Shown: positions 1 through 64,000 of the stretch, in pieces | Layout of the letters: each line of letters opens with the position of its first letter | How positions within the stretch are numbered: position 1 is the first letter of the stretch | The notes under the pieces: generated by a model | Databases searched by the model: none | Told to the model about the DNA's origin: nothing | The model's input: only the letters and a program-made list of their open reading frames with translations | Translations under genes and position numbers: made by a program | NCBI GenBank assembly: GCA_038496445.1 | Contig: JALMLS010000421.1 | Span: forward strand, 166,424-230,423 | Direction: 5' to 3' | Length of the DNA: 64,000 nucleotides | Source of the DNA: Trichosphaerium sp. ATCC 40318 | Lineage: Eukaryota > Protista > Tubulinea

Positions 1-901
1 AAGTAAACAGTAAGCACTTTGAAACATCGCAGAAAAAAAAATAGGTTTCGAAAAAAGTATGTCTCGCCGTTTCTCGTACTTTTTTAATCTTCTCATTAAC
101 CTTAATAGCTTTAATAAACTCTTTTTTAGTATTACCAACAGATGCATCACAGCTTAATACAATAGGATAATACTTATACTCATTTCTTGAGACACATTTA
201 ATTTTATACTCCCTCATTGTAGCACACCACTTCTTTATCAAGTGCATCATCTTGTACCCTTCTCTTGATGTTTTAAAATGACCCTTTACACCATCAAAAT
301 CTTGTTGTATTAAGAAATTACTAGACGAGACAATCAAAGGAGGTGTCCATAGATCAAATACCTCAGTATCTCTAAAACCAAAATTAATACAATATCGACA
401 AACTTGACGTCAAGTTTTCATTGAATATAGGACAATTGTGTTTTAAACAAAGGCGGGAAATATGAATTTGTAATTATGTACGTTGTTGGAGGTGGATTAA
501 AAGAGAAACCGAAATCCTCAGTGAAGTCTATAATGCAATACTTCCAAATCAACGGTAAACGCATTCTGTCATCGGTGTGTATCATTTTAGGTGCTTTTTG
601 ATACTCTGGAAGCACTGAGAAGTCAAAATCAGCTTTTAGGCGTTTATAGAATACAAACTCTACTCCTTCGCTAAACGCTCTACTAACAGCGGATACGCTA
701 GCAGTCCCACACAATGGCAAATAGGAGCATATAAGCGTTAAAAGCTCTGGAGTGTCTAAAACGCGTATAACTGACGAATCCATTGTATTTTTGGTTTGTT
801 TTGGCGATTCCACTGTTTAGGGCGATTGAAGAAAACAAGTTTTTGGAAGGCAAAACGCTTTCTGGCCAAATACTTCTTCATTAGATTATTCACGTACTCA
901 T
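1..901 (-). CDS. F-box protein with NuiA-like C-terminal region (paralog of 53359..54780); 3' end runs off the window
   Basis: The N-terminus RVLDTPELLTLICSYLP...VSAVSRAF is F-box-like. The next exon (~80-370) reads WTPPLIVSSSNFLIQQ..GHFKTSREGYK..CVSRNEYKYYPIVLSCDASV, which aligns with the 53884-54190 exon. The start is uncertain: ATG at 901 via a GTACGT intron, or ATG at 783. Confidence 0.7.
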
Positions 902-954
902 TTCTGCAGATTTTCTTTACGTACACACACGCGCAAATGCCATTCTAGAAAAAA

Positions 955-3132
955 ATGAGTGTAAACGGTCATACAACGGTAAGAAAGTCGATCGTCTTGC
1001 AAACTAGTCTATAACAATATATAAGGCATCAGATCCGCAATTTGGCACCTTTCCAGAAGAATACTGGCAGAATTTCAAACCAAGCATTGAAATTCCTTTA
1101 AAATGTTTTTATTGGTATAATGATACGTTTTAAGCAAAACTGACGCCATCTATAAGCGTACAAATAGAAAATATATCCAAACCTGCCAAAACTGCGCCAA
1201 TTGATCCTCAGCAGGCAATAAAAGATGCGAAGCTTCTTAAGAAGAACATAGCAGGGCTAGGTACACGGACTTCGTTCGTAACGCACCTACTAACCCTATT
1301 ATATAGCCAAGCTATTTAAACTATGTCCGCCAGCATCAAGCACGACACCCAAATTAATTACACCGAAAGGTAAGTCTTAAAAAAGAGCTTTCGCCAAAAC
1401 ATAATCAAAACCGCTTTCAGCGCATTGAAATGAATTATTTATTCCAAAACTAGGTCTGCAAAATCCAAAAAATAAATGCTACATAAATGCTGTCCTACAA
1501 GCGCTTGTTTGGACTCCTCAATTATGTTTATGGCTTGACCATGTTCTAAAGTTTGTCAATAGAACTAAAACACACAGTCATGTGCCACCATGCACGAAGA
1601 AATTGTACGTTTCTATTTCTAAGATTTATATGACTTTGGTTTTCAAATCAATATGTCACTGGTAGTTCACTCTAAACCTAAAGCATTACTATGTGCTTAA
1701 GATATTCGCCGTGGAAAATGTTTTCAACGTTATAATGTATCGTTTGCTGACCGATACATGAACTAGAAGTGTTTTTTTTCTTCAATGATTTTACTTGATT
1801 TTTTTTTTTACATCTCGTGACTTACGTTATTTTTTACAGGTTACAGCTTTTTGGGGATCTTAAAAATACTGTAAACAGGCGTCCAGTTGTACCTAGTTAC
1901 TTTTACGACTTGTTAGATAAATTTCGTATGCAACAAACAGCACAACAAGACGCTCAAGAATTTTTAACTTTCTTGCTTGATTCAACTCATGATGAAGCGA
2001 TAACAGCATTTAAAGACAAATCATCTTCTCTTTTACAAGATAAAGAGCCTGAACAACAAGGCTGGCAAACAGTTACAGGAAAGAAAACAGCAACAGAAGA
2101 AATGACAGTAAGCCCTAAAGATTTTTTTGTGTTGGTCATTTTTTTTCAACATTATGCAACTACAATGTCGTAGAAAACGAAATGATTATTGCCATTTTTC
2201 GGTTACATTCTATCCTTAAATTGCTTAACTCGCTTTTACTGGTTACCAGCTATTATTGTGGAACTATTATTCTTTGAAACCTGAGAAAAAAACGTTTTGT
2301 TTTTTTTTGTTTTTGTAACTTTCTTCTAGAGCATTGACCAATGGCCAAAATCATATATTTCTAAGATATACCGCACATATGTACGTTCACAAATCCAAGA
2401 ACGTGGCAAGAGTACAAGTAGATCGAATATTGAACCTCATTATACAATACCAATTCAGATACACAACACAGCCGTTACATCCGTATGTTTGAAAAAAGCA
2501 CTGATTTTTTTTCTCAAAACATTCTTCTTTTAGGTTTCTACTGGCCTAACACAGTTTCTTTCTCGTCAAAAACTTCAAGATTATAAGAATGGTGCTACTA
2601 TAGTAACTCATATACACGGTCTTCCGCCTGTATTGATCCTTCACTTGCAACGTTTCGAGTTTGGTGGCAGTGTTTCAAAAGTTAAGAAAGAAATCGATTA
2701 TCCTCTCTCTTTGGTAATGCAAAAAGAATGGTTATCTAAAGAAATACAATCTAGTAAGCCTATTCAATATAAGCTACATGCAGGTACGCTTTATGTTTGA
2801 CAAAAGGTCCCCACATCAAAACAAGTGACATGAATTTCTTTTTCTTCTTTTTTTCTGAATGTTATCTTAGTTATCAGTCATGTTGGCCATACAGCAAGTA
2901 GTGGACACTATATTGCACAGGTATTGTATTTTGAATTCATTCTTTATTTACGTTGTATTTATAGGTTCACTGTGGCAAAGGTGGTTGGATTACATTCAAT
3001 GACACAAGGTACTTTTTTTTTTTTTTAGTCCATTATCTAAGCGGTTTTTCCAGCGTATTTGGTCCTGTTCCTGATCATCGACGTGACCCTGAAGATGCTT
3101 ATTTATTATTTTACAAGCGTGTAAAGTGTTAG
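955..3132 (+). CDS. Ubiquitin-specific protease (peptidase C19, USP10/Ubp3-like), multi-exon
   Basis: Cys box GLQNPKNKCYINAVLQAL (~1453), QQDAQEFLTFLLD (~1942), LPPVLILHLQRF (~2620), His box VISHVGHTASSGHYIA (~2870), WITFNDT, and AYLLFYKR before the TAG at 3130. Confidence 0.92.
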
Positions 3133-3673
3133 AGATCCAAAAAAAATGACGACCACAGCGTTGTGGTTATGTGTATTATGTACAGTATTTAGTGATTTAA
3201 AAAAAAACATTATTTGATGTTTCCTCGTGTTATGTAAAACTAATATGATCCTTTTACCTTCGATATCAGTTTTCTGTTTCAGTGAATAGCAGAAGCGTAT
3301 ATCTTTAGATTTAAACGATCTCTAGGCACAACATGCACAACATTTTGATCAACTTGTTTTTTTGTTAAATTTCCATTTGTATCCTCGAATGTCATGTTTT
3401 TTCATCTGTACTAATCCACGTACTACTTTCATTTTTTGATTCATAATATTGTGCAATGTATAAATAAAAGGTTTTGTTGCAGTTTCATAGCTTCGAGCTT
3501 GAAGTTCAATGAATGCAGCGCTCAAAATAGTGCAAAGTGTGGTACACAACCGATTGAAACTCAAAAATAGTCAAAGCTACCCAAACAACAAACTAGTAAC
3601 ACCATAGCAGTCTCAGACCTGGTGACATTTCCAAACTAGCGAGATATAATAACAATAAGTTCTAAACCCTAAG

Positions 3674-4444
3674 ATGAGCACCACAAAACAAACTACCTCG
3701 CGTGGTAAGAGTAAAAGGAACAGCGAAAAGACAAAACAAGCAAATAGACTAAAACTACTGACGTTACCGCCAGAAATCATCGTCTACATCGTTAGAAAGC
3801 TTAAAAAAGATCGATTCGCCATGGCTCAGAGTTGTCGTAGTCTAGCAGACATTATACACGAGTATGTAGGCTATCATACAGTCGTAGCTTCAAATGATAA
3901 CGATTTATGGCGTATAGCAGGTCATAAAGGGCTATTGAAGCATTCTATAATAAAGTGCTGTAAAGACGTTACAGATATCGGTTTATACTATATATCGGGA
4001 GCACAGGATGTAGATCTATCGCGTACATCCGATAAAGTAACGGAAAACGGTATTGCAAAGCTTGCAGGCGTACATAGAATCAATCTTACCAGAAAAGAAT
4101 CAGCAACTGATAAAGCACTTAAAGCTCTCGCAGGTGTTCATACCATTAACCTAACACGTTGCAATTCCTTCACTGATGTAGGTATGGAAGCAATAGCAGG
4201 TGTACATACAATATACTTAAGCTGTTCACGTGCTATTTCCGATGTCGGGCTAAGAGCTCTCGCTGGTGTACACACGATTAGCTTGTATTATTGTCCTAAG
4301 GTATCTGATTTTGGTGTTAAAGCTTTGGTTGGCGTACACACTATAAACCTTGCATATTGTAAAAGAGTTACTGATGAGGGTGTTAATGCTCTTAAAGGTG
4401 TTCATAGAATTAAACTTAATGGTTCTGGTGCAACATGTCAATAA
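3674..4444 (+). CDS. Intronless F-box + leucine-rich repeat protein
   Basis: F-box LLTLPPEIIVYIVRKL..FAMAQSCRSL, followed by ~7 repeats of LAGVHTINLxxCxxVTDxGxxA in one uninterrupted 256-aa ORF. Confidence 0.88.
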   Translation: MSTTKQTTSRGKSKRNSEKTKQANRLKLLTLPPEIIVYIVRKLKKDRFAMAQSCRSLADIIHEYVGYHTVVASNDNDLWRIAGHKGLLKHSIIKCCKDVTDIGLYYISGAQDVDLSRTSDKVTENGIAKLAGVHRINLTRKESATDKALKALAGVHTINLTRCNSFTDVGMEAIAGVHTIYLSCSRAISDVGLRALAGVHTISLYYCPKVSDFGVKALVGVHTINLAYCKRVTDEGVNALKGVHRIKLNGSGATCQ

Positions 4445-4776
4445 ATTAAATACATATAATAAAACTGAGATTGAATGAGTTTTGCTATCGCTACCTTTTT
4501 TGCTACCCTAAGACATGAAGTATATACAGCTTGTCGTTACAGAATATAACTAATGTAGTTTTGAACTAAAACACTAACACTGTTAGCGAGCACTGAGTGT
4601 AGTATCATTGTTGCAAACAGCGGTAATAAAAAGCAGTTGTTGGACATAAACATAATATATTTTATTTATTTATTACACCTTTTGTGCCACTTGTACACTT
4701 TACTTATTAGGAAAAATCGGTTCATAACACGTGTTGGAACCTGGAGGTAAAATGGATAATCTCTCAACACGACGTA

Positions 4777-5622
4777 CTATAGTTGTTGTTTGTGTTGTTT
4801 TTGACTTTGATTATGTGAAAGAAAAGCATTCCACATAACACAAACAGAGTTCACAACAAGTGGTTGATATATAGTAGGTACTAATGTAAAGTTTATAGCT
4901 TGTATTGGCATCCATAGCATACAATCAAATGTGAATACATCAATGTAATCTGTATGTAACTTCTCACCAAGTTGTTTTATATTTTTTCCTTCAAGGAAAT
5001 TATGAACTGTGTAGAATAGAAGCAATGAAGGAGGCTCAAAAACGAATTGATCCATAGCCACTTTTGTAGCTATTAACATTGCTATGTTTTTAATCGCTAT
5101 AGGTGGAAGTTAGTCGAGTAAACGCTAAAATGTTAGTTTTGGAAAGAAAAGCCAGCAATATTTTTCAAGTCGAACAGTAAGTAGCTGGTTACCATTTTAA
5201 AATACTCGCGCATGTTTTAGCGATAACAGCGACGAGTTACTAATTAAGTAAACGAGAATTCGCCGGAAAACTGTTTTGAGAAATTGGTATAAATGGTACT
5301 TTAGGTATTACCAGACGCGATTTTTACGCTTGTTGGTTATCAACGAATGGCTATAAAACGTACCGAATTTTTGAGTGAGTTTATGTAGGAACGGATACCA
5401 CCATGTACAAATAGGTCCAGCGATAAGTGCACCATACAAAGTAAACCTCGCAGTACGTTTCCAGCAAAACTCTCGTTTGTTTTCCAATTTTTGTGCTAAC
5501 GCATCCCCAAACAACCACAAGCACCCATTAGTAGCGCAATTAGTAAGATAAGGTCGTTTGGTTAACATCCACGTATAAGAGCGTAAACCATTACCAGCAA
5601 ATCGCAAAGCTATAGCGGCCAT
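4777..5622 (-). CDS. Mpv17/PMP22 family membrane protein
   Basis: Family motifs PYLTN..GDALAQ, RTARF..GP..WY, KVAMDQFVFEP and WMPIQAINFTLVP..VN.V..WNAFLS. Confidence 0.92.
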
Positions 5623-6222
5623 CGCGTCACGAACTGTTTTTATGTACTATCACAACTTTTCTCACTTGAGCAGTCGCAGGTTTTCCTCAAAATCGCTTAA
5701 ACGAGTTCGTTCACATGTAAGACAGTACTTTTTATACACTAGTTGCCTGTTACACTAGTATACATCTGTTACTTTGAATAACAGACAAAAATGGAAGGCA
5801 AGCAAAGATTCGAAGTTCCTAACCGAAATTGCTTTCAATTTGAGGAAAACGTATTGTTTGTAACCAAATGGCATTGCTATGAACTGCACTTTCATTGCAA
5901 ATGTGGTAAAATACAAACTCCGATTTCTGAAATCGTGCCAAAGTCCGAAATTACTTGTTTTAACACTAATCTTGTTTCTGCTAAAAAGTGGCAGATTACT
6001 TTCCTCTCGCTACTCCATAGAACTTATAAGTGATGCTGTCTTTTTTGGTTTTTTTTTCAAATTGGAATGCTTTGTCTTTTACCTGTAGCAATGAGTATTT
6101 ATAGCGTGGCGGAGGTGTTTCCGAGTAGTTTTAATCAAATTGTTAATTGCACTTAACTGCACTTCATCGTATTTTCTGTAAAACGCGCCTACGAAGTTGA
6201 TGCTTTCACGGCGTTTAGTAGA

Positions 6223-9200
6223 ATGATAATGAAATACAACGTTACAACGTGGTTTTGCCCTTGCTTGCTCTTGTTGGTATTTTCTTTACCAAACAATTGT
6301 TTCTCTCAACAATACACGTCAGACAACCTCATCACGAATGGAGTGGGTTGTGGGTCGTTTACACTTAAATTAGAGAAATACCCCACTGGTGTACGGGCTT
6401 TGTTGGAAGGCCCACAGAAGCGTCCTTTTGGTATTATAGCGTATGATAACGTACGAAATAGATAGAATAGTGGTTAATACGATACAAACTGGTATTTTAG
6501 GGTGTAGGGGAGCTTTTCATTGTATGGAACGCTACGGTACGTTGCTTTGGCTCGGGAAATCTGTTTTACCGCCGTATTTCATTTGTTGTGTAAACTCATC
6601 GGATATTCAGTGCTCACGCGAATACACACTTGACGAGAGCTCAAATGCTTATATTAAAGCGAAAAATAGCTACACTACCATTCTGGGAATTCATCGACAC
6701 CGCAAACGCAATACACGCGTTGCTGCATTAACATGGGACAATGTATGTAGTTTTTTTTTTTTGATTTTCTCAGCGCGTTTTTTTCCAAACTTCCTTATCC
6801 TGGTTTCTAGAGTGACATCACGTCAGTACAATACGTCTCATTGAAATCATCATATATTATTGATATCAATAATGATAATACAGTACCAGCAAACGCAATA
6901 GACGTTTGTAATTTCGAAAATCTTGAAGAAAAAAATCAAGAAAAAATGACAAAGAGAAAACTTCCATCGACTACGACCCCACGTTTTAATGTAAATCCGA
7001 CGCCATCGATGGTACTGGATGCTTACGTTCCAGCAACGAAGTTTTATCTGTACCCGGATGTGACTGTAGTCACACAATACATTGTACCAGTCAATACTGG
7101 ATATTTGGCTAGCATACAAATCAGAGTAAATGAAGGTAGCAACCCTGATCTTGAGCTTTACCTACACCCGTACGTATTTTTTTTTCTTGAGGGCTAGTAA
7201 TCTATCGAGACATTTCTTCGGAGAAGAGTACCGCAGGACGGATTCTTCTTCTTCTTCGAGAAATTCTCTAGATCATTTGTTTTACCAAACATGGAAATTT
7301 TTCCGCTTTTCTCCTTTTTTGAATGAAACTCCTTTGGAGTTTCTATTGCCCGTATTTTCTCACTACAGTCTTACTCATACCTTCATAGAGGTGAGTCTAC
7401 CATTGGTACTTCACTAGGACCATTTTCTGCTACAGGATTCCCGGATAAAATGCGTACATTCACTTTTGATGATCCAATGTTTGTTTACAGTGATTTAATG
7501 TATTCTTTCACTGTAAATGGCTTTGGTTTTGCACTTGGTGATGAATCCGACTATCCTCTTGGTATTACCAAAGTAGAAGATAGTAATGGTCGTTTATATG
7601 TGCTTTACGATCGTGATCTACCTTTCCGAACTTTTGTCCAACCAGCTGGAGGTATTATACACAGAAGTGACCCGCCAACAACCTTTTCGCCCTCTACAAG
7701 TGCCCCAACCTTGAAACCTACAACAGCGCCAAGCACAGAAGCTCCTACTATTAGGTTCAGTCCAGGTGATGGTAGTTTTAACAATCCACCGCCTCCTTTT
7801 GCTTTGAGGAGCCCTGTAACAGAACCTCCTGTGACAGAACCTCCTGTGACAGAACTTCCTGTGACAAAACCTCCTGTGACAGAACCTCCTGTGACAGAAC
7901 CTCCTATTGCAGACTATCCTCCTTACTCTAAGGTGAATCAACCTGTTGTACGTCGTTAGCTTCCCAGTCCCTTGTTTTTTTTTGCTAATGTGTGCAGGTG
8001 ACTCCTTTTTTGAGTTGTGTTGAACGTCAAGGAGAAGAATATATAGCTCACTTGGGTTGGAGAATTGAGGAAGGACAACATGTAAGTGGGGTATTTTGGT
8101 TTTTTTTTTTTTCGGGAAACACCGTTTTAATGTTATTACGGAATCCGCCGTTAATCGTTGTTTAGTATTGTGCAACACTTGATGCTGGTACTGTAGATAA
8201 TAAGTTCTCGCCTGGACCTAGTGTAAGTAATGAAGAATCTTTTGTTGAGTGTTATTTTTGGTTTCTTTTGCTCGTAACTCCTTTTTTTTTTTTGTTTTGC
8301 ATACTTATCGGTTTTATTAGGATAGAGGACAACCTTCAGATTTTTGTTTACCTACAAAGTTCTTTCCATCACTGGAAGGAATAACTCTCACTTTTTCTGG
8401 AGAGATAACACAATGGACTCTTGGCGATATAGACCTCACTTTCAGCGCTAATAGTCCTCAGTGCGAGAGTACGTTCAACTTTTTAAAGAGGTGAAGCTCA
8501 TTGTTTTCTACTTTAGATAATGTTACTATTATTATTGAAACAGTACAAACGCTTACTCCTATGCAACTTACATCTTTTCGTGATGCAATATCAACACTTA
8601 CAGGTAAGCTACGACCACCAATCAATCAACAAAAAAAACTTCATAATATTGTGTACTAACCCTTGTTCTAGCTATTGCTGCTGATGGTTTAAGAGTATGG
8701 CAAACAGATTTAGACAATGACGAAACAATGTATAAACGAGGTGTAGAAGGGTCACATGTCGTTATGGTGTCTTCTTCAGAGCCAGGTACATACCATCTTT
8801 AATACTGTTTAAAGTTATTAAGTATATTAGGTGCTGTAATGCAGTTTGGCGAGTTCGTCGATAGCAGCTCCAGCGCTAGTTCTTTGGTTGAAGAAGCAAG
8901 GAGTTTCAATATTACCGTAGTTGGTGATCCTTTTACGCCTGTCCCTACGTCTGCTGTTTTTGGTATGAAGCGTGACGCAGGAGATCCGAAACAGTTTGTT
9001 ATTTCCAATAAGATTTTCCTTTTTGGTGGTATTGCCGTTGGTACGTACATAACTTTTTTTTTTAATTTCTTATCACTGTATATTCACAAAGAGTATATAT
9101 TTTATATTCGGTGACGTGTTTTAACAAAAAATACTGAAACCCACGTGCCAAAAGAAGTGAAACTTTTTTTTTTCTTTTTTTTTCACTTTTTATTAATTGT

Positions 9201-9848
9201 TTATGTTAGGCGTTGTTATACTCACTGGTATTATTGTAACTGCTATAGTATGTACTATAAGGCATACTAAGAAGGAAATACCAGAAAGACGTATTAAGAC
9301 GCTAAGTGATAGCGGACAGGGTGGTAACACAACATCGCGATCTAATAAATCTCAACTATCTCAGCAAGTGAGGGCTCGAAAGCTTTCTGCTCGGAAGCTC
9401 TCTATGAGATCAATTGCAAAATCTGTTGGTCTATCAAAAACACCTCGGTCTAAGAAACATACACCTAGATCAGTGCCAAAAGAGTGGGACACCACATCAG
9501 ATACTAGATCTAACAGTTTGAGGTACTTATTTTTTTTCTTTGGAACTTTTTCTAAAACTTCTTCTGTAGTGAAGGCATGCCAGAAGAGGATCATGAATGT
9601 ATTATACAAACGCCCTTCCGACCACCAAGTACTCAGCCTGGAAGTCATGACATGTAAGTGACGAAGTATTCCCTAAAAACGTTTAACTAACTTTTCTGCA
9701 AAATAGCTACTCTGAAAAGCAACTTGTAGATTCTCAAGACTTGTCTTCTTGTTCTTCTTCGACTTCTGGTAGTTCTTTTTCTGACACATCTGGAGACTAT
9801 GTAGTAGCTGCTGATGCTAAAGGTTTGCAGACACCGAGCTTTTTGTAA
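6223..9848 (+). CDS. Large secreted-type single-pass membrane protein with a Pro/Thr-rich (PVTEP) stalk; function unknown
   Basis: Signal-peptide-like N-terminus (LLLLVFSLPNNCFS), a mucin-like PVTEP repeat, a hydrophobic helix LFGGIAV/GVVILTGIIVTAIVC (~9020-9255), a Ser/Lys-rich cytoplasmic tail and a TAA at 9846. The exon chain was inferred by hand and could be two genes. Confidence 0.6.
7813..7905 (+). repeat. 15-bp coding tandem repeat (cctgtgacagaacct) x6 encoding PVTEP
   Basis: Six near-perfect 15-bp units are directly visible. Confidence 0.95.
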
Positions 9849-9986
9849 CATATATTGGACATAACATGAAGGCTAAAAAACCCTTCAAAAAAAAAAACCC
9901 ACAAAGAGTTTTTTAAACCCCTCTTTATGGTCATGTACATAAAACAATTTTAACCATCCTACAAATAAACAAAGGGTTTATGTTTC

Positions 9987-11515
9987 TTACACTTTCTTTA
10001 ATTGTATTGTCAACATTATTCCACAACAGTTTTGTTTCTGTCAGAAAACACTTGATAGAAAAATCAAAAAAGAAAATCAACTCAGACTTTCTTTCAAACG
10101 TACTCCACAAGAAAACTGACTATACTTATACTCAATTAATTTCTTGTTAAAAGGAAAAGATATGAAGCTCTTAAAGGCGTTCATGACAAACTGTTGCGTA
10201 TCCATAATCGCATTTTTTTTGAAACAGCATTTTCGAATAATTGGTTTTGCTTGGCCAAGTTATTTATTGTTTAACATAAGACTCACATATAGACCAAAGG
10301 GCTTCATTTTGTTGTTTGTTTGTAAAGGCCCGCTTACCTTGTTTGCCTACACCAAGCCAAAATTTACCTAAAAGTGCTCTTATTAGTAAAACCATGACTC
10401 ATCTTCAGGACATTGAAGCATACCTGTAACTCCTTCAACATCTTTATGTGATGCTAAGTAAATCGCAATAGCTGCTCCATCTGCTGGAGTTCCACCTCCA
10501 CCAAATCCGAGATCAGAAAGAAGCTACAAAAGAAATCAGGCATGAAACGACAATGAGCTTCATGTACCTTTGTATTACAAACTCCAGGTGACATTGCATT
10601 TACAATTACGTTTGAATTAGCTTTTCTTAGTCTGTCATTAAGAACCCAGCTTAGCATTCGATTGGCTTGTTTACTCTGTTGATAAGCACCAACAGCAGTG
10701 TACTTAGTCTTTTCATAGTTAAGATCATCAATATTGAATTCACCAGTGAAGTCTACAGATTACATTATTACGACCGTACACAATTATATTCGTGTGAGCT
10801 ACGACACGCACGTGAAGATACATTAACAATACGTCCATTTTCACTCTTGTTTAAGTGTGGGAGAAGCATGTTTGTCAATACGAAATAGCCCATAACATTC
10901 GTTCCAAAAACCTTCTCTAATCCATCAGCACTACATCGGAGTGAGCTTTAAAGGTCTCAAAAGTATAGCTCACGTTGTCTCTCTAGTACTAGAGCCACTT
11001 ATACCAGCGTTATTTACCAAGACATCCAAGCGATCGTATGTTGAAGTAAATTGTTTTACAAATGTACGGATAGAAGACTGAGATGATGTATCAATCGCCA
11101 TAAGTTTCACGTTCTCAGCTGGTGCTTTTGTGGTGCGTACTTAAAACAAAAAGTAAGCCTCAGAAGATAAGAAATATGCCATGCAAATCGTAGAGGCATG
11201 ACAGTGAAAAGAATCTTCGAATCAAAAAAAAAAGTAGCGCTATCGCAAAAGGCTCAATCTCGCAGGGTTAGTTTAGACGCTGTTACACAGCTGAATAGCA
11301 TAGAAACTTACTTATGTCTTTGACAGCTGCTTTGCCGCGATTCATGTTTCTACATCCTAATACTACAGTACCTCCTTTTGAAGCAAGGCCTGAACGCGTT
11401 AGGAGGAACTTAACCCAATATTAACATTTTGACTATTTTTGTTACCTCTAGCTGTTTCTAAGCCAATGCCTTGGTTTGCTCCGGTTACAACACATACACG
11501 TCCTGCTATGCTCAT
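9987..11515 (-). CDS. Short-chain dehydrogenase/reductase (retinol dehydrogenase/WWOX-like)
   Basis: MSIAGRVCVVTGANQGIGLETA, LDVLVNNAGI, GTNVMGYF, catalytic YQQSK and VNAMSPG. The 3' end is approximate. Confidence 0.9.
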
Positions 11516-12040
11516 TACGTTTTACTAAAAATGATGATTGTACTACCTTATGACGTCACATGGTTAAGTTTAGGTGTATTTAAGTGAATTCAAGGTTTGT
11601 TCCGTGGAACAGATGTTGTTCCGTGAATCCGGAATAGCATTCCAAGGAACATCTAGATTAAGACCAACAGGCGTCGCCATTACTAAACACTACCAAAATT
11701 GTATTGGTACGTACATAGGCGTATACAACCGTTAAAAGCGTTGTGAAAAATTATCGTTTCGGCCTCAATCAGTTATTTTTCGGTATTCAATATTGACCAA
11801 TAGCATACAATACGATCACAAGAAACACAAAGGATGCACTACAATCGACTCCTCGTGTCAAAGAAGGACTACAAAAAGTTGGCAATCTGTGTTTTGCAAT
11901 AGTACAAAGCATACTCCTTGCATGCTATGTAGTTTCAGTCACAATACTAGAGGATATTTACTTGGAGGATGTAGCAAGACAAGTATTTATAAAGCTGGTG
12001 AACTGATTTATGTAATACCAACTAGTATTTCTGTCTAGAT

Positions 12041-12892
12041 TTAGCACAGGCATGTTACTCCCAGCCTAAGATCAATTAAAAGAACTCCAGCAAGTGCTTT
12101 TACACCTTCATCTGTCACTTGAGTACCACGAAGATCAATAGTATGAACTCCAGCCAATGCCTTTATGCCCTCATCAGTAACTTCACAGCAACCATAAAGA
12201 TTAATTGTATGAACTCCAGCTAATGCTTTGATACCTTCATCTGTCACGCTAGTATAGCTAAGGTCAATAGAATACACTCCGGCTAATGCTTTGATGCCTT
12301 TGTCTGTCACTTGAGTATCACGAAGATCAATTGTATGAACTCCAGCCAATGCCTTTATGCCCTCATCGGTAACTTTACAACAACCATAAAGAGTAATAGT
12401 ATGAACTCCAGCTAATGCTTTGATACCTTTATCTGTCACTAGAGTTGACCTAAGATCAATGGTATGAACTCCAGCTAATGCTTTAATACCTTTATCTGTC
12501 ACTCGAGTTGATCTAAGATCAATAGTATGAACGCCTGCCAACGCCTTGAAAAAGCTAGTACTCATATTGTCACAATAAATCTGAATAGAAAAAGCCCCGT
12601 GAAGATATTTTTTAAACTCCTTTCCTGTCATCTTGTAAAAAATATCAACTTTGCACGTTTTTAAATGAAAAGGACACTTTCGTTTATGATACTCAATGAG
12701 TTGCTTCTTGTTGCTTATTGAAATGACGAATTTTCTGGGTGTATAACCCAAACAATCGGTAATGATACACGAAAATACAGAACATACTGCCCTCTTGTAG
12801 GGTATGCACGCTCGAGGCATAAAACTAAGGATCAAAACCCATATTTCTCGCGGTATTTGATCAATTATCCCAGCAGTACCGTGTGTTTCCAT
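12041..12892 (-). CDS. Intronless F-box + leucine-rich repeat protein (same repeat type as 3674..4444)
   Basis: F-box IDQIPREIWVLILSFMP..RAVCSVF, then 7-8 repeats of LAGVHTIDLRxTxVTDxGIKA. Confidence 0.9.
   Translation of the reverse strand: METHGTAGIIDQIPREIWVLILSFMPRACIPYKRAVCSVFSCIITDCLGYTPRKFVISISNKKQLIEYHKRKCPFHLKTCKVDIFYKMTGKEFKKYLHGAFSIQIYCDNMSTSFFKALAGVHTIDLRSTRVTDKGIKALAGVHTIDLRSTLVTDKGIKALAGVHTITLYGCCKVTDEGIKALAGVHTIDLRDTQVTDKGIKALAGVYSIDLSYTSVTDEGIKALAGVHTINLYGCCEVTDEGIKALAGVHTIDLRGTQVTDEGVKALAGVLLIDLRLGVTCLC
12070..12545 (-). repeat. 63/66-bp coding tandem repeat (LRR units)
   Basis: Near-identical units of 21 or 22 codons (on the + strand, tatgaactccagc.aatgc.tt.at.cc). Confidence 0.9.
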
Positions 12893-13212
12893 TAGCTGTT
12901 CTATGAGTTAGCAGTAACAACAGTATAGGGCTAAATAAGTTCGCAGTTTAACATGGTCTTCATCAGTACACAGCGATAGTTAAAATAGCACGTGATTAAA
13001 TATAGGCAGTTTACTACCATCACTACTCACAGAGGCATCATTTGAACAGCAGCAAAACTTCTTGCCTAAAAGCTGTATTAACACTGGCTTCTTCGTATCT
13101 GTAAGTCAAATTACATTTTTTGCAAGTTGGAGTGTTTAGGAAAGTATATCCAATCGTTCAAGCACGAAATTGTTTGACCATCCTATCCGTTTTTTGTTCT
13201 TTGCCAGTAGCT

Positions 13213-16200
13213 ATGGACGTTACAAAAGATAATTTTAAGGAAGTCTTACCTAAAATAATACAAGCGATAGATGAATGCGATTTCGTTGCTATTGACTTGG
13301 AGTTTACTGGTCTTACTTGTAATCCTACAGATCGCCCTAATCCCTTTGAATCAATACAAAGCATACTAAGACGTCTCAGAGAAGCAGTTTCAGCATTTGT
13401 ACTAGGGTATAAACCTCAAAACGTCTTATTCAGTGCCTAGTTCCCTACACAGCTTGGTTTATGTACTTTTAAATGGAACGACGCGACAGAGAGGTTCGTA
13501 ACAGCAAACTATGAAAAATCCGTTATAAAATGCTTGTGTAGCTACACAGCGCGTCCTTTCAACATATACGTGTTTCCAAGGCAATATAAGAAAGAAGGCG
13601 ACAGATTTATGTCATGCACCTCCAGCACAGTTGAATTCCTCTCTAGGCATAAATTTGACTTCAACAAGTGCTTTGCCGAAGGTACGGTACAAGAATACGC
13701 TCGTTTCTTGGATATTTTCTGTATTATCGCATGATTCGTCAATAACACATTCATATAGGTGTATCCTACATGAACGAGACTCAAGCAAAAGATTTACGTC
13801 GTATAATGGCTGACAAGTTGAAAAAATCGCATAGAAATCAAAAACCGGCTACTTTCGGTGGTAGCGATGCAGAGTTTATAAACGACGCTATGTACGTTAT
13901 AATTAACCCCTATGCTTGTCACAACATGTCAAACAGTTGATTTTTGAACCACGTGTACTAACTGTGAGATAAAAGAGAAAAAGTCCAAAAATGGATGGAA
14001 ACAAGTGATGAAAAAACGTTAGTTCTTGACCCTTGTAATGGATTCAGACGATTGTTACTTCACCAAGAGCTTAAATTACAGTAAGCTTATTATATACACT
14101 CATTTTTATATACTTTACTGATGTTGTTTGCTCGTAGGTTCAAAGATATTGATACATCTTCACAAAATACAGGAAGAATAAGTTCAGTTGTTGTTACAAA
14201 GGTTACTGAGGAAGACAGGAAAGCTATAGCAATCAAAAAGGAGGAAGATCGTAGACAAAAATATAATGACCATCTAGGCGTTTCTTCTGTACGTTTGATA
14301 GACACCCTTTAGGTCTTACAAAAAGAGGTTCGGGGTGAAGTTTGTTTATTGGTTTTTTAGGTCATAAACCACTTGAGACAAACTAAAAAGCCTGTTATCG
14401 GACATAATATGTTATTCGATATGTGTTACATTTACCATCACTTTTGTAATTATATGCCTCGTGATGAAGAACAATTTCGATCTACTCTTCACACGATGTT
14501 TCCTACGTGCGTTTTAAGATTTAGTCTTTTTTTTTTTATGCTATCATTTCTCTTGGTTTTTTTTGTGATTAGTATGATGACTACCATAGATTTTTCACTT
14601 TTTATAGACGCGCTTATACCCTGTTAATATTTGTATTAGGTTATTTGATACGAAGTATCTAGCTGAGAACAAGTTTAAGGTTTGTTTAAGCTTTTGCTTT
14701 TTTTTTCTCTGAATTGCAAATATATCTGTTTTCTACATACTTACGCATGCCTTAGGATTTGACACTCAGTAGTACAGTTCTTGAAGAACTCTACAAAGAT
14801 GTACAAAATAGTCCTTTTAAACAGGAGAGTATTGGTACGTTGTTTGCTCATTTTTCATTTCAAAAAAAAAAGCCAACTCAACAATTCACATACCTTGTTG
14901 CTTATTGTACTATTAAAAGTGCTTGATCCTGAGTTTAAGAAATACTCTTTGACTGAAGATACTGGAGTATATCATGAAGCTGGATATGACGCGTTAGTAA
15001 CTGGATTTGTATTCAGCAGATTTTTTCGCCATTTAAATGGTACTCTACTTTTGGAAAAAACCAAACTCTACATTGTGATGCTCCCTTGCTTTTTTAACCT
15101 TGATTATAGGTGACCTTAACAACTTACCAAAATCTTCTGATGTTAATACCATAAATCTGATGAATTATGATGTACCTTTTGTACTTGGTAGGAAGCAACG
15201 TACGTCAAGGTTTGACCTTAAAAAGGTTTTTTTAAAAAAACCATTTTTACATGGGTGATTTAATTCTTATTTCACTATGATCCCATGAGCGCAACACCCT
15301 AAATAATTACTTCACATTTGGTTGTTTTGTAGGATTTTCAAATGTCGTGCAAGCCGTTTTTCTGGCTTAACCAAAAAAAAAAAGGCTTTTGTTAAGTTGG
15401 TTTTTTTATCTAGCTACTGTTGATAGATTCCGGTATTTCTTCCTACCTGATTTGCCCTCTAATACTAAAGCAACAAAAATACGTACTTTGTTCAAAGGTT
15501 ATGGTACACGGATACAAATAAGATGGATTAATAAGACGTCTTGTTTCGTTAAAATATCAGAGTACGTTAACAAAATTCCTCAAAAAAACCTCGCCACACA
15601 GTGCATGAATACTTTATTGAAATATTTTATTATTTATTTCTGTTTGTAACTACAAGGAATACTTGTACGAGAATTTTAAGCAGTTTGCATAAACTAGAAT
15701 AGTAGAACAACGCAAAGCAAGAAAAAATTACGAAAACACTAATCCAACAATGTAGTTATGAGTTTAAAAGAGAACATCGTGATAAAATTTTAACTATGCC
15801 TTCTCGTTTCACTATATTACCATTCAGCGATGGTCCAACAGATTTTGGTGAAGATAAGACAAGCAAAAGTATGTTACCTTGCACCTCAAAACATTTCTCA
15901 TTTTTTTCCTCTTTATTTTTTATTCGCCTAGTTTTCGGTTGAAAATTTGTGCTTTTGCCATAACATACCATGCTATGAAACATTTAATGCCTTCATTAAT
16001 ACTTACTTATTTTTCATATTCGAACGGTAAAATTCAGCACATTTTTCACTGTAACTGCGTGAGCGGCAAATGAAGCAACTTTTCTTAACTTTATTTTCAT
16101 TGTAATCTGAGTGTTTATTGTAGATGACGACAATTTGACGACCCCTCTTGTTATAGTTACAGGCATTAGTATGTTTATACTTGGTGGTATTACATTCTAC

Positions 16201-16272
16201 ATTGCAGCAATATTAACTGGATCTCAAAAACCACCCAAAATGCCGTCAATGAACAGTTTTAGAGCGGTGTAA
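13213..16272 (+). CDS. PARN: Poly(A)-specific ribonuclease family deadenylase (CAF1/DEDD + R3H + RRM) with a C-terminal transmembrane helix
   Basis: MDVTKDNF..DFVAIDLEFTGL, FLSRHKFDFNKCF.EG, R3H-like LDPCNGFRRLLLHQEL, VIGHNMLFD, FDTKYL, HEAGYDALVTG and RRM-like IQIRWINKTSCFV. The last exon (16124-16272) encodes PLVIVTGISMFILGGITFYIAAIL. Confidence 0.9.
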
Positions 16273-16317
16273 AAAACAATGATTTAGTTTGTTTACAGTT
16301 GGTGTTTCTCATGTTTC

Positions 16318-19300
16318 TTAGAACCTTTTCGTGAAAATGTCTACATTATCACTCCTTTCTGTAGTTACCTTTGAATGTGAAATACGTGATCTTGAAAGAG
16401 CACGTTTAATCTTTGTTCTTGTGCTTGTTCTTAGGATTTGTGCAGTTTGATTTGAGATTTTCTTTGCTTGGTTTATGTACATTTCAATGTTTATGACAAA
16501 CAAACCAGAAGAAATTGTAGTATTCATATTCTTCTTTGATTGTTCAGGTACATGCAAGAGTATAAAAGCGTTTGTTTTGCTCACTTGCAATGATACTGGT
16601 ATACCGTTAAGGTTTACATACTTTAAAGGAGAAGAAGGATTGTCAAGTGACCAAATACAAGCAACTCTGTTCTTGTACGTCCTATGTTTAGTGAGATACA
16701 AAACATAACATGAGTAAACGTACGATATGATGATAGAATCTGCAATGAACTTAATGCTGTTTACCTTAAACTCGAACGTACCGAATAGGAGTGCTATGGC
16801 TATTGGGGAATGAGTTTCTAAAGTAAGAAATACAATGTACCGGTTGCTTTTGGACTGGGAGGTGTTGTTGAAGTGGTCGAGTGTTTCTTTGGATCTGGTT
16901 GGGTTAAAGTAGTTATCTCAGATCCTGTGTTTGCATCTAAGATAAGAACTACTCCATGTTGCGTGCCTAAAGACAATAAGTGTACAAACTTCAAAAAAAA
17001 AAAGCTTTACCAATAGCTACATATTCATTTGTCAAACAAAGTGCTGTAAGTGTATCATCTCCAGTTGTTTTCTTATATCTCATTGTCCCGTCTATATTAT
17101 ATAATATCAAGCTACTTTGTTGTGTGATAGCAATAGAAGATGATGACATTGCAGTAAATGTGATTGCCTGCATTTGCTTAACATATTTCTAATAAAAAAT
17201 AAGAAACAGAAACAACTAAATATAAACCCTCTACCGAAAGTATGAGTCTTCCAGTGTTCAAATCGAATAGCCTATACATTAAAGCATTACAAAGAAACAC
17301 GTGGGTATCATTTATAAGTGATAATGATGATGAAGGATTATAACTAGACACTAAGGAAAAAAGGTAAGATTTCGTTTGGTTGTTTTGTAGCGTACATGAA
17401 TCTTTGAGTAAGTGTTGAGTTCCTACTGTCCTACAGCAGATGTACAAATCACCTTTAACAACAAGAGCAATTTTAGATGATCCTATGAGTACTTGAGATA
17501 GCATATCTTTATCATCAAGATGAGTGGTGATCACGTTATTGTTCAAGATTGAATACAGTTTGAAACTTGTTTGTGATTTGAATATGACATAAGGAAAGGA
17601 AAATGATGGTATTCGAAATCAGAAGGAAAGTCTACTTTAAACGTCTTGCATGTTACAACATCATAATGATAGAATGAACCTATATTATAGTAAGAGCACA
17701 AATAATACGAGCAACGCGATCAGCAAATACAGAAGGGATGAGACTTTTTTAGGATACATGAAAGATATGCATACCAGTGTTACTATACGTTACAATGATG
17801 TTACCAACATCAACTAGAATAGTTCTCTTGTAGGAATAAAACCTTTGACCAAGAATAGAAGGCAAGTTAAACTTGTGGTACGTATAATCTCGTGTTCTAC
17901 CAAAAAACATAAGCAAACGTTTGGTGCACAAACAAACCAACATACTCAAGAATCTTGCTCCATTCTTTGCACTCAGACTGAGGTTTCTCTAGTGGAAGGT
18001 GTGGAAGAATAGGTGAATTAATAAGTTGACTTTTAAGCTTTTTATTTGGAGCTAGTTCCCTACAACAACTCATTAATGGAAAACAAAGGTATTAGGTGAA
18101 TTGTAACGCACAGAGGTAGGAAGTATATGAATCGGTAGTAAAGATAGCTATCTTCAAATCTTTTACCGTTGTATGTCACGTGATCTATGATACCCATTTC
18201 TTGAATTTCACGTGCCCATGCAATAGCCTAATCATAAAAGTTTCAGAATATTTAAAACTGAAGTACTGCTCGTCTCACAAATGATTCAGCTATATGATCA
18301 AGTCTGTACGGTATTCATACGTACTTCTACACGTGTTTGAAGTCTCAGATTATTAACAAGCCAAGTAATTAATTCACTTGCTACAAAGCAATCCTTGTAC
18401 TTTTTAAGCCTCCATGTACGATCTTTCACCGTAATTCCTTTTATTCAAATAAGCATATAAATATCTCTTATTCGAAACATACCATGATCTACTGTTTGAA
18501 GCAGAGTAACTGCATCTTTTAGTTCTTTAATTTTATCTCTTTCCTTCTCTGGCATTGACTTTCCACGAAGTGCTTTTTGAGATTCTTTAGATATGAATGT
18601 ATAAAACAACTCCCTTTGTTGATGTTAATAGTTGTAACAAGGATCAAAATAACTAACCTATTTTGAAACAGTTGAGTACCAGCGAGATGTACAATGTAGC
18701 CCTTGTGCATAAGCACATGGCCGAAATACGTTGCTGTTTCCTCATCCCATCCTATTTTATTTTAATTTGTAATTCTCAACGACAGTCAACAGTATCTCTT
18801 GCGAAATGAAACATTGCATAGTCGTTGTTATTCTTTTGTACCTTTATATTGTTTTAACCAATTGACAAACTCTGTACCAAGCCAGCAGTTTTCATAAGTA
18901 CGGAAACCGTATGTCCTTGTTAAAAACAAGTAAGGTTGTTTTCGTATCAACAATTTAACGCAGCTTCTATACTTACCTTGTCATGATGGTCAAAGGATTT
19001 TTTCCTTTTTGACATGCTTTGATTATTGATTCGAAGTTCCAAGATTGGTACTCATCAAAATTCTCTCTTATATTCGCAGTGACTTTATTAAATCTGTAGA
19101 AAAGAAGAGCATCTAAAAAAACAAAATTAAAAAGGCTAATAGTCACTATCTCAACGATGTCACAGATTTGTGTTATTTCCTGAATTCCTGCTGTCGGTTT
19201 AAACAATTTCCAGAGTGGCGGATAGAGCAGAGGTACCATATGGTGGATAGCGATAGGGAGGAGCGTGAATAAAAAAACTATACCTTTAAATGAATGCGCA

Positions 19301-19842
19301 TTAAGCACGTGATCAAAATGTCCATGTTCCATCATGTAGTTCCCAATTAACTCTGCTTGCTCTCTAGAACATGATGGCAAGTTTTTAGTTATCCACGTTA
19401 CCTAGAAATCAATTTAGATATTGTTAAGCACAAGGTAAGAAAAAGAAAAACTGAATAATTCCGCAATACAGCGAACCGTTTTTTTTTGCCGAAACGGCAC
19501 AAAAAATCTGATTAAAAATTGGTTCTAAAGATAGATATTTGCGTTTAAAGCAGCGCGTACTGCTTCATTGCCAATAAAACAGTCTTTGAATTTTTTAAGG
19601 TGGTATTTCCTGTCTAGATTCGATTTTTAGGGTCTATACGCGTTTAAACGTTGATGAATTATGTTTAGGACCTTTAACAATGACGCCATGTTCTTTAGAA
19701 ACCATTTTATCTCCTAATGCTCCTACATCAATACCGAGGAACTGACCGCGTATAGAAGCGCTTTAAAAGCCCGATAACAAGTTAATAACCATCACCCAAA
19801 GAGTAAATCGTACAAATTAGGCTTTCCTCGTAGTTCACACAT
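16318..19842 (-). CDS. Triple-DEP domain + beta-propeller-like protein, copy 1 (1-bp deletion at ~17595)
   Basis: DEP1 KDRKYHLKKFKDCFIGNEAVTWI..REQAELIGNYMMEHGHFDHV..FKD..LFYRF; DEP2 RTYENCWLGTEFVNWL..LMHKGYIVH; DEP3 VKDRTWRLKKYKDCFVASELITWL..RVEAIAWAREIQEMGIIDHV..FEDSYLYYRF. Beta-strand-rich WD40-like blades follow (LTALCLTNEYVAIG..G.VLILD). Confidence 0.8.
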
Positions 19843-20577
19843 TTTCTTGATATTGTGATGCTTCCCAATCGATAATGTACACCAAAACGTATGTCAAGGT
19901 TTCTCAGTGATTGTTTTAATAAGCTGCTTGTGCTTGATCGGCTAAATTCTATAATAAGACTACAATTCTTGATTAGGCAGTTCAATACAAGTCAAGGTTA
20001 TTTTGGTTACCCTTTCTAGTGAATTGTGAACTGTATGCTACCAACAGCAGTTTGTAGAAAATACAAGTTATATAACGTGGAGTTTGCATAAAGCGCAAAA
20101 TTGCGAATGTGCTAAAGATACACTACTAAAAATAGAACAGCAAGACTGATTTGTTTTTGAAATGTTCTAAAAAGAAAATGCTTTCAACTATACAGGATAT
20201 CTAAAACCACGAAAACCAAAAGGATATGACCCTTCTGTATATTGGGATAGTGCTAGAGCTATATTCAGTCTGGTTGAGTATAAGTACCCTGGAGTATGCA
20301 AGCTATCTTGTGTGACCACTTTGTGATTTTTTCAATCAAAAAAGTCACGTGTGGGAAAGAATCGAAGGTATGTTAGACGTGTGATAAGCATTATCTCGTT
20401 TATAAACTTGTGACCCAGCCATTAATCCTGACTGGTTTATTATTGAGGAGTATTGGCTGTGTACGTTCTATTAACATGATTTATTTACATTGTATATTTA
20501 CATTATACAGGGTAGAAACGTTTCATCAAAACATCTCTATTGGCTATGCTTACATGCAAAGCTACTTCTTTGAACTT

Positions 20578-23265
20578 TCAAAGTTGGGATATTGTGGCAC
20601 GTAGAACAGCATTGCTCTCTTGTAGTCTGGTCACAGTTTTTGATTTTCTGATGATATCTTGCTTTAGAGTATTGATACCATGTGATAACCTGGCGTTTGC
20701 CTGTTTTTGGCGATTGATATTTCTTTGTAGGATGAGTTTTAAGTGGGCAATATCTCGTTTATGGTTTGCATTGGCTCGCTGTAAACTCTCACACAGATTC
20801 TTCATTGTCGCATTGCTCTTCTTTAGTTTGGCTAATTCATTTTTAGCTTCTTGTAACTCTAGTTCAAGGTTGACATAATAGGTACTTGATCGTTCATCAC
20901 ATGCAGCCCACAATTTTCTACACAAAAATTAACTCGTTTCTCTGAAGGTTCAAAGAAAGAAGTCTTACCGGTTACTTATTAAATTGTATTCATCATCAGT
21001 AAGATCATCATCAGCGAGTTCTGAAGCTTTCTCTTTTGTAGTGGTTTCATTGTCACCTTTCTTTTTGTTGCCTTTCTTGACCTTTTTTTTTTTGTGTTTT
21101 TTTTTGCTAAGCTCCTTTGGAGCAACTTTCAGAATATAGCGAGCAACAGCTTGATTATCTGATAATATTTAGCTATCACCTTTTTACGTGTTTGGAGTTG
21201 TACCTTGTCCAACAACAAGTTCATCGTACACTGCATTGGCTACTTTATCTTCCGTGACAGGTCTACCTTTGCGATCAACCAATGTGTAATGACTTTGGTA
21301 ACCTGGCTTTATTGGTTGTCCTCTTAACTTGTCGGTTGGTTTTACCTTTTTGTAAATCTTCAATTAGTACACATAGTGATAAAGCGTTGTTTGCGTACAG
21401 GGTATACATTGCCAGGTGTGACAAGACTTAAAATAATTGTTTTTTCTTCAGTTCCTTCAGTATCATATGAACACGCATACTTTATACTCCGCTACAGTGA
21501 AAAAAAAACAAAGTGAATAAATAGCACGTGACGCTCTTTTTTTTCCGTACTGTGAAGTAGATGCCTTGACCATAGTATCCAGCATCTAAAGAACTCACTG
21601 TTCCAAATCCAGTCTTTACAATACTGAATGCTGCTTTTTCTGTTGTTCCGTGAACCATCAATATCACTGGTAGCTAAAAAAGGTAAGCACGGTGAGCAGA
21701 ATACTTTTGATGAACAAGAATACTTACCTCTCCTGAACTGCCTTTATCATTTGTACTTTGATGTTGAGACGGAATCTCATTGTATCTTGTGTAAACGCTC
21801 TCTTTGTACTTCTTATTGACATCTGCTTTCCGATCTTGCTTTTTAAACAGTGTAGGCAGTTTTCTAAAGTGTTTGTTTGATAATATTAAGACGGCTAAAC
21901 GTACTGATGCCTGTACTGTAGTATTTTGTTGGCTAGACCAAAGTTGTCTGACAAGATTTCATTGTAAACAAGTGTCGCTTCAATGATATTGTACTTGTCG
22001 TAGCCATGTAATTTTGACATCTCTTGTTGAAGGATCTCGAATTCTCTGACAGCCACTTTGTCGTTTTTGTCAAGAAGATTCAGCGCTCTGTAGTGTGTTT
22101 CCTTTGTAATTATACCTCTTTTTAACAAATACAATTAGAAGAAAACCATAGAGTGATGTTGAACGCACGTGTTTTTAGATCTGTCCCAACTGTGAGCAAA
22201 ATACAATCGGGGATTTAGATTCCATGCTTTTTCACTTTTTAATCCTTTGATTTTTTAGTACTTGTTAATGTAGTAGCAGTGACTTGTACCTGCACTGCAT
22301 TCGTATTGTAATTCACTCTTTTTGTTCCATGCATCATCGGGCATATCAATCAATACACCAGCCATTAATTCTAGCTTCCAAAACTTCGGGTTCAAAAAGT
22401 ACTGGTAAAAACAGTTAGTTAGCGTGTACAATTTGTGGATATTGTGGGTAGTACTTTAAAGTATGCGGGTCTGTAAATAGAACAAATTAAATAACAAATG
22501 CCTTTTTCCATTGCCAGTTTAAAATAAGAACGTGTTGGCTAAAGGTTGTACGATTAGTAAACTATCGTATCGTGGTAGCGTACCAAGTGTGGAAGCCATT
22601 CTATCAGTTTGTTTTCCAATTCAACCGTTAAGTTTGATGAACAAGATTTCCACAGTGATTGGCATTGTTTACCGCTTGGACAGTATTTCAAGAAAGTAAC
22701 AAACAACAGATAGAGTAGGTATTTGATATCAGTCGTTTAAACAACAAGAAAAGAAAGTCTTGCCACTTTTTTTGGTCTGGTATTATTACTACGAAAAACA
22801 ATTACTAAAAAGTGTTGTAATGTTAAATTGCAAGAGTACCTGAACCAGCATCGTTTCTTTCTGTATCAAGATTTGCATTGGCTTTGTAGAATAGTGGTAA
22901 CATTGTATTGTGTTTTCTTAGCACTAAATAGTAGTGAGCTACGACATGTTGTATCTTGATGTTGATTTACCCGCCCACATCATAGCTGTATTTTTGTATT
23001 TATCAACAGCGTCAATATTTGCTCCAGCTTTGATTAGCATTGATACAATTTCACTGTGTCCTTTGTATGCTAAATAGTGACATGAGCAACCACATGTATC
23101 TTAGACGTTCACATTACCTGCCCAAAGCAAAGCTGTCCTTTCATCTTCATCAACCACCTCTAAATTTGCTCTAGCTGTGATTAACAGTGATACAATTTCT
23201 TTGTGTCCATGTCGTGCTAATAGTAATGTGAACAAATACCCGCCTTGTATTTCGTATTGTCTCAT
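20578..23265 (-). CDS. Ankyrin-repeat + PARP-like (H-Y-E) ADP-ribosyltransferase + C-terminal coiled coil
   Basis: Three ankyrin exons (ARHGHKEIVSLLITARANLEVVDEDERTALLWA etc., 22840-23220), catalytic motifs MVHGT..GYYGQGIYFT..YDELVV, then a Lys-rich linker and a heptad coiled coil. The start is uncertain. Confidence 0.8.
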
Positions 23266-25519
23266 TAAAGTTGTAATTTGTTTTCTAAATGATCTCCGGT
23301 TTTTTTTCGCCTCACTCTTCGGTTACTTAGGTGTCGTAGGTAAAAAACATACAAAGAAACATGTTCAAAATACCGCCTTTGATACTGTGTCACGATGTTG
23401 TAGTAATTTCTCATGTAACAAAGGAAAAATAGATTTTACATTTTCCAAAACAAGCGAAAATTGGCTCTAGCGTTAGATATGCGTGACATACAAAAGTAGA
23501 CCTTGTAAACGCCTTTGCGTTTGTTAAACTGAATTGTTTAAAAGCCATACTACAAAAAATTAAGTCAAAATATGTTTCCTCAAGCGATGGCTATTGTCTG
23601 TTTCACCAATATTTTCTATTTTTCTAGAAAGTGTTTTTAGCACTTTTAGCAGATCTAGCAAGATCTGACGCTTCTGTCAAATGGTATAGATCTATCACAA
23701 TGTGAACCATTTGTGATACAATGTTGTCCTTCATTGTATGACTTAGGTACCTTATGGTAACTGATAGCAAAATTTTACATGTAAGTTTCAACAGACCATG
23801 GAAGATGATCACAGCATTTTACCTACGCAAACTGTACACGATACGATCAAACCACAGAAGTGTTCAATGCGCTAAAAGCGAATTAAAAAGGTATGATGTC
23901 CTACAAAGCTATCGCATTACCACCAAACATGGTATAATGTCTCAAACACTGTTTGCTTTATGTTCTGCTTCAAAAAATAAACGTACGTGTATAACTAGCG
24001 CTACGCTTAGCGCCTACCCCGCGCTAACAACAGCGCTATGGCAGTGTACTAACGTTAAAACCTCCCAAAACACCACCAGTGTTGCTGTAGGCTTTGTAAA
24101 CGCTGCCAAGCGTCAAATGTAATAAAATTTTTTGCTATGGTTTTGTTAAATCACTCGGCTCGAATTGTCAAAAAAACGGCACCCTGGCAATTTCACACAA
24201 CAAAAGTCTCAGTACGCCTACTTACCACTAATTTGTAGATATCTTAAACTCACTCAGTATAGAGCTTTCAACCACTCTATGTATAGAACTATGCATTTTA
24301 AAACATATGAGAGTAGTTTGGATGAAAAAAGCACTTGCTGATTAAAAAAAAGCCAACAACTTTCAGTTGAAAAATCTTCTCTGAAATAAATTGCGGAAAA
24401 TTGGTCCGCCATTTCATGAATTTGTTTTTAAACGGTTTTACCTTCTGTCATTTACAAGATAAACACCAACAGAACATGTAAGCTTACTAGCACTACCTAC
24501 GCTTACCAATAGCACTCTCAGCATCACCAGCGATAAATGCCAGCAATTCATAGACAACAATTCAACATCGTGACACAACACCCATTACTTGCAAACGCCA
24601 GTTGTCTTGAAATGACGCACCTGCATAAATCAAAGCTGTATTTCCAAGCTTATCACGAACATCAATACTTACATTCACACGAAGTAATGATTCAACGCTG
24701 TCACCATAACCATTTTTGACTAGCTATTAATTAGCTGCTGTTTGCTAAGTATTAAAAACCTGCGAAAAACCATGTGAACGTTATAGCTCGTTGAAACATA
24801 GTTCGTCAATTCAACTATACGGGTGTTAAAACGTACAATAACAAAGTGTTAATTACCTGCTAAAGCTGAATTTCTGGCAGTTTTCATGATCTGTTGCGGC
24901 GTTGAAGTTATTTGAAGAAGTGTAAGTTGGTTTATGCCTTAATTTAGATATTTTCTTGTGTTACGATTATCCATTTTGCACAACAGTTAAATCAATACCA
25001 CCACTCGAAGGAAAAAAACTGAACCCTTCTTTTAGCCTTCTAGTTCAGCTGAACTAGAATTCTTGAGTGAGTGTTTATCACGACACAATTCTTGAGCCGT
25101 TTTATTTACAACTGATTTTACATTGGTATTGATTACTACACTTTTAGAATCGTTGTCGAGTCAGGTCAAGTTCGTTCGGGCTTTCTTTTACTACAATACT
25201 AAATCTTTTTTAGTGATTTTTAATAAGGAGAACAGTTCCCATTGTTGATATAGCTACAAAGATGCTACAAAGGATCAATACAGCAAAACAAAAAAGTTAG
25301 GACAATGTTTGTAACTGCTTTTTTTTTTTTCATGTTATTGCTTAACTGTTTTACAAGAACCCCGCGAAAAACTGATGCTCAAGTCATACTAACTTAATAT
25401 TACTTCACATTATCAAAGTACTCCAAGCCGTTATGTCAGAACTACAGAGTCAAGAAAACCAACATTTAGCAGGTGAAAGAATAACGCTTTCATTTTAATC
25501 TTGTTTAACATACCTTAAC

Positions 25520-26340
25520 AGACGAACTTTCCAACAATGTTTCAAGTTACCTTACTAAACTTGCATGGTTCCTAGTAATGCCTTGTAAGCAAACAGCTTT
25601 TTCAAACTAAGCTCGTTCATCAAAAGTATTCTGCTCGCGTGCTTACCTTTTTTTTAGCTACCAGTGATTGATGGCTCACGGAACAACAGAAAAAGCAGCA
25701 TTCAGTATTGTAGAGACTGGATTTGTAACAGTGAGTTCTTTAGATGCTGGATACTATGGTCAAGGCATCTACTTCACAGTACGGAAAAAAAAGAGCGTGT
25801 AGGAAATTGTGGGCTGCCCATGTGGAGCCAACGGGTGATGAACGATAAAGTACCTATTACGTCAATCTTGAACTAGAGTTACAAGAAGCTAAAAATGAGT
25901 TGGCCAGACTACAAGAGCAATGCCGTTCTACGTGCCACAATATCCCAACTTTGAAAGTTCAAAGAAGTAGCTTTGCATGTAAGCATAGCCAATAGAGATG
26001 TTTTGATGAAACGTTTCTACCCTGTATAATGTAGATATACAATGTAAATAAATCATGTTAATAGAACGTACAGCCAATACTCCTCAATAATAAACAGTGT
26101 TTTCCAGTCAGGATTAATGGCTGGTTCACAAGTTTATAAACGAGATAATGCTTATCACACGTCTAACATACCTTCGATTCTCTTCCACACGTGACTTTTT
26201 TGATTGAAAAAATCACAAAGTGGTCACACAAGATAGCTTGCATACTCCAGCGGGTACTTATACTCAACCAGACTGAAAAAATAGCTAGCACTATCCCAAT
26301 GTACAAAAGGGTCATATCCTTTAGGTTTTCGTGTTTTGGA
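25520..26340 (+). pseudogene. Inverted, internally deleted pseudocopy of the ankyrin-ART gene and its 3' flank
   Basis: 25615-25795 matches the reverse complement of 21530-21715 (the HGT..GIYFT exon, with a 2-bp deletion). 25800-26340 matches the reverse complement of 20200-20925, with an in-frame TAA and large deletions. Confidence 0.88.
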
Positions 26341-26807
26341 AGCGTGTTCTTCTGCAGAACTCTTAAGAAAACAATCTGTTTTAATGTTCTATTTTTATCA
26401 AAGCAATGGCAGGAATTCATACTACATGCCAATATAATCAAATGGTAGAATAAAGAGCAATAGGAGTTATGACGAATCATACAAACTCTAACAATCTACC
26501 AATACTATTACTTCACCCTAAAAATTCTTGTCTAGCTTTATACCCCTTAAAACGAGCCAATACAGAGCAATACTACTATTGCCCGCTTAGAATTTTATCT
26601 TACAAAGAAATATCATGCGCCTGCAACAGGCAAATGCCAACTTACTACAAAGTATGTACCCTAAAGCGAGACAATTGTACTCAGCAACAACTTGTAGCTA
26701 TTGCTAACCCAGCAGGTTAATTTGCATATACAGTTGTAAATAAAAGTGTAAACCATGTGCAAAAACTGAAGTTTATTTACGCCAGCATCAAGCTAAAGGC
26801 GACCGCT

Positions 26808-29800
26808 CTAGGAAAACTTTTCATCTCCTGTGGATCTCTCGCTACCTGTACTGGTTGAAGTAGATTCTTCCATACTACCTGTACTGTTGATTGAAATAGA
26901 TTCTTTCATACTACCACCACTAGTACTTGCACTGCTTTCTGTACTAGCCATTGAATTTGATCTGCTTGATTTTGTAAAGTCACGTTTACTCTGTGTTCTT
27001 GTTTTTGTCCTTGTGGTCTTACTTGCAATTTTCTTTGCTTGGTTTATGTACATTTCAATGTTTATGACAAACAAACCAGAAGAAATTGTAGTATTCATAT
27101 TCTTCTTTGATTGTTCAGGTACATGCAAGAGTATAAAAGCGTTTGTTTTGCTCACTTGCAATGATACTGGTATGCCGTTAAGGTTTACATACTTTAAGGG
27201 AGAAGAAGGATTATCAAGTGACCAAATACAAGCAACTCTGTTCTTGTGTGTCCTATTATAGTACTTAACATTATACACAGATCACGTGGATATGAAAACG
27301 TACGATATTACTAGAGAACCTTCAATAAGCTCAATACTGTTTACCTTAAACTCAAAGCTACCAAATAGTGCTTCGGCTTTGAGGAAAATATAAGTTTCAA
27401 ATGATAATAATTTGATGTACCGTTTGGAGTGCTGGATGGTGCTGTTGAAGTGGTTGAGTGTTTCTTTGGATCTGGGTTGGGTAGAGTAGTTATCTCACAT
27501 CCTGTGTTTGCATCTAAGATAAGAACTTCTCCGTGTTGCTTGCCTAAAAGCAATGAACTTAGAAATTACCTAATAAAAGAAGCTTTACCAATAGCTACAT
27601 ATTCATTTGTCAAACATAGTGCTGTGAGTGTATCATCTCCAGTTGTTTTCTTGTATTTCATTGTTCCATCTGCTATATCATACAAAGTAAGGCTATTCTG
27701 TTGTATAACAACAATATAAGATGATGACATTGCAGTGAATGTGATAGTATGTATTGGCTCAACATGATCCTAATAAAAAAATAAGAAACCCAAAAATAGA
27801 ACTATAAAGGTTGTCTTCTACCGAAAGTATGACTTCTCCAGTGTTCAAATCGAATAGCCTGTATGTGAAAGCATTACAAAGGAATATATGAGTATCGTTT
27901 ATATGTGATAATGATGATGAAGGATTATAACCAGACACTTGGGATAAAATAAGTAAGAATTGTTCAGTTGCAGTTATTTTTTGTAACGTACATGAACCTT
28001 TGAGTAATTGTTGAGTTTCTGATGCCCTACAGCACAGGTACAAATCACTTTTAACAACAAGAACAAGTTTAGATGATCCCATGAGTACTTGAGATAGCAT
28101 ATCTTCATCAACATCGTTTGTAATCACGTTATTGTTCAGGATTGAATACAGTTTGAAACTTGTTTGTGATTTGAATATGACATAAGGAAAAGAGAAATGA
28201 TGGTATTCGAAATCAGAAGGAAAGTCTACTTTAAACGTCTTGCTTGTTGCAACGTCATAATGATAGAATGAACCTATTTTTATCGAATATTAGTAATAGC
28301 CAAAACAGAAAAATCTATGAACTGTGAAGCCATGTGGCGTACCAGTGTTACTGTAAGTAACAATTATGTTACCAACATCAACGAGAATAGTTTTCTTGTG
28401 GGAATAAAACTTTTGACCAAGAATAGAAGGCAAGTTAAACTTATGGTACGTATTATCTCGTTTTCTACATCAATGTAAGCAAACTGCGGGGTGCAAACAA
28501 ACCAACATACTCAAGAATCTTACACCATTCTTCGCAATGAGATTTCTGTAATGGGACATGTGGAAGAATAGGTGAATTAATGAGTTGACTTTTTAGCTTT
28601 TTATTTGGAGCTAGTTCCCTACAACAACTCATTAATGTAAAAAACGAACTGATAAATAACGCACAATGGTAGGAAGTATATGAATCGGTAGTAAAGATAG
28701 CTATCCTCAAATCTTTTACCGTTGTATGTCACGTGATCTATGATACCCATTTCTTGAATTTCACGTGCCCATGCAATAGCCTAATCACATATTTAAAACT
28801 GAAGTACTGCCCGTCTCACAAACTTATACAGCTATGATACGGTATTCATACGTACTTCTACACGTGTTCTAAGTCTCAGATTATTAACAAGCCAAGTAAT
28901 TAATTCATTGGCAATGAAGCAATCCTTGTACTTTTTAAGCCTCCATGTACGATCTTTCACCTTAATTCCTTTGTTCGCTTAGCAATAATCTTATAACAAT
29001 CTCTTTTTAAATACTCACCGTGATCAACTGTTTGTAATAGAGTAACCACATCTTTTAGTTCTTTAATTTTGCCTCTTTCTATGTCCGTCATTGACGGAAA
29101 CTTTGACTGTTCACGAAGTGCTCTTTGAGATTCTTTTGAAATGAACTTATAAAACAACTCCCTTGTTGAAACCATAAACATTCACTGTATCAAATAAAAA
29201 TACTTTATTACTTACCTGTTGTGAAACTGTTGAGTACCAGCCACGTGTACAACGTAGCCCTTGTGCATAAGTACATGACCAAAATACGTTGCTGTTTCCT
29301 CATCCCATCCTATTTTATTGTATTGTCAGAAAAGACCTCACTCTTATTAACGCTTTGCGTACCTTTATTTTTTTTTAGCCATTTGACAAACTCTGTACCA
29401 AGCCAGCAGTTTTCATAAGTACGGAACCCATATGTCCTTGACAAAAATAAGGGCTAATTCTAAAGAGCTTTGTTTTCTCTCCTCACCTTGTCATGATATT
29501 CAATGGATTGTCTCCCTTTTGACATGCTTTGATTATTGATTCAAAGTTCCAGGATTGGTACTTATCAAATTTCTCTCGTATATTCGAAGTGACTTTATTA
29601 AATCTGTAGAAAAGAGGACCATCTAAAAAGTTTTAGCAACAAGCTGCTACCAACTACCAAAAAATCACGTGATATTCCAAGTACTTTATGCCTTTTATAT
29701 TGATTTTACTGTAGCTAGACAGCGAAGAGGTACCATACGGTGGATAGCGAGGAGAATAATAATAACTAACCTTTAAATGAATGCTCATCGAGAACATGAT

Positions 29801-30340
29801 CAAAATGTCCGTGCTCCATCATGTAGTTCCCAATTAACTCTGCTTGCTCTCTAGAACATGATGGTACGTTTTTGGTTATCCACGTTACCTATCAATTGCT
29901 TCAGATGTGGCGAACTCAAGGCAAGAAAAAGTAACGGAGAAACCGTCTTAACTCCGGAAAAAAAAAGAACTACACAAAATCTAACCTATAACGTCTGCTA
30001 AAAAACAGCCAAAAGAGTTAAAAACAAGACGTACAGCTTCATGGCCAATAAAACAGTCTTTGAATTTTTTAAGGAGGTATTTCCTGTCTAAATTCGTTAT
30101 ATTAGCGCCCATACGCGTCTATGTGTTGAGAAATAATATTTAGGACCTTTAACAGCAACGCCATGTTCTTTAGAAACCATTTTATCTCCTAATGCACCTA
30201 CATCAACACCGAGGAACTCGCCGCGAATAGAGACGCTTTAAGAACCCGATAACAAGTTAATTAACACGAAAAAAAAAAAAACCACCAAAACAAATGAAAA
30301 AGCCGTACAAACTAGGCCTTCTTAGTGCACGATCACTCAT
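26808..30340 (-). CDS. Triple-DEP domain + beta-propeller-like protein, copy 2
   Basis: Same exon series as copy 1, starting MSDRALRRPSFVSIRGEFLGVDVGALGDKMVSKEHG and ending in a Ser/Thr-rich tail. Confidence 0.82.
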
Positions 30341-31047
30341 TTTCTGGATAATGTGATACTTCCCAATAGATAATAATGTATAGGTAAAGGTAAGTACGTC
30401 ACGTGACGTGATTATTTCTTTGATAAGTTAGTGCTGTGCTGGTAAAAGAGGATAGCTTTTATTACACACGTAACCTTTTTCAGCAATTCAAAACAAGTCA
30501 GATTGGCTATATTCTGGAATTGCGGACGTTATACGTAATAGTAGGAGTGGTAGGTCACAGATTGAGTAAGTAACCGCTATGTTGGGTATCCTCTGAATAG
30601 TAGAGATTCGTCATATATCGAGATCTCCTCGCTCGCTTCGTTAGATGTTTGGCTTCCTGGCGCCATAAGAGCCTTTCTTCTACGCTGTTGGAGTTTGGCT
30701 GTAAGATAGATATCACTAGGGATATCTGCCTTGGCCATTTTTAACATACGAATCAAAGGACCTGCACGGCCACCTTCATCAATAGTAAAAACAGTGTAAG
30801 CAACTCCAGGTAATGACTAATAAATGGTTATGGTTGTTTTTCCAGTGCCAATAACAGCACTTAATGGTGGCGTCTGTCACATCTTTAACATACCAGCAAG
30901 CTTTCACCCATCAAGCGTCATTTCTGCCAACGTTCAATGAGGAAGATTTTTTGTTTTATAATTACAAGTTATTATTTTATTACACGTGTGTTTATGTTTA
31001 CATTTTAGGGCGATTCGAGAGTACTTTATAGCTTGGATATATTTCTT

Positions 31048-32913
31048 TTACACAACACTCATACGGCTCCGCCTCTCTTTTGATGTCGAGCTTCTCACTT
31101 TCAAATCAGCGACTGACCTCCAAGGCTTTTTTGCGAACATGGTTGATTTTCTTTTGTCGACTGCTATTCTACACGAAGTGTGAGAATGAGATAGGACTTT
31201 CTCACATTTTTTGCTGCTGTACATGTGCTTTAGTGTTTGTCCAAGGGTTGTCATGCCCTTTGGGTTAAGTGTTTCGGTTGTGATGCATGTGAGTTTACTT
31301 GTTTTTCTTCCTTTGAAAATATTAAAGAATTCTTGCTCTACTGCTCCTATTGCTTCTAATGGTGTCGTTCCTTTGAAATTAGGAAAGAATTCCTTAAAAG
31401 TATCCATATGCTTCGAGAAATCAAACTCAAAAAGGTCTTTTTTGTTAAGTATAACAACCCAATTAACTTTTTTTAAAGCAACCAAGCTCGTATGTTCTTT
31501 GAATATTTTACAAGATAATTCGAAGCTATTTTCGGTTGTAGGTCGAAGAACTACATAAACAGAATGTCAGAGAATAAAGAAAAACAATTGATAAATGTTC
31601 ACGTGACAACGAAATTGAAAAAACGGAAAAATCCAAACGAACTAACGTACGTGAATGAAGATCTACAAAAAAAATTATACAATCAACATTGTCCATAGCT
31701 CTAATCCATTTTCTCCTTTCGGATGCTTGGCCGCCCATGTCGATAACGTGAAACCTACTCCATAGTAAGTATGGAAAACCTTCGTTGAGGTAAGACGTGT
31801 TACTTCACGTCGAAAACTCCGTCTAACAAGAGTTTGAACATACCAATAACCGTTAACATCAAAACGTGATTGCCACATGCCAATTGTCTTTCGAATACAC
31901 AAAAGTATATCATCATTTGTTGGTTTATAACTCACACATGTAATGTCATTAAAGCGTTTATCCAAAAGGCTAACATATATAAGTACACGTGTGAAAGAGC
32001 AAAGTAATAGAAACGAAGAAGTAAAATAAGTTTTGGTGACGGTTTTTTTTTTGAACAAATTCTGGTTCGTCAAGACTCGCGCTGTAAGGTTTGAGTGTGG
32101 AAGGAACAGTTGAAAAAGATGCGTTATATTTTGGGAATACGAAAAAAAAATATGGCAAAGACAAGACGTACTACAAGTCGGCTGTTGAAGCTAAGTTTCG
32201 CCTCTTTTTTAAATACCAATTTCGTTGTACTTCTTCGTCGTTCCAAATACTCCTCAAGCGTTTATCCGTTGTCTTATTTATAGTAGCTCTATTATGACGT
32301 ATACTCTTGAAAGCAGACTAGAATATGTATTAGAGCCTGTAACGAAAAGATCTCCAAAAAAGTTGCAAAGACTGCAAAAAAAAAAAAGATCACAAAAAAC
32401 TACGAAATTTCGCTAGTCCTCTAAAAATAAAACCCCGGAAGCGATGTCGCGTGTATATCACGTTTTATAAAGTCAATAGAAAGTACCTTTGCTTGTCTGC
32501 CTACTTTTTTATTGTCGCAGTTTTCATAAAGCTGCATGACAGTTTTTGTAACATAGTCATGTATTGAATGGCCAAAAGTAAGTCTTTCCGTGCTTGTAAA
32601 TCCTTTACCATAAATTATTTTCATTTGCTTCATAAATGTTGACTTTCCACTCCCGCCAAGACCTATAAAAATAAATAAGCGTCATTCATCAACAAACAAG
32701 CAAACAAACAAAAAAAAAAACAGCAAAAATGTTTGATCACGTGATATTTTTCGACTTTGATGACTTGAGGAACGCTAAAAAAAATTCGGTTGGGTTTTAT
32801 TCGTTCATACCAAGGCTTAATATTGTCTTCTCCTTCCCCGACGTAGCCCGCGCAGCTTTCAAGTATTTATCTATCCGTGTCGTTTGAGGCGACTTTACGT
32901 AACTGCATATCAT
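31048..32913 (-). CDS. Heterotrimeric G-protein alpha subunit (atypical)
   Basis: G1 LGLGGSGKSTFMKQMKIIYG, YKPTNDDILL, G3 DMGGQASERRKW, VDCIIFFVDL, G4 LNKKDLF. The N-terminus is MICSY. Confidence 0.93.
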
Positions 32914-33963
32914 TCTTAATGGCGTTTGTTGTTACTATATGTATCTACAACGTATTTTCTTGATATTTTTAAAGGCCAAGAGCTATTGCTTTAGTCTTGA
33001 TAAACCTGTTGAATAAGTACACAAAAACGATGAGCCAAAGTTGGGAAAGTCACACAAAAAAAAATCACCGCTTCAAACTCCTTGACTCAGGAGTCATCAA
33101 CTCACCGTAAGATTGTGTTAGACACCGCCGACGTATTCTTGTACTCCTAATATCCCTATCACGTGTATTTTTTATAAAAATAGTAAGCACTAAACGACTG
33201 TTTTTATTTTCAGCCATCACGTGACGCATCGGAATTTTTTCACCAACTATTTGGGTGAGAGGGACGTCCCTTTGCCATCTTTTCTAGATTTCGCTAGTTG
33301 TGTAACGATAACTCCTATCGTTTATCGCGCTATATAGCGAACGGAAGCGGAACTGTGAAGTTACATAACCAACTAGCGGTCATGGACTACCACATGCCGA
33401 AAAGAGGTATCATGTGGTTATTACAAACAAGCGTGGTTTAACGCCATACATTCACGTGATTTCTACGAGAAAACCGTGTCATTGATCGTCCCTTACGGTT
33501 TATATATATCAGCTACTTTGATAGAGAAGTCGAGTATTTTCAATCATCACGAAAACGATGTGCTGAAAAGAGCTAAAAAAACCATCAAAACTCTATTGCT
33601 CCTTCTAAAACAACAAAAATCGAGTGTCTTCTCTACCGATATCTGAATTGATTAGATGTAAAGCGTCTACATTAAGTGTAGTGTCACTGTACAACAATTC
33701 TAGAGGATAAATACGCGTTGAGGTGTACTACAACAGGAAACCAGCAAAGCAGAGAAAAACCGAGTACTTTGATAGTGCATACGGGAACTTCCAACAAGCC
33801 CTGTTTGTACCAAAAAAATAATACTGCGAAATAGCATAGGTGACTATTAAAGGATTTACTATCTTCACCACTATATAGCGTCAGGTATAGCGCTTCGGGT
33901 CTATCCGGAGATTGATCATATTTAGAATACCAGAGCACATGTGAATTATCATTGTAGATTACG

Positions 33964-34100
33964 GTTCTTTGTGATTTGCTAATTTTTGCTTACATATTCG
34001 TCATGTCACGTGACTGATAGACTTTCGTAGAAACAACAAGTCTAAGACTACCTTATCATAAACCAAGAGAGTGAACATGTCAAACACTTGCTACATAAAC
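33964..34100 (+). repeat. Left arm of a ~140-bp imperfect inverted repeat containing GTCACGTGAC
   Basis: Its reverse complement aligns to 36655-36802 (e.g. tagtctt.ga.ttgttgtttctac.aaagtc.atcagtcacgtgacat.acgaatatgtaagcaaaaattagcaa). Confidence 0.9.
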
Positions 34101-34967
34101 TATCTCTTGACTACGTTACTATTTTGCGTTTAGCCCTTTTTTTCCAGTTTCAATCATGATTGTGCAGACATTTGCGATAGAAACGGTGCTATGAAATGTA
34201 CTTGCTGAGTTTTCATAAAGTTCCAAAAGCTTATAGCCCAAAAAGTTACATTGCCATGTGAAATAGCTGGGCGCTTCACAGTTATTAAAGAACAACAAGG
34301 CTAAAACAGTACTCATACAGCCCTTGACAGGAATAGGTAGAGTTGGAATTAGGGCTATAGCCGGCTAGCCGGTACTGTAATTAGCTGGTTAAGTTTTTGG
34401 GACCGGCGAAAACCGGCTAAGAAAACTGAAGGGAAAACTGAAACCTCTTTCGCATTTTTGCTTGATACTAAGTGACCTTCTACAACACAGTGTTAGTGTT
34501 TGTTATACAACATCAAGGTCGTTGAAATATAGGGATGGGCATTGAGATGATCTCTTGTTTAACAACAGTAACAAATATTTCACTTAGAGGTGGACGTGGT
34601 CCTGTCCCAGCTAAAAATCTGTGGCTGGATAAGAAACGCAGCAACAAACTCTGTAATGGGCCGTTTACAATATGAGATTTTGTTGATGTTGCCACCACAA
34701 TGCTTCTGAAAAGTTCTACTTCTGTTGATACAAAGGTCCAACACGCATAAAAAGGTTGAGTTTTCTTAGCCAGGTATTCCCGGTCCCAAAAACTTAAACG
34801 GTTAACCGCCTCTAGCACCACTTGTGTTTACGATATAATGATTTCCTATTAATCAGTATACGTGTAGTATCAGTGTCGTGGAGCTTTAGCTCACACAAGC
34901 TTCTCTGAGCATAGAAATATACGTTTTTTACTTTGCAAGTTTACGCTCGTTTACTGTAGTTGACTGA

Positions 34968-36503
34968 ATGAACATCTTCTTTTGCCAAAATACACCAACA
35001 ACAGAAAACATGTCTGAGTCACCCGCTAAACAAGTATGTGGTTCAATACAGACCAATACAGCTTCAAACCAGCCCTTTACGCTTCTTCCACCTGAAATAC
35101 TCGAAATGATCGTATTCAGACCTCCAGCAGACCCGATATTGACACCAATTGCTATAAAACGTACTTGCAAGTGTTTTTACTGGCAAATATCTGGTGCAGG
35201 CACTCAATGCTTGAAAGCAGCTCACAGGGAACACTTCCCTACCTACATTACCGATTTCCCATTTTTCAAGGACCAAGACTTTACTTCATACTACTGGAAG
35301 TATCTACCAGTGTTATTAGGCTATGTGCGACCTAACCTGAAAGAACAAGTTCTTGATTCAGTTACAGTATCAACTATTATACATGACATTGGTAAAGACT
35401 ACAAACATAAAGTAAAGTTCTCTGTAGAAGCACTATTCATGTTGATTTACGCTTCGCAAAAAATATGTTCCTATGGTGATCACGTGATAGACACAAGTAA
35501 ATTCATAGGATACTTTGATGATGAGTTTACTGAAGATGTTGAAGAGGGTGATTTTCAGTGTGCTGATGTAGAAGTTGACCCTGAAGAATTTCATTATCCA
35601 CCGGACCTGCTACCATGGCCATATGGTGATAACGGCGTCCTTTTATGTGAAAGAGTTAACATTAATTATATCATCGATGAACAACTGACACTAGAAGAGG
35701 TTAAAAAATGGCATAAATTTATAAACTTCAATGATGCCGTTTTTCATGAAAGAGATGCCTTTGGCAAAATACCTTTAATGCGCTACATTGAGATGTACTA
35801 TGCTTATAATAGCGGTATACTAGATGATCCTGTTTACCAATACTTTGTTAAACACAGTAACATAAATACACGTGACTTATCCGGAAAGACATCATTATTT
35901 TATCTTGGTGATGTTGTAGAAAACTATGATATTTACAAGGTTGATGAAGATTACGACTTTACAGTAAGAGATAACAAAGGGTGGAACTTTATATATCATC
36001 AACCAAAATGGATCAGGTGTGAAAACATTGATTGTCTCAAAGATATATTAGGAGATACAGAATTACTTTGGTTATTGATTCGGTTACGTATGTTTTATAA
36101 GGCTTTTCTTCTTTGTGATAATGCTGTAAACTTTCAAGAGATGAAGATTCATGAACCTTTTGGAGAACACAACAAAACTATTGCTTTTGTTCTTGCTGAA
36201 ATGTCTCAAGAGGTTGTCTGTAAAGTAACACCACGTCGTGAACAAACCTATAGTTTTGAACATGACCTTGTGAGAGAGAAACAAAAGTCAGACAGTCACT
36301 TGATTAGTCTCATTTGTAATCACAAGGATTACAATCCAAACCACCAAGATGATGAAGGGAATACAGTGTATATGACAGCTCTCAAATGTGTGGACCTTAA
36401 ATTTGCAAAGAATTTTATATCTGATGGTATGGATTGGACTATAAAAAACAACCTAGGAGAAAGTGCAAGAGAACTAAGGGACGCGAGGGTTGTTGGTAAA
36501 TAA
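34968..36503 (+). CDS. Intronless F-box + histone H2B/H3-like segment + ankyrin-repeat protein
   Basis: 511-aa ORF. F-box FTLLPPEILEMIVF..IKRTCKCFY. Residues ~105-168 read SYYWKYLPVLLGYVRPN..IIHDIGKDYKHKVKFSVEALFMLIYAS. Ankyrin-like repeats RDAFGKIPL, RDLSGKTSL, RDNKGWN and NHQDDEGNTVYMTA..KNNLGESA follow. The ORF and ankyrins are firm; the histone call is tentative. Confidence 0.8.
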   Translation: MNIFFCQNTPTTENMSESPAKQVCGSIQTNTASNQPFTLLPPEILEMIVFRPPADPILTPIAIKRTCKCFYWQISGAGTQCLKAAHREHFPTYITDFPFFKDQDFTSYYWKYLPVLLGYVRPNLKEQVLDSVTVSTIIHDIGKDYKHKVKFSVEALFMLIYASQKICSYGDHVIDTSKFIGYFDDEFTEDVEEGDFQCADVEVDPEEFHYPPDLLPWPYGDNGVLLCERVNINYIIDEQLTLEEVKKWHKFINFNDAVFHERDAFGKIPLMRYIEMYYAYNSGILDDPVYQYFVKHSNINTRDLSGKTSLFYLGDVVENYDIYKVDEDYDFTVRDNKGWNFIYHQPKWIRCENIDCLKDILGDTELLWLLIRLRMFYKAFLLCDNAVNFQEMKIHEPFGEHNKTIAFVLAEMSQEVVCKVTPRREQTYSFEHDLVREKQKSDSHLISLICNHKDYNPNHQDDEGNTVYMTALKCVDLKFAKNFISDGMDWTIKNNLGESARELRDARVVGK

Positions 36504-36654
36504 ACCAATAAACGATACCTTTTCATTACTATCAAGTTCACTGTTTGTTAGATTAGAGCATACCAGTAACAAGGTAAGACTTAGACTTTATTTCGTTTTA
36601 GAAGCTCAGTTGGAGCCACAAAGCCTGACACTTCGTGAATTTAGATATAAACTG

Positions 36655-36802
36655 GTTTATGTGGCAAGTGTTATTCGGTTGACCTGCTCACTCTCTTGGA
36701 TTTATGGTACTAAATAGTCTTGGATTTGTTGTTTCTACAAAAGTCAATCAGTCACGTGACATAACGAATATGTAAGCAAAAATTAGCAATAACAGCAAGA
36801 AC
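36655..36802 (-). repeat. Right arm of the ~140-bp inverted repeat
   Basis: Reverse complement of 33964-34100, roughly 80% identical by eye. Confidence 0.9.
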
Positions 36803-37082
36803 TGCTCCTACTAGCTAAGTATACGGCCAATCTTTTGGCGGTAAACGCTCAGGAGACTGTTACGCTACGTTGACTAACTGCTGAGTTGGTTGGAAAACAT
36901 ACACTCTTTGAATGAAATGAAAAGACTTTTATTGAATTGCCGAAAAAGGATTGTTGTCTTATAAACATACATCTTTTGCCAATACAAGTACAGTGTGATC
37001 TTGTTAACAAACTCGGGCAATAATTAATCACGTGGTCTGCGTTTTTCCATTGTCAGTTAGGAAACGTCACATTACCGAATAA

Positions 37083-40000
37083 ATGAGCGAGCGTTCGTCA
37101 AGAAGCCCTAGCTTGTACGTCTTTATCGTTATTTTTTTTTTTGTTTTTTAACTTTTTATCGGGTTCTTAAGCGTCTCTATTCGTGGCGAGTTCCTCGGTG
37201 TTGACGTGGGGGCATTAGGAGATAAAATGGTTTCTAAAGAACATGGTGTTATTGTTAAAGGTCCTAAACATCATTTCTTAACTCACGTGCGCGTACAGGC
37301 ACTAATACAAGAATCTAGACAGGAAATATCACCTTAAAAAATTCAAAGACTGTTTTGTTGGCCATGAAGCTGTACGTGCTGTGTTTCTATTTTGAACGTC
37401 GTACATAGTATTCTTAACTATATTTTTACGTTACATATGACCATAAAGTACTATTTCAGCGCTCTAGCCATTTTTGTACTTGTGTACAATTACTCCGTTT
37501 TTATTTTTACGCACCTTGAACTTACGACCTGACGCAATTTATAGGTAACGTGGATAACTAAAAATGTAAGATCGTGCTCTAGAGAGCAAGCAGAGTTAAT
37601 TGGGAACTATATGATGGAACATGGACATTTTGATCACGTTCTCGATGAGCATTCATTTAAAGGTATGTTTTTATTCTTTTTCGAACTTTGTGCCTCGCCA
37701 TCCACCACTTATGTGGTGTAAAAGTGCCGTAGATAACGTTGAAACCACAGAGAGTATTTTACAAAAGACACGTGATGTCACGTGACAATTTTCGGTGGCA
37801 GCGAATAATAACTGTTTTTGTTTTTAGATGGTCCTCTTTTCTACAGATTTAATAAAGTCACTGCGAATATAAGAGAGAAATTTGATAAGTACCAATCTTG
37901 GAACTTCGAATCAATAATCAAAGCATGTCAAAAAGGAAAACATCCATTGAATATCATGACAAGGTGAGGAGAAAAACAAATTTCTTTGTGCGAACCTTAT
38001 TTTTTTGAACGAAAAAACATGTAATGTAATTTTTTTTTTCAAGGACATATGGTTTCCGTAATTACAAAAACTGCTGGCTTGGTACAGAGTTTGTCAAATG
38101 GTTAACAAAAAATAAGGGTACGCAAATGCGTTAATAATGACTGGAGGTCTTTTTTGACAATACAATAAAATAGGATGGGATGAGGAAACAGCAACGTATT
38201 TTGGTCATATTCTTATGCACAAGGGTTACGTTGTACACGTGGCTGGTACTCAACAGTTCCATAACAGGTAAGTAACAAAGTACTTTTATCTTGATCCAGT
38301 GAATGTTTATGGTATCAACAAAGGGAGTTGTTTTATAAGTTCATTTCAAAGACTTCTCAAAAAGCACTTCGTGAAAAGTCAAAGTTTCCTTCAATGACGG
38401 ACGTAGAAAGAGGCAAACTTAAAGAACTAAAAGATGTAGTTACTCTACTGCAAACAATAGACCACGGTATGTACGTAACAAGAGCTTATTGGTTAAGTGA
38501 ACAAAGGAATTAAGGTGAAAGATCGTACATGGAGGCTTAAAAAGTACAAGGATTGCTTCATTGCCAATGAATTAATTACTTGGCTTGTTAAAAACCTGAG
38601 ACTAAACACACGTGTAGAAGTAAGTATGAACAACCTAATCTGTAGACTCTCAGAGAGTTTTAAGCTTTAAATATTCTGAAACTTTTATGATTAGGCTATT
38701 GCATGGGCACGTGAAATTCAAGAAATGGGTATCATAGATCATGTGACATACAATGGCAAAAGATTTGAGGATAGCTTTCTCTTCTACCGATTCATATACT
38801 TCCTACCTATGTGCGTTCAATTCACCTACAATTTATCTCTTCGTTTGTTACATTAATGAGTTGTTGTAGGGAACTAGCTCCAAATAAAAAGCTTAAAAGT
38901 CAACTCATTAATTCACCTATTCTTCCACATGTCCCATTACAGAAATCTCATTGCGAAGAATGGTGTAAGATTCTTGAGTATGTTGGTTTGTTTGCTCCCC
39001 GCAGTTTGCTTACATTGACCTAGAAAACGAGATTATACGTACCACAAGTTTAACTTGCCTTCTATTCTTGGTCAAAAGTTTTATTCCCACAAGAAAACTA
39101 TTCTAGTTGATGTTGGTAACATTATTGTTACTTATAGTAACACCGGTAAGCCACCCAATTTTATAGTTTAAAGCCTCTGTTTTTTTGAAACTTTTGAGTC
39201 ACGTGGATCGAACCAAGATCCTCTAAAAACGTGTGCTTTTATGTTTCAAAATAGCTTCAAAAGTTGCAGTAGCAGTGGATTGAGGTTAACTAGTATTCGA
39301 TAAAAATAGGTTCATTCTATCATTATGATGTTGCCACATGCAAGACGTTTAAAGTAGACTTTCCTTCTGATTTCGAATACCATCATTTCTCTTTTCCTTA
39401 TGTCATATTCAAATCACAAACAAGTTTCAAACTGTATTCAATCCTGAACAATAACGTGATCACCACTCATCTTGATGATAAAGATATGCTTTCTCAAGTA
39501 CTCATGGGATCATCTAAACTTGTTCTTGTTGTTAAAAGTGATTTGTACCTGTGCTGTAGGACGGTAGGATCCCAACAATTACTCAAAGGTTCATGTACGT
39601 TACAAAAAAAAACTGCAACTGAACATTCTTACTTATTTTATCCCAAGTGTCTGGTTATAATCCTTCATCACCATTATCACATATAAACGATACTCATGTA
39701 TTCCTTTGTAATGCTTTCACATACAGGCTATTCTATTTGGACACTGGAGAACTCATAATTTCGGTAGAAGCTTAGAAGTCCTATTTTCTTTTTTGTTCCA
39801 TTTTTTTGGCGTTTCTCATTGTGTTGCTAGGACAATGTTGAAAGAATACAAACTATCACATTTACTGCAATGTCATCATCTGCCATTGCTATCACACAAC
39901 AGAGTAGCTTGATATTGTATAATACTATAGACGGAACAATGAGATATAAGAAAACAATTGGAGATGATATATTTACAGCACTTTGTTTGACAAATGAATA

Positions 40001-40790
40001 TGTAGCTATTGGTAAAGCTTTTTTTTAATGAGGTTTGTACGCTTATTGTCTTTAGGCACGCAACATGGAGAAGTTCTTATCTTAGATGCAAACACAGGAT
40101 CTGAGATAACTACTTTAACCAAACCAGATCCAAAGAAACACTCGACCACTTCAACAGCACCATCCAGCACTCCAAACGGTACATCAAATTATTTTCATTT
40201 GAAACTTATATTATCCTCAAAGCTGAGGCACTTTTCGGTACTTTTGAGTTTAAGGTAAACAGTGTTGTGTTTATTGAAGATTCTCTAGTAATATCGTACG
40301 TTTGTAGTAACACGTGATGTAATGTATTATTTATATCTCAACTAAAAATAGGACGTACAAGAATAGAGTTGCTTGTATTTGGTCACTTGATAATCCTTCT
40401 TCTCCCTTAAAGTATGTAAACCTTAACGGTATACCAGTATCATTGCAAGTGAGCAAAACAAACGCTTTTATACTCTTGCATGTACCTGAACAATCAAAGA
40501 AGAATATGAATACTACAATTTCTTCTGGTTTGTTTGTCATAAACATTGAAATGTACATAAACCAAGCAAAGAAAATTGCAAATCAACCAACAAGAACAAG
40601 ATCAAAAACAAGAACAAAGATAAAACGTGCCATTTCAGGCATACGCAGATCAAATTCAATGGCTAGTACAGAAAGCAGTGAAAGTAGTATGGAAGAATCT
40701 ATTTCAATCAACAGTACAGGTAGCAAGAGATCCACAGGAGATGAAATAAGAAGCAGCAAAAAGAGTCCTCCAAAAAAAGAAATTTCTTAA
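37083..40790 (+). CDS. Triple-DEP domain + beta-propeller-like protein, copy 3 (inverted orientation)
   Basis: Starts MSERSSRSPSFVSIRGEFLGVDVGALGDKMVSKEHG, with exons collinear with copies 1 and 2. Confidence 0.82.
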
Positions 40791-41057
40791 TTCTTCAGCG
40801 TCTTCTGATACAATACAAACAACTTAGAATATGTACAATAAATAAATACTGTAGTTTTGTCCAGTTGTTTGCAGTGTATCACAGCACAATAAAATCGTAT
40901 CTCTGTAGAGGAAACTTCTTGAGCTATTCAAAGCGAAGATACACCTCTAACAAATACAGTGATGTTTTAAGATAGAAAAAGATACAATCCATATGAAACA
41001 ATAAGGTATTATAACATGAGTCACGACAGCTCTATGTCAGCTGTGTGATTGATAGGT

Positions 41058-41443
41058 TTATTGTTTGACAAACGTTAAAAAAGTAGTTGCTGAAGCATAT
41101 AAGTGAGTCTCTGCTTTGATATCGAATCCTGCAGAAACAAAGTATTTAATGATAACGCCAGTAAGGTTAAGTAGTATATTTACTGATTTTGTTCCAATCT
41201 TAAGACAATACGTGTTCTGGGCAGAATCGTGTTTGAACGCTGACTCTTTTTTCTTAAATGTTTCACACAAGGCAGTTGCTAACCCTGTTAAATAAGGTTC
41301 AGCTTCCATTGATGCTGAGATAGCAGTCTTTAGTAGTACTGTGCCTATAGAACACTTGAGGTTCATGTATGTCTATGAACGTTTTTGTACGTACGTAGAC
41401 TTATGCGTACAACAGTTATGGTGTTATATGAAGATTCAGTCAT
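41058..41443 (-). CDS. Small hypothetical protein (~115 aa, 2 exons)
   Basis: MTESSYNTITV, then a GTACGC..TAG intron, then TYMNLKCSIG...FLTFVKQ*. It splices in frame. Confidence 0.5.
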
Positions 41444-42393
41444 TTTGGTTAAAGTTATAGAGGAGTTGTTATTGTATTTTGGGTTTGTTGATGATTATTT
41501 AACTTAAGTAAACCCGAAAAGGTATGAATCAGCCACTAGTAGTAAAAAAGTAAGAATTCTTGAACATTTGGGCAACGGCTCATAAATCCAAGAGGTAAGC
41601 TTTTGTTTCTACTCCTTTCATAACCAAGAACTGTTGTGGAAGGTACAAACATAACAGTAAGATAGTGGTACTTCACAGAAAACCCGAGCACAATCACGTG
41701 ATTTAACAAAAACATAAGAAATCATGCGTGATTCAAAGTGAATTCATAGCGTTCGCTATAATTCAAGACTACAGTCTAACTGGTCTGCGCGTTGCGCACC
41801 ACAAGCCTTGTTTTGGGCTTAAACGTATAACCATGTAGAATAAAAACTTGTCGAAGAAACGTTGTAATGAGCCGCAAAGTGGCCACACATTCGAAGGTAG
41901 CTTTTTCACTATGATACCAACGCTCAATGACGCTAACATATTACAATCAGTGCAATATAAAAACACCTTGAAAGGTGAATATTTAACTCCTCGTCTGTCC
42001 CTTCACAATTGTGACGCCAATAGTGTTAAGACCACTGATGCCTTAATTTTGAATGTTTGCAAGTGCTGATACCAGTGGTATTAAGTACAATTACTTTAAT
42101 ACCACTCCTGTATGTGTCACATTAGTACGTCAAGATGAATTGGATGAATCTCCAAAGTCTCAATACCTTTAGTTACCTATTTTCCAGTGTGCTTCCGCAC
42201 AGCTTAAGAACAACAATGCACTAGCACGTGAAAAAAACAGCTGGTAATCAATGTATGTAATGACCAACCCAGACAGCAACCTGTCAGAAAAAAAACTCTG
42301 CAAACAACTTAACTGTATTTAGTCACGTTTTGATCAAAATTGGCTTATTTTAACTGTAATACGACTCCTCACTCGCGGTAATAGTAAACTAAA

Positions 42394-43751
42394 ATGGTTT
42401 CCCTCCATGATGACATTTTGATTACAATTTGTTCGCATTTTTCAGACGTTAGGGACTTAGGCGCATTCGCTGGCGTTTGTAAACACTGGTGAGTGTTCTT
42501 ACAAGTAGTCTAATTATATTAAATTAATAACCGTTCTCAGGTGTAATCTAAGTAGCCATAACCACGTATGGAAGTACAGAGTCGCCAAAGAGATGACGAA
42601 ATATAGAACTAACCCTGATCAACCCTACAAGGTACACATGGCAATTGTGAATCCCCTAACACTCCTTAAAGCACCTCGCACGACAAATAAGCAATAGTTC
42701 TTGCTCTAAGCCTTATTCTCACTATGGCATTAAACAAACCATCAAGGATGGTACGAATACGCGTAAAAATAGCTAGAAATTACGAAAGTTAACGTACAAG
42801 CGCTACAAATTGATAGAATTCACCAAAAATAAAATCGGTTTTTCGATCTAAACAAATGTAGGTTATACTGTCGTACAATCAACAGGTGGATCTTCTTATG
42901 TTTGTGCCCGATTTAAGCACCCATGGACGTCATCAAATTACATTGAAATGAAGATTTTAGGTGAGATAGAAATAAGAACAAGAGCAATTCCTATTTTTGT
43001 TTTTGTCTGAAGTTTTATTTCTTTTATTAAAGTTCCCAAGCCTTAATATTATACTAAAGGTCGACATTCATCAAGTAGTATGTGTATTGGAGTACTTGGA
43101 AGAACTAAAGAACAAATGTAAGCGCAACAAATAGATTTATGTATTTTTTTTTAATCTCCGTTTTAGGGAGACAGGAGAACTTGTATTGGGTACTGGGTGC
43201 GTAGAAAAGTTACAATTGATAAGCTTATCAACGTTTTGTGACATCTGTTAAGACATCTTTTTTAGACATATTGCATCAACATATAGAGGCTGGAGCTTCC
43301 GAGGGGATGGTTATTTGTTTGTTCCAAGTACGTACATGTCTTATTTTTCATTCACAAAAAAAAAATTATATGCAGAACTTATCCTCTAACGAGCTTATTC
43401 TAGAACTACATCAAGGGCAAAAGTACTCAAACAGTGGTTTTAATACACAACATAATGTTGGCATTATGTATGATGATAAAGAACGCACTATAACGTTTTA
43501 TGTCAACGGTAAATCTCAAGGTAACTCATTCTTTTTTTTGCAAGCTATACTCTCTTAATACGTATTTCTTAGGCGTCGCGTGTACGTTCGACCCTGATGT
43601 TATTTGCGTTTACCCTGCCGTCGAATTCTGGTAACACCTACTTTATTATCGATTGTAAACGGCCTAAACATACTTTAGGAGTCATCTTGATGTTATTGGA
43701 ATCATACCTAGAGCTTGGGATGGTAAACCTCCAAAGGTTGGGCACAGATAG
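42394..43751 (+). CDS. F-box + SPRY domain protein (FBXO45-like architecture)
   Basis: F-box MVSLHDDILITICSHF.DVRDLGAFAGVCKHW..VW. SPRY motifs MCIGV, VGIMYDDKERTITFYVNGKSQGVA and VYPAVEF. The stop follows GKPPKVGHR. Confidence 0.8.
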
Positions 43752-43976
43752 AGTGTCAACTTTTTTTTTGTATTTACTTGTTTTAACGCTGGATATACTT
43801 CGAAATCATCTATTTGCAAAGGAAGAGTGAGCTTTATTCGCAATAAGCGACGTTAACTTAATTTGATGTTGAATTTTATCTTGATTGCCTTTGTTTCACT
43901 CGCTAGCCTGGTAGCTACGGCTCGTTGTATTTAATTGTTATTGAACGGAAGATGTGTGAAGTTGAGTGAAATAACA

Positions 43977-46827
43977 ATGGAGAATCCAGAGGAAACAGCT
44001 AAAGATGAACTGTTAGCTAATTTACGCAAGTTTTCTATTGCTGTTACGTATTTAGAAACGCCTGAAAGTCGAGTAGCTAAACTTTATGCTTTAACTGCAG
44101 TAAAATTACACACAGGCACGCTATTTGATTATTTCCGTACGATCTGAGGTATAAACATTTGATTTAGTGTTTTCCGCACTCAAAACAAGTTGTACATGCG
44201 CTTCTAGCGAAGACTTGAACGTACTCGCAACACCTACATCCCTTATTGTACTAGTACAGTGTAATACGTCTTAACTCGTTTTGTTATTAAACTAATACAA
44301 CCGCAGCTTTAGAGGCCGTAATAGAGGAAGTACAGACCAAAGTAACGCAGCTAGACACCGAATCTGATTTCCCAAACGACAATTTGGCTGTTGCAAATGA
44401 CGTATGTCAGAACTAGCGCATGGTAACATTAACACACTGTAGTTCATCTTACAAGCTCTAACGTCCGAAAAATCAAGCACACCAAGGAAGAACAAAACCC
44501 TTCGAAGGTCTCTTAGCGTGCCTACTCTAGACCTAGATGCTCAGTAAGACGCGCTTTCACTAAACAATTCACTGATACACGAGTGTAGACTACAGAGGTT
44601 GCAAGTAGAAGAAAATTATAAATCAAATTCGAAGGCTTATAAGCCTTCTGTTTCACTTGAAACTGGCTCTTTATCTGCTAGAAAGCATACAAGTAATGTA
44701 TTGAAGAGTACAGGAGCTAATATGGACATATCTATGGCCACCAAACACCGCTGGCTGTATATTAATGGTTGGGCTCTTTTTTTTTTCTTGTTCAAAAGAT
44801 GATTAATTGTTCGTTCAGTGATGGAAGCAAAACAGTTACCAGCTGTTTCATTAGTACAGAACACATGTAATGTGTACTGTAAGATAGTCATAGACAGCAA
44901 AAAGAAATTCAGAACGGAAACAAAGATGAAAACTCTAGATCCTGTCTGGCTTCAATCATATCACTTGTACGTTAATACCAAGCCGTTGTGGTATAGAAGG
45001 ATACTAAAAAAAGGCCGTACATTAGCCGTCTAGGGAGATATGTCAAAAATCTCACAGTTAAAGTCTACACAGAAGGATTCAGTAAGGACGACTATATTGG
45101 AGAAGTTACGATTCCTTTTGATACGTTAAGTGGTAGAGAAAGAACGGATGTATGGCATCCGCTTATATCACGTAAACAGCGTGGTGGAGCACTAACGTAC
45201 TCGACAATCTTTTGTTTTTCACAGATTGACATTTTCTGACTTTATTCATAGCACTGGACGTTCAAGAACGCAAGATTTAGGGTCTATACGCCTATCACTT
45301 GAATGCACAGTACGTTTTTCAACTGATATATTTTTCTTCTGACGTCTACAAAAATAGGAAACTTGGGTGCTTCCTAAGCGATTCTATACTGACTTATTGG
45401 CGGTACGTTTTTTATTCAACTACGCGCGTGTAATAAAGAGCTCATGTGTTTATTTTGTTTAGTCTACACTTGATGCAGACTCCATATTATCAGTACTCCA
45501 GAGGATACTTAAAAAAGAAGGTCCTGGAGCTGTTAAGCCTCTTATAAAGTCTATTGTTGCTGCGTGGCATTCTAAACACAAGGCAGTAAAGACACTGAAA
45601 GTACTCATTGAAAAAGAAACGAATAGCACAAGTACGCACCAACATCAGAATATTACTTCAAAACTCATGTCTCACGCTACATTTTGTACAATAGAGAACC
45701 CTACTCTGTTATTTAGAGAAAACACTATTGTACCCATGTGCATAGATGCACTTATTCATTTATCTACACACGATCTACTTCATGCTACAATGCTTAGTCA
45801 TGTAACAGAAGTAGCTAAACAATGCAACGCATCAATGGAGGTGAGATTAATTGCACAAAAAAACAAAACACCACTGACGTGCTTAATAGATCGATCCGTC
45901 TAAGCTAAAGGACAGCAATCAAAAAGCTGTAATATCACGCAACCTAAAAACGTTTTTGAAGAGAATGGAACAAGTATGGGAAACAATACTCGAACATGAG
46001 CCTTATATACCTCTGTACGCATACTTGAAGTCTAAGCAACAGAAAAATTGTTTGATCCTCACTGACTGACTGATCTTTACAGACAAGTCCGTGAAGTATT
46101 AGGACACATCAAGAAGTGCGCTCTTAAGAAATGGCCAGATGTTCCTCACGTAGCCACGACTGGCGTTACGATCTTTCTGTTTTCTAGACTGTTTTGCCCT
46201 GCACTATTCGATCCTTGTTCTGTAGGCCTACTAAAAGGTACGTAGATAACAAACGGAGATTTTTGGGGGTTTTTTTTTGTAACAAAGTTCCGTAGATCGT
46301 CCTTGCACTGTTTCTTCACGTAATCTTGTACTACTATCTAAAGTACTAATGAATCTGGCTTGTTTCAAAAACTTTGGCAAAAAAGAACCTTTCTTAGTTC
46401 TTACAAACTCGTTTCTTGAAGAGCATAATAATAGTGACCGTATGAGAACGTTCATTGACGCAGCATCAGATCCTTCGCGTAGTACGTATTTTTTTACACA
46501 AACCACAAAAGTTTTTCTTTTCGTAAACCGTTCTCACCAATACCTCTCAATAGACGGTCCAAGGCCTAAACTTAAACTACATGGGTCTGTTCTACACTTT
46601 AGTGCGTCTATGGCTCACATACAAGCCGTCCTGATCAAAAAGAAAGACATAATTAATTCACTCCCCGCAGTACGTTCTTTTACCTCCAAACATTTTATAA
46701 CCAACCCTGAGCGTATTATAACGTTGTTCCTAATACGCTGTTTTTGTAGACCCCGAAACGTACTTTGCTCATAGAGCAACTCACCTACTTGGATAAAATA
46801 CTAACCGTCTGTAAGAAAAACCTATAA
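43977..46827 (+). CDS. C2 domain + RasGAP protein (GAP1/DAB2IP-like)
   Basis: C2: LYINVMEAKQLP..YCKIVID..RTETKMKTLDPVW..DDYIGEVTIP. RasGAP: PTLLFRENT (Arg finger), EIDPSK, FLFSRLFCPALFDP, RNLVLLSKVLMNLA and KEPFL. Confidence 0.9.
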
Positions 46828-47449
46828 AGAGACACCCTCTCACCCCAAGTTGTATCATAAAAAGAAATAAAAAAAATTATCTCGTATCACCTTCACAACT
46901 ACATTTTACGCACCGTGTATAACGTCACAGTACACTGCTAATATTTTTAGATCTACAAAACGGTTTTTTTAGGAGTCTACTTGTTTTCTCCGAGGTTTTT
47001 TTTTGACAACTTTTTTTGAATCACAATATCACTCAATACTAATCAAGCAGAAGTGCAAATACATGATTGATACTATTGTATTTTTTGATAGGTTTAAAAC
47101 GTCAACAATCTTTAGGTTTTTTTTTAAACTGTGGTAACTCAATAGGAATACTCAAAAAAAAAGCAAAAAGTGAAGAAGAACGTGAAAGTTTTTTGGGGTT
47201 ATTTTTTTCTTTTTTCGTCTATTTACAATTCTGAGTTTTTCGTTGTACAAATAATGGCACTAGACACCAACTATTAATCTTGTAGAGTCTTTTAGAGTCC
47301 TCCATTTAACACATATAATGCATTAAAATGATATTTCTTCAAACCAAACAAAAAAAAGGGTATGCGCGTAGCCAGATAATAGTTTTCTATCTACGCGCGT
47401 AAGCTTTTTTTCTTTGGTTTTTTTGTTTGTTTTGAAAATGAGTTTGTTT

Positions 47450-48316
47450 CTAGAAGACCTCCACTGATCTTGGTTTTATCTTACGAGGATCATTCTCTAT
47501 AGCCATATCGTTTGTATTCGTGTTATTGAGAGATATCGGGGACTGTGCACTAAAAGCCATACCAAACATTGATGAAATAAAAGAACGCATTAAATCTACT
47601 TTCTCCTCGCGTTGGATTGTTTGTTTTTCGAGTTTTATCAATTGTTGAGCCAATTCAAGCTTCTCCTGCTTTAGCATCTCTACTTTATATTTTAAAGTAT
47701 CCAACTGACTACGTTGACGTTGTCTATATCTTTGTTGTGCTATTTTACCTTCTTGTCGCCTAAAAATAATTTGATTAATTTTTTTTGTTGCTATAAACTA
47801 AATGTACACGTTGACAGTTTTGATTTAATAACGCTAGTGAGCTTACAAATGAAAAATCAAAAAAAAAAAAAAATAAACGTACTTTTTCTCGTTGTGTGTA
47901 TCCTTGTCTAAACGTGCTGTAGTTCGCCTTGGTCTTGGCGTATTATGGGAAGCTGTACGAATACGTAAGTAAAAGGAGAGCGCTCGTACAAAAAACAAAA
48001 AAAAAAATTGCCGCGGGATAGATTATTTTGCCCGCGCTGTGTTGTATTCGTTGAGAGTATTGATAACGGCGTTAAAGAAAAAGAATTCTTGCGGATGATT
48101 GGTGGAGAAAGCTCTAAATTTTTTTTTTTTGCTTTTTTGTCGAACAACCCGGCGGTAAATAACCCCGCTATGCTTAATTCATCTTAACGTACATGATGTA
48201 TTATGTTTACGAAGTGATTGAAGCTGTGGTAGATCAATGTCCATAGGATCACCTGAAGATGCTAGTGAAGGAAAGTGTGTGATATCAAGACCAGCGAAAA
48301 GAGGTTCTGTTTCCAT
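47450..48316 (-). CDS. bZIP transcription factor
   Basis: The spliced last exon RQEGKIAQQRYRQRQRSQLDTLKYKVEMLKQEKLELAQQLIKLE gives a basic region plus Leu heptads. Confidence 0.75.
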
Positions 48317-48559
48317 TATTTAAGGTTGAGCTTGTTACGTTGAATTTTTGTAAAAAAAATGACGAAGAACCTAAAATTCCATTCAACTAAAAAAATCCTC
48401 GTGAGGATAAAAACCGATTATTTGAGAGTCTTTATTTACTTATAATCAAAAGAGTACTGTAGCTAGCTACAGTAAAAACCACATAAAGTTACAATATACA
48501 TGAGCTGAATTTCGGAGATTTTGATGTTTGAGACGAAAAAAAAAGTTGCAGAGGGTTCT

Positions 48560-49573
48560 TAGAAGGCTTGTTTCATCTTGTATACTACTATGTGTAAATA
48601 GATTCAAAGTTTAACGCCTTGGCAAGTTTTTGTTTTTCAGCAAAAAAAACCGCCTTGTTTTTATCGGTTCTACTTACGTTGTTTCACTTATAATATCTGC
48701 TCTTTGCTTCTTTATCAGTCATAGAAAGCTATACGTGTATTTAGAATTCCTGCATAGCAACGACAAAAGAAGACAATAAAAAAAAGCCGGTTTTGAACAT
48801 CAGCAACTCGTTGCTCTGCGATACCACGGCGTGCCAGAGTCCAGCTTGTGCGCCAAGCTGCTGATAAGAAAACGAAAAAAAAACCACGTACAGCCCATTG
48901 ATCCCAATAATAAGGATGTTGTCCCGATAGTGCGTTGTCAGCCAAGATTTCTTGGGTTGGGGTTAGGATGGCTCTTCATAAAAACGTGTTTGTCGCCCTT
49001 TTACGTGCCTGGGTCTGAGTAGCGTTTTCTCTCGTCTGCAACAGTAGGTCCAAACAATGATATTGGTTCATATTCTTGTTCACCTGTAAACTAAACAAGA
49101 CGCGTTATTCGTTTAGTTTTTTTATGTTACACTTATTTTGGTTAGTTTTAAAGTGATGCGTACTTGTTCATAAGGGGCATAGCGTTCTCCGTAGTTCTTT
49201 CTCATTTGAAGGCGCCAGAAATCGTCCAAGAATGGTCTTGCACTGTAATATAATAGTGGTATGAGTACGCATAATGACCCACCCATCGCAAGCGTAGGTT
49301 TCACTTTGTTAAATAGCCAAGGCAACATTTTGTGTTGTTTATTCATCCCTTCGAACCACTTAGCGATATTCTTTTCTTCTGTCCATGCGAGGTCTTGTCT
49401 GGAGAATCTACAATCGAAATACAATTAAATTATTATATTAACGCGCTATTCTAATTGATAATAGCATACCCTTTCGCTGCGGCCTTAGATATATGAAAAT
49501 TACGCGTTTGTATAGCAGCGTTATTAGCGCTTGTACCCTTTGGTACTGCGCGAAGTGGGCTATTAGAGTACAT
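48560..49573 (-). CDS. Probable mitochondrial single-pass membrane protein, function unknown
   Basis: Basic, acid-free N-terminus with RNFHIS (presequence-cleavage-like) and a hydrophobic stretch LAMGGSLCVLIPLLYY. Several short GT-AG introns; both ends are approximate. Confidence 0.5.
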
Positions 49574-50227
49574 TTGGGGCGTATACATCAATACAGCTTA
49601 AAATTCAGACTTAAGCAATTTGCCGTTTCAAAAACCAATTGGGCTGTAATGATGGTTTAGCAACACGAGGGACCGCTAGTAACCAGTGTGTTTGCCGAAA
49701 GTGACTTTAACACCTCTTAACGAACGTTTTAAAGTACAATTTGTACTTTATCACGAATGGTATGTCAAACATCACAACCATACGCAATAATACGCTGTGG
49801 CGCGACTAACAAGTGCCTCGTTTTTTTTTTTTCATTGATAAAGCTCCTTTTCGTTCACCAAGCACAACACCTCCTTTTGGCTTGTATTAATCTACCATTT
49901 GATTCCGCATCTCACAAGAGCCAACCATTTTTAACGTGAAAATACAAACATTCCGGCGCCTTTACCTTTTATAAACTGATATAAAGATACCTTGCAACTT
50001 TTTGATATCTTGATTCAAAGTCACCACGTGTGCAATCTGGGTTTTTTTTTTCATCCTAACTTGTGTTCTTACAGTATCACATGGTGTAAGATGGTAAAAG
50101 ACATCAACTTAGGCTTTTTGAGTTTGCTGGATAAAATGTTCTTTTGTTTGCTCAGTTATTTATTCTTTATTTAACATCAAGAGAAGTGTATCAATACAAC
50201 TTCCTTTGTCATTAAGAGCACTAATCC

Positions 50228-51231
50228 TTAGGCTGTTATATCGTGTATTACACCCTTAATGTAGGTGCACTGATACCATGCTTCACCATTTTTACGCCAG
50301 CTCATAAATTCTCCTTCTGAAAGACCATTGACGTAATTAGACTGCGTCTCTAACTGCCCATTATCATACCAACACTTATACTCTCCTTCTCGTATCCCAT
50401 TGACATAATGGCAGTACTCCTTAAGTTGGCCATTTTCATACCACTGCTTGTACTCTCCTTCTTGTTTACTATCAATGTATGTCCTAGTGGTTGTTCCACT
50501 GTTTCCGTAGTTCACCAGTCTCATACCAACTCTTGTACACACCTTCTTTTCTACCATTGACAAAATAGTACAGCTCATGTAATTGACCGTTTTCATACCA
50601 AGTCTTGTACTCTCCTTCTTGTTTATTATTGACACAATGAAACTGCAACTTCAATGTGCCATTTTCACGCCAACAATTGTATTCTCCTTCTTGTCTACCA
50701 TTGAGAAAATAGTACAGCTTGTTCAATTGTCCATTTTTATGCCATACCTTATATTCTCCATGTTTCTTACCATGTGACCAATGCACTTGAACATATAAAA
50801 CCTAATGTAAAAGTTAGAGTTAGGGGATTAGCACTACTTTTCGTGAATCAACAAGAGCACGTGACTAAAAAACGAGCCTTGTTTTTCCGAACAACAAAGT
50901 GTGAGACACCAACAAAACACGTGATTTGGAAGAACCACAACTGTCGGTACCGGCCTGTTGTTCATGAAAAGTAGTGTGACGTGCGTGACCCAACAAACTG
51001 ACATACAAGTCGGTTGTTTAATCTTCTCCTTTTTTGCCATTTTCCATGCCTTTTCATCTCGGAATCAAACCTTGTCATCATTGCGCTGTTTTTCGATAGC
51101 GATGGCCAAATCATGTATAATGATTTGTCTAAATCGATGATATAGAGCTGAATCTCGAATGGTAGGCCTAATAAATGCGTATGATCAGATTCTACAGCAA
51201 TTATCTTTTCATTGCTTGTTATATGCTCCAT
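50228..51231 (-). pseudogene. F-box-like + MORN-variant (MORN_2/YwqK-type) repeat protein, interrupted by a 13-nt insertion
   Basis: N-terminal HLLGLPFEIQLYII, then ~7 repeats of 24 aa (EGEYKxWYENGQLxxxxxYVNG) split between two frames at ~50490. Confidence 0.75.
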
Positions 51232-51393
51232 TGTTACAGTCAAAGGATGGCGGTGCGTAAGAAATGGTTTTACGGTACTCCGGCTTATGTTTGTCGTAGT
51301 TACAAGATTTTTTCAACGAAATTAGCGAAAAAAGTGTAAAGAGTTGACTTTTTAAGTGAAATCCGTGTTTTCGGTTTAGGCAACACAAAAAGT

Positions 51394-52992
51394 ATGAAAT
51401 CTATACGCAAACTGTTCAAGAATACGCATGAAATACCACGTCCACGTAATAAGGACTATAAATACGACTGCGCCTTCTTATCAATGCCAAATGTAAACAC
51501 AGTAGTATTACGTACCCTTGTTTACCTTTTTAGGAGCTTTTTGAGAAAATAGCTTTCGCTTCAGATCCAAACGGAATATTATCTCTTATTGGAGTATGTC
51601 GCTATTACTACCACGTATGGTTAACCTTATTATATAGTTTAAACTGAATAAAAGTCTTTAGGAGTTGAGCAGATCGATTAATAAGGATCGTTTAAAATGT
51701 TATAGAAAGTTCAAGCATGTCCTGCCACTCTACAAGGTCAGCATCGAGAGAAATATAAACTGGGAACCTATTAATAAGATGCTTGGTAAATATACTCACA
51801 CGTGATTACTTGCCTGACACCACATAAAGATACAGTGACCTCCTTCTCGTCACCGAGAAATGCTGATGTTGGAGGTTGGAAAGCTGTTGGTGGAAGAGAA
51901 GATTGTATCTCAACACGATTAGTAAGATCGCTTAAATGCACAGAAGTGGTTCATAGATTTAATTTCGCACGTGTTGATGTATGTGTTCAGCACGTGATTT
52001 TCGTTCAAGCACACAAAACAGAAAAAAGTTCGATATTTCTACAAAAGGTTTTCAGTTTAACTTACCTTGGTTGTAGCACGTTCAGCTTATGAAGTCTTGG
52101 CATTGCTACAAAGAAAAGAATATTAAGTGCATGCTTGGATATTTTGAAGTAACCTATCTGGAGCATAAACACAATGTGAGGTAACACAAGAGAATACGTG
52201 ATAAATGATTGATGTTTGTTTTTGTTAGGACTGGTCTTTCAGTTGGATTCAATACTTTAAACTCTATCGTACCTTCACTACATTGCTTTCAAGGATTTAA
52301 AAAGAATCTCTCAAAACAAAAAATCTACCATACATTCACAAAGAAGATAAAAGACAAAGATGTCATTGGTGCGTCTTACAATCAATCCCAAAAAAAAAAA
52401 CCCAGAATTCAAGATTGGTTTAAAACAACTGAAGGATTCTAATTTTTATTGCCACTCTGCTCATTAGTATTCATATATTGTACATTACTACAAGAAATAA
52501 GTATTTTATTCTCAAACGTGTTGGAGGATACTCAAACTAGTTTCCCAGGTTGTGGTCTTTTTTGGAACGGTGTGTCAATATGGACACGTAATGGCAAACT
52601 CCTTGGACTTGGTGATGTTATTGTTACTGCACCCGAATTATATGTACCAACTATAGGACTTATAGCGCCACGTGATCGATGTGAGGTCAACCTTGGAAGA
52701 GCACGTGATTAATTAATAACTCATATAATGTTTTTTAATAGCATTTTCGTTTTGTTGTTTAATGGCACTGACATGTCTCTAATAGATGCCTTTTATCTTT
52801 GACGCGGCTGGGTTTTTGGATAAGCATAAAGAATTTATTAGAAAATTTCCAGATGACGTACTCAAGCCACAAGTGCAACATGGAGACAAACTACAAAATA
52901 GCAAACATAGAAAAACTAGTTTTCTAGGACGTCATTGCGAAATCTCATCAAGCCTTCGCAATTCTACAAGTAGCAATACAAGTAGTACTTGA
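51394..52992 (+). CDS. F-box-like + SPRY (RanBPM/SSH4-type) protein
   Basis: FLSMPNELFEKIAF is F-box-like. SPRY motifs: GYFEVT, LSVGF, DVIGCG, TRNGKLLG, YVPTIGL, VNLG..PFIFD. Confidence 0.75.
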
Positions 52993-53358
52993 CTGCCTAT
53001 TCACGTTCCACAATAAAAAAAACCCAACATTGTTGTCTTGTTAACACAGAAAGATTTTTAAGAGCAATGGATTACTACTGTTGAAGTAGTTGTTGGCAGC
53101 AATCAAGTTGATATTGTTGACTTTAACCAGACTTTGTGGTTGGGCCAGAAAAGTGCAGTGTTGACTTTTGTTAATATCTGTTTTGAACAACTTGACTGCT
53201 GTTCACTTCTATCTACACAACACTTACCCTCTGCATATTCTATGCATTCTAGCTATTAAGGTTGTTTAGCTTTAACATAGAATGGCCATATTTGTAAGTT
53301 ATTTAATTGTTTATTTGTTAAGTAACAACCGCCTAACATACTATCCAATGTCATGAGA

Positions 53359-54780
53359 TCATGTCCAAACAATTCCAGTAATAAGTCCACCAATGATAGT
53401 AGGTGAAAGCTTACAACAAATAAACGCAGGAAATGGATTGCATGCATCTCCACCAATGCTTATACCAACAACAGGGTTATTTGCAATGCTTCCTAAAACT
53501 AAAGTAAGAATGACTTTCCAAAATGTAACAACAAACTTTGAAAGAAGTTGCAGCAAAAAACGCCAGTGCTACCCCAAAAGTGTAATCTTCACAGTTTTTA
53601 AATTGCTGCAAAATGGGCGTAGTAAATACTCAAAGCTTTTTGTGGAACATGATGGTAGAATAAACAGCGCAATAGAACTCATAGAAAATCAGGTTTCTCA
53701 GAAAAAAAAACATCATCCATGTACAACGAACCTAACATTTTGTGAACCTTCTCAATAATCTCTGGTTTTTTTGCGTCTTCTTCCTCTAAAGATTTATCTG
53801 GATCAAGGATTGTATAGTCATCTATTATTGCCTACAGAAATGCGTTAACTTAATGATACCAAAAACACGTGCTTTTTTAGCGTTTTTTTTTATGTACATT
53901 TTTGAGTTGATCTATGACACCTACAGCATCAACAAAACTTGCTGGATCATTAACCACGGATGGATCACACGTTGTTATAAAAGGGTGGAATCTATGATCA
54001 CTCTCAGAAGTGCAATCGACTATACAGTGTTTATGTAGTAAATCAGATGCTTCTTTAACTGTTTTTAGTGCCTTGTAAGCATCTAAGGCACTCTTGAAAT
54101 GCTTGGCAGGGTTATGTAAGTCATCTCCTTCATGTATAAAAAACTTGCAATTAGATACAGTTATAGGTGTAGTGAATATAGGATAACCTCTAAACAAGTA
54201 TTAACTCTAAACAACCAATTCCGAGAAAATAGGAAAAAAAACTATCAATCAATCTAGAACTACTAACATGAGTATACAGTAGGCTGTACAGTTAAAACTA
54301 TCATTATGAAGAATTTAAGAACCAAAATTTGTTCACGTTATTGAGTGAAACGATGTGAAGTAAGAGTTCCGTTAAGTGAATTTCAAAAAAAAAAACCAAC
54401 GTACTCAATATCTCCTTCATAGTCATCAGGTAGGAAATAAGGATAAGTCTCGAACTTCCAAACTTGAGCTAACAGTGTTTCATCATTAGATCCATAGTTG
54501 ATTTCTGTTCGTTTTTGGAATGATGTCATTGGGTTCATGTCAAAATCGTTTGACAGATGTTTTCTCCAAATCAAATCACTTTTTGATATTTTTTCTTGGT
54601 ATTTAGAAACCCTAGACATTGCGCTATGGCTGGATACAGGTAAATATCCCCATATGTTCACTAGAAGCTCAGGTAGACCTAATACTTGTTTTGAAGCTGT
54701 CAAAGTATTTCCAGTACTGTATGAGGTCAGAAGGAGGATTTAAAGTAAATTTCGTACGACCGTTTCCTTTTAGGTGGCAT
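53359..54780 (-). CDS. F-box protein with a NuiA (nuclease A inhibitor)-like domain and an N-terminal NLS
   Basis: Spliced product: MPPKRKRSTG..VLGLPELLVNIWGYLP..MSRVSK..DLIW (F-box) ... LKTVKEASDLL..TSESDHRFHPF ... SIANNPVVGISIGGDACNPFPAFICCKLSPTIIGGLITGIVWT*. Confidence 0.8.
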
Positions 54781-55034
54781 TTTGGGTGGTGAAATTTTTT
54801 TTGAAGTGAACGTGACCACTGTTGACAACTGTGCTTGTGTACCAGTTAGTTTTTTTACAACGGACGTTTACATTCACGACATTGAATGGTATCTTTTATG
54901 TACATATCAGTACTACGGCCAACCGGTTAAGTGAACTGAAAGGCAGGATAAAACGAATAAATAAATAGGACAAGTTGTTTCCACTATCCACAATATTCAA
55001 ATTATCCACACCTTCATCAAGCTGAACAATTTAA

Positions 55035-56046
55035 TTACATTACAATACAACTTTTTTTTATCTGGAGGTATTATCTGCCCTCTATTTGCCAACACCAGTA
55101 TGGCTATTTCATCAAAAGCTACAATCAAACATTAAAATACACTCTTTTGTTGTACTTGCTCATTCAAAAGGGTGCAAATTGTAAACGTGATGATAAGACA
55201 AACATCAATGTGGTTTCTGTAAGCTCAACACTTTGCCTTCATTGACGTTGTCTTTCATCGTGTTCACACTTAAACCTTGTCCTAGAATATATGTTTAGAT
55301 AACACTTACCACGTTTTACAGCTTCTCCTGTGAGAGCACTACATTCCACATACGAATGTGCCTGTTTTATACCTGGTAAGTAAATCTGAAATAAAACTAC
55401 AAAAGACTTACACCTATTTTTATTGCCATCTTTTGAGCTTCTTCTTTGGTAATACAATCATATGGACTTCCATCAGGTTTAAGTGTTGTTCTCAAATCCA
55501 TTTTAAGACCTGCAAGAACAATAGGTACATCATTACAATGATGCGCCAGTTCAGGTTTCCACTAAACTCAAACGTCTAATTCTTCCATAATCCTCGACAC
55601 TACCTGTATCCCATGTACCTTTTAACATGCAAGTCAATTCAAATCAGAGAAAGCAAAAAGGGGAGAACTCAACAAAGTCAAAGACGAACCTAGAGTCACA
55701 CGCTTATCCAAAATAGTTATAGGATTGCTTATCACAAAAGTCAGTGCATCAGCAAAAAAATGCAAGAGTCTGAACTCTATTAGTTTACCTGTGGTTGTCT
55801 ATAACCGTTGGTGCTATATTAATAAGCATTTAAAACGTTTAAACTTGAAAATAGATTGTACTGTAATCTGTTGGGAAAGAATCGTTTATAAAACGTATCA
55901 GTAAGCATGTTTTGCCTTAAACCGAGCGAAATAAGCCTTTAACAATGATAAATTACTCCCCGTTGCAACTTACCAACTGCTCCGTCTCCGAGAACCACTA
56001 CTTTAGCGAAATGAATCGCTGATAAACCATGTGCTTGACGTGCCAT
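55035..56046 (-). pseudogene. Rho/Rac-family small GTPase with an internal deletion and a non-canonical G3
   Basis: KVVVLGDGAVGKTCLL, PTVIDN, WDTGSVEDY.RIRRLS, WKPEL..VPIVLAGLKMDLR, YVECSALTG and CAAX CIVM. The segment between RLS and WKPEL is absent, so the frame reaches TGA. Confidence 0.82.
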
Positions 56047-56641
56047 TTAGCCTAATGAGCTACTAAGACTGTACCTTAAGTCACAGTTTTATCAACTTTA
56101 TTGAGCTCTACGGACACAAGACTGAATCTACCACACAGACATAACAGAATACTAGGGCTGGTAGACAAACGCTTTCAAGCAAAAAAAGCACGCGTCCATG
56201 CTCAGTTTCAAATTGCAAATGCCATGCAACTGGTGGAACCAAAGTGGAGTAGTACAAAAGTAGCACCTCTATCAAGCATATTCTGTAAGTGGAAAAAACA
56301 GTTTTCCTGTTGAAACAAACCAAAAAAGCACTACAGAGAAGGTTGCAAAAAACAGACAATAGCGAAACTACTATTAGTGAGTGTAGTTGCTACTTTTTTG
56401 CGACTCTTTATCACCCTTACACTGTATTTAATATCTCTGTCCGGACTAAGAATGTTGATAACAAAAGCGGTTGTTTACATAAATTGACCCGAAAGTTGTG
56501 ACCAAAAAAAGAAAGAGTGTTTAAAGACCAACAGAAAATAATCTGTATTCGCTAGAAAACCTGTTGAATATGTCTTTAAGTATGTGTGGGTTTATTATGT
56601 ACATTTGTGATTTCTTTTGAAAGCGATTTAGAGTCCCTTTA

Positions 56642-57568
56642 TCAGACTTGTTTAAACAAAACAATCGGTGTAAATGTCTTGAAAGACGACTTGTTGGCTT
56701 CTATGTACCCTCCAAAAGCTCTCAATGGTTTTGTTGATGCAGGTACAAGACGATTATTCTTTAGTACAAAATGGCATTGTGTTCTTGAGAAAAAAAGTTA
56801 GTGGTGAAGTGCGATGTTGGTGAAAGATTTTTGTGGATATAATTTTGTTATTCCGGAATAAAATGGATGGAGTTTTAGAAAGCGTACATTTCCAGATTTG
56901 TACGTTGTTTAAAACGTTTCTTTTTATCATAGGCTTGTAAATGGTGAGGTCTGTGATCGTGTTTATGTGTATACACAACGTTTCTAAAAGCAAGAAGGTT
57001 AGCATACGAAATCAAAAAAAAAACAAAAAAAGTTCACAAAACTGTAAAAATAAAAACTCTGTAGAATCAAATTAGGAGCTAGCGCTCTATTTTTTCTATA
57101 TTATAGTTATTATGGATACTGTTTATAACATTATTAATCCGAAAAGAAACGAATAACGCCGTTAAAAACCAAAACTAGAAAAAAAAGGAAGACTAAAAAA
57201 ACAGTCTTTAAATCGCGTCGGAAATACAAGAATGACATTCTTGTATGCGCTGATATAGCGCTGAATGTGTTTTAAGCGAAAGAAAAAAACAAAAGTTTGC
57301 TGTTCACTTACAAATACTGTGGATCATTTGAATCCAATTGCACTTGTTTCCTCGCTTGACAGCGTGGAAAAGAGCATTTATAATAGAATCTCTTGTATTT
57401 GTGATTCTTTGGTAAACGTCTACCAATGTTTATCCATTCTATACCATCATGCTCAACGCTTAAATGTGAAGGCAAACGAACTGATTTGTTGAAAGAAAAG
57501 TCAGATTGTAAGCTTTTAAGCTGTTGTTTATGATAAGGTCTTGGCGATATTATGAATGTGTGTTGCAT
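56642..57568 (-). CDS. WRKY-domain zinc-finger protein with a divergent signature (WINIGRR)
   Basis: HDGIEWINIGRRLPKNHKYKRFYYKCSFPRCQARKQVQLDSNDPQYL, then an intron, then NVVYTHKHDH. This gives C-X4-C-X23-H-X-H. Gene ends are approximate. Confidence 0.82.
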
Positions 57569-58512
57569 GTGATGTTTGCTTGTTATTATTCTAAAAAAAC
57601 TGACTGCGCATGGTGAGCAAACTTGGTATTTTTCGAAAACAAAAACAAGTTCCAAGTTTAGTAACTCCAGAAGTATGTCCCGAATTTGTGGATATCCAAC
57701 AAATAAGACGTACTAAGTACAAGAAGCTTAATATACTACCATAATATGTATTTTGTGAAATTCTAGTTTTCTAATCAAGTCTGGTACAGACAAGTTCAAG
57801 AATGCATAGTACAATGAGCAATTACAGCGTAATTTACTGACAAAACAGTTTTTGCAGGTGATCTAAATACAGACGTCACAGTTTATGACCTCACTTCTAA
57901 AAATCTTCTGAAACACTATTGAATGTATGTATTTTCTATCTAGCACCGTAAGGTGAACGAAGTGCATAACAATGACCTCACACAGTAGCAAAAAAAAGTC
58001 ACAAAATATGAACTTTCTCTACGCGCGTAGTGACTTGAATGAACTCAAAGAACATGCAGTGTACCATCGTTTTTACTGTGTTAGGTCATTAAAAATGAGT
58101 GATTGAGTCGGAGTGGATGCAACGCCCTAGTAATCACCAAGGATAGATATCTCTTAACGTAGAACGAAGCTGCTGCAACAAAGAGTCCTTTTTATTATTA
58201 TTATTTTCTCTTGTAGTGGGCGGTACACCGTTGCTAGCTATCACACCAAAATCGACATTTGAGCACTCCTGAGCAAGTATCCAAAAGGTCTTGCAGTAAA
58301 TGAGTGACGACAATTTTGTTAAAACAACCACAAAAACTTCAAAAAAAAAAAGAAGTGGGAACTGTGCATACGCCTTTAAGAACCATATAAGTGATAATAA
58401 GAAATAAGTAAAAACTTATGAATGGTTAATGAACACGTGACCATATTACAACTTAAGTAAATAAGCCACAAGTCACGTTATTCTTAACAGTCACAAAAAG
58501 AAGACTCAACAA

Positions 58513-59021
58513 ATGTCATACACTTTATTTCTCATCGCTTTAACTCTCCCACTTATCATCCTAGGAGATACATGCGGCGTAAGTACTATTATACAGACTT
58601 TTTTACCGGTTTTAGGGTAATTGCCCAAGCAACACGTGTACCTCTTGTCCATGCGGTAGATCCTCTTCAAGCGCAAATATTGCCTCGTACGGTTTTGGTT
58701 TTAAATGTCCAAAAAACTTTTCCTCTGACATTTTCCAGAGAGTGTAGGAAGTACTCTGGATGGTCTCAAGCATGCTGTGAATGTATAGCAAAAGCAGAGA
58801 GCGCAGGGAATGCGAATGCGATGAATGAAAACACAAACGGAAGCCTAGATGTTGGATTATGGCAAATAAACTCATTAAACTGGAAAGAATGCAACGGAGG
58901 ATCAGCACCATGCTCTTTAAGCTCAAACCTAAGCTGCGCAAAGAAAGTATTCGGCTGGGGAGGTAATACATGGAGATTCTGGGCAACATGTAGTAAATGT
59001 GGATGTTGTTCAAAGGCATAA
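58513..59021 (+). CDS. Secreted Cys-rich lysozyme (C-type/lytic-transglycosylase-like fold)
   Basis: Signal peptide MSYTLFLIALTLPLIILG, Cys-rich CGGNCPSNTCTSCPCG, CIAKAES (catalytic Glu), NTNGSLDVGLWQIN and NLSCAKKV..W..W. Three exons. Confidence 0.9.
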
Positions 59022-59118
59022 AATAAACTCGAAGTTAGGTTTTTTTTTTTTGGTGTTTCTAAATTTACTGTTTACTTTTATTTAATTTTTTTTTTTCTAA
59101 TACTTAACTTCAACCACT

Positions 59119-62100
59119 TTAACTAAAAGTGAACTCCTGTTGTTCCTCTTCAGAAAGTAGTCCTTCTAACTTATACATTAATGCCTTATTCTCAGCCCCA
59201 AGGTTAGCATTCTTAACCCTAAAACGCAAAGAAAGTCAGAAATCAATCAAGAAAATCAATCAAAAAAAAAAAAGAAAAAACGAACCGTAATGAAGTGAGC
59301 CTTTTAGCAAGCTCTTTTTGTTTATCCATGAGTGTTCGTCGCTTCTTATGTACTCTATTCAATTGCCTTAATAGCTTAGGAGTAGCAGGTACAGCAGAAG
59401 CGGCATTTAAAACAGCAGAAACAGAGTTTGCGCTTTTTATCTGCTTTTTGGCTAAAGTATGAAAATGCTTCATATGTCGTCGAATATCACCATCTCTCGC
59501 TTGAGAACGTTGCATATCCCTCTCTTCTCCATCACCATCACCATAATCTTCAGTAAGACCATGAAGAGCACGAAGATGATGTGTAATTAGTTCACAACGA
59601 GCCAACCAATGATCAACTTTTTTATGAAGTTTTTCAATACCGTTCTGTTTCTGGACAGAAGCTGATATAGAATCAGTCGAAATACTACGTGGAGGCCTTT
59701 GTTGTTTAGTTGAACGATATGAAGGCTCTTCCGAACGTCTAGGATGTCCTCCTTCAGCAGAATAATCATTCCTGTAATTAAAAATTTTGATAAAAGACTC
59801 TGTTGACTGACTTGAAGCCAACTTAGACTTTACATAAGGTGGTGCAGATCTCTTACGGACAAGCATATCCTTTGGTAGAACAGGAGGTGGAGCCTTTAAT
59901 AGAAGTATAAGCATCAACATTAGGAGCATCAAGCAAGACAAAAGTCAAAAAACTCGCAGGTTTTTTTTCACGTGCTTTTCAGTGCAACAGCAAAAAATAA
60001 AGCTCAAACGCACCATTGGAGGAACAGGTTCTTTTGGACTAACAAGAGACCTAGAGCGACTACGCTCTGGTGTTGTCTCTAGTAATATTTCCTTCACTTT
60101 CTTTGCTTTGAAAGAAGTATTTGATCCCTTCTTGTTGTTTTGTTTCATTTGTTCCAAAACTGTTAGACGAGATTTCCACTTTCCTAACAAAGTAGAAAAC
60201 TGTAACTCTTCATTCTCTTGAGGACCCTCTTTTTCAGGGATAGATCCAATTTCATACTCCTTAGGACTAAGTATAGTATCCCTTGGGGTTTCTGAAGCCT
60301 TTATAAACAAAACATTACACAAAAGCCAACAAAACAATAAACACTAGATGGAAGCTTCTCAACAACAAAAAAAAAAGTACCTGACGCAATAATACAACAA
60401 GACGTTGTACTTCCAGTTTAAGCTGTGTATTTTCAGTAGTAACTGTAGTTACACGATTACGTAGTTCTTTGTTGACTATATTATCAGCTTTAGCTGAGTC
60501 CAGGCCTTTGAAAATCAGTAAGTTAGTTGTTCTTGTAACATAACAAAAAACCAATTGTTTCTTTCCCAAATTCTAAAAAATCAACATACCAGCAAAGGAT
60601 TCTCGAGATGCAGATGATACTATTGCATCAGATAACCCTATTGTAGAATCTCCTTCAGAGTCATCATCTTTTGGACCTTCTTGACCTTATAAAAAAAGAG
60701 TAAGTTTTTTGTTATTTTTACTTCATGAAAGCTTTATTTTTCTACCTCCTATCATATCAAGCATCTGATCAGTTGTGAGTGATTTCTTGCTATCAGATGG
60801 TACTGTATCTTTTACTAGTAAAGTAACATAAACATCAACACTCAAAAAAGAAATAGCAAAAAAGACAAGAAAAAAAGGATTGAGGTTGTACGTACAAAAT
60901 GGTGGAATCTTAGGTCGCAACAGGTCTGTGTAATCAGACAATGAATCTGCTGGGACTAAGTCCAATGGTACTTGACCATTATTATCTCTTACGGATGTAT
61001 CTGCTCCCTCGGACGTCTGTAAAGAACATGTTATTATTAAACGGTATCTCAAAAGGTTGAGGAAGAAAAACCACTTACCAGTAGTTTAACTACATCCAAT
61101 CGATTTGCAACTACAGCCATATGTAATACAGTTGACCCTGAAGCATTTTGATAATTTAATTCAGCACCAGAGGTAATCTACAAGAAAAGAAGAAAGTATA
61201 AGAAGGAGAAGAACAAAGACAAATAGAAAAAAGAAATCCTACCAAAAATTTAATAGCATCAAGCGGCATCATTGATGAAATGGCAAACATGAGCGGTACA
61301 AAATTGCTCATACTTGTCTGTTTATCATTAACACTTGCATATAGAGCAAGAAGAGCTCTAAGAATAGAAGATTAGGTCGAAACATAAAGAAAGAAGGAGA
61401 AAAAAAAAGAAAGAAAAGACGCACAACATAAGCTCTGAATAACCTCTTGCTGAAGCTATCAATATTGGTGTCCATCCCATACACGTTGTGTGTATATCGG
61501 CTCTGTTTTTAAGTAACATATTGGCAACATCAATATTATTGTTTAAACAAGCAAACCATAACGCTTTAGCGCCCTAAAAAAAAATCTTGGGTGAGCCAAA
61601 CAAATGCTTAAAATAAAAGGCAAGCTTTCTTGCTCTACGTTCTTACATTTGGATTTCTTGCATTTACATTAGCTCCTCGTTCTAGTAACAATGTAGCTAT
61701 ATCAAGGTGACCTTGCGAGAAGAATATCAGCAAATAATTAAAAGAGGAAAAAAACAAGAAAGAAAAAAAGGAACCAAGAACTTACCTCTATAAGCAGCGA
61801 TGTGAAGTAATTTTATACCATGTACAATATCGCCCTGGTTGATATCATCAACCAGATCTAATAAATCCTCTACAACTTCATAATCACCTCGATATACAGC
61901 GCTAATAGTAACACATTAACAAACACACAAAATACAAAAAAAAAAAAAAAGAACTTACTGAAAAAGCCTCACATCGTTACACTGCTCTATCATTGTATTT
62001 GCAAATGCTAGCATATCTTCTAGATTATAACTACGTTCTTCAAGAACACTAAATCTTAAATTAGAGGTCATAGAGGCCAAAAACAAATCAAGACAAAAAA

Positions 62101-64000
62101 AAACGCAAGAAAAAAAAAAGCTTACACATCAGAATCAAGCGCTGTCACCTCTGGTTTGGCTGCAACCTTATCTTGTATCATCTTAGAGTACTTATTAAGT
62201 ATAGCCTCTCTAGCACTAAGTGCTTCAGCCCTTTGTATAAGCTTCTCTTCTAGTTTTTCAAGAACGTCATACCGTTGCCATTTAAACCAATTAGGCAGTG
62301 TCCTTTTTAGAAGTCTTTTTTTAATTCGTAGTGTTTGCATTGAAACACTATTACGCAATCGATATTGAAGTTGTGACATTTTTAGATCTGGTTGATGACA
62401 TCAACGGGCGATATTTACATGGTATGTTACTTCACATCTGCTTATACGGTAAGTTTTGGTTCCTTTTTTTCTTTTTGTTTTTTTCCGTTTTAACATTCTA
62501 ATATTCTTCAATACCTTCATATATTACATCTAGAACATACCTTGTTAACGTCCATTACTACGTTAACTGATGAACAACGTTTTAGAAGCTGACGCTCTGT
62601 TGTATTCTCAGATGTATCAAAACTTAGAGAACGAGGTCTTCTACTATAATAAAAGCCATATGAGTTACTTTCAAGCGAAAAAAACAGAACTGTATGGGAT
62701 GGACACAATAAAGGCGGAAAAATTACGTACACTCGACCTTCCTGTGTCTGAACAATATTGACTTTCATCTCAGTACCCTCTGGCTCTTCAGCATTAGAAG
62801 CAGTATAAAACGAGTCATGACTAGCGCTACGAAAAGGACCAACTATCTCTACAGGTATGTTCGATAGAACAACAGATCTACGTTTAGATACTGCGTCATC
62901 ATTACTACTAGCACTACATCCACACGTATATTAGAAACAAAGAGGTTACAGCACAAGAAAAAAGCCACTTACGAGCGATCAAACTTGTTCCGTTTTTTCT
63001 TCTTTTTTCTGACAACATCTCTCTGTTTTTTTACATCCTCCCGCTGTTTCTTTGCTTTACGCTTCTAAACAAGGAACTTAAAACCAAAAAAAAAAAAAGA
63101 ATAACGCCATCATGTCTGCATTTGCAGTTGGCTTTTTTTTGGTTCTTTGTGATTTTACGTACCAATCTGTACGAGTTAGGTGGAGGCTCGAAGTCTTTTT
63201 TCCTATCAAGCATAATAACACGAGTAATTCCACCTCCAGCAGACTTTGATTTGAGTAAAGGTGCCATTTCTGGTTTTGATACTTTAACACGCTCGTGTCT
63301 ACTCTTTGCTCTCCTTCTCTTCGATCTTGCTTTAACCTTATCAAACTCTTCGTCTTTTAATGGTACTTTCTTTTTAAAACCTAATCTCGATCGACCCTTG
63401 CGTTTACGAGCGCTTATAGTTTGAGCAGGGACAGTTATATCGTCTGAAATAGAAAGAGACGGAAAATCACTCAAACGGCTAGGAAAATAAGTAATCTAGC
63501 TCATTTAGAGTATTCAGATAGCGAAGAAAGCTTTTAAGACCATTTTTTTGAAATTATTCTTAAACGTTACATACTCTGTTTTCTGTACATCTCTAGGCGA
63601 TTTTCTACCTTCAGAGCCTACTAATTTGAAGTTAAATCGCAAGAAAAGACCAAAAAAATTAAAAAGAATTTGATCTTGTTTTGGAAAAATAGTCATGCAA
63701 GCCTTGTAATTTACCTTTAGATGATCTTGGTGTCGATAACGTAGAGAGATTGTACTAGGTAACAAGTTAAAAAAAAACTGGTACGGAAGGTCTGCCAGTA
63801 CGCTGTATTTTTGAGTAAATACGAGAACGCGTAGACTAAATCAAAGGGATTTTATAGACGTATCTACAGCACAAACAAAAAAAGGCCGAATTTGGTGATT
63901 GTCGAAAAAAATTAACGAAACACCTCAACCAAACATCAAGAAAAACGTACGGCGCTGCCTTCACTCCTTGATTCTTTGTGATCAAAACTATCTTCTGAAG
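59119..64000 (-). CDS. Large ankyrin-repeat and coiled-coil protein; 5' end unresolved
   Basis: Six or more ankyrin repeats at 60940-61905 (LLHIAAYRGHLDIATLLLERGANVN, GWTPILIASARG, GSTVLHMAV), with basic/Ser-rich and coiled-coil regions on both sides. The TAA is at 59119. Confidence 0.75.
62310..62545 (+). repeat. Degraded inverted copy of 61690-61930
   Basis: tagatctggttgatgacatcaacgggcgatatttacatggtat..ttacttcacatc..ggtaagttttggttcc matches the reverse complement of 61770-61880 with many 1-3 nt deletions. Confidence 0.85.

Follow-up and report, generated by a model that had tools for sequence, protein, structure and literature searches.

A spliced F-box gene of Trichosphaerium sp. whose product may end in a divergent NuiA-like domain

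In this study, a protein-coding gene was analyzed in the window, by which we mean the whole stretch of 64,000 nucleotides from Trichosphaerium sp. ATCC 40318. The gene lies on the minus strand at 54780..53359, and its five exons give an open CDS of 861 nt that encodes 286 aa. The earlier note had placed the gene at 53359-54780, which is exactly the extent of this CDS. The four introns are all of the GT..AG type, and three of the four have the donor GTAC. The window has approximately 35% G+C and contains numerous short ORFs that are broken by introns, which marks it as eukaryotic DNA. Transcript contigs came from the runs X1 and X2, which were made from one sample of the same organism; their identity to the gene is 99-100%, and neither run is recorded as RNA. 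The features of the gene, in the order of transcription, and of a partial paralog are as follows.

54758..54780, minus strand: exon 1, with the ATG and MPPKRKR(S), a basic patch resembling a classical NLS; the least certain part of the model
54717..54757, minus strand: intron 1, 41 nt, GTACGA..CAG, predicted only
54405..54716, minus strand: exon 2, a continuous ORF with the F-box and a linker, its 3' end joined to exon 3 in X2 record 6
54557..54673, minus strand: F-box core in exon 2, residues 23-61, LGLPELLVNIWGYLP...VSK...IWRKHL, Pfam F-box-like E 7e-4
54190..54404, minus strand: intron 2, 215 nt, confirmed by the joint 54189/54405 in an X2 contig
53898..54189, minus strand: exon 3, linker and N-terminal half of the NuiA-like domain, covered by contigs
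53992..54059, minus strand: minor cryptic GT..AG intron in exon 3, 68 nt, frame-shifting, with loss of the SESD motif
53997..54008, minus strand: SESD motif, residues 173-176, with Glu174 aligned to NuiA Glu24
53832..53897, minus strand: intron 3, 66 nt, confirmed by the joint in X1 and X2 contigs
53732..53831, minus strand: exon 4, a strand, an acidic loop and a helix (AIIDDYTILDPDKSLEEEDAKKPEIIEKVHKML), covered by contigs
53493..53731, minus strand: intron 4, 239 nt, confirmed by the joint in X1 and X2 contigs
53359..53492, minus strand: exon 5, C-terminal strands of the NuiA-like domain and stop codon
53362..53388, minus strand: C-terminal motif GLITGIVWT-COOH, in agreement with G..T..[VI].T of the NuiA family
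77..783, minus strand: partial paralog, an F-box exon and an exon-3 homolog (tblastn E 2e-8 and 7e-12), cut by the start of the window

Without exon 1 the F-box would lack a start codon, since no in-frame ATG precedes it in exon 2, and unspliced read-through meets a stop after 17 codons. The strings that the earlier note had read after manual splicing, namely MPPKRKR at the N-terminus, LKTVKEASDLL, TSESDHRFHPF, IEKVHKMLGSIANNPVVGISIGG and FICCKLSPTIIGGLITGIVWT*, are all found in the spliced product. The X1 and X2 contigs leave out precisely 54190-54404, 53832-53897 and 53493-53731, that is, introns 2 to 4. Given three exactly removed GT..AG introns, these contigs are most simply regarded as cDNA. 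One contig of 355 nt carries the final 38 nt of exon 2 together with exons 3 and 4, and another of 396 nt carries exons 3, 4 and 5 and the 3' UTR; X1 record 1 extends to 53291. No X1 or X2 contig covers exon 1, intron 1 or the F-box core (54557-54673), and none of these contigs spans the entire CDS. The F-box and the GLITGIVWT exon belong to one mRNA because exon 2, which bears the F-box, is an uninterrupted ORF and is joined to the exons downstream. The gene is spliced and expressed as a single unit. The splice form that uses the cryptic intron in exon 3 was seen in one 60-nt contig, with a depth of 4.4 versus 16 for the unspliced form, and this removal of 68 nt is probably splicing noise.

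Relatives of the protein are rare. When exon 3 was run exhaustively against 1.84 billion representative proteins with HMMER/phmmer, P0001 was the sole true relative (E 1.5e-10), and a word-based search with P0001 returned only P0001 itself. No relatives were found in a scan of metagenome contigs. P0001 is encoded by L001, an intron-free JGI contig of 962 nt that represents a transcript of another protist. In L001, an F-box ORF lies upstream of P0001, and all that parts the two is a single-base frame slip within a stretch of T. When an X is placed at the slip, L001 has 38% identity to the window protein and is collinear with it through every exon junction; the identity of the exon 5 product to the C-terminus of P0001 is 51%. 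The paralog at 783..77 has its introns at the same positions and in the same phases as the main gene, and it has SRNE where the main gene has SESD. The F-box plus NuiA-like family is thus very small in public data. Apart from P0001, exon 3 matched LysM-repeat proteins and further proteins rich in repeats (P0002, P0005) in the library. We considered whether residues 10-50 of exon 3 could be a LysM domain and rejected this, because each of the matches to LysM-repeat proteins (E of approximately 3e-5) adds up 4-5 repeats and the exon is not scored by Pfam LysM.

These data also bear on whether the gene model is wrong and unites exons of different genes, with the F-box in one and the C-terminal exons in the other. 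Such a reading could appeal to the lack of a single contig with the full CDS and to the uncovered exon 1 and F-box core. However, one contig ties the 3' end of the exon 2 ORF to exons 3 and 4, another ties exons 3, 4 and 5 together, a single 962-nt transcript of the other species bears the F-box and the C-terminal domain together, with an indel of one base in a stretch of T, and the paralog keeps the same exon order. Two separate genes are ruled out by the spliced contigs and the collinear L001 transcript, and we regard this reading as scarcely conceivable. The linkage of the F-box and the C-terminal domain that the earlier note had assumed is therefore confirmed, by joined contigs in this organism and by L001 in another protist.

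The F-box itself was detected in each of three homologs, namely the window protein, L001 and the paralog. With the Pfam F-box-like profile, L001 scored 24.1 bits (E 3e-5) versus a cut-off of 24.3, and the paralog had an E of 5e-3. Each individual F-box-like score, including that of the window protein, is slightly below the curated cut-off, and the three matches occupy common profile positions (6-33/44). When a profile of the three N-termini was searched against 177,635 PDB sequences, the top match was the F-box of FBXO31 (E 0.0075), and the second was an F-box/WD40 protein. At the sequence level, an N-terminal F-box (PF00646 / PF12937) is established.

For the C-terminal domain, the comparison was made with the NuiA family. 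The reference was the annotated nuiA of Nostoc PCC 7120, which lies on plasmid pCC7120alpha (L002:28843-29247) and adjoins nucA. The NuiA sequence given in the earlier note is correct: the annotated protein contains ...LEQLKQASDGLLFMSESEYPFEVF... and ends with ...NLAGISTKVVET*. The family set comprised 126 sequences, with divergent members of Gloeothece, Kovacikia and Deinococcus included. The Pfam, structure and Atlas tests were run on P0001 or on single exons as proxies, and the spliced protein entered scripts only.

The N-terminal helix and motif of the domain read KEASDLL...TSESDHRFHPF in the window protein and LSESDYPFLPF in P0001, in agreement with the NuiA pattern G-L-L-x-x-S-E-S-[DE]-Y-P-F. 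Within it, [SN]E[ST][DE] is present in 125 of the 126 NuiA-family sequences and appears as SESD in the window protein. At the other end, 124 of the 126 sequences have a C-terminal G..T..[VILA].T, and P0001 ends with GFITGFIWT*. The distance from the motif Glu to the C-terminus is 112 residues in the window protein and 107-112 in the NuiA family; in P0001, which has an acidic insertion, it is 128. The C-terminal pattern does not depend on the N-terminal motif picked up by Pfam, and G..T..[VI].T-COOH is expected in approximately 1 of 40,000 proteins, a figure that is a residue-frequency estimate and not a database count. The C-terminal domain thus carries the NuiA signature motifs at NuiA spacing.

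Profile comparisons pointed in the same direction. The single family match of P0001 in Pfam was PF07924 NuiA, with 13.4-13.7 bits and an E of 0.08-0.1 (gathering cut-off 22.1). When an alignment of the three-sequence family was compared with the NuiA alignment by hhalign, 90 columns were collinear in local mode (P 2e-4, Prob 46%), and global mode gave 128 columns with 21% identity (P 4.5e-4). In column-shuffled controls, 1 of 400 attained the real hhalign score, in local and global mode alike. After removal of the N-terminal motif, the NuiA register was retained in the alignment, and 13 of 300 shuffles scored equally. The exon 4 segment was paired by hhalign with VVDIDSFF..PQDWYEDEEN..KFQKLLEVIK of NuiA. 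A blind MAFFT alignment of 24 sequences placed the family and NuiA end to end, with almost invariant columns for S and E of SES, for G, for T and for the terminal T. In the ESM Atlas, the named clusters closest to P0001 were without exception NuiA or NuiA_2, at scores of 0.89-0.90 and with 191-204 of the 256 features in common; an Atlas search with exon 3 by itself gave no informative neighbours.

None of the NuiA tests on the window family reached a curated or conventional threshold. The C-terminal domain had no Pfam or NCBIfam match when the exons were translated and searched singly, NuiA was absent from the results of family-profile HMM searches of PDB sequences, and phmmer with P0001 found no match in the PDB. 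The phmmer and profile searches of the PDB had GANP and an amino-acid transporter as top matches, neither of them significant. Compared by hhalign with the Deinococcus-type NuiA subgroup by itself, the family gave no signal. The penultimate Glu of the ET end, which is present in 125 of the 126 NuiA-family sequences, is replaced in the window protein and P0001, both of which end with WT.

The fold models were of low confidence. AlphaFold with a four-row family alignment gave a pLDDT of 38.6; with 20 NuiA sequences added, so that the model is not independent of NuiA, the pLDDT was 56.3. When the NuiA-seeded low-confidence model was searched with Foldseek, 2o3b_B ranked first of 350,542 chains, a weak match (E 0.22, TM 0.30-0.33). 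For a low-confidence model compared with 48,161 representatives, VIA-align gave a list of generic two-layer alpha/beta proteins in which NuiA was absent.

It could be argued that the C-terminal domain has no relation to NuiA and is a lineage-specific fold whose motifs are coincidental and whose substrates are not linked to nucleases. In favour of this, none of the NuiA statistics passes a threshold, NuiA is missed by the HMM searches in the reverse direction, no specific NuiA match came from the structure searches, and the family is very small (a single outside homolog in 1.84 billion representatives), so that its profiles are weak. However, this reading has to accept that the N-terminal motif detected by Pfam, the C-terminal G..T..[VI].T-COOH and the spacing of 112 residues all coincide, that the middle of the domain is collinear with NuiA, that the neighbours in the language model are NuiA proteins, and that the C-terminal pattern alone is estimated for approximately one in 40,000 proteins. 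We consider an unrelated fold unlikely.

The hydrophobic C-terminus (AFICCKLSPTIIGGLITGIVWT) raises another question, namely whether it is the tail anchor of a membrane-tethered F-box protein whose likeness to NuiA strands is incidental. Its 19-residue Kyte-Doolittle maximum is 1.75, versus 0.74 in NuiA, and is reached at 266-284 with two residues beyond; the tail has the small-residue motif GG..TG, and the top PDB match of the family profile is a transmembrane stretch of the amino-acid transporter (E 0.56). On the other hand, Lys, Ser and Pro break the segment, so that just 13 uninterrupted apolar residues are left, and both AlphaFold runs, at low confidence, form a beta-hairpin here. The G..T..[VI].T-COOH pattern and its spacing are moreover as predicted by homology to NuiA. 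A tail anchor is thus very unlikely in our opinion.

Taken together, we believe it highly probable that the C-terminal domain truly descended from the NuiA family. The homology to NuiA claimed in the earlier note holds in so far as several weak sequence tests converge on it, but no curated threshold was reached and the profile searches of the PDB miss NuiA. It is fairly probable that the product is an F-box protein and candidate SCF receptor, and that a divergent NuiA-family domain makes up its C-terminal ~140 residues (about 145-286).

Studies have shown that the C-terminal Thr of NuiA forms a metal bridge with the catalytic Mg2+ of NucA, where it takes the place of a water molecule (PMC2790893; PMC5587815). 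The corresponding residue is kept as Thr286 in the window protein and is also kept in P0001. According to the work of Ghosh et al. of 2007, Glu24 in the SESE motif of NuiA reportedly also enters the active site of NucA, and Asp75-Trp76 is reported to be a second contact with the nuclease. The Glu is kept in the window protein (Glu174) and in P0001, and the MAFFT alignment places Asp-Lys of the window protein and Asp-Tyr of P0001 at Asp75-Trp76.

These residues can be weighed for the case in which the domain is derived from NuiA and now serves as a general protein-recognition module for non-nuclease substrates, like SUKH in FBXO3. Consistent with such reuse, the penultimate Glu is lost, Lys replaces Trp76 of the second contact site reported by Ghosh et al. 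2007, the motif Glu is absent from the paralog, and eukaryotic SUKH proteins have many unrelated partners (PMC3113570). However, the window protein and P0001, with an overall identity of 38%, both retain the motif Glu and the C-terminal Thr, and we consider this reuse improbable.

The substrate-recognition module of F-box proteins is typically C-terminal to the F-box. The NuiA-like domain occupies this place, and therefore the simplest reading is that the protein would be an SCF receptor that grips the active site of a nuclease. We speculated that the C-terminal domain may bind the active site of a NucA/EndoG-type nuclease as NuiA does, with the acidic residue and the C-terminal Thr at the catalytic metal, and that the captured nuclease would be ubiquitinated as well as blocked. 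The basic start PPKRKR in the predicted exon 1 suggests that this might take place in the nucleus. We infer from the sequence that the protein may be located in the nucleus, assemble into an SCF complex, bind a nuclease and direct its degradation. A further step would be to regard it as a nuclear anti-nuclease sentinel, one of a few diversified paralogs that would give a eukaryote an "inhibit and destroy" immunity against nucleases, with a component resembling a bacterial antitoxin as its building block. Such a sentinel might target stray mitochondrial EndoG, or His-Cys-box homing nucleases. We hold this view to be rather unlikely.

Compared with NuiA (PF07924; PDB 1J57, 2O3B), the window domain has a similar size and the same position at the extreme C-terminus, and both share KxASD..L, SES[DE]xx[FY], an acidic loop, NPxV and the final G..T..[VI].T-COOH. 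In contrast, the identity is approximately 21%, Trp stands in place of the penultimate Glu, the window tail is more hydrophobic, and the domain is fused to an F-box in an intron-bearing eukaryotic gene. Bacterial nuiA adjoins nucA, whereas the window gene has no neighbouring nuclease gene, an adjacency that is not expected in a eukaryote; tblastn with NucA found no NucA-like sequence in the window.

Fusions of an N-terminal F-box to SUKH are known from FBXO3 and SKIP16 and, independently, from filamentous fungi with SUKH-4 (Zhang, Iyer & Aravind 2011, PMC3113570). Similar to the window protein, FBXO3, SKIP16 and the fungal F-box-SUKH-4 proteins have an F-box and a bacterial immunity domain against nuclease toxins in the substrate-recognition position (PMC3113570). 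In contrast, the immunity domain of FBXO3 and SKIP16 is SUKH (SMI1/KNR4), whose fold is unrelated to that of NuiA. By analogy, the window gene would represent the same evolutionary move as F-box-SUKH, made with a different immunity fold. The earlier note had proposed that a bacterial immunity fold was reused as an F-box receptor; this idea is not new in itself, as SUKH in FBXO3 shows (PMC3113570). NuiA is not mentioned in PMC3113570 or in the 2012 survey of polymorphic toxins, and no eukaryotic fusion of an F-box to NuiA, PF07924 or PF23151 was found in the literature searched.

Should the NuiA link and the nuclease target both be borne out, a bacterial nuclease-immunity domain would have been recruited as the receptor of a eukaryotic ubiquitin ligase for a second, independent time after SUKH/FBXO3. 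Among such cases it would moreover be the first with an ancestral inhibitor whose mechanism is known at the atomic level (C-terminal Thr on the catalytic metal), and therefore the hypothesis is directly testable. A degradative route would then join the few known eukaryotic guards of DNA against EndoG-type or mobile-element nucleases. If the NuiA link fails, an ordinary lineage-specific F-box protein is left.

Drosophila EndoGI, an inhibitor of EndoG, has an unrelated helical-repeat fold, and two of its domains bind per EndoG dimer. It acts by inhibition and is not known to have an F-box or to promote degradation. P0001 gave no Pfam match to PF23151. Eukaryotic NuiA/NuiA_2 (PF23151) proteins do exist, and those in the Atlas clusters, which are among the nearest neighbours of P0001, are mostly fungal.

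The window holds a second member of the family of the main F-box/NuiA-like gene, which is incomplete:
77-783, minus strand, paralog of the main gene, partial owing to truncation by the window start.
The paralog shares intron positions and phases with the main gene, and its F-box exon and exon-3 homolog are 31% and 28% identical, respectively, to those of the main gene. It carries SRNE at the place where the main gene has SESD; therefore, the active-site-directed Glu has been lost in this copy.

One transcript contig lacks a piece of exon 3 of the main gene:
53992-54059, minus strand, 68-nt GT..AG piece within exon 3, spliced out in one contig.
Without this piece, the reading frame changes and the SESD motif is missing; the depth of the contig was low (4.4 versus 16 for the unspliced form). 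We believe that this removal is probably splicing noise. In sequencing run X2, one of two runs of the same organism, the 160-nt contig of record 7 matched the main gene over 51 nt at 53901-53951 with just 90% likeness, and its flanks were unlike the gene; this contig probably represents the transcript of a different paralog located elsewhere in the genome. Another X2 contig carried an A>G change (plus strand) at position 53392 in exon 5, which is synonymous (ATT>ATC, Ile) and may be allelic or come from a close paralog.

The homologous protein P0001 of another protist is encoded by the public transcript contig L001. Because a run of T at 226-231 of L001 contains a one-base frame slip, which separates the F-box ORF from a 178-aa ORF, the database protein comprises the C-terminal half only.

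Residues 10-50 of exon 3 (window 54039-54161, CKFFIHEGDDLHNPAKHFKSALDAYKALK) resembled the N-terminal half of a LysM repeat, and exon 3 matched LysM-repeat proteins at E about 3e-5 in a library-wide phmmer search. These matches are sums across 4-5 repeats, and Pfam LysM gave no score on exon 3; the likeness was thus attributed to chance.

Further ORFs in the window were as follows:
55239-55501, minus strand, ORF fragments adjoining the main gene, containing YVECSALTGEAVK and ITKEEAQKMAIKIGV.
3674-4441, plus strand, ORF with leucine-rich repeats (LRR_6).
12044-12892, minus strand, ORF with leucine-rich repeats (LRR_6).
A Pfam search of the fragments at 55239-55501 returned no match; their sequence resembles the C-terminal portion of a small GTPase of the Rho/Rac type. 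The ORF at 3674-4441 had an additional, sub-threshold F-box-like match (E 1.5e-4).
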